From Candidatus Caldarchaeum sp. (GTDB lineage: Archaea > Thermoproteota > Nitrososphaeria_A > Caldarchaeales > Caldarchaeaceae), in assembly GCA_038844785.1 (NCBI GenBank), contig JAWBRA010000023.1:1-26630 (forward strand): 26,630 nucleotides of DNA, in the 5' to 3' direction. Position 1 is the stretch's first letter; each line of letters begins with the position of its first letter. The translations under genes and the position numbers were made by a program. Below are positions 1 to 26,630 of this stretch, piece by piece. The notes below the pieces were generated by a model. It was given only the letters and a program-made list of their open reading frames with translations, made no database searches and was not told the origin of the DNA.

Positions 1-28
1 CCAAGCCGTTATGACATATATGTTAACG

Positions 29-51
29 TGTATGGTTTTTATAACCATACA
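29..51. promoter_or_regulatory. Perfect 9-bp inverted repeat overlapping a TATA-like box (possible operator)
   Basis: TGTATGGTT (29-37), 5-nt spacer, AACCATACA (43-51); TTTTATAA lies across the centre at 37-44. Confidence 0.35.
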
Positions 52-317
52 TGCCAGCTGAGAAAACGTACCGGCCTCTCTCTTGCAGGGGTTCTTAGAT
101 GTTGTCATGCTGGTTGGCCTCCAGCCAAACCATCCCCTCATTTTTTCCCTTCCTTAAATGAGGTGGTTTATGGTCGTTTCAAGCCTTGGAGGCTTACACA
201 CCGTGAATACATGGGTAGGGAAATCTCCTCTTTCGGCATATGCTAGTTGGATGCCGTGACGATGTCGTAGCCAGACTCACAGAAGAAGAGAGTTTTAAAA
301 TCTATACAGTTTCTCAG

Positions 318-458
318 CTAAACATACTTCAACGGGTTTTTGTCGAAAGTGTCTTTGCAGGCTTTGCCGCAGAAATAGTACGTTCTGCCCTCATAGGTTG
401 AGGTGTGTTTAGCTGTCTTCTCGTCTACGTTCATTTTGCAGACGGGGTCGATGGCCAT
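318..458 (-). CDS. YHS/TRASH-domain small protein (46 aa), probable metal (copper) binding
   Basis: From ATG at 458: MAIDPVCKMNV...YEGRTYYFCGKACKDTFDKNPLKYV matches the DPVC...Y-G-xYYFC-xx-C...F...P YHS pattern. The longer ORF start at 548 overlaps trxB and is rejected. Confidence 0.9.
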   Translation of the reverse strand: MAIDPVCKMNVDEKTAKHTSTYEGRTYYFCGKACKDTFDKNPLKYV

Positions 459-519
459 GGTTTTACAGATTTCGCCGGGGTTTTTATGTTTTAATAGCGA
501 GTCGCTGCAGCTGCAGTTG

Positions 520-1473
520 ATGGAGGCTGAGTACGACGTCATAGTCATAGGCGGTGGGCCGGCGGGCTACACCGCCTCAATATACACCTGCAGAGCGGGT
601 TTGAAAACCCTTCTGATAGCAGGCCTCGAAGCCGGAGGCCAGCTTATGCTAACACGTGAGGTTGAGAACTATCCCGGGTTCAGCAAAGGCGTGATGGGGC
701 CTGAGCTGATGGAGAGCATGCGTCAACAGGCCGAAAACCAAGGAGCTGAAATAATCTACGACAACGCCACCTCGGTCAACTTCAAAACATACCCGTATGA
801 AGTCTATGTAAACGAATCTTGTTACACGGCTAAAGCCGTCATCGTGGCGACGGGGGCTTCTCCTAAATGGCTGGGACTCGAATCTGAGAAACGTCTCCTA
901 GGCCGAGGGGTTTCGAGCTGCGCTACCTGTGACGGGCCCCTTTTTAAGGGCACAGAAACTTCGGTCGTTGTTGGTGGAGGGGATTCGGCGATGGAGTATG
1001 CGCTTTTCCTCGCCAACATCGTGTCGAAGGTTGTGGTCGTCCATCGACGCGACAGCCTTAGGGCTTCGAAGGTTTTGGCTGAAAGAGCTCTGAACAATCC
1101 GAAGATCACTTTCGTCTGGAACAGCGTTGTGGTCGACATTCTCGGCGAGAAAAAGGTTGAGGGCGTGAGAGTCAGGAACCTTAAAACGGGTGAGATAACG
1201 GACATAGGCTGCCAGTCGGTGTTCATAGCGATAGGACACAAGCCAAACACCGAGATATTCGCAGGCCAGCTGGAGGTTGACGAAGAAGGATACATCAAGG
1301 TTTACGACAGAATGTGCACAAGCGTTCCAGGCGTTTTCGCGGCAGGCGACGTTCATGACAAAAGGTATAGGCAGGCTGTCACGGCTGCGGGGTTCGGATG
1401 CATGGCAGGCATGGAGGCTATCTGGTTTATTCAAACAGGCGGGCCTGAGAAGCTCAGACAGGCTCGAGGCTAA
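520..1473 (+). CDS. trxB: Thioredoxin-disulfide reductase
   Basis: FAD motif DVIVIGGGPAG right after ATG 520, GGQL, ENYPGF, active-site CATC, NADPH motifs GGGDSA and HRRxxxR, and C-terminal TSVPGVFAAGD. Confidence 0.95.
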   Translation: MEAEYDVIVIGGGPAGYTASIYTCRAGLKTLLIAGLEAGGQLMLTREVENYPGFSKGVMGPELMESMRQQAENQGAEIIYDNATSVNFKTYPYEVYVNESCYTAKAVIVATGASPKWLGLESEKRLLGRGVSSCATCDGPLFKGTETSVVVGGGDSAMEYALFLANIVSKVVVVHRRDSLRASKVLAERALNNPKITFVWNSVVVDILGEKKVEGVRVRNLKTGEITDIGCQSVFIAIGHKPNTEIFAGQLEVDEEGYIKVYDRMCTSVPGVFAAGDVHDKRYRQAVTAAGFGCMAGMEAIWFIQTGGPEKLRQARG

Positions 1474-1778
1474 ACTTCGACGAATATCTCGCCGTTTATC
1501 ACGGATACCTTGTAGGTCGGCAACGGCTTTGTGGCCGGAGGATTGAGCACCTCGCCGTTGTCAAGCCTAAAACGTGACAGATGCACTGGGCATGTGATTG
1601 TTTTGTCGACGACCAAACCGTTTACGAGCTCGGCGTATTCATGTGTGCATATATTGCTGACAGCATACAGGCTGCCCATGTGTCTCAGAACCAAGATCTG
1701 GATGCCTTCGTTTTCAACTACCTTCGTGTCGCCTTCCGCAAGCTCTTCATCCCTGCAGACACGCAGTAGCTTTGCCAC
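1470..1778 (-). CDS. Soluble Rieske [2Fe-2S] ferredoxin
   Basis: CTH and CPVH ligand motifs, FRLDNGEV...PPATKPLPTY tail; 102 aa with no membrane anchor. Confidence 0.92.
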   Translation of the reverse strand: MAKLLRVCRDEELAEGDTKVVENEGIQILVLRHMGSLYAVSNICTHEYAELVNGLVVDKTITCPVHLSRFRLDNGEVLNPPATKPLPTYKVSVINGEIFVEV

Positions 1779-1813
1779 GTTACATCGCCGGACAACATTC
1801 TAAAAACCTTATC

Positions 1814-2308
1814 TCAATGGCAACGAAGCCGTGGGAAAAGCTCTTTCATCTCTTGGATGTCTTCGGATGACTTTCCCGTTAACACCAGCTCAATTGTTCT
1901 CGAAGTCTCGGTGCATGGGATTCGCAATGTTACTTGGGTTATGGGATGTCGTCGGAAACCTCTCTTTATTGTTTTTGACACGATGTGGGCGTCGTGGCCG
2001 TTTATCCGCGTCATCTCATAGCTTCCAACCTGAAAACTCGTGTGCTTAATCCCTTTTCTGCATCTGACATCCAGCTCCAACACATCTCCGTTGATGAGGT
2101 TGACTACGTAGTAGCTTGCCGACCCGTCTACAACCCATCCGACGTCTTTGACTACAGCTGTGTAGTTGACATCTGCGGGTGCGTCGCCGATCTTAACTGT
2201 CCAGCCTTCAGGCACGTGTATGTAAAGCCATGTGAACCTGCCCATCAAAAGGTTGCCCGTTGCTAGCTCAAACTCTCTGCCCGCCATCATCCAGCGCCTC
2301 CTATCCAA
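1814..2308 (-). CDS. Hypothetical protein (~160 aa, beta-rich, ends in Cys-His)
   Basis: Open frame fills the gap between neighbours and starts 2 nt after the upstream stop. No family recognised; start uncertain by a few codons. Confidence 0.75.
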   Translation of the reverse strand: MDRRRWMMAGREFELATGNLLMGRFTWLYIHVPEGWTVKIGDAPADVNYTAVVKDVGWVVDGSASYYVVNLINGDVLELDVRCRKGIKHTSFQVGSYEMTRINGHDAHIVSKTIKRGFRRHPITQVTLRIPCTETSRTIELVLTGKSSEDIQEMKELFPRLRCH

Positions 2309-2310
2309 AG

Positions 2311-2697
2311 CTAACCGATCTTAAACCAAAGCCTTCTCACGACACAGTTCAAAGCAGCCGCTTTAATATCTTCCAATGTTTCGTCTATGTTTCGGCCTAT
2401 TTTTACGGGTTTTTTGTTGGCTATGGCGTAAAACCCGCGGCCTAGCCTGTGTCTGAAGGAAAGCCAAACACCGAGGGGTGATAATGCGTGAACAAGCCTA
2501 ACTTCAAACCCTTTCGCCGCCAAAGCCTTTACAACAGCTTCAACCCTTCCAAACTCTTCCAGAAAATCATCAGGGTATTCTTTGAGCTGGTCGTAGGGGT
2601 TCCATAATCCGGCGATATGGGCTGGGTTGCATAAACTCTTGCATCTTGACATGAACGCCGTGGGAAACACGCCCACCACGAGAATTTTCTCCCGCAA
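2311..2697 (-). CDS. Hypothetical putative thioredoxin-like protein, paralog A
   Basis: TTG at 2697 removes the overlap with the divergent gene and lies about 28 nt from a TTATTA box. Contains CKSLC, EYPDD and SPLG..SFRHR motifs; the last two are shared with 2762-3169. The fold is inferred. Confidence 0.7.
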   Translation of the reverse strand: MREKILVVGVFPTAFMSRCKSLCNPAHIAGLWNPYDQLKEYPDDFLEEFGRVEAVVKALAAKGFEVRLVHALSPLGVWLSFRHRLGRGFYAIANKKPVKIGRNIDETLEDIKAAALNCVVRRLWFKIG

Positions 2698-2761
2698 CTC
2701 GGTTGTTAGGAGGTACAGAAAGACTAATAAGCGTTTAACACAAATGTTTATCCGAGTAGGT
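2698..2761. promoter_or_regulatory. Compact divergent promoter region
   Basis: 64-nt gap between divergent TTG starts. AT-rich boxes CTAATAAG (~2725-2732, TTATTA on the minus strand) and TTTAAC (~2734-2739) each lie about 25-30 nt from a start. Confidence 0.45.
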
Positions 2762-3169
2762 TTGGAGAAACCCGTCAAAGTAGAGATTTATGAGATTTAT
2801 CCCGTCACATTAGGCCACTGCCCACACTACAATCTTCTCTCGGCTGAGATGTACGCGGCTGGGGCGGAGTTCTGTGAACTGTCAACCCAAGCGGCGGAAT
2901 ACCCCGACGACGTACTCCAGAACCATTCCAAGGCCGCTGAGGTGGTCAGGTTTTTGAGACAGTCGTTCAAAGGCCGTCGGATGAACGTTGAGGTGGAGAT
3001 GGTCAACCTGATATCGCCCATGGGTTTCCTAAAAAGTCTCCGCCACCGTATCTGGAGAAGGCCTGCCGTGGTGGTAGATGGAAAAAAGGTTTCCGACGGC
3101 TTCATCGACTGGGATGGGTTGAAGCTGGCGGTGGAGCAGGCGTGGCTGAGTCGGAGAAATACCGTTTAG
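2762..3169 (+). CDS. Hypothetical putative thioredoxin-like protein, paralog B
   Basis: From TTG 2762: beta strand KVEIYEI, HCPH, EYPDD, SPMG..SLRHR, then PAVVVDGKKV, which resembles the cis-Pro beta-hairpin of thioredoxin/glutaredoxin folds. Confidence 0.75.
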   Translation: MEKPVKVEIYEIYPVTLGHCPHYNLLSAEMYAAGAEFCELSTQAAEYPDDVLQNHSKAAEVVRFLRQSFKGRRMNVEVEMVNLISPMGFLKSLRHRIWRRPAVVVDGKKVSDGFIDWDGLKLAVEQAWLSRRNTV

Positions 3170-3447
3170 GCTCGAGGACGGCGGGACTCAAACAGGCTCT
3201 ACGCGACTTTTTCTTCGGAGCACTAATCCTAGGTCTTTACCAGAACGTTCTCCGTCTCAAGCTGAAGTACGACGACATATTTTTCTCCCTTATCATGGGC
3301 GAGTTCCTAGGCATACCGCTTCTCGGAAACTACTTCACGCTCAGGATAATTCCCTACCTGATGCCCGACCTTGAGAAAGCGAGGATGAGGCTTTTGAGAG
3401 ACGTCGACCTGCTGGAGCTTCTGCGCGAAGGGCCTGCGGTTCACTAG
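3142..3447 (+). CDS. Small CstA/ArsA-associated protein (cory-CC-star-like), copy 1
   Basis: Motif DDIF..IMGEFLGIP....YFTLRIIPY resembles the D.F....E.LG.P.P..YYTLELLP core of cory-CC-star proteins. Clear paralog of 5404-5685. Confidence 0.75.
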   Translation: MAESEKYRLGSRTAGLKQALRDFFFGALILGLYQNVLRLKLKYDDIFFSLIMGEFLGIPLLGNYFTLRIIPYLMPDLEKARMRLLRDVDLLELLREGPAVH

Positions 3448-4433
3448 CTTGGAGTAAACTCATAAACATCTTTAATTACGTTGTTTAATGCTTCTAAGCC
3501 TCTTATCTCGGTAGGATACATTCGGATATAGCCTTTGACATGCTCTCCAAGGTCTCTGTTTATTATGTCAAGGTAGTGATGCTGTTCCTCCCACTTTGAC
3601 CGTAAATATCCCGTCGGGTCGGAAGATACATCCGCCCGGTCCAAGACCATGTTTACAAATATCCCCCCTACCGGAATGTTGAAAGCCTGCACCATGTTTA
3701 TGAACCTCTTCACGACAGATATTGGAAGAGACTCGGGTGTCGTAACGAAGTAGAAGAGTGTCTTTGAAGGGTCTGTCAAAGCCTCACGGGTTTTTGTGAA
3801 TTTTTCGTAAAGTGATAAAAGGTCTGCCACTACAGGGTCTTTTTTGATCTCCTCCATAACCTTCTCCTTCCTGACGGAAAGCTTAAGCCTGTACTCTTGA
3901 GCCTCCCTGCGTGACTGCATCATTCTCGCAAGCCACAGCCCGTACAGCTTGCTCAACCCGATTAACCTGACTGCGTTGGCAACCGCTGCCGTGTCGAACA
4001 CAACCACATCATATTTCCCGCCTTCGCCAACTATGATGTCCATTACTTTGTCAAACATCGCAGATTCTTGGAAAGCGGGGTTTGTTGTAGCTATTTGTAT
4101 GAAGGGCTCGGGGTTTATAGGTATCTCAGCCCATTTGAAGAACTCTTTCAGTCTAGCAGCCATGTTGGACCTGTATCTTTCGATGAGATCGTTTATCTCC
4201 ACCTCTATCGCTGTCAGCCCTTCAACCCCTTGCACGTTTTTGAAAGTGCCTCCCGAAAGGTCTTGCATAAAAAGGCTGCTCAACGAGTGTACTGGGTTCA
4301 GGCTTGCCAGAAGCACCCTCTTCCCTTGACGGGCTATCTCAGCGGCCATGGCGCCGGCTGACACAGTTTTTCCCACACCCCCTTTACCGCCTACGAAGAT
4401 GTACTTTGCTTTAGCTAGTTCTTTCACGTCCAT
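3444..4433 (-). CDS. ArsA/GET3 (TRC40) family ATPase, degenerate catalytic motifs
   Basis: Deviant Walker A GKGGVGKT; switch I SLNPVHSL; switch II DTAAVAN; VTTPE and GIFVN motifs. GGAGG lies upstream of ATG 4433. Confidence 0.92.
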   Translation of the reverse strand: MDVKELAKAKYIFVGGKGGVGKTVSAGAMAAEIARQGKRVLLASLNPVHSLSSLFMQDLSGGTFKNVQGVEGLTAIEVEINDLIERYRSNMAARLKEFFKWAEIPINPEPFIQIATTNPAFQESAMFDKVMDIIVGEGGKYDVVVFDTAAVANAVRLIGLSKLYGLWLARMMQSRREAQEYRLKLSVRKEKVMEEIKKDPVVADLLSLYEKFTKTREALTDPSKTLFYFVTTPESLPISVVKRFINMVQAFNIPVGGIFVNMVLDRADVSSDPTGYLRSKWEEQHHYLDIINRDLGEHVKGYIRMYPTEIRGLEALNNVIKDVYEFTPS

Positions 4434-5407
4434 TCCACACCTCCGCTCATAAGAGGCTGGGAAACCGCCGCTATGCCTTCAATGCCCCTAGGCTCTTTCG
4501 GAAACATAGGGATGATAGATATCACAAGCTTTCCAAACTTGTCCATGATCTCGGTCATGCACTCCCGCTGCTGCTTCAGCCTGTTTGCTATGAAGGGGGA
4601 GGGGTTTGAAGCCATCTCGGGCGGCAGAACCTTGTTGACCACTATCCCCGCCAGCTCTAAGCCAACCGACTTAAACATCTCCAAAGCTTTCTCAGTGTCT
4701 ATTATGGACATTCGTTCCGGAGTTATGACCATGAAGAAGGCAGCCTTATTCCTGTCTTTCATGACGTCGGTGAATGTGGTCAACCTGTTCTTGATGTCAT
4801 ACAGCTCGTTCAACACCTCGTCCTCTTTAACAAGTTTCTCCCCTTTGAGCCTGCGGGCTATTTCATCATACTCCCTTGCTTTCTCACGGGCTTCGGTGAG
4901 CTTTTCAACCCAAGCGCTGAGAATGTCCGCCATGGTGACCATCCTTATCCCGTGTCCGAAGGGAGGCATGTCGAAGACGTAGAGACCGTAACGTCCCTCG
5001 GCGAGATAGCTTGCCATGGCGTCGTACGTGGCTGACTCATACATCGCAGGCTCTGCAACAGAGCTGTCTATGTACGATTCTATCTCAGGAGGGATCTCTG
5101 TTTTGTACATGTCTCTTATTTTTTGTTTTATCTCGTTGATGTAAGCTGATATTTTCGAGTCGGCGTCGATCTCCACCACGAAAAGGTTTGGGATAATCTC
5201 CACCTCTCCTTTTCCGAAGATGTTTCGTTCGAATATGTCGCTAAGCGACGCTTGGGGGTCTGTGCTGAAGCAGAGGACCTTTTTCGAGCTGCATACGGCG
5301 TAGGAGAGGGCGGCGCTGCAGGTCGTCTTACCTAAACCTCCTTTTCCCGCGAAGATAACCATCTTAAGCTCGGGCTTTGACGCGAGAAACTCGCTAAATC
5401 CTTTCAA
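4424..5407 (-). CDS. ArsA/GET3 (TRC40) family ATPase, intact catalytic motifs
   Basis: GKGGLGKTT, STDPQASLSD, DMPPFGH, VITPE and IVVNKV. TTG start at 5407 overlaps the upstream TGA stop (TTGA coupling). Confidence 0.93.
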   Translation of the reverse strand: MKGFSEFLASKPELKMVIFAGKGGLGKTTCSAALSYAVCSSKKVLCFSTDPQASLSDIFERNIFGKGEVEIIPNLFVVEIDADSKISAYINEIKQKIRDMYKTEIPPEIESYIDSSVAEPAMYESATYDAMASYLAEGRYGLYVFDMPPFGHGIRMVTMADILSAWVEKLTEAREKAREYDEIARRLKGEKLVKEDEVLNELYDIKNRLTTFTDVMKDRNKAAFFMVITPERMSIIDTEKALEMFKSVGLELAGIVVNKVLPPEMASNPSPFIANRLKQQRECMTEIMDKFGKLVISIIPMFPKEPRGIEGIAAVSQPLMSGGVEWT

Positions 5408-5685
5408 CCGTAAATCACGTCCGTGAAGTCTCTCTCCCTGTAGAACCTGTGTTTCCAAGCTTTGACGTTAGGTATCGCGTAGGGGAGAAGACGTAGTGAG
5501 TAGTATGGTGGTAGTATTGGGAAGCCGAGCATGTCTCCCATAATCATCAGGATAAACATGTGCTCCATGTACATCCTTGTCTTGAGTATGGATGTTACTT
5601 GCTGGTGTAATGCAACGCCGTAGAACATGTCGCCCACGGCTTTTTTGAGGTTGCCGAGAAAGCCTCCCTTCTTTCCCTCAGTCAC
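5404..5685 (-). CDS. Small CstA/ArsA-associated protein (cory-CC-star-like), copy 2
   Basis: Motif EHMF..IMGDMLGFP..PPYYSLRLLPY; located between cstA and the ArsA gene, the known context for this family. Confidence 0.8.
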   Translation of the reverse strand: MTEGKKGGFLGNLKKAVGDMFYGVALHQQVTSILKTRMYMEHMFILMIMGDMLGFPILPPYYSLRLLPYAIPNVKAWKHRFYRERDFTDVIYG

Positions 5686-5704
5686 GCCAGTCTATACAAT
5701 AACT

Positions 5705-5714
5705 TATTTAAAAA
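5705..5714 (-). promoter_or_regulatory. TATA-like box, possible internal promoter for the small protein + ATPase genes
   Basis: Minus strand GGGAAATATTTTTTAAATAA lies about 20-38 nt upstream of GTG 5685. Confidence 0.45.
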
Positions 5715-5740
5715 ATATTTCCCTAAAGCGTTGGAGCTTC

Positions 5741-5757
5741 AAAAAAGGATGGGGGGT
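5741..5757 (-). terminator. Pyrimidine/oligo-T terminator after cstA
   Basis: Minus strand CCCCCCATCCTTTTTT follows the cstA stop, typical of an archaeal oligo-U terminator. Confidence 0.45.
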
Positions 5758-7527
5758 TTAGGCTTTTACCTCGACTTTTACAGCCCTCCGGTAGCCTCTG
5801 ACGAAATAGATAGCCATCGCCAAGCCTATGAGGAACATTATAACCCCGACAGCTGTTGAGAAACCGTTGATGCCTTGGACGGCGATGTTACCGCCAACGT
5901 TTTTCAGAATGTTTTGAGTTGGATGGAGAAGCTTCGCCCCGATAGTTGCGTCGGCGAAGACATATGTCTGGTACAATATGGCTGCAAGCGTTGTAAACAT
6001 CATGAAAATGCCCGGTATCGTGGAGTACCAGTGGAACCGTTTCTGCATGTAGAGGAATAGGCCTACGATCAGGAGCGCGAACCCGGCGAGCAGCTGGTTT
6101 GTTCCTCCGAAGTAAAGCCATATGTTGGTCCAGCTCCCTGTGAGCACAAAGGCTATTGGGAACACAAAGCCCAGAATCGATGCTATGATTTTGTTGCCCA
6201 GGATCGAAAGGGGTGTGCCGCCGAAGACCTCGGCCATCGTCACCCTCCAAAACCTTCCCAGTATCGTTAGAATTGTAACCGCCATTCCAACCATATAATT
6301 GGCGAAGAATATGCTCAGGAATGGTTTGACTGCATCTCCTCCAAGGAAGGGCGATGTCAGGGTTGTGGCCCCTAACACGAAGTTACCTGGAGAAGCTCCG
6401 CCAGCAACGGTTAGCAAGGGAATCGATACCCATGCAGCTAAGGCGGTCAGACCGACCAGGTTCTCAGTAATCATGGCTCCTGCGCCGACTGGCCTTATGT
6501 CTGTCTCCACGTCTATCTGCTTGGATGTTAGCCCTGTGCTGACAAGGCTGTGCCAGCCCGAGATGGCGCCGCAGGCTATGGTGACGAAAAGCGCCGGCCA
6601 GAGAGGTCCAACGGTGAAAACCTCAGCCCACCCTCTAAACACAGGCACCTGAATCTTAACTCCCGTCGCCGGCGAAACTAACGCCCCCAAAGTCAGAAGC
6701 AGGACAGCAGGTATCAGCGAGTAGTAGGCTATGTAGTTCATGGGTGTTATGAGCCTGGGCATAGGCAGGAGGGCTCCGAGTATCAGTATGGCCACCAACG
6801 GAACCAGCCAGTAGGTGTATGGGTTGGCTGCTGCAGCCACGCCTGGCGGAGGGGGTGTGAAAACGAATGTTCCGGGCGGCGGGACTGCTGAGAGGACTGT
6901 GGCGCCCAAAGCTATGCCTATTGCCTGGAGTATTACGGCGAGGACCGTCACCGGGGCTACGCTCATCTTCACTTTAAACAGCAGATGGCCTGTTATGACA
7001 GCGGCTATCACCAGAACCAGCAGCGACCAGAACGAGCCTGGGAAAGCGTTCATGACGGTTGCGACCACGAACAGGAAGGCGGCGTTTATCAGCAGAAGGT
7101 AGAAGAGCAGGAAGCCGAGGAGAAGCTTACGTGCGGTCGGGCCCAACAGCTCATAGGCCATAGGTCCAAACGATCTTCCCTCCTTCCTTACAGACAGGAA
7201 CATCGCACTGTAGTCCTGAACCCATCCGATGAACAGAGCGGCGAACACTATCCAGAGGAAAGCTGGAAGCCATCCAAAAGCAAGCGCAGCGGTACCGGGG
7301 CCTATTATAGGACCCAACGCCGCGATGCTGTTCCACTGAAAACCGTAGAGGACAAACCGTCCAACCGGAAAGAACTCAACGCCGTCGGCGTACATGTGGG
7401 CCGGGGTAGGCCTAGCTCGGTCAGGGCTCCAGATCTTGCGGTCGACAATTTTGCTGTAAACAGAGTATGCGGCAAGAAATACCACAAGACCTATCGCCGT
7501 AAAACCTAGAGGAGTGTCTAGAACCAT
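5758..7527 (-). CDS. cstA: Carbon starvation CstA-family membrane transporter
   Basis: TPAH...DGVEF, SIAALGPIIGP, GWLPAFLWI and FVTIACGAISGWHSLVSTG.TSKQI motifs, FGGTNQLLA, and many TM segments. ATG 7527 chosen because a TTATATAA box sits about 28-35 nt upstream; the alternative start is 7548. Confidence 0.93.
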   Translation of the reverse strand: MVLDTPLGFTAIGLVVFLAAYSVYSKIVDRKIWSPDRARPTPAHMYADGVEFFPVGRFVLYGFQWNSIAALGPIIGPGTAALAFGWLPAFLWIVFAALFIGWVQDYSAMFLSVRKEGRSFGPMAYELLGPTARKLLLGFLLFYLLLINAAFLFVVATVMNAFPGSFWSLLVLVIAAVITGHLLFKVKMSVAPVTVLAVILQAIGIALGATVLSAVPPPGTFVFTPPPPGVAAAANPYTYWLVPLVAILILGALLPMPRLITPMNYIAYYSLIPAVLLLTLGALVSPATGVKIQVPVFRGWAEVFTVGPLWPALFVTIACGAISGWHSLVSTGLTSKQIDVETDIRPVGAGAMITENLVGLTALAAWVSIPLLTVAGGASPGNFVLGATTLTSPFLGGDAVKPFLSIFFANYMVGMAVTILTILGRFWRVTMAEVFGGTPLSILGNKIIASILGFVFPIAFVLTGSWTNIWLYFGGTNQLLAGFALLIVGLFLYMQKRFHWYSTIPGIFMMFTTLAAILYQTYVFADATIGAKLLHPTQNILKNVGGNIAVQGINGFSTAVGVIMFLIGLAMAIYFVRGYRRAVKVEVKA

Positions 7528-7553
7528 TTTTCGAGCAAAATAGAACATATAAC

Positions 7554-8162
7554 TTATATAAGCTTTTCTAGAACGCTCAGCAATTCTTTTATCCCATCAG
7601 CATCCCCGGGCGTAAAGTAAACCTGAAGGTTAGGCAGTCTCTTACCAACCGAAAGCAGTAAAACGTTTTGCAACCCCCTTATCCTTTCGATTAACGTGGA
7701 GACTTTTTCCTGTGGGACATCCCCCTCGTCTGAGACTATCAAATAATCATCGACCTCGGTTATCTTATTACCCCATCTAGACGCATAGCGTTCGGCTTGC
7801 GTGCCCTTTTTAACGAATGTCAGCGACGCCGAAGGGGTTTTTCTTGTTCTAGCCCTTAGGATAGCTAGGTCGCTTCTCCCCATCAGCTTTGAAACAACGT
7901 ATGACAAAGGGTTTGACCAAGACTGGACTCCGATAACTACTGAGAACTCAGCCAGCTCACCCATATGCCTGCATGAGAGAACCGCGGTCGTGGTTCCCCT
8001 TCTCCCGTCGACAACTTTTCCACCCGCTGCTGAAACAGCTTCCATAACGGCTTTGAAAAGATGTGCGACACGTCTTCTGCTGGCCACCGTCCCAGTAGTA
8101 AAGAAAAAGAGGAATGCTAAGGCGATCAGCATTATTGAGAGCGTGGGATCCAGCTCCAGCAT
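7554..8162 (-). CDS. Hypothetical protein with single N-terminal TM helix
   Basis: 202-aa ORF with hydrophobic LSIMLIALAFLFFF followed by basic RRR; TTTAAA box about 30 nt upstream. Confidence 0.8.
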   Translation of the reverse strand: MLELDPTLSIMLIALAFLFFFTTGTVASRRRVAHLFKAVMEAVSAAGGKVVDGRRGTTTAVLSCRHMGELAEFSVVIGVQSWSNPLSYVVSKLMGRSDLAILRARTRKTPSASLTFVKKGTQAERYASRWGNKITEVDDYLIVSDEGDVPQEKVSTLIERIRGLQNVLLLSVGKRLPNLQVYFTPGDADGIKELLSVLEKLI

Positions 8163-8245
8163 GGCTGTGTTAGATGGTTTGGCATGCTTTTTAAACAGTA
8201 CATCGAAACAATATATTATCCGGCGTTCTTATAATCTTCTCTGGA

Positions 8246-10216
8246 TTGCTCCTCTGGAAGCCTTCCGACGATGTTGTTGAAAAAGCCAACATGACCCGTT
8301 TCATAGAGTACGCCAACGGGAGAAACGGGCTTGACATAGACCCGTACAAGGACAGAGCATATTTCCAGCTCTACGACTGGTCCGTTGAAAACATCCCTGC
8401 CTTTTGGGATACTGTCTGGAGTTTTGTAGAGGTTAAAGCATCAAAACGATATAACCAAGTTGTTGATGATCTCAACAAGTTTCCAGGAGCCTCATGGTTT
8501 ATCGGTGCAAGACTCAATTTTGCCGAAAACCTTCTCAAGAGAAGGGATGACAAAACCGCCCTAATCGCTGTCAGAGAAGACGGCATTCTCAGAAAGCTGT
8601 CGTACCGGGAGGTCTATCGTAAGGCTGCTGGCATCGCAGGTGGTTTACGGGAGGTGGGTGTCGGCGTGGGTGACAGGGTCGTTGGCTACATGCCAAACAC
8701 CGCCGAAACATGCTTAGCCATGCTTGCTGCTACTTCCCTTGGAGCGGCATGGTCTTCCGCCGGCACCGAGATTGGCGTCGACGCAGCTGTCGACAGGTTT
8801 GAGCAAGTCAGCCCTAAAGTTATGTTCACCGTCGACGGCTACTACTACAGAGGGAAAAGCTTCGATGTCTTAGAGAGGGTGGCGAAAATAGTGAAGAGAA
8901 TCCCGTCAATAAAGAGTGTCATCGTCGTCCCATATCTCCGCGACAGGCCCAAGATAGATTTTATCGACAAAGCCGTATCCTACGAGGATTTTATAAGCGG
9001 AGGGAATGATTTCATCTTCGAGCAGGTTGACTCGTCGACGCCGGTCTACATAATGTTTTCTTCAGGGACGACTGGCAAGCCAAAGTGCATGGTTCAGTCA
9101 GTAGCTGGAATACTTGTCAACCATCTAAAGGACCTCGTAATCCACAGCGACCTAAAGCCTGACGACGTGATAACATACATTACATCGCCGAGTTGGATGA
9201 TGTGGAATTGGATGATGACTTCTCTGGCAGTCGGGTCGACCATACTCCTTTATGACGGCGACCCAGACTATCCCGACTGGAAAACTATGTGGAGGCTTGT
9301 TGACGAGCATCAGGTCACATTCTTCGGCTGCAGCGCGAGCTACATCAACTATCTGAGAAGCGTGAACGCCTCGCCTCGGAATAGTTTCGACCTCTCATCG
9401 CTTCGTGAAATATCTCAGACAGGTTCTCCGCTGTCGGCCGACGGCTTCGAATGGGTATACCGGGAAATAAAGAAAGACCATCACTTCAACTCCATATCTG
9501 GAGGAACAGACATCAACGGATGTTTCGCTATCGGCAGCCCAATTCTTCCCGTTTATGCTGGCCAGCTGCAGTCTCCTGCTCTTGGAATGAAGATAAAATG
9601 CTACGACGAAAACGGTGAGCCTGTATATGATAAAACGGGTGAGCTTGTTTGCGAAGCGCCCGCGCCTTCGATGCCGCTTTACTTCCTGAACGACCCGGGG
9701 GACGAAAGATACCTAGACTCCTACTTCAGGTTCTACACCCATAAACGCGTGTGGAGGCACGGCGACTTCGTAATATTCCACAGCGACACCGGAGGCATCA
9801 CTTTCTTAGGGAGGTCCGACGCGGTTCTGAAGCCGTCGGGCGTAAGGATAGGAACCGCTGAAATCTACAGCATAGTCGAGAGCTTTAAAGAGATTGCGGA
9901 CAGCATCGCCGTGGGCCAGAGCTGGAAGGGAGACCAGAGGATTATCCTCTTCGTTAAAATGGCTAAAGATTATGAGCTGACCGAAGAGTTGAAGGAGAGG
10001 TTGAAAAAAGAGCTTAGGGAGAGAGCCTCGCCAAGACACGTCCCAGCCATGATAATCGAAGCGCCTGACATCCCCTACACATACAATATGAAGAAGGTGG
10101 AGATAGCTGTGTCGAACATTATCAACGGTAGGAAGGTCGTTAACAGAGACGCGTTGGTAAACCCTGAAAGCCTAGACTTCTACGAGAAAATCCTACCGCT
10201 TCTCCAACAGGAGTAG
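8246..10216 (+). CDS. acsA: Acetoacetate--CoA ligase (acetoacetyl-CoA synthetase)
   Basis: LWKPS start, ARLNFAENLL, AMP-binding FSSGTTGKPKC, WMMWNW, SISGGTDI, WRHGDF, GRSDAVLKPSGVRIGTAEIY, and KKVEIAV...NPESL. Confidence 0.93.
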   Translation: MLLWKPSDDVVEKANMTRFIEYANGRNGLDIDPYKDRAYFQLYDWSVENIPAFWDTVWSFVEVKASKRYNQVVDDLNKFPGASWFIGARLNFAENLLKRRDDKTALIAVREDGILRKLSYREVYRKAAGIAGGLREVGVGVGDRVVGYMPNTAETCLAMLAATSLGAAWSSAGTEIGVDAAVDRFEQVSPKVMFTVDGYYYRGKSFDVLERVAKIVKRIPSIKSVIVVPYLRDRPKIDFIDKAVSYEDFISGGNDFIFEQVDSSTPVYIMFSSGTTGKPKCMVQSVAGILVNHLKDLVIHSDLKPDDVITYITSPSWMMWNWMMTSLAVGSTILLYDGDPDYPDWKTMWRLVDEHQVTFFGCSASYINYLRSVNASPRNSFDLSSLREISQTGSPLSADGFEWVYREIKKDHHFNSISGGTDINGCFAIGSPILPVYAGQLQSPALGMKIKCYDENGEPVYDKTGELVCEAPAPSMPLYFLNDPGDERYLDSYFRFYTHKRVWRHGDFVIFHSDTGGITFLGRSDAVLKPSGVRIGTAEIYSIVESFKEIADSIAVGQSWKGDQRIILFVKMAKDYELTEELKERLKKELRERASPRHVPAMIIEAPDIPYTYNMKKVEIAVSNIINGRKVVNRDALVNPESLDFYEKILPLLQQE

Positions 10217-10219
10217 ATT

Positions 10220-10768
10220 ATGTCTGGGTTTGAACGTTTCGCAATAGGTTTGCGTATTCGAAGCCTTTTTCAAAACCCTTACAGACTTTTGTCCGGCATC
10301 GGCCTGTCCCGCGGTCATGTCTTCTTAGATGTCGGGTGTGGGACTGGGTTTCTTGCCCTGCCGGCGGCATCCATCGTTGGAGCAGATGGAGTTGTTTACG
10401 CGGTTGACGTTGAAGAAGACTACCTGCGGGAGGTTGAACGTAGGGCTGAAAGGCTTGGCTTGAAAAACATCGTTACCGTTAAAACACAGGCAGAGAACTT
10501 GGATGGGGTTCCTGAACATTCGGTCGACAGGGCCATCTTCATGCTAAGCCTTCACCACGTAGCCGACAGAAACAAGGCTTTTCTCCAAGTCAGGAGAAAG
10601 CTGAAGGAAGACGGTTTGATGATGGTGTTCGATCCTATAGCGTCGCGTCTGTTTGGACATGGAACAGATCCCCAAAAGGTTTTGGCTCTCCTAAAGCAAA
10701 CAGGTTTTACGCAGGTGTTTTTCAATAAAGGAGTTTTGTTCTGGCGGGCGATAGCACGCCCTGTTTAA
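10220..10768 (+). CDS. Class I SAM-dependent methyltransferase (UbiE-like)
   Basis: Motif I FLDVGCGTG, VYAVD, SLHHV.D, LKEDG; starts 3 nt after the ligase stop. Confidence 0.9.
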   Translation: MSGFERFAIGLRIRSLFQNPYRLLSGIGLSRGHVFLDVGCGTGFLALPAASIVGADGVVYAVDVEEDYLREVERRAERLGLKNIVTVKTQAENLDGVPEHSVDRAIFMLSLHHVADRNKAFLQVRRKLKEDGLMMVFDPIASRLFGHGTDPQKVLALLKQTGFTQVFFNKGVLFWRAIARPV

Positions 10769-12255
10769 GCTCCAAAATATTTTAGCTGCACCGTCATCCT
10801 AGCTATGTTTAACAATGCTGCGTATCCCACCATCGGCTCAAGACCCATCGATTTTTGGTAGTCGGTTTGATCCTGCCAAGCGCCGGCGTTCACGAGCAAG
10901 ACTCCGCGATAGCTGGTGTTTACGGTTACGTGAATATGGCCTGTCTGCAGCAGGTGAGGCTGTTCAGAAATTACAAGCCTATCCTCTTCAGTGGGCATTA
11001 GCTGTGTGTTTTCTCCGTACACCGGTGCGAGATGTCTGAACCTGAGCATTGAAGCAATCACCCTAGGGGCTGTTTCCTTAAGGTTGCTGTAGGAGACATC
11101 TGGCAGCGATTGAATCAGTTCATCGAGGCCTTGACCATGGTAGGCTAAAATTCTCCTGCCGTCAAAGACCAAAGTCGCAGGGTTAGACACGAAGTGAACC
11201 TTTCTCTTCGCATTGACTATTTCACGATAACGTGTCTGGAGAGGGGGCTGAGGTATAGCTTTTCTTACCGGCTCATGGTTCCCTGGGCTGAAAACTATCT
11301 CAATTCTCTCCGGTATCTCGGCTAACAGGTCGGCGGCCTGTTTCAGCTGGTCTTCAACGTTCTTTACAAGCAAGTCGTTCTCCTGTCCAGGATAGACCCC
11401 AACCCCCTCCACCAAGTCGCCGTCTACAACTATGTGTGAGATGCGTTTCACAACACCGTCTCTTCCACGGCTGAGCCAGTCGAGAAATTTTTCGAAAAGG
11501 TCTTTTCTGAAATTCTTGCTTCCAACGTGGACGTCTGAAATCAGGCAAACGTATGCTTCAGGTGCTGGTGGAAGGTTTTTATAATTCATCTCCTCGACGT
11601 CAGGGTATATTATTTCCCTTAAAACATAGAGGTTGCCGGCTCTCCTAACCTTCAACCCTAAGACAACGTCATTCAACAACTCAGCTGTCTGCTTGTAAAG
11701 CTGTTGGTTTTTTCTTGGCACAACCACTGTGAGAACTCCTGACGGGTCGTCAACCTCAACCGCCACAGAGTTTTTACGCTCCCGCTTACCCTGCACCATA
11801 ACCGCCAAATAAACCTCTTCACCATCTTTGACAGAGAAGGCCTCCGAGACAGGGATGAAGTTTAATCTCCTCCTCTCAAGAAGCCGGCGTATCGAGTAGT
11901 ACCTGTTCTGAAAATAGTGGCGGAACTCTTCGACGCTACCCTCTATTCTTTGGTTCTCCTCCACTGAGTTTTGGATCATGATGTTTGGAGTGTAAACCAT
12001 GGTTGTTTCTTCAACAACTTGTCTACTGTTGTTTTGTGTTTTTTCTAGAACTGGCTGGGTTCTCACTATGTGTTCGGCGTCTATTATGGATAGCTCTGGG
12101 TCGTGTTTTTTTATGTATTCGATTGTCCTCATAAGGTCTTCGACAGGTGTTTCACTTTCCTCAAAGATTTTCAACGCCTTCTCAGTGATTTGATATCCCT
12201 CGCTCAAAGCTATTGAGATGAGCTCGCGGTATAGCTGACGCCCCCTGCCCAGCAA
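10765..12255 (-). CDS. polD1: DNA polymerase D small (proofreading exonuclease) subunit DP1
   Basis: OB-fold region (FQNRY, VDDPSG) followed by phosphoesterase motifs SDVHVGS, GDLVEGVGVYPGQ, PGNHE, YHG, RHLAP.YG, GHIH and WQDQTDYQ. Confidence 0.94.
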   Translation of the reverse strand: MLGRGRQLYRELISIALSEGYQITEKALKIFEESETPVEDLMRTIEYIKKHDPELSIIDAEHIVRTQPVLEKTQNNSRQVVEETTMVYTPNIMIQNSVEENQRIEGSVEEFRHYFQNRYYSIRRLLERRRLNFIPVSEAFSVKDGEEVYLAVMVQGKRERKNSVAVEVDDPSGVLTVVVPRKNQQLYKQTAELLNDVVLGLKVRRAGNLYVLREIIYPDVEEMNYKNLPPAPEAYVCLISDVHVGSKNFRKDLFEKFLDWLSRGRDGVVKRISHIVVDGDLVEGVGVYPGQENDLLVKNVEDQLKQAADLLAEIPERIEIVFSPGNHEPVRKAIPQPPLQTRYREIVNAKRKVHFVSNPATLVFDGRRILAYHGQGLDELIQSLPDVSYSNLKETAPRVIASMLRFRHLAPVYGENTQLMPTEEDRLVISEQPHLLQTGHIHVTVNTSYRGVLLVNAGAWQDQTDYQKSMGLEPMVGYAALLNIARMTVQLKYFGA

Positions 12256-12337
12256 CCCAGAAACTGTTCAGCATGCTGGAATAAATCCGTAGCAGGCGCC
12301 GACAGATTTTTGAACAGGAAACGTTAACAAAGGAGCC

Positions 12338-13630
12338 ATGGTTTCGATAGCTGGTGCTGAGGCAGGCATACTTTTTAGGAAACATGGTTACACGCCACAC
12401 TACGCTGAATATGTTGAAGACCCAGTTACAGGCGACGAGGTTGTTGTCATGGCTGACCCACACAGCCGCAGATCGGCGTTCATCTACAGCCCGCGAAAAA
12501 AGAAAATCTTGTGGGAGTTCAAGGTTCCGGGGATCAGCATCTCTGCAAACCCACATATAGCACGCATAGTTGTTGAAAGAATCTCAGGGTTCAAAGCAAG
12601 GCCAGGCGATGTTCTATGCGCAGACCGTGACAACAGGTTCATCGTGGTTGACAGGGCTAGGAAAATTGTACGCTGGAGCTACAGGCCTGCTGACGCTGTT
12701 TGGTCCCACGACCTCATGCCAACAAAAGATTTTCAAGACATGCTGACGACAGATTATGGAAACGGCTATCTGAGAAGGATAAACTATGAGGGGGAGGTTA
12801 TCTGGAGCATTAACTTGGGAAAAGGCCTCGCCAAGCTGTCAAGGATTCCTGGAAATGTTCCCAGTGGCGTTCATGGCAACAGCTATGGAGGCGACATACT
12901 GGCAGCCGTCAACCAGAGGACAAGGGGCGTTTACGAAATCTCTGAGGAGAGGGGGGCAGTCGCCTGGTCATGTCCGCCGCCTAAAGGTTCGAAAAACTGT
13001 TTTTTCACGCTGAAGCCACACTCGGCCATTCGTCTTGGTCTGGCTGAGTTAGGCGGCAGCCTCACCGTGTTCAACCACGAGGCTGGCGGAGGCTTTGTCG
13101 CCGTTGACAAGGACTGTAGGCCGAGATGGGGTGTGATGAAACCTTTCACCATCGTAGGAGAGGAAGAGATGTACAGGCCTTCCTCGCTGGGTCTTTATGA
13201 GACTACTCACGTCTTCCACACACCCCATGGCTTTCTGGGAATAATAGACTGGGACGGGCCCGACTACTCGACGGTCTACGAGTTATATGAGCCTCCGGCT
13301 AAAACATCGCTTTACTGGGTTCTGGCATGGCAGAGGAGATCTTCTAGCTTGCCGGAGTTTTTGGACCCGCCTGTTGAGACAGGTGAATGGCGGGAGACGG
13401 CTTTCCAGGCCGTTAACCATGGTCCCAACAGGCTGAAGATTGATTTCTACACAACCCTCAGCCCTGTTGCAGACACGTCGGATACGTCGGCATGGGGTAG
13501 GGCTGGGTCCATGACCGTTGAAGCAGGAGGCGTGAGTGAAAACGTGCTCAACGGCTTTTCATCCGTCCGCGTGGCCGTTTCATCGGAAGGTGAAACCGTC
13601 TACACGCTTTACGTCGTCAACAGAATTTAA
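12338..13630 (+). CDS. Hypothetical protein, probable beta-propeller plus C-terminal beta domain
   Basis: 430 aa with recurring blade-like units ending K/E-I/V-x-W (KILWEF, IVRWSY, EVIWSI, AVAWSC, RPRWG); no signal peptide evident. Confidence 0.75.
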   Translation: MVSIAGAEAGILFRKHGYTPHYAEYVEDPVTGDEVVVMADPHSRRSAFIYSPRKKKILWEFKVPGISISANPHIARIVVERISGFKARPGDVLCADRDNRFIVVDRARKIVRWSYRPADAVWSHDLMPTKDFQDMLTTDYGNGYLRRINYEGEVIWSINLGKGLAKLSRIPGNVPSGVHGNSYGGDILAAVNQRTRGVYEISEERGAVAWSCPPPKGSKNCFFTLKPHSAIRLGLAELGGSLTVFNHEAGGGFVAVDKDCRPRWGVMKPFTIVGEEEMYRPSSLGLYETTHVFHTPHGFLGIIDWDGPDYSTVYELYEPPAKTSLYWVLAWQRRSSSLPEFLDPPVETGEWRETAFQAVNHGPNRLKIDFYTTLSPVADTSDTSAWGRAGSMTVEAGGVSENVLNGFSSVRVAVSSEGETVYTLYVVNRI

Positions 13631-13687
13631 CGCATTTTCGGACTACTCTCTCAACTTATCAACAACTTCAGCTTGATGGCCTATGGT

Positions 13688-13963
13688 TTGGGAAGGACAG
13701 CTATGACCTACAGGCAGAAGCTTGAAGCAGAGGTGGCGGAATGGGGGTCTTTCAGAAAAGCGTTGCTCAAAGACGAGAGGGAGGCCTTTGACCGTTTGGT
13801 AGACTATTCATACCGCTACGTTCACGCCGGCAGCATGTATTCGACCCGCGATGCTTTTGACGTTTTTCTGATGTCAGCCTTGCTGTCGCATGAGGAGAGG
13901 CTGGCGCTGCTTGAGAAGATGCTGAAGGTTTCGATGAGGGTTGACGGAAGGCTTACCCTTTAA
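13688..13963 (+). CDS. Small conserved archaeal helical protein (MGRT... family)
   Basis: From TTG 13688: GRT..TYR......EW..FRKAL...EREAFDRL...FLMSALL, a pattern recalled from a small archaeal family; start uncertain (13673-13703). Confidence 0.75.
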   Translation: MGRTAMTYRQKLEAEVAEWGSFRKALLKDEREAFDRLVDYSYRYVHAGSMYSTRDAFDVFLMSALLSHEERLALLEKMLKVSMRVDGRLTL

Positions 13964-15431
13964 CGACGCCTATCGGCACGAGGCGGGCTACTTTAGTCCC
14001 TATCCCGACCTGATGGCTTACCTCGACGACCTCGTCGACAGACTTGTATGCGGCGTCAACCTCTTCGACGACCGTCTCCATGCTGTCGCCCTTGACGTAT
14101 ATGCCCCTGCTCTCAAGCTCCCTCAAAACCTGGTCCCCCCTGTAACGTCGTTTGGCGCCGCTTCTGCTCATCTCTCTGCCTGCTCCGTGGGCGGTGCTGC
14201 CGAAGCTGAGGCTCATCGCCTTCTCGCTTCCCAGCAAAACCCAGCTCGCCGTACCCATAGAGCCTGGGATGAGAACAGGCTGGCCAATCTCCCTGTAAAC
14301 CTCCGGTATCAATGGATGGCCTGCTGGAAAGCTTCTGGTAGCGCCTTTACGGTGGACGAAAACATCGCGGTCGCTGCCGTCGACTTTATGCTTCTCAAGC
14401 TTAACGATGTTGTGGCAGACGTCGTAAACTATCTGCATCCCCATGTCGTCAGCCTTCCTCTTGAAGACTTGTTCGAAGCTCTGTCTGACCCAGTGGCTTA
14501 TGGCCTGTCTGTTGGCGAAGGCAAAGTTTACAGCGCATCCGAAGGCTTTGAGGTATTGGCTGGCTTCGGGGCTGCTTGCTGGCGTGCAGGCCAGCTCTCT
14601 GTCGGGTAGGTTTATACCATACTTGGCCACAGCCCTCTCCATCACCCTTAGGTAATCGCTGCAAATCTGATGGCCGTAGCCACGGCTTCCGCAGTGAATT
14701 AGAACGGTTATCTGCCCCTCCTGAAAGATGCCCATAGCCTTGGCGGCTTTGGGGTCGAAGATTTTGTCTACACGCTGTATTTCGAGGAAATGGTTGCCGC
14801 TTCCGAGTGTTCCTATCTGGGATTCGCCGCGGGCTTTCGCCTCTTTTGACACAACACCCGGGTCTGGGTCGGGTATGTTTCCAGCCTTGTAGCTGGGATA
14901 CCGTCCCTCCTCCTCCATCCTCTTAAAATCATCGCTCCAACCCAGACCATATTTTTCAATGACGTAACGGGCACCCTCAAGAGCCACTCTGTCGAGGTCG
15001 GAGTGTGTTACGATGAAGTCTTTCCGCCTGGAACCAAGCCCTGCTGGAACATTCCTAAAAACAGTGTTGACAAGCTCCACTATCTTGGGCTTCACCTCGT
15101 TGAGTGTAAGGTTTGTAACCATTAACCGCACGCCGCAGTTGATATCGTAGCCGACTCCACCGGGTGATATGACTCCTTCGGCGGCGTCCATTGCTGCTAC
15201 GCCTCCTATTGGGAAGCCGTACCCCTCATGAGCGTCCGGCAGGACGATTGCATGTTTCACTATGCCTGGAAGGCTTGCGACGTTGACCGCCTGCTCAAGA
15301 GTCCGGTCTGTCTTCATCTTCTCCAAAAGCTTTTCCGATGCATAAACCACGACCGGAACCTTCATGTCTCTCCGGTAGGTTTGAGGTATCCGCCAGATGT
15401 TTGGGGCTGTTTTCTCCAGCTGCGGAACCAA
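13953..15431 (-). CDS. rtcB: RNA-splicing ligase RtcB
   Basis: PDAHEGYGFPIGGV, GYDINCG, GTLGSGNHFLE, HCGSRG.G, HN, HRKGAT, PGSM, HGAGR, AYK and C-terminal IGVVKG; no intein. Confidence 0.97.
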   Translation of the reverse strand: MVPQLEKTAPNIWRIPQTYRRDMKVPVVVYASEKLLEKMKTDRTLEQAVNVASLPGIVKHAIVLPDAHEGYGFPIGGVAAMDAAEGVISPGGVGYDINCGVRLMVTNLTLNEVKPKIVELVNTVFRNVPAGLGSRRKDFIVTHSDLDRVALEGARYVIEKYGLGWSDDFKRMEEEGRYPSYKAGNIPDPDPGVVSKEAKARGESQIGTLGSGNHFLEIQRVDKIFDPKAAKAMGIFQEGQITVLIHCGSRGYGHQICSDYLRVMERAVAKYGINLPDRELACTPASSPEASQYLKAFGCAVNFAFANRQAISHWVRQSFEQVFKRKADDMGMQIVYDVCHNIVKLEKHKVDGSDRDVFVHRKGATRSFPAGHPLIPEVYREIGQPVLIPGSMGTASWVLLGSEKAMSLSFGSTAHGAGREMSRSGAKRRYRGDQVLRELESRGIYVKGDSMETVVEEVDAAYKSVDEVVEVSHQVGIGTKVARLVPIGVVKG

Positions 15432-15508
15432 GATTTTTTCACCTGAACGTTAAATTTCACGGCTCGATTTAAAGACTCAGTGATTTCATGTAAACACGTA
15501 GTTCATCA

Positions 15509-15523
15509 TTTTAAGTATATATT
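15509..15523 (+). promoter_or_regulatory. TATA box for the ABC transporter operon
   Basis: TTTTAAGTATATATT about 22-36 nt upstream of ATG 15545. Confidence 0.5.
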
Positions 15524-15544
15524 CCCGCTCTCAGCCCTGTTAAC

Positions 15545-16798
15545 ATGGCAATCTTGAGCAGACGAGTTATTGTCGCCGCCGTGGTTGTTGTGGTTGTGCT
15601 AGCCACCCTCTCCGCATACATGCTCACAACACCAAGCCGGCCTAAGGTAGAGGTGGTTAAGATCGGTGCCGTCTATCCGCTCACCGGCTCGTTGGCGCCA
15701 ATAGGAAAAGATCAGATCAACGCGATTAAGCTTGTGTTTGACGAGGTCAACTCGAAAGGCGGAATAAAGTCGCTTGGCGGTGCAAAGCTTGAGCTGGTTC
15801 CTGGAGATACTAAAGGAGACCCACGAGTTGGAGCTGACGAAACCGAGAGGCTTATCACAGTGGAGAAGGTCGCATTGGTTATCGGAGCTTATCAAAGTGC
15901 TGTTACGGAAACAGCCAGCGCGGTCGCCGAACGATATAAAATCCCCTTTGTAAACCCTGATTCTACATCACCGGCACTTACTGAAAGAGGATTTAAGTGG
16001 TTTTTCAGGACAACACCTCACGACGGCCTTCTTGTCGTTGGCATGCTGGAGTTCCTGAGAGACCTTAGGGATAAGCAGGGTATTCCGCTTAAGACAATCG
16101 CCGTAGTTTATGAGAACACTCTATGGGGGCAGGATACCGGTAGGATAGTGAAAGAAAATGCAGCAAAGTACGGCTTGGAGATAGCGCTTGACCTCCAGTA
16201 TCCGAGCAGAACGACAGATGTTTCAGCCGAAGTGCAGAAGATTAGAACAGCTAAGCCTGACATCGTTCTGTTCGCGAGCTACGTGACGGATGCAATACTG
16301 TACACGAAAAAGCTTAAAGAATTGGGTGTCGCCCCTAAAGTGTTCATAGCCAACGACGCTGGACACATTCACTCTGACTACCTGAACTCGGTTGGAAAAG
16401 ACTCTGAATATTTCTTCAGCAGAGAGGTGTTCAACTGGGACTTAGGAGAGAAAAAACCCGCGATCAAAGAGGCTAACGATAAGTTCAAAGCGGCTTACGG
16501 AAAGGACATGGACGGGACGATTGCGAGAGCATACACCGCAGCCCTTCTCGTAGTTGATGTGCTAGAAAGAGCCGGCTCGATCGACCCTGAAAACATCAGA
16601 AAAGCGCTTGTAGAGACCAACTGGAGCGAGGAAAAGACACCAATGCCATGGGCAGGGATCAAGTTTGACGAGAAAGGGCAGAACATTCTCGCAACAGGTC
16701 TCGTCGTACAGCTGCAAAAAGGCAAATACAGAACGGTCTGGCCCTGGAGCGTCGCCACCGTAAAGCCTGAAGGGGTGCCGTTCCCAGGCTGGCCATAA
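15545..16798 (+). CDS. livK: Branched-chain amino acid (HAAT)-type ABC transporter substrate-binding protein
   Basis: N-terminal TM anchor, KIGAVYPLTG, GGIKSLGGAK, GAYQSAVT and FFRTTP; the real substrate is unknown. Confidence 0.9.
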   Translation: MAILSRRVIVAAVVVVVVLATLSAYMLTTPSRPKVEVVKIGAVYPLTGSLAPIGKDQINAIKLVFDEVNSKGGIKSLGGAKLELVPGDTKGDPRVGADETERLITVEKVALVIGAYQSAVTETASAVAERYKIPFVNPDSTSPALTERGFKWFFRTTPHDGLLVVGMLEFLRDLRDKQGIPLKTIAVVYENTLWGQDTGRIVKENAAKYGLEIALDLQYPSRTTDVSAEVQKIRTAKPDIVLFASYVTDAILYTKKLKELGVAPKVFIANDAGHIHSDYLNSVGKDSEYFFSREVFNWDLGEKKPAIKEANDKFKAAYGKDMDGTIARAYTAALLVVDVLERAGSIDPENIRKALVETNWSEEKTPMPWAGIKFDEKGQNILATGLVVQLQKGKYRTVWPWSVATVKPEGVPFPGWP

Positions 16799-16802
16799 AA
16801 TC

Positions 16803-17681
16803 TTGATAGACCCCAACTCTTTTTTTCAGTCAATCGTTTCTGGACTGCTGCTGGGAGCGGTTTATGGGCTGGTGGCAGTAGGACTAAACTTAATCTACGG
16901 CGTGATGGAGACAATCAATTTTGCTCACGGAGAGTTTGTGATGCTTTCAATGTACATCGCATATTTGCTCAACACGTACTACAACATCGACCCAATAGCC
17001 TCTCTCCTTGGCTCGGTACCCGTGGCGATGGCAATAGGGCTTGCTGTTCAGAGGTTGCTAATCAGGCCAACGCTCAACTCACCTCTATTAATTCAGTCCT
17101 GTATCACATTCGGACTTCTACTCTTCCTACAGAACGCCGCGCTTCTCACCTTCGGGGCAGACTTTAAGATTATTAGTGTGCCGATACTTGAAACAGTAGT
17201 TCAGATAGGTTACGTCAGGGTTAGCCTTGCCAGCATCTTAGCGGCAGCAGCTAGCATAATTTCAGTAGCCTTACTTTATATGTTTCTGAAATATACTTTC
17301 ACAGGGACCGCCATCAGGGCTACAGGTCAAAACAGGTGGGCTGCATTTCTGCTAGGCATTCCGGTAGACAGGATACATGGACTTTCCTTCGCCTTAGCCG
17401 CTGGTCTGGCAGCGGTGGCTGGTACGTTCACAGCCACAATCTTTTGGATACATCCAACAGTTGGTGAGATTTTCATCCTGAGGGCGTTCATAATAGTGGT
17501 TTTGGGCGGTATGGGAAACGTTTTTGGAGCATTCGTCGGGGGGCTGATAATAGCGGTTGCCGAAAGCTTAGGTGCCTTTCTCCTAAGCCCTTCCCTAAAG
17601 GAAGCTATAGCGCTGGCGCTTTTCATCATCGTTCTGCTTTTCAGGCCGTGGGGAATGTTCGCTAGGGCTAGGAGGTTCTAG
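16803..17681 (+). CDS. livH: HAAT ABC transporter permease LivH
   Basis: GLNLIYGVM..INFAHGEF, GTAIRA, VVLGGMG and LLFRPWG motifs. Confidence 0.92.
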   Translation: MIDPNSFFQSIVSGLLLGAVYGLVAVGLNLIYGVMETINFAHGEFVMLSMYIAYLLNTYYNIDPIASLLGSVPVAMAIGLAVQRLLIRPTLNSPLLIQSCITFGLLLFLQNAALLTFGADFKIISVPILETVVQIGYVRVSLASILAAAASIISVALLYMFLKYTFTGTAIRATGQNRWAAFLLGIPVDRIHGLSFALAAGLAAVAGTFTATIFWIHPTVGEIFILRAFIIVVLGGMGNVFGAFVGGLIIAVAESLGAFLLSPSLKEAIALALFIIVLLFRPWGMFARARRF

Positions 17682-17683
17682 CG

Positions 17684-18658
17684 TTGAACACGGTGAGGCT
17701 TCTAGCTGGTTTGGCCGTAGTGTTCCTACTGGTAGCACCGCCTCTACTGCCTGTCTACCATCAGAACGTCCTCACATTTACTGTTCTCATGGCATACCTA
17801 GGTGTCGCTTGGAACATTTTAGGCGGTCTCACGGGGGCAGGCTCGTTCGGTCATTCCGCCTTTTTTGGCATAGGTGCCTACACGTCCTCAATGCTGTACA
17901 TTACTATGCGTCTCACGCCGTGGGCGGGTATGCTTGTAGGCGCCGTTATGAGCGCGATAGCGGCTGCTGTCTTCGGGTATCTTACGTTCAGGTTTGGAAT
18001 TAAAGGTCATTTCTTTTTCCTCGCCACCATAGCGTTTGCAGAAATATTGCGGAACATAGTGATGAACACGGAAGCCTTAGGCGGTGCACGTGGTTTACCC
18101 ATCCCCCTGACCGAAGAAGACTCGTTGATAGATTTCCAGTTTCACACATGGCGAGCCGCTTACTACTACATCGCATTAATGCTGTTAGTGTTTGGGTTAG
18201 CTGTTTTTCGTCTCATACACACCTCCAGCCTCGGTCTTCGTTTGATGGCCATAAAGGATGACGAGGAGAAGGCTGCATGCCTCGGTGTTAACACGCTGGC
18301 CCATAAAGTGTTGGCCTTCGTCATCAGCGCGGCCATGACAAGCATAGGGGGGACATTCTATGCACAGTATGTCCTTTACGTAGAGCCGACCGTAGTTCTT
18401 GGGGTACCATTCTCAGTTCAAATAGTTTTGCTGACTGTAATAGGCGGTTTGGGCACATTCATCGGGCCGGTTTTAGGCGCGTTCATCATGCAGCCAATAA
18501 TAGAATACATGAGGATATTTTTCGGAAGGTTTGGAGGGTTAGATCTTATGCTGGCCGGCATTGCGTTGATCTTGGTCTCACTGCTGAAACCATCGGGAAT
18601 AATATACATGCTAGCACCATCGTCAACAGCGAAAGCTAAAACTTTAGCCAGGACCTGA
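17684..18658 (+). CDS. livM: HAAT ABC transporter permease LivM
   Basis: WNILGG.TG..SFGHSAFFGIGAY, F.LATIAFAEI, GLRLMAIKDDE and IGGLGT..GP motifs. Confidence 0.92.
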   Translation: MNTVRLLAGLAVVFLLVAPPLLPVYHQNVLTFTVLMAYLGVAWNILGGLTGAGSFGHSAFFGIGAYTSSMLYITMRLTPWAGMLVGAVMSAIAAAVFGYLTFRFGIKGHFFFLATIAFAEILRNIVMNTEALGGARGLPIPLTEEDSLIDFQFHTWRAAYYYIALMLLVFGLAVFRLIHTSSLGLRLMAIKDDEEKAACLGVNTLAHKVLAFVISAAMTSIGGTFYAQYVLYVEPTVVLGVPFSVQIVLLTVIGGLGTFIGPVLGAFIMQPIIEYMRIFFGRFGGLDLMLAGIALILVSLLKPSGIIYMLAPSSTAKAKTLART

Positions 18659-19349
18659 CCAAGTCTTCCATCGACTTCATGAACGTGTTTACTCCGCCCT
18701 CGAACGTGACCTCCCCTCTTTCAAGCACATAAACATAGTCGGCTATCTTGACGGCTTCCCTAATGTTCTGGTCCACGATGAAGATTGTTTTTCCGGCGTT
18801 CTTAAGACCTGAGACCATAGACAAAAGTTCGAAGAGAACGTTGGGCGCAAGTCCAGCCGACGGTTCGTCCATCACGATGATCTGGGGAGCAAGCATGAGA
18901 GCGCGAGCAACCTCAAGCATTCTTTGCTGTCCGCCGCTTAGCAGAATTGACTTTTTCGTCCGCATCTTCTCTAGCACAGGGAACAAGGTGAAGATTTCTT
19001 CGATCCTTTTTCTAAGAAGACTCCTGTTGCCTCTTATCAGCCAGCCTGCCATCTTCAAGTTTTCCTCGACAGTAAGGTCCGGGAAAATACTCCTCTCCTG
19101 AGGCACGTATGCGACTCCTCTCTTGAGCATTTCTGCAGGCTCCAATCCTGTTACGTCGTCACCGTCGAGGAGAACCCTGCCGGACAAGGGGGGCAGCATG
19201 CCGAAAATTGTTTTAAGCAGTGTAGATTTTCCAGCACCATTTGGGCCGAAAAGCGCCGTAACACAGCCCTCACTAACACGAATGTCTACATCGCGGATTA
19301 CGGGTCTGTCACCATATCCCGAAGAAAGACGCTCAGTCCTAAGCTCCAC
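18636..19349 (-). CDS. livF: HAAT ABC transporter ATP-binding protein LivF
   Basis: GPNGAGKST, YVPQER.IF..LTVEENL, LSGGQQRML and MDEPSAGLAP. Confidence 0.92.
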   Translation of the reverse strand: MELRTERLSSGYGDRPVIRDVDIRVSEGCVTALFGPNGAGKSTLLKTIFGMLPPLSGRVLLDGDDVTGLEPAEMLKRGVAYVPQERSIFPDLTVEENLKMAGWLIRGNRSLLRKRIEEIFTLFPVLEKMRTKKSILLSGGQQRMLEVARALMLAPQIIVMDEPSAGLAPNVLFELLSMVSGLKNAGKTIFIVDQNIREAVKIADYVYVLERGEVTFEGGVNTFMKSMEDLVRSWLKF

Positions 19350-20058
19350 TCACACCACCTAAATAAGCTTCAATGACTTTAACATCTCTCCTGACTTCTT
19401 CTGGGCTGCCCTCCGAAATTATTTTGCCTAAGTTCATCACGATAACTCGCTGGGCAATGCTCATCAACGACGGTATTTCATGGCTAACTATGACAAAGGA
19501 CTTCCCAGCCTTTGAAAGGTCCAACACTATCTCACTTAGCCTTTCCCTCATCGATGGATGTAGTGCGGCAAAGGGCTCGTCTAGTAAGTAGAGTGTCGGG
19601 TCGCCCGCCGCCACAGTGGCGAACTCGAGGAGTTTTAGCTGACCTCCTGAAAGCTGGCCGGCAAGCCTATCTACCATTTTTTCCAGACCAACGAGTTCTA
19701 GAGCTTTGAAAGCTCTGTCCCTCCATGTGTCGTTGAACTTGGCTTCCACGCCGATACGCACGTTTTCAATTACTGAAAGCGTTGGAAACACACGGCTGAC
19801 CTGGAAAGTCCTCCCTATACCAAGCTTAGCTATCTTGTATGGGGGAAGGCCGTCAATCCTCCTACCGTTAAACCATATCTCTCCTGAATCGGGTTTGTAA
19901 AATCCTGAGATCAGGTTTAGCAGCGTTGTCTTTCCAGCCCCGTTGGGCCCCATTACACCCACTATCTCGCCTTGGTTAACCGAGAAGCTGCACGAATCCA
20001 CTGCGGTCAAGCTTCCAAACCGCTTGCTGAGCAGGTCAACCCTGAGCATCTCCAACAC
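19339..20058 (-). CDS. livG: HAAT ABC transporter ATP-binding protein LivG
   Basis: KRFGSL.AV, GPNGAGKTT, GIGRTFQ, LSGGQ, LLDEP and C-terminal VIEAYLG; alternative start ATG 20049. Confidence 0.92.
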   Translation of the reverse strand: MLEMLRVDLLSKRFGSLTAVDSCSFSVNQGEIVGVMGPNGAGKTTLLNLISGFYKPDSGEIWFNGRRIDGLPPYKIAKLGIGRTFQVSRVFPTLSVIENVRIGVEAKFNDTWRDRAFKALELVGLEKMVDRLAGQLSGGQLKLLEFATVAAGDPTLYLLDEPFAALHPSMRERLSEIVLDLSKAGKSFVIVSHEIPSLMSIAQRVIVMNLGKIISEGSPEEVRRDVKVIEAYLGGVSGA

Positions 20059-20161
20059 GTAGAAAGAAAACCCTGCTTAAAGTGTTTTTCAGCAAATTCT
20101 ACCTATACATCCGAAATGCAGGTACGCAGTTAAATCCAATTTCAGCGGCTGAAACGTTTGT

Positions 20162-21379
20162 TCATCGTACGGCAAAAAGTTTGGAAACTTCGTCAGCCAT
20201 CAAATCAGGATACATCTGTTTCGAGATAATTTCGGTGTTCGGGTCTTTGAGGGCGTGTCCGGTTGCTATGCAGACTATTGTTGAGTTTTTGTCGATCATC
20301 CCTTTCTCAGCCAGCCTTTTAACTCCGGCTAAAGAGGCTGCTGAAGCTGGTTCTACGCCTATGCCTACTTCTGAAGCCAACACACGCTGTGCTTCGAGGA
20401 TAAGCTCGTCGCTAACCTTCTCAGCTAAGCCTTCAGACTCTCTGACGGCTTTTAAAGCCTTCATCCAGTTCACGGGCTTGCCAATCCTTATCGCCGAGGC
20501 TATCGTCGAAGGGTTTTCAACAGGTATAAGCTTGTCGTCGCCGCGGTTGACCATGTCAACGAACGGTGACGCACCCTCGGCCTGGACGGCTATCAAGCGT
20601 GGAAACTGTCTTATCAAGTCCAGCGTATGTAGTTCTTTAAACCCTTTCCAAAGGGCTGAGATGTTGCCGCAGTTTCCCACGGGTATGCTTACAAGATAGT
20701 CGGTGGTTTTGAGCTCTTCCCATAGCTCGAATGCGAGGGTTTTCTGCCCTTCGATACGCCATGGGTTGACAGAGTTGAGTATGTATGATTCCGCCGAAAG
20801 CCGTGAACCCAAAACCATGCCTAGGGCCTTGTCGAAGCTTTCGCTGACCTGTAGGGTTTTGGCGCCATGAAGTATTGTTTGGAAAAGCTTTCCAAAGGCC
20901 ACCCCAGACCTGGGGATGACCACGACAGGCTTGAGTCCAGCCGCCGCTGCGTAAGCCGCCATCGAGGAGGCCGTGTTTCCCGTCGACGCGCAGACAACGA
21001 TGGATTTCTTGAGCTCAACGGCTTTAGTAACCCCGACGCTCATCCCCCTGTCTTTGAAGCTTCCAGTCGGGTTCAACCCCTCAAACTTTACTAGAATTCT
21101 CTTTACCCCCGCCCACCTAGCCGCTTTCTCAGCCTCATACAATGGCGTGCCACCCTCTTTCAACGTAACAGCAGCAGCCTTAACGGGGATCAGCTCACGG
21201 TAACGCCAGATGGTTTTTTCACGGCCCATCCATCCCTCAACCATGCTGCGGCCGTTCACGTCGTCGAGAATCATCCTGACCTCAAGCAGTGAGCCGCATG
21301 AGCTGCATCGGTATACCACTTCGTCAGCTGGGTATTCGGCTTTGCACAAAATGCATGCTTGAACAGCTGAGAGTTTCAC
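20162..21379 (-). CDS. thrC: Threonine synthase (PLP-dependent, with N-terminal Zn-ribbon)
   Basis: CILC...CSSC, EGGTPL, NPTGSFKDRG (PLP lysine), CASTGNT, PVGNCGN, EPASAA and TGHALKD. Confidence 0.92.
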   Translation of the reverse strand: MKLSAVQACILCKAEYPADEVVYRCSSCGSLLEVRMILDDVNGRSMVEGWMGREKTIWRYRELIPVKAAAVTLKEGGTPLYEAEKAARWAGVKRILVKFEGLNPTGSFKDRGMSVGVTKAVELKKSIVVCASTGNTASSMAAYAAAAGLKPVVVIPRSGVAFGKLFQTILHGAKTLQVSESFDKALGMVLGSRLSAESYILNSVNPWRIEGQKTLAFELWEELKTTDYLVSIPVGNCGNISALWKGFKELHTLDLIRQFPRLIAVQAEGASPFVDMVNRGDDKLIPVENPSTIASAIRIGKPVNWMKALKAVRESEGLAEKVSDELILEAQRVLASEVGIGVEPASAASLAGVKRLAEKGMIDKNSTIVCIATGHALKDPNTEIISKQMYPDLMADEVSKLFAVR

Positions 21380-21391
21380 GTCAAACCCTGC

Positions 21392-21580
21392 TTATGCAAA
21401 AAGAAGCAGCAGAGAGCCTGCAACCATCAGAGCCGTGAAGAAAGCCGTCAGCACACCTATTACAGGTATCGTGGAAAAAGACGTGACTGACATCTGGTAA
21501 GCGATGTAGCTTGAGCCCGTCAAAAGACAGGCCCCGACAGCCTTCAGCCCATACCTAACTACTGTCCTTGCTGAAACCAA
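21392..21580 (-). CDS. Small membrane protein (2 predicted TM helices)
   Basis: 62-aa hydrophobic ORF ending 12 nt before the thrC start, with a TTTATAAA box about 28 nt upstream. Confidence 0.6.
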   Translation of the reverse strand: MVSARTVVRYGLKAVGACLLTGSSYIAYQMSVTSFSTIPVIGVLTAFFTALMVAGSLLLLFA

Positions 21581-21818
21581 GCCGTTAAAACGGTCTAAAA
21601 CACCCTATTTATAAATTTCCGTTGAAAACAAATACACCCTATAAATGTTGTTGACGCATGTGCTCTGGAGAAACCAGAGCACGCTTACGGCATACCCAAG
21701 ACATGTTAGATAGGCTCTAAGGTGCTGGACCTGCTTAAGAAAGAAGCTGTGTTTAGGCGCGGCTAACGTTTGTTGAAGGCTAGATAATTTTTATTTATCA
21801 AGAGGCCGTTGATATTAC

Positions 21819-22964
21819 ATGCTGTCTGATGAGCAGGTTTTGATTCTTCAAACAGCCCAGAAGATCGGCGAGAAAGTTGGCCGCCGGTATTGGCTGCAGT
21901 GTGCGCGCGAGAAAAAACAGCCTGAGCTTGTCTGGGACGAGTTGCTGAAAGCCGGGCTCACGGGAGTTGGCACGGGGGTTGATGGCGGGGCTGGTTACGG
22001 GCTTTTGGAAGCCGTCCTCGTCCAAGAAGGCCTCGCACGTGCTGGGCTTCCGCTTCTACAGTTTCTGACAACACATCTCTCAAGGTCTATAATCGTAAAA
22101 CATGGTACAAGGTCTCAGGTTGAAAGGTTTGTAATCCCCACATGCAGCGAGGCGAGAAAAATAAGTTTCGCCGTCACCGAGGCCGAGGCTGGCTCCAACA
22201 CGTGGCGGATAAAAACCTTCGCTAAGAAAAAGAACGGAAGCTACATACTCACCGGCCAGAAAACTTTCATCACAGGAGCACGTGAGTCTGATTACATGCT
22301 CGTAGTGGCTAGGACGAAAAAATACGAGGAAGTGGTCGACAAACGCGAAGGCATATCCTTGTTTGTCTTCGAAACCAAGTCAAGCGGGATATCATTTGAG
22401 CCGCTCAACATAGAGTTATACTCTCCAGAAACACAATACACAGTTTATTTTGACGAAGTTGAGCTGGGTGCTGAAAACCTTATCGGACGTGAGGGGAGGG
22501 GGGTTGACTATTTGTTTGACGGCCTAAACGTCGAAAGGATTTTGATAGCGGCCTGCAGCATAGGCTTAGGCGAGCACGTACTGAGAAGGGCTGTAGAGTA
22601 TGCGAAGCAGAGGGTTGTCTTCGACAAACCTATAGGGGCTTACCAGGGTCTCCAGTTCCGGATGGCCAGCGCAAAAGCACATCTTGAGGCGGCTAGAATC
22701 CTGAACTATGATGCGGCCACACTCTACGATGCTGGGAAGAACGTGGGGGCAGAGGCCAACATGGCGAAGTACCTGGCTGCTGAAGCAGGGCTGGAGGCCT
22801 TTGAGATTGCGATGCAGACTCTAGGCGGCAACGCCTACGACCTCGACACCGATATGATCACCTTCTACCCTGTGATAAGGTTGTTTACAACAGCGCCGGT
22901 CACCAACGAGCTTGTCCTAAGCTACATCGGCAGACATGTCTTAGGCCTTCCCAAATCCTACTGA
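21819..22964 (+). CDS. Acyl-CoA dehydrogenase
   Basis: FAVTEAEAGSN, LTGQKTFITG, GISLF, LNVERI, YAKQRVVFDKPIGAYQGLQF and QTLGG. Confidence 0.94.
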   Translation: MLSDEQVLILQTAQKIGEKVGRRYWLQCAREKKQPELVWDELLKAGLTGVGTGVDGGAGYGLLEAVLVQEGLARAGLPLLQFLTTHLSRSIIVKHGTRSQVERFVIPTCSEARKISFAVTEAEAGSNTWRIKTFAKKKNGSYILTGQKTFITGARESDYMLVVARTKKYEEVVDKREGISLFVFETKSSGISFEPLNIELYSPETQYTVYFDEVELGAENLIGREGRGVDYLFDGLNVERILIAACSIGLGEHVLRRAVEYAKQRVVFDKPIGAYQGLQFRMASAKAHLEAARILNYDAATLYDAGKNVGAEANMAKYLAAEAGLEAFEIAMQTLGGNAYDLDTDMITFYPVIRLFTTAPVTNELVLSYIGRHVLGLPKSY

Positions 22965-22966
22965 AG

Positions 22967-24076
22967 GTGGCACGTATGGATGTCTGGATAGCTGGCGTAG
23001 GAGAGATACCTTGCAAACACCGTTACCCGGGGATGGATTTCAGAGAGATGCTGTACGAGGCAGCAAAAAAAGCCTATCAAGATGCTGGTATAACTCCGGC
23101 AGAAGTTGACGGAATAGTTTCCAGCGGAATGGATTTCTTCGAGGGAATTAGCATAACCGACTCATACACTCCGGATCAGGTTGGCGGGAGGCTGAAGTTT
23201 AACACGCTTGTCTCAAACGACGGGCTAAACGTTTTCATCCACGCATACATGCTTGTCAGGACAGGCTTTTTCAAAAATCTGATGGTCACAGCATACGCGA
23301 AACCCTCCAACATCATCAACTATCCGGAGATCATCCTCAACTCGTTTGACCCGCATGTAGTACGGCCTTTATGCCCGCATCACTATGTGATAGCGGCGCT
23401 GGATGCAAACGCATACCTGCGGAAAAACAATGCAGACACAACAGACCTGTCGCTGGTCTCGGTCAAGAATAAGAAGAACGCCTTAAAGAATCCCTCAGCA
23501 GCCTATGGTGGAGAAGTCTCGTTGGAGGATGTTGAAGGGTCTGAGAGTGTTTCGACGCCTTTGAAGAAAGGCCATGTAGCACAGCTCGCAGACTACGCCG
23601 CGGCAGTAATACTGACCTCCGACAAGAAGCTTGGGAAGGTTGTTGTGAAAGGTGTTGGGCAGGCGTTCGGCGGCTACTCATCCGACCTCGCTTTAAGGGA
23701 TTGGGGCACTGCGTTATGGGCCAAGTATGCGGTGGCGAAAGCGTTCAAGCAAGCCGGAACCAAAAAAGTAGATTTCGTCGAGGTTGCGGAGCCTTTCGCC
23801 CACACGGAGCTGATGTTTCTCGAATCGCTGGAGCTGGAGAAAGCTCCGCACAAAATGCTCAGGGACGGCAGCTTCAACACAGACGGCCAAATGCCTGTCA
23901 ACCCTTCAGGAGGATGTATCGGCATGGGCTATCCCCTCAACGCCGGCGGCCTCCAACGTTTGGTCCAGTCTGTCAAGCTGTTGACGACGGGAAAATGGAA
24001 GACCTGTTTAACGGCATCCCCGGACGGCGAGGTCGTTGACGCAGGTTCGGCGGTCTTTCTCAGCGGGGAGGTGTGA
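22967..24076 (+). CDS. Thiolase-fold (SCP2/Ltp-like) protein lacking canonical catalytic residues, subunit A
   Basis: IAGVG start, KNKKNALKNP.A, D.AAAVIL and PVNPSGG; no Cys at the nucleophile position and GYP in place of GHP. Alternative start ATG 22976. Confidence 0.88.
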   Translation: MARMDVWIAGVGEIPCKHRYPGMDFREMLYEAAKKAYQDAGITPAEVDGIVSSGMDFFEGISITDSYTPDQVGGRLKFNTLVSNDGLNVFIHAYMLVRTGFFKNLMVTAYAKPSNIINYPEIILNSFDPHVVRPLCPHHYVIAALDANAYLRKNNADTTDLSLVSVKNKKNALKNPSAAYGGEVSLEDVEGSESVSTPLKKGHVAQLADYAAAVILTSDKKLGKVVVKGVGQAFGGYSSDLALRDWGTALWAKYAVAKAFKQAGTKKVDFVEVAEPFAHTELMFLESLELEKAPHKMLRDGSFNTDGQMPVNPSGGCIGMGYPLNAGGLQRLVQSVKLLTTGKWKTCLTASPDGEVVDAGSAVFLSGEV

Positions 24077-24080
24077 TTTG

Positions 24081-25235
24081 TTGAACCGTCGGGTCGCTGT
24101 TGTGGGGGCTGGCATGACTTACTTCCGTTCGATGCAGCCTCTCACACCGCAAGAGCTGGTCTTCGAAGCTGTCAGAAAATGTTTAGACGACTGCGGGCTT
24201 TCCTTCAAAGACGTTGACGCGGTTGTCGCGGGGTCTGCCCCCGACGCGTTCGACGGCTATCATTACAAGGGTTTTCTCGCAGCCGATTCCGTTGAAGGCG
24301 TTGGAAAAATGTTTTCAAGGGTTTACGTCGGAGGCGGTACTGGTGTTGGGGTTGCGGTGGCTGGCTGGTGGCATGTGGCTTCAGGGGTTTTCGACAAAGT
24401 GCTTGTAATCGCTTGGGAGAAGATGAGCCATCCATATCCCCACGCCCAGCCTCTTTTCAAAACAATCTTCGACCCGGTGCTTGAGCAACCTTTAGGCCCC
24501 AACCTTATCTGGATATTCGCCCTTGAGATGCGACGTTACATGGAGATGCACCGTCTCTCCAAAGAGCTGATAGCGAGAGTGGCTGTAAAGAACAAGTCTA
24601 ACGCACTAGACCATCCCTACGCCCAGCTGGCCGCGAAGATAACAGTCGAAGACGTTTTGAAATCACCTGTGCTGGTCTGGCCTGTGAACAGGCTTGACAT
24701 AAGCCCGACTTCGGACGGGGCGGTGGCCCTGCTTCTCACTTCAGAGCATGAGGCGCGAAAGATCACAGACTCGCCTGTGTGGCTGGACGGCGTGGGCGCA
24801 TGCCTTGACAGCCAGTTCTGGACAAACCGCGACCTTGGCTATCCCTACTACGTCTACCTGGCGGCGCAGCAGGCTTACAAGATGGCGGGGATAACGAACC
24901 CGCTCAAGCAGATAGATGTTTTCGAGCCCTACGACCCGTTCACATACAAGGAGCTCCATCATCTAGATGCTCTTCTGGGCAAGCCTGGGCTGGCTCCGAA
25001 GCTGCTGGATGAAGGTCAGCTGGAAAGGGATGGAGACTGTCCGACATGTCCTTCGGGCGGGTTGCTGGGGGTGGGGAACCCAATAGCGGCAGCGGGGCTG
25101 ATGAAAGTGGCCGAGCTTTATTGGCAGCTTTCAGGCAGAGCCGGGAAGAGACAGGTTCCAAACGCCTACGTAGGGGTTGCGCAGGCTTGGGGGGATTTGA
25201 TGCAGGTAGGACAGGTGGTGGTGTGCAGGGCGTGA
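24081..25235 (+). CDS. Thiolase-fold (SCP2/Ltp-like) protein lacking canonical catalytic residues, subunit B
   Basis: GGAGGTG RBS at 24067-24073 before TTG 24078/24081; RVAVVGAGMT, EKMS, KNKSNAL.HP.AQ, DISPTSDGA, EPYDPF and PSGGLLGVGNP. Confidence 0.9.
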   Translation: MNRRVAVVGAGMTYFRSMQPLTPQELVFEAVRKCLDDCGLSFKDVDAVVAGSAPDAFDGYHYKGFLAADSVEGVGKMFSRVYVGGGTGVGVAVAGWWHVASGVFDKVLVIAWEKMSHPYPHAQPLFKTIFDPVLEQPLGPNLIWIFALEMRRYMEMHRLSKELIARVAVKNKSNALDHPYAQLAAKITVEDVLKSPVLVWPVNRLDISPTSDGAVALLLTSEHEARKITDSPVWLDGVGACLDSQFWTNRDLGYPYYVYLAAQQAYKMAGITNPLKQIDVFEPYDPFTYKELHHLDALLGKPGLAPKLLDEGQLERDGDCPTCPSGGLLGVGNPIAAAGLMKVAELYWQLSGRAGKRQVPNAYVGVAQAWGDLMQVGQVVVCRA

Positions 25236-25894
25236 CTAAAGCAACCTCAGCTAAATACACCCAAACCTACCTTCAGCAACTGCCAGAAGATGTCAGAAGA
25301 CTGTTCACAACGTATGACTTGATGAGGGATTTCGGCAGGCTTGAAAGCTGGGAGTCTTCGCTCGCCAAAAAATACACAGAGGTGGAGGGATGGGATATCG
25401 ACAACCTAATCCTCACACGTTGGCGTATAGTGTGCAGGCATGAACACATGGCTGGCCACGCTATCTCACGTTTTCTAAAAGGCCTTAAAGAGGGTAAAAT
25501 CCTTGGAACAAAATGTACAGGCTGCGGCCGTATCATGATACCGCCCCGAGTTTTCTGCGAATGGTGTTTCACAGATGTCAGCGAATGGGTTGAGCATAAC
25601 GGAGTCGGAAAAGTCTCCACATACTCTCTCTCCTACATAGGGACGGACCCGGGCGTAAGGCTTGAAAAACCTGTGATAGTTGCTGTGATATGGTTTGAGG
25701 ACACTCTTAGAACATGCGGTTCGTCGAAAACTGTTTTACATGCAGCGGGCATTCTGCACAAGCTGGACGGCGTAGAGCCTGACAAAGTCTATGTGGGGAT
25801 GCGTGTGCGACCGGTTTGGAAGGAGCCTGAGAAAAGGGTTGGCAGCATACTCGACATAGAATACTTCACGCCTGTCGAGGCTGGTAGGATATGA
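25232..25894 (+). CDS. DUF35 (ChsH2-like Zn-ribbon + OB-fold) protein with N-terminal extension
   Basis: GTG 25232 overlaps the upstream TGA; F..GLKEGKILGTKC..C....PPR.FC..C and GMRVRPVW...R.GSILDI.YF. Confidence 0.9.
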   Translation: MTKATSAKYTQTYLQQLPEDVRRLFTTYDLMRDFGRLESWESSLAKKYTEVEGWDIDNLILTRWRIVCRHEHMAGHAISRFLKGLKEGKILGTKCTGCGRIMIPPRVFCEWCFTDVSEWVEHNGVGKVSTYSLSYIGTDPGVRLEKPVIVAVIWFEDTLRTCGSSKTVLHAAGILHKLDGVEPDKVYVGMRVRPVWKEPEKRVGSILDIEYFTPVEAGRI

Positions 25895-26298
25895 GCATCG
25901 AAAGCTTTTACGAATATCCTGCAGGTGTTGCCGTCTCGAAGTTTCTCAACGGCCTAAGACAGGGGAAGCTTATTGCCAGCCGTTGCGGCGAATGCAAAAA
26001 ATCCATCATACCGCCGAGAGCCTACTGCACAAGCTGTCTCAAACCCGTCGTAGAATATTATGAGGTTGAACCCGTCGGCGAAATCGTCACATACACAGTT
26101 TCTCACATTACGATGGGTGATAGTTCAAATGTCCAGCCGATTACATGGGTTTTCGTAAAATTCAACGGGGTGGAGGGCGGGTTGATGCACCGGCTTAACC
26201 CAGACATCAAGCCTTCACCAGGCTTGAAAGTACGGCTGGTCTTTAACCAGCAACGCGTCGGCAGCATACTCGACATAAAGTATTTTGGGGCGGCTTAA
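25891..26298 (+). CDS. DUF35 (ChsH2-like Zn-ribbon + OB-fold) protein
   Basis: ATGA overlap with the upstream stop; FLNGLRQGKLIASRC..C....PPRAYC..C and RVGSILDIKYF. Confidence 0.92.
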   Translation: MSIESFYEYPAGVAVSKFLNGLRQGKLIASRCGECKKSIIPPRAYCTSCLKPVVEYYEVEPVGEIVTYTVSHITMGDSSNVQPITWVFVKFNGVEGGLMHRLNPDIKPSPGLKVRLVFNQQRVGSILDIKYFGAA

Positions 26299-26316
26299 TA
26301 ACAGGCTGTTAGGCCC

Positions 26317-26427
26317 CGCAGAGGAGTTTTAGGCGTTATAGACGGCTTCAAACCCAAAGGCATAGAGGACGAGAAACACATCGAGGAGAGAAAACACTTC
26401 CTCAGAAAAATCGGATACAAGCTGTGA
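26317..26427 (+). pseudogene. 3' remnant of adenosine-specific kinase (DUF355 / PAE2307 family) gene
   Basis: Translates as [36 protein letters not shown], matching the GRG.LGVIDG..P.G.E.......RK.FLR.IGYK C-terminus of this family. Two in-frame TAA codons (26296, 26299) lie upstream and there is no start codon. Confidence 0.75.
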
Positions 26428-26503
26428 AGCGTCAGAACGGATATCCTAGTAATTGTCACGCCTTGGCACCTCAGCCTGGTGGAGCGACCGCTTAACCATA
26501 ATG

Positions 26504-26628
26504 TTATATGGTTGGTTTGTATCTCTTTCTCCTTGGTTTTTTCCTTAATATTCTGTTGCAGTTTGGGCATTTATCCCTGTCTTTAAACGTTTTCTACAAT
26601 ACCATTCTCCCCTGTCATAGTTTGGCTG
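26504..26628 (-). pseudogene. Probable frameshifted small Zn-finger gene fragment (runs off window)
   Basis: One minus frame gives QPNYDRGEWYCRK and the adjacent frame continues TFKDRDKCPNCNRILRKKPRRKRYKPTI*; the region is AT-rich. Confidence 0.4.
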
Positions 26629-26630
26629 AC

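Follow-up and report, generated by a model that had tools for sequence, protein, structure and literature searches.

Characterised CstA and BtsT proteins are carriers of small carboxylates or peptides. Escherichia coli CstA and BtsT are proton symporters that work without an ATPase, and their loci, cstA-ybdD and btsT-yjiX, comprise the carrier and a small DUF466 protein and are devoid of ATPase genes. In the ArsA-ArsB(-ArsD) pump, ArsD has a thioredoxin fold.

The closest described system is the cst-arsA cluster. According to the sections of Castillo and Saier (2010, Int J Microbiol 2010:187373, PMC2963123) dealing with it, comparative genomics identified cstY-cstA-cstX accompanied by one or two arsA homologues, where CstX is about 90 aa long, CstY, found in archaea, has about 210 aa and one TMS, and the ArsA homologues are single-domain proteins of about 330 aa. 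Adjacent ArsA pairs (cluster 15) were found in Pyrobaculum arsenaticum and Symbiobacterium thermophilum and said to function without CstY; pairs of CstX paralogues were reported, and these operons were without ars genes. Thermococcus kodakarensis is among the organisms named there as having the module. The same sections presented evidence for co-evolution of CstA, CstX and ArsA and the hypothesis that CstA is energised by ArsA via CstX. A literature search revealed no functional study of, or experiment on, any member of the module.

The window, that is the whole 26,630-nucleotide stretch of DNA analysed, carries nine genes labelled U164, RdxA, RdxB, X1, Ars2, Ars1, X2, CstA and Y202, in which X denotes a CstX-type and Y a CstY-type protein (Table 1). 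The ORF list contained all nine where a preliminary description had placed them, and the gene overlaps agree with that description: X2 shares 55 nt with the start of Ars1, Ars1 shares 10 nt with Ars2 and RdxB shares 28 nt with X1, while the convergent genes Ars2 and X1 have 4 bases in common. Its designation of the locus as an undescribed system has to be withdrawn, since the core and the idea that an ATPase energises CstA through CstX are already found in the 2010 sections cited above, and the common features are CstA, the CstX of about 90 aa, the one-TMS CstY of about 210 aa and single-domain ArsA homologues, with both ArsA and CstX paired.

Table 1. Features of the cstA locus within the window
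Feature	Coordinates	Strand	Description
U164	1814-2308	-	ORF; PsbP/Mog1/DcrB-like, beta-rich, cytoplasmic
RdxA	2311-2697 (likely gene; open frame 2311-2778)	-	thioredoxin-fold paralogue A
Divergent intergenic region, RdxA-U164 / RdxB-X1	2698-2743	no strand	short; read directly
RdxB	2744-3169 (ORF 2627-3169)	+	thioredoxin-fold paralogue B
X1	3142-3447	+	CstX-type small protein, copy 1
Ars2	3444-4433	-	Get3/ArsA-family ATPase, PF02374 and TIGR00345
Ars1	4424-5458	-	Get3/ArsA-family ATPase, canonical motifs, PF02374
X2	5404-5685	-	CstX-type small protein, copy 2, between cstA and Ars1
CstA	5758-7548	-	CstA-family carrier, 596 aa, polytopic, PF02554
Y202	7554-8162	-	CstY-type, N-terminal membrane anchor and domain of about 170 aa

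Among the nine proteins, Pfam and NCBIfam profiles named only ArsA_ATPase (PF02374; 221 bits for Ars1 and 185.6 bits for Ars2, the latter also matching TIGR00345 with 189 bits) and CstA (330 bits; polytopic by its hydrophobicity profile). BLASTP comparisons supported each of the three paralogue pairs proposed in the preliminary description: Ars1 and Ars2 (27% identity, E 1e-42), X1 and X2 (30%, E 2e-18) and RdxA and RdxB (37% over 71 aa, E 5e-10), while comparison of U164 with Y202 detected no relationship. The divergent intergenic region contains the AT-rich stretch ACTAATAAG and is a putative promoter region. Metatranscriptome contigs from three runs in two studies are 92-99% alike across much of the locus, and one piece of 1,680 nt covers Ars2-Ars1-X2; such contigs are by themselves no proof of transcription. 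In the genus to which the window belongs, neighbouring genes include one with a YHS domain and one resembling thioredoxin reductase.

The asymmetry claimed for the ATPase pair was borne out. As judged from the motifs, Ars1 retains every catalytic one (GKGGLGKT, STDPQASL, FDMPPFGHG), and TDPQASL and the G-H switch II were kept in 20 of 20 orthologues covering the region. Ars2 retains an intact P-loop with an altered switch I (NPVHSL, Asn replacing the catalytic Asp) and a degenerate switch II, FDTAAVANAVRL, and its motifs including NPVHSL were kept in 21 of 21 orthologues. Cysteine is absent from Ars2 and from 20 of its 21 orthologues, and the Ars1 orthologues have 0 to 4. Two adjoining, diverged Get3-like ATPases also occur as mycobacterial BagA and BagB; Ars1 and Ars2 scored 29-46 bits against these NCBIfam models, far under the cut-offs of 400 and 521, and are thus not members. 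We know of no link of BagAB to CstA.

Analysis of the small proteins indicated that the core of X1, G..LG.P.L..YY.LR.LPY, is invariant, as is its C-terminal His (14/14 sequences). X1 scored 27.6 bits against NF041419 (cut-off 80), and the NCBIfam family that X matches weakly bears the name 'cory-CC-star'. As in the two E. coli loci, a CstA-family carrier is followed by a small conserved protein, but X1 and X2 matched no Pfam family at E<=0.1, DUF466 included, and ATPases are present here. The CstX hydrophobic segment reaches 1.4-1.5 on the Kyte-Doolittle scale (1.46 for X2, 19-residue window), which is borderline for a membrane helix. Y202 is membrane-anchored as described, with a single hydrophobic segment at residues 1-29 (2.20, 19-residue window), and its domain is probably cytoplasmic, since SRRRVAH comes after the anchor.

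Both redoxin ORFs are over-long as called. The most likely start of RdxA is TTG 2697, which gives 128 aa; the representative P0001 is equally long, and its aligned region is identical. For RdxB, ATG 2744 or TTG 2762 is most likely. The AlphaFold2 model of RdxB (pLDDT 88.9, pTM 0.83) has the order beta-alpha-beta-alpha-beta-beta-alpha and aligned with a designed thioredoxin (VIA-align; Z 9.2, rmsd 2.5 A, 84 residues), the next rows being thioredoxin or KaiB/SasA folds. Foldseek returned thioredoxin-fold matches exclusively (best E 0.025), and on this model the redoxin-like proteins are predicted to be of thioredoxin fold. The wider Rdx family (234 clusters at E<=1e-3) has CxxC at the canonical thioredoxin position, and neither copy in the window has a canonical CxxC. 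RdxB has a conserved GHCPH(Y/F) motif and a distal EFC. The RdxA motif, CKSLC, is not kept within the genus, and the view of RdxA as a conserved thiol protein fails, several same-genus orthologues having no Cys at the motif.

U164 had no Pfam or NCBIfam match. Its AlphaFold2 model (pLDDT 88.3) gave Tsi3 (E 5.1e-4) and PsbP (1.5e-3) as best Foldseek matches, and aligned with cyanobacterial PsbP over 125 residues (VIA-align; Z 10.3, rmsd 2.9 A). Its fold relatives include SciW and EagT6, which according to their PDB titles are binders of effector transmembrane domains. The Cys-His tail noted earlier is real: the C-terminus is RCH, and all 28 homologues in the alignment keep Cys163 and His164 as well as His105 and Cys132. 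These four residues form a candidate Cys2His2 site.

All nine families were found together on one contig in six relatives' loci (L016, L017, L018, L019, L025 and L026), and since they recur there in three gene orders, the nine-gene set is beyond chance. Searches of one set of 251 genomes sampled from the phylum found X, Y, U164 and Rdx in 38, 31, 29 and 38 genomes, respectively (25 of the 38 Rdx-positive genomes with matches at E<1e-8), and jointly in 22. U164 and X lie less than 3 kb apart in 24 of 24 genomes carrying both. A second family of the phylum, f14, has the colinear order CstY-CstA-X2-Ars1-Ars2-X1-U164. The gene upstream of cstA is there a homologue of Y202 (hhalign probability 97%, E 7e-11), and these loci show the same ATPase pairing as cluster 15 but with a CstY homologue. 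In a distant metagenomic clade, Rdx is immediately upstream of cstA in each of the 26 loci that are 6 kb or longer, and Y, at least two X, Ars1 and Ars2 come next in 20 of them, the contig end cutting the other six. Hence the genes at 1814-3447 and 7554-8162 do recur with cstA and arsA in other genomes, and the earlier proposal that the nine genes are one conserved unit stands on the relatives, the phylum sample and the metagenomic clade. U164 was found in none of 80 loci of that clade and is missing in family f3, which has X-X-Ars1-Ars2 and CstA only; U164 and Rdx are therefore accessories outside the core. Among the 25 genomes with a strong Rdx match, 8 carry the gene in a position not adjoining the module. 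Rdx is distant from the module in G027 and in some of the f14 genomes, and strong Rdx matches without any X occur in two genomes.

The genome containing the window (95.5% complete) has just two PF02374 genes, Ars1 and Ars2, and a single cstA. In five X-negative relatives (93-99% complete), CstA and a full-length ArsA match were absent from all five, and one retains only a truncated U164 remnant. These counts support the dedication of the ATPases to CstA. CstA, CstY (Y202), the two CstX, the two ATPases, U164 and RdxA/B are thus co-inherited, co-rearranged and co-lost, and the best explanation of the locus is one self-contained CstA transporter module.

By analogy with ArsA for ArsB, we tentatively put foremost the possibility that the accessory proteins assemble on CstA into an ATP-dependent cytoplasmic complex, which drives or gates transport. 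Ars1 and Ars2 would pair as a heterodimer in which a single site is hydrolytic, each of them partnered with its flanking CstX as in the order X2-Ars1-Ars2-X1, and the assembly would dock on the cytoplasmic face of CstA next to membrane-anchored CstY. ATP binding and hydrolysis, relayed via CstX, would drive or gate substrate movement in an otherwise secondary carrier; the bridge position of CstX is a guess, since its segment is only borderline as a membrane helix. U164, with its putative metal site, and the thioredoxin-fold proteins may contribute to regulation or assembly in a way that depends on thiols or metal. This is the weakest step of the mechanism, and the loss of the RdxA cysteines in some same-genus orthologues counts against it. 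By default, and by analogy with characterised CstA and BtsT, the substrate would be a small carboxylate or peptide. As E. coli CstA and BtsT run without an ATPase, an energiser is not required by the CstA family. The likeness to the ArsA pump lies in an ATPase of the Get3/ArsA fold whose two halves are not equivalent, encoded here by two genes next to that of a secondary carrier, and in a small thioredoxin-fold protein in the locus. The module differs in that the ATPases are single-domain (92 bits against TIGR04291, cut-off 650) and have no conserved thiol site, and in having CstA as carrier in place of ArsB or Acr3.

A dedicated role in biogenesis is unlikely, yet deserves consideration: the Get3-like heterodimer would be an ATP-dependent holdase or targeting factor that protects the hydrophobic CstX proteins, or segments of CstA, and delivers them to the membrane, with CstY as membrane receptor and the PsbP/Eag-like U164 as an extra holder of hydrophobic helices, while transport would still be proton-coupled. 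The ATPases share PF02374 and TIGR00345 with Get3/TRC40, and their nearest solved relatives are archaeal Get3-type (3zq6 for Ars1, E 4e-46; 3ug6, E 5e-41); the SciW and EagT6 relationship of U164 and the conserved, moderately hydrophobic CstX core point the same way. However, the CstX stretch is central rather than C-terminal, contains Asp/Glu and several Pro and lies under the usual membrane-helix threshold, and it would be unusual for an ATPase pair to be kept permanently for one or two small clients. Unlike Get3, Ars1 and Ars2 are an obligate diverged pair, in one of which Asn replaces the catalytic Asp, lack the zinc-bridging CxxC, and were found only alongside CstA. The five relatives without it have no full-length Get3 homologue, so the insertion of tail-anchored proteins in general does not depend on Get3 in these archaea. 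Sequence comparison did not confirm a resemblance between Y202 and CCDC47 (1 of 20 members, E 0.13).

It is improbable that the locus encodes a thiophilic-substrate relay like ArsD-ArsA-ArsB, in which Rdx and U164, through Cys/His, would capture a metal, a metalloid or a reactive form of sulfur or selenium and hand it to the ATPase pair for export or import by CstA. The invariant Cys and His residues of U164, the CxxC of the wider Rdx family, the His that ends X1, the 'cory-CC-star' match and the YHS-domain and thioredoxin-reductase-like neighbours would fit such a relay, but the cysteine counts of Ars2 and Ars1 indicate ATPases without an ArsA-type thiol site, CxxC is lost from both Rdx copies of the window, and the metagenomic clade has Rdx without U164. 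Moreover, the absence of arsB and arsD noted for the window extends to the whole genome (about 95% complete), in which the Pfam ArsB and ArsD families had no match. That U164, RdxA/B and perhaps Y202 are mere neighbours of a five-gene cstA-cstX-arsA core, as the reduced f3 set, the distant Rdx genes and the two Rdx genomes without X might suggest, is highly improbable and largely refuted by the linkage counts, since linkage outlasts at least three rearrangements and extends to distant lineages, U164 stays close to X in all 24 genomes with both, and all families vanish along with CstA in same-genus genomes.

The cst operon sections of the 2010 paper (PMC2963123) make no mention of a thioredoxin-fold family or a PsbP-like Cys-His protein, thioredoxin being discussed there for ars operons only. 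To the core described in 2010 the present analysis adds two conserved parts, the thioredoxin-fold Rdx family and the PsbP/Mog1-like U164, together with the constant replacement of the switch I Asp by Asn in Ars2 and the joint absence of cstX, cstA and full-length ArsA in five relatives.

Analysis of the ORF listing of the window indicated that all nine ORFs named in the preliminary description are present. Among their products, Pfam and NCBIfam recognised only the carrier CstA and the two ArsA/GET3-family ATPases, Ars1 and Ars2. The genes of X2 and Ars1 overlap by 55 nt, those of Ars1 and Ars2 by 10 nt and those of RdxB and X1 by 28 nt; the convergent genes of Ars2 and X1 have 4 bases in common, and the distance from the end of the Y202 gene to cstA is 5 nt. 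BLASTP comparisons confirmed the three proposed paralogue pairs, namely the CstX-type small proteins X1 and X2 (E 2e-18, 30% identity), the redoxin-like proteins RdxA and RdxB (E 5e-10, 37% over 71 residues) and the two ATPases (E 1e-42, 27% identity). A fourth pair, formed by the Cys-His-tailed U164 and the CstY-type Y202, was rejected at the sequence level (BLASTP E 0.69, hhalign probability 0.05%). Homologues of the Rdx proteins align only from about residue 25-50 of the window ORFs, and the representative P0001 (128 aa) is identical to RdxA across the aligned stretch, so that the RdxA start is placed at TTG 2697; that of RdxB would be ATG 2744 or TTG 2762.

Table. Genes of the cstA locus and flanking ORFs in the window
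Feature	Coordinates	Strand	Remarks
YHS-domain protein	318-548	-	near U164
Thioredoxin-reductase-like flavoprotein	403-1473	+	near U164
Rieske ferredoxin	1470-1778	-	adjoining U164
U164	1814-2308	-	ORF listing; no Pfam/NCBIfam match
RdxA	2311-2778	-	ORF listing; no Pfam/NCBIfam match; open frame over-long
RdxB	2627-3169	+	ORF listing; no Pfam/NCBIfam match; open frame over-long
X1	3142-3447	+	101 aa; beside Ars2
Ars2	3444-4433	-	329 aa; PF02374/TIGR00345
Ars1	4424-5458	-	344 aa; PF02374/TIGR00345
X2	5404-5685	-	93 aa; between cstA and Ars1
CstA	5758-7548	-	PF02554
Y202	7554-8162	-	202 aa; no Pfam/NCBIfam match
AMP-binding enzyme	8246-10216	+	656 aa; ACAS_N and AMP-binding; divergent from cstY-cstA
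ORF	12338-13630	+	430 aa; no Pfam match at E<=1e-5

A published, predicted cluster accounts for seven of the nine genes, since cstA, cstX, cstY and arsA were already brought together by Castillo and Saier in 2010 (PMC2963123). The available text of that study describes cstA with cstX (about 90 aa, one TMS), cstY (about 210 aa, one TMS) in five archaea and single-domain arsA homologues of about 330 aa in the cst clusters. It also gives adjoining ArsA pairs, for Pyrobaculum arsenaticum and Symbiobacterium thermophilum, as well as CstX paralogue pairs, names Thermococcus kodakarensis among the carriers of the module and proposes that CstA is energised by ArsA with CstX as the linker. Among the papers listed, a literature search found no functional study of the CstA-CstX-ArsA/Get3 module. 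The interpretation of the locus as an undescribed system thus stands in part: its core is found in the available text of PMC2963123, while its reading as a co-inherited unit with asymmetric ATPases was borne out. What is new here is an extended, better-delimited parts list and a co-loss argument.

The window CstA contains many hydrophobic segments and scored 330.1 bits against PF02554 (cut-off 27). Against the model of the E. coli pyruvate/proton symporter CstA (NF011590) it reached 151 bits, whereas the cut-off is 1188; the two are not equivalent, and the substrate is therefore not transferable from the E. coli protein. Compared by description, X1 and X2 fit CstX (about 90 aa, beside cstA or an arsA homologue, one hydrophobic peak each). 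Their conserved core is G..LG.P.L..YY.LR.LPY, and their hydrophobicity (1.4-1.5, Kyte-Doolittle) is borderline for a membrane helix. Both gave sub-threshold matches (27.6 and 30.3 bits, cut-off 80) to NF041419, 'cory-CC-star', a name that implies a Cys-Cys C-terminus, whereas X1 ends in VH and X2 in YG; they are related to that family but not members of it. Two longer matches considered as natural CstX fusions, P0193 and P0194, look over-extended, with Arg-rich, low-complexity N-termini and no match in the Pfam release searched, and were discarded. Both proteins, CstX-like at the C-terminus, bear the precomputed label PF25952.1, a family absent from that release. A recent Pfam family may already cover CstX.

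Y202 was likewise compared by description and fits CstY (about 210 aa, single TMS, archaeal cstA operons). Its single hydrophobic segment, residues 1-29, is followed by SRRRVAH, which suggests that the domain is cytoplasmic. The CCDC47 / PAT-complex profile PF07946 matched one of 20 CstY-family members, at E 0.13, and the Y202 sequence had no match in the PDB. A word-index search with Y202 returned 9 proteins, the named ones 'hypothetical' and none with a Pfam domain.

Judged by their profile scores, Ars1 (221.1 bits PF02374, 204.8 bits TIGR00345) and Ars2 (185.6 and 189.1 bits; cut-offs 24.3 and 135) are members of the TRC40/GET3/ArsA ATPase family, and both carry the deviant Walker A P-loop GKGGxGKT. 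The closest solved structures are archaeal Get3-type proteins, followed by ArsA. ArsA proper (TIGR04291, cut-off 650 bits) has two fused ATPase domains in about 580 aa, whereas Ars1 and Ars2 are single-domain proteins that score 92 bits. The metalloid-binding cysteines conserved in ArsA proper are not found in either: 20 of 21 Ars2 orthologues are without Cys, and the Cys count of Ars1, 0 to 4 among orthologues, is not conserved. In Get3 a CxxC pair bridges the dimer via zinc; this CxxC is absent from both window sequences, that of Ars2 being Cys-free. Alignment of the orthologues revealed that GKGGLGKT, STDPQASL and FDM(P/M)P(F/H)GH are kept in all 20 Ars1 sequences covering the region, and that Ars2 has NPVHSL, with Asn replacing the switch-I Asp, in 21/21. 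Its switch II reads FD(T/M)AAVANAVRL, and FDTAPVAHTYRL in family f3. Each subunit of the Get3 homodimer has the switch-I Asp (DP motif), whereas Ars1 has TDPQ and Ars2 has LNPV (21/21 orthologues). The equivalent Asp-to-Asn change in yeast Get3 stops hydrolysis and not ATP binding, from which we infer that Ars1 and Ars2 would form a heterodimer with one catalytic site. Such a heterodimer would resemble the unequal halves of ArsA.

The genome from which the window derives (95.5% complete) has one CstA, and its only PF02374 genes above the cut-off are those of Ars1 and Ars2. Of five relatives that lack X, all 93-99% complete and two belonging to the same genus, none has CstA and none gave a full-length ArsA match; only matches to the P-loop region, over at most 130 of 305 profile positions, were obtained. 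The ATPases are accordingly gained or lost together with CstA, and these archaea can live without any Get3 homologue. The comparisons demonstrate co-inheritance of the module, its dedication to CstA and the asymmetry of its ATPases. Tentatively, and with somewhat less than even confidence, we favour an accessory assembly that would sit on CstA and be specific to it, with a one-site heterodimer of Get3 type working via CstX; every contact between module parts, like the effect on transport, is predicted. A biogenesis or holdase role, to which the Get3 and Eag-like fold relatives point, is rather unlikely, since CstX is not tail-anchored in nature and relatives live without any Get3.

The AlphaFold2 model of RdxB (99-row alignment, pLDDT 88.9, pTM 0.83) is a thioredoxin fold with a beta-alpha-beta-alpha-beta-beta-alpha core. 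VIA-align superposed it on a designed thioredoxin (Z 9.2, rmsd 2.5 A, 84 residues), with thioredoxins and KaiB/SasA domains next and the majority of the best 50 rows thioredoxin-fold; Foldseek gave thioredoxin-fold rows only among the matches listed (best E 0.025). The profile of the Rdx alignment returned chance-level rows only from the PDB (best E 0.39). The family is small, a search of 1.84 billion representatives yielding 234 clusters at E<=1e-3, and its members matched Thioredoxin_3 (5/99) and DUF1525 (7/99) in Pfam. Most of the wider family has HCxHCE after strand 1. The redox CxxC at this position is absent in the window, where RdxB has CPHY and RdxA has CKSLC; RdxB carries CPH(Y/F) and a distal Cys, and some same-genus orthologues of RdxA are without any Cys. 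A likeness to ArsD was dropped as unsupported: neither RdxA nor RdxB matched Pfam ArsD (PF06953) at E<=0.1, and the best 50 Foldseek and best 50 VIA-align rows for RdxB returned a generic thioredoxin fold and no ArsD.

The model of U164 (28-row alignment, pLDDT 88.3) is a PsbP/Mog1/DcrB-like fold with a curved antiparallel sheet, an assignment of fold only, without a sequence-family match. VIA-align superposed it on cyanobacterial PsbP 2xb3 (Z 10.3, rmsd 2.9 A, 125/164 residues), and its top 19 rows were PsbP, Mog1, LpqN, DcrB, SciW, Tsi3 and similar proteins. Foldseek values ranged from 5e-4 to 2e-2 (Tsi3 E 5e-4, PsbP 1.5e-3), and a feature-based ESM Atlas search pointed in the same direction. 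His105, Cys132, Cys163 and His164 are invariant in 28/28 sequences, including those of f14, a second family of the phylum, and of an Armatimonadota bacterium. In the model, strands 105-116 and 121-132 pair as a hairpin, which should bring His105 opposite Cys132; the C-terminal Cys-His could make up the rest of a candidate Cys2His2 site. These Cys/His motifs would suit an ArsD-like relay that hands on a thiophilic substrate, but an ATPase devoid of Cys and the degenerate CxxC of the window copies argue against it, and we consider a relay decidedly improbable. A complex prediction of U164 with X1, run without controls (score 0.00, mark 0.32), is no evidence either way.

Scanning of genome contigs for U164 gave 12 loci, all of Caldarchaeales type, and the bacterial homologue P0181 had no match in metagenome contigs. 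A word-index search returned 33 proteins, the named ones 'hypothetical', with a Pfam domain only in the ArsA-labelled read-through fragment P0183. In this metagenomic protein of 257 aa a single frame leads from the C-terminal two-thirds of an Ars2-type sequence to the N-terminal portion of U164. Either the two are naturally fused or a stop codon was missed; a real fusion would argue for contact between Ars2 and U164. At a contig end of genome G011 (L052, 8269-9273, plus strand), an ORF of 334 aa has an unrelated N-terminal part followed by a second copy of the U164 C-terminal half, Cys-His tail included, which may reflect duplication or chimeric assembly. The closed same-genus genome G009 has a lone truncated U164 remnant of 113 aa (L045, 10673-11014, minus strand), beside which lie two small ORFs that resemble, by eye, a HEPN/nucleotidyltransferase pair. 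No cstX, cstY, Rdx, cstA or full-length ArsA homologue was found in G009, from which the module has evidently been deleted.

CstX was matched in 20 of 41 relatives, and all nine families occur on one contig in 6 of the 20 fetched loci (L016, L017, L018, L019, L025 and L026), in three gene orders. One is the order of the window; L019 has X1-RdxB / RdxA-U164 / Y-CstA-X2-Ars1-Ars2, and L025 and L026 have Rdx / Y-U164 / CstA-X2-Ars1-Ars2-X1 / RdxB. Only RdxA is missing from L015. Loci L020 and L022 share CstA-X2-Ars1-Ars2-U164-Y, with RdxB next in L020 only; X1 is elsewhere in both, as are both Rdx genes in one case. The three f3 loci contain only X-X2-Ars1-Ars2 and a CstA (37% identical).

The f14 genomes (closed, 1.8-2.5 Mb) are colinear for CstY-like, CstA, X2, Ars1, Ars2, X1 and U164, and the gene upstream of CstA is homologous to CstY (hhalign probability 97%, E 7e-11). 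The available text of PMC2963123 gives no CstY in clusters with paired ATPases, whereas the paired loci of f14 have a CstY homologue. About 1 kb away lies a CxxC thioredoxin-like ORF that is homologous to Rdx (probability 98.5%, E 2.6e-15), although Rdx and the module are far apart in some genomes of f14. A conserved ORF of about 285 aa is present between U164 and the Rdx-like gene in L047 (8649-9506, plus strand) and L054 (10096-10944, minus strand).

A metagenome scan with a CxxC subgroup of Rdx as query yielded 350 confirmed stretches, and 80 of them were retained. Within these 80, cstA lies directly downstream of Rdx in 26/26 loci of at least 6 kb; Y on the opposite strand, at least two X, Ars1 and Ars2 then follow in 20, and the other 6 end in or just after cstA. 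Over the 80 loci CstA was counted in 67, Y in 29, X in 27, Ars1 in 24, Ars2 in 22 and U164 in none. This linkage of Rdx with cstA, together with the lack of U164 in the 80 loci, indicates that membership of Rdx in the module is widespread and that of U164 narrower. On a 575-kb contig the flanking genes include a FolC-type gene above its cut-off, from which the contig is probably bacterial. In the loci examined, X1 with a terminal His occurs in U164-bearing lineages; the X copies from metagenomes terminate in MF, IF or GL. The clade (L056-L135) has three, sometimes four, CstX paralogues, none ending in His or Cys-Cys, and one type has a conserved ...EHDYHLEGL tail. Contig L093 carries the X-X-Ars1-Ars2 set twice and two CstA genes.

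Profile searches of a single, fixed set of 251 genomes from the phylum matched X in 38, Y in 31, U164 in 29 and Rdx in 38 (25 at E<1e-8), with all four together in 22; because the genomes are kin, these counts stand without a statistic. In all 24 genomes having both, U164 and an X gene lie less than 3 kb apart, a linkage that leaves hardly any room for the extra genes being mere neighbours. As exceptions, U164 is missing in fourteen X-positive genomes, Rdx is present without X in G099 and G200, and U164 and Y adjoin without X at a contig end in G052. Two same-genus genomes hold only U164 remnants, one of them the 113-aa truncated ORF.

The AMP-binding gene beside cstY is syntenic in four same-genus loci (L013, L014, L016 and L017), the synteny not being seen outside the genus; it is a possible hint that CstA imports a short carboxylate. 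On the other side, the thioredoxin-reductase-like and Rieske genes hold the same position in L017 and L032, and together with the YHS protein they could act as a source of reducing power for the thioredoxin-fold proteins. The remainder of the window is unremarkable, with RtcB, a branched-chain amino-acid ABC transporter, a PLP enzyme, an acyl-CoA dehydrogenase and a thiolase-like gene. Metatranscriptome contigs from three runs of two studies covered 16 to 28 of 30 bins with matches of 92-99%, among them pieces of 1,680 nt across Ars2-Ars1-X2 and 1,731 nt within cstA; such libraries may contain DNA and the contigs do not show single transcripts, so that they accord with expression in close relatives but show nothing further.

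ATPases of the Get3/ArsA type have two known jobs, the driving of arsenite pumps and the delivery of tail-anchored proteins. A third role, in the service of a nutrient carrier, has existed only as a prediction since 2010. The locus provides a fuller parts list for it, with a carrier, an anchor protein, two adaptors, an active and a degenerate ATPase, a PsbP-like protein that is a candidate for metal binding, and partners of thioredoxin fold. One could go further and imagine the X1/X2, Ars1/Ars2 and RdxA/RdxB pairs, with U164 and the anchored CstY, as a pseudo-twofold cytoplasmic cap that would make a secondary carrier an ATP-driven, thiol- or metal-gated transporter; we regard such a cap as speculative and unlikely. 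If it existed, an ArsA-type energiser plus a small adaptor would be a general modular way of powering unrelated carriers, distinct from ABC and P-type pumps, and the only Get3-family proteins of these archaea would serve transport and not the insertion of tail-anchored proteins. In this archaeal order the ATPases occur only where CstA exists, and some close relatives are without a Get3 homologue, which makes a clean genetic argument and renders a role of Get3-like ATPases for the carrier directly testable. The co-loss also bears on the reach of Get3 tail-anchor targeting in archaea.
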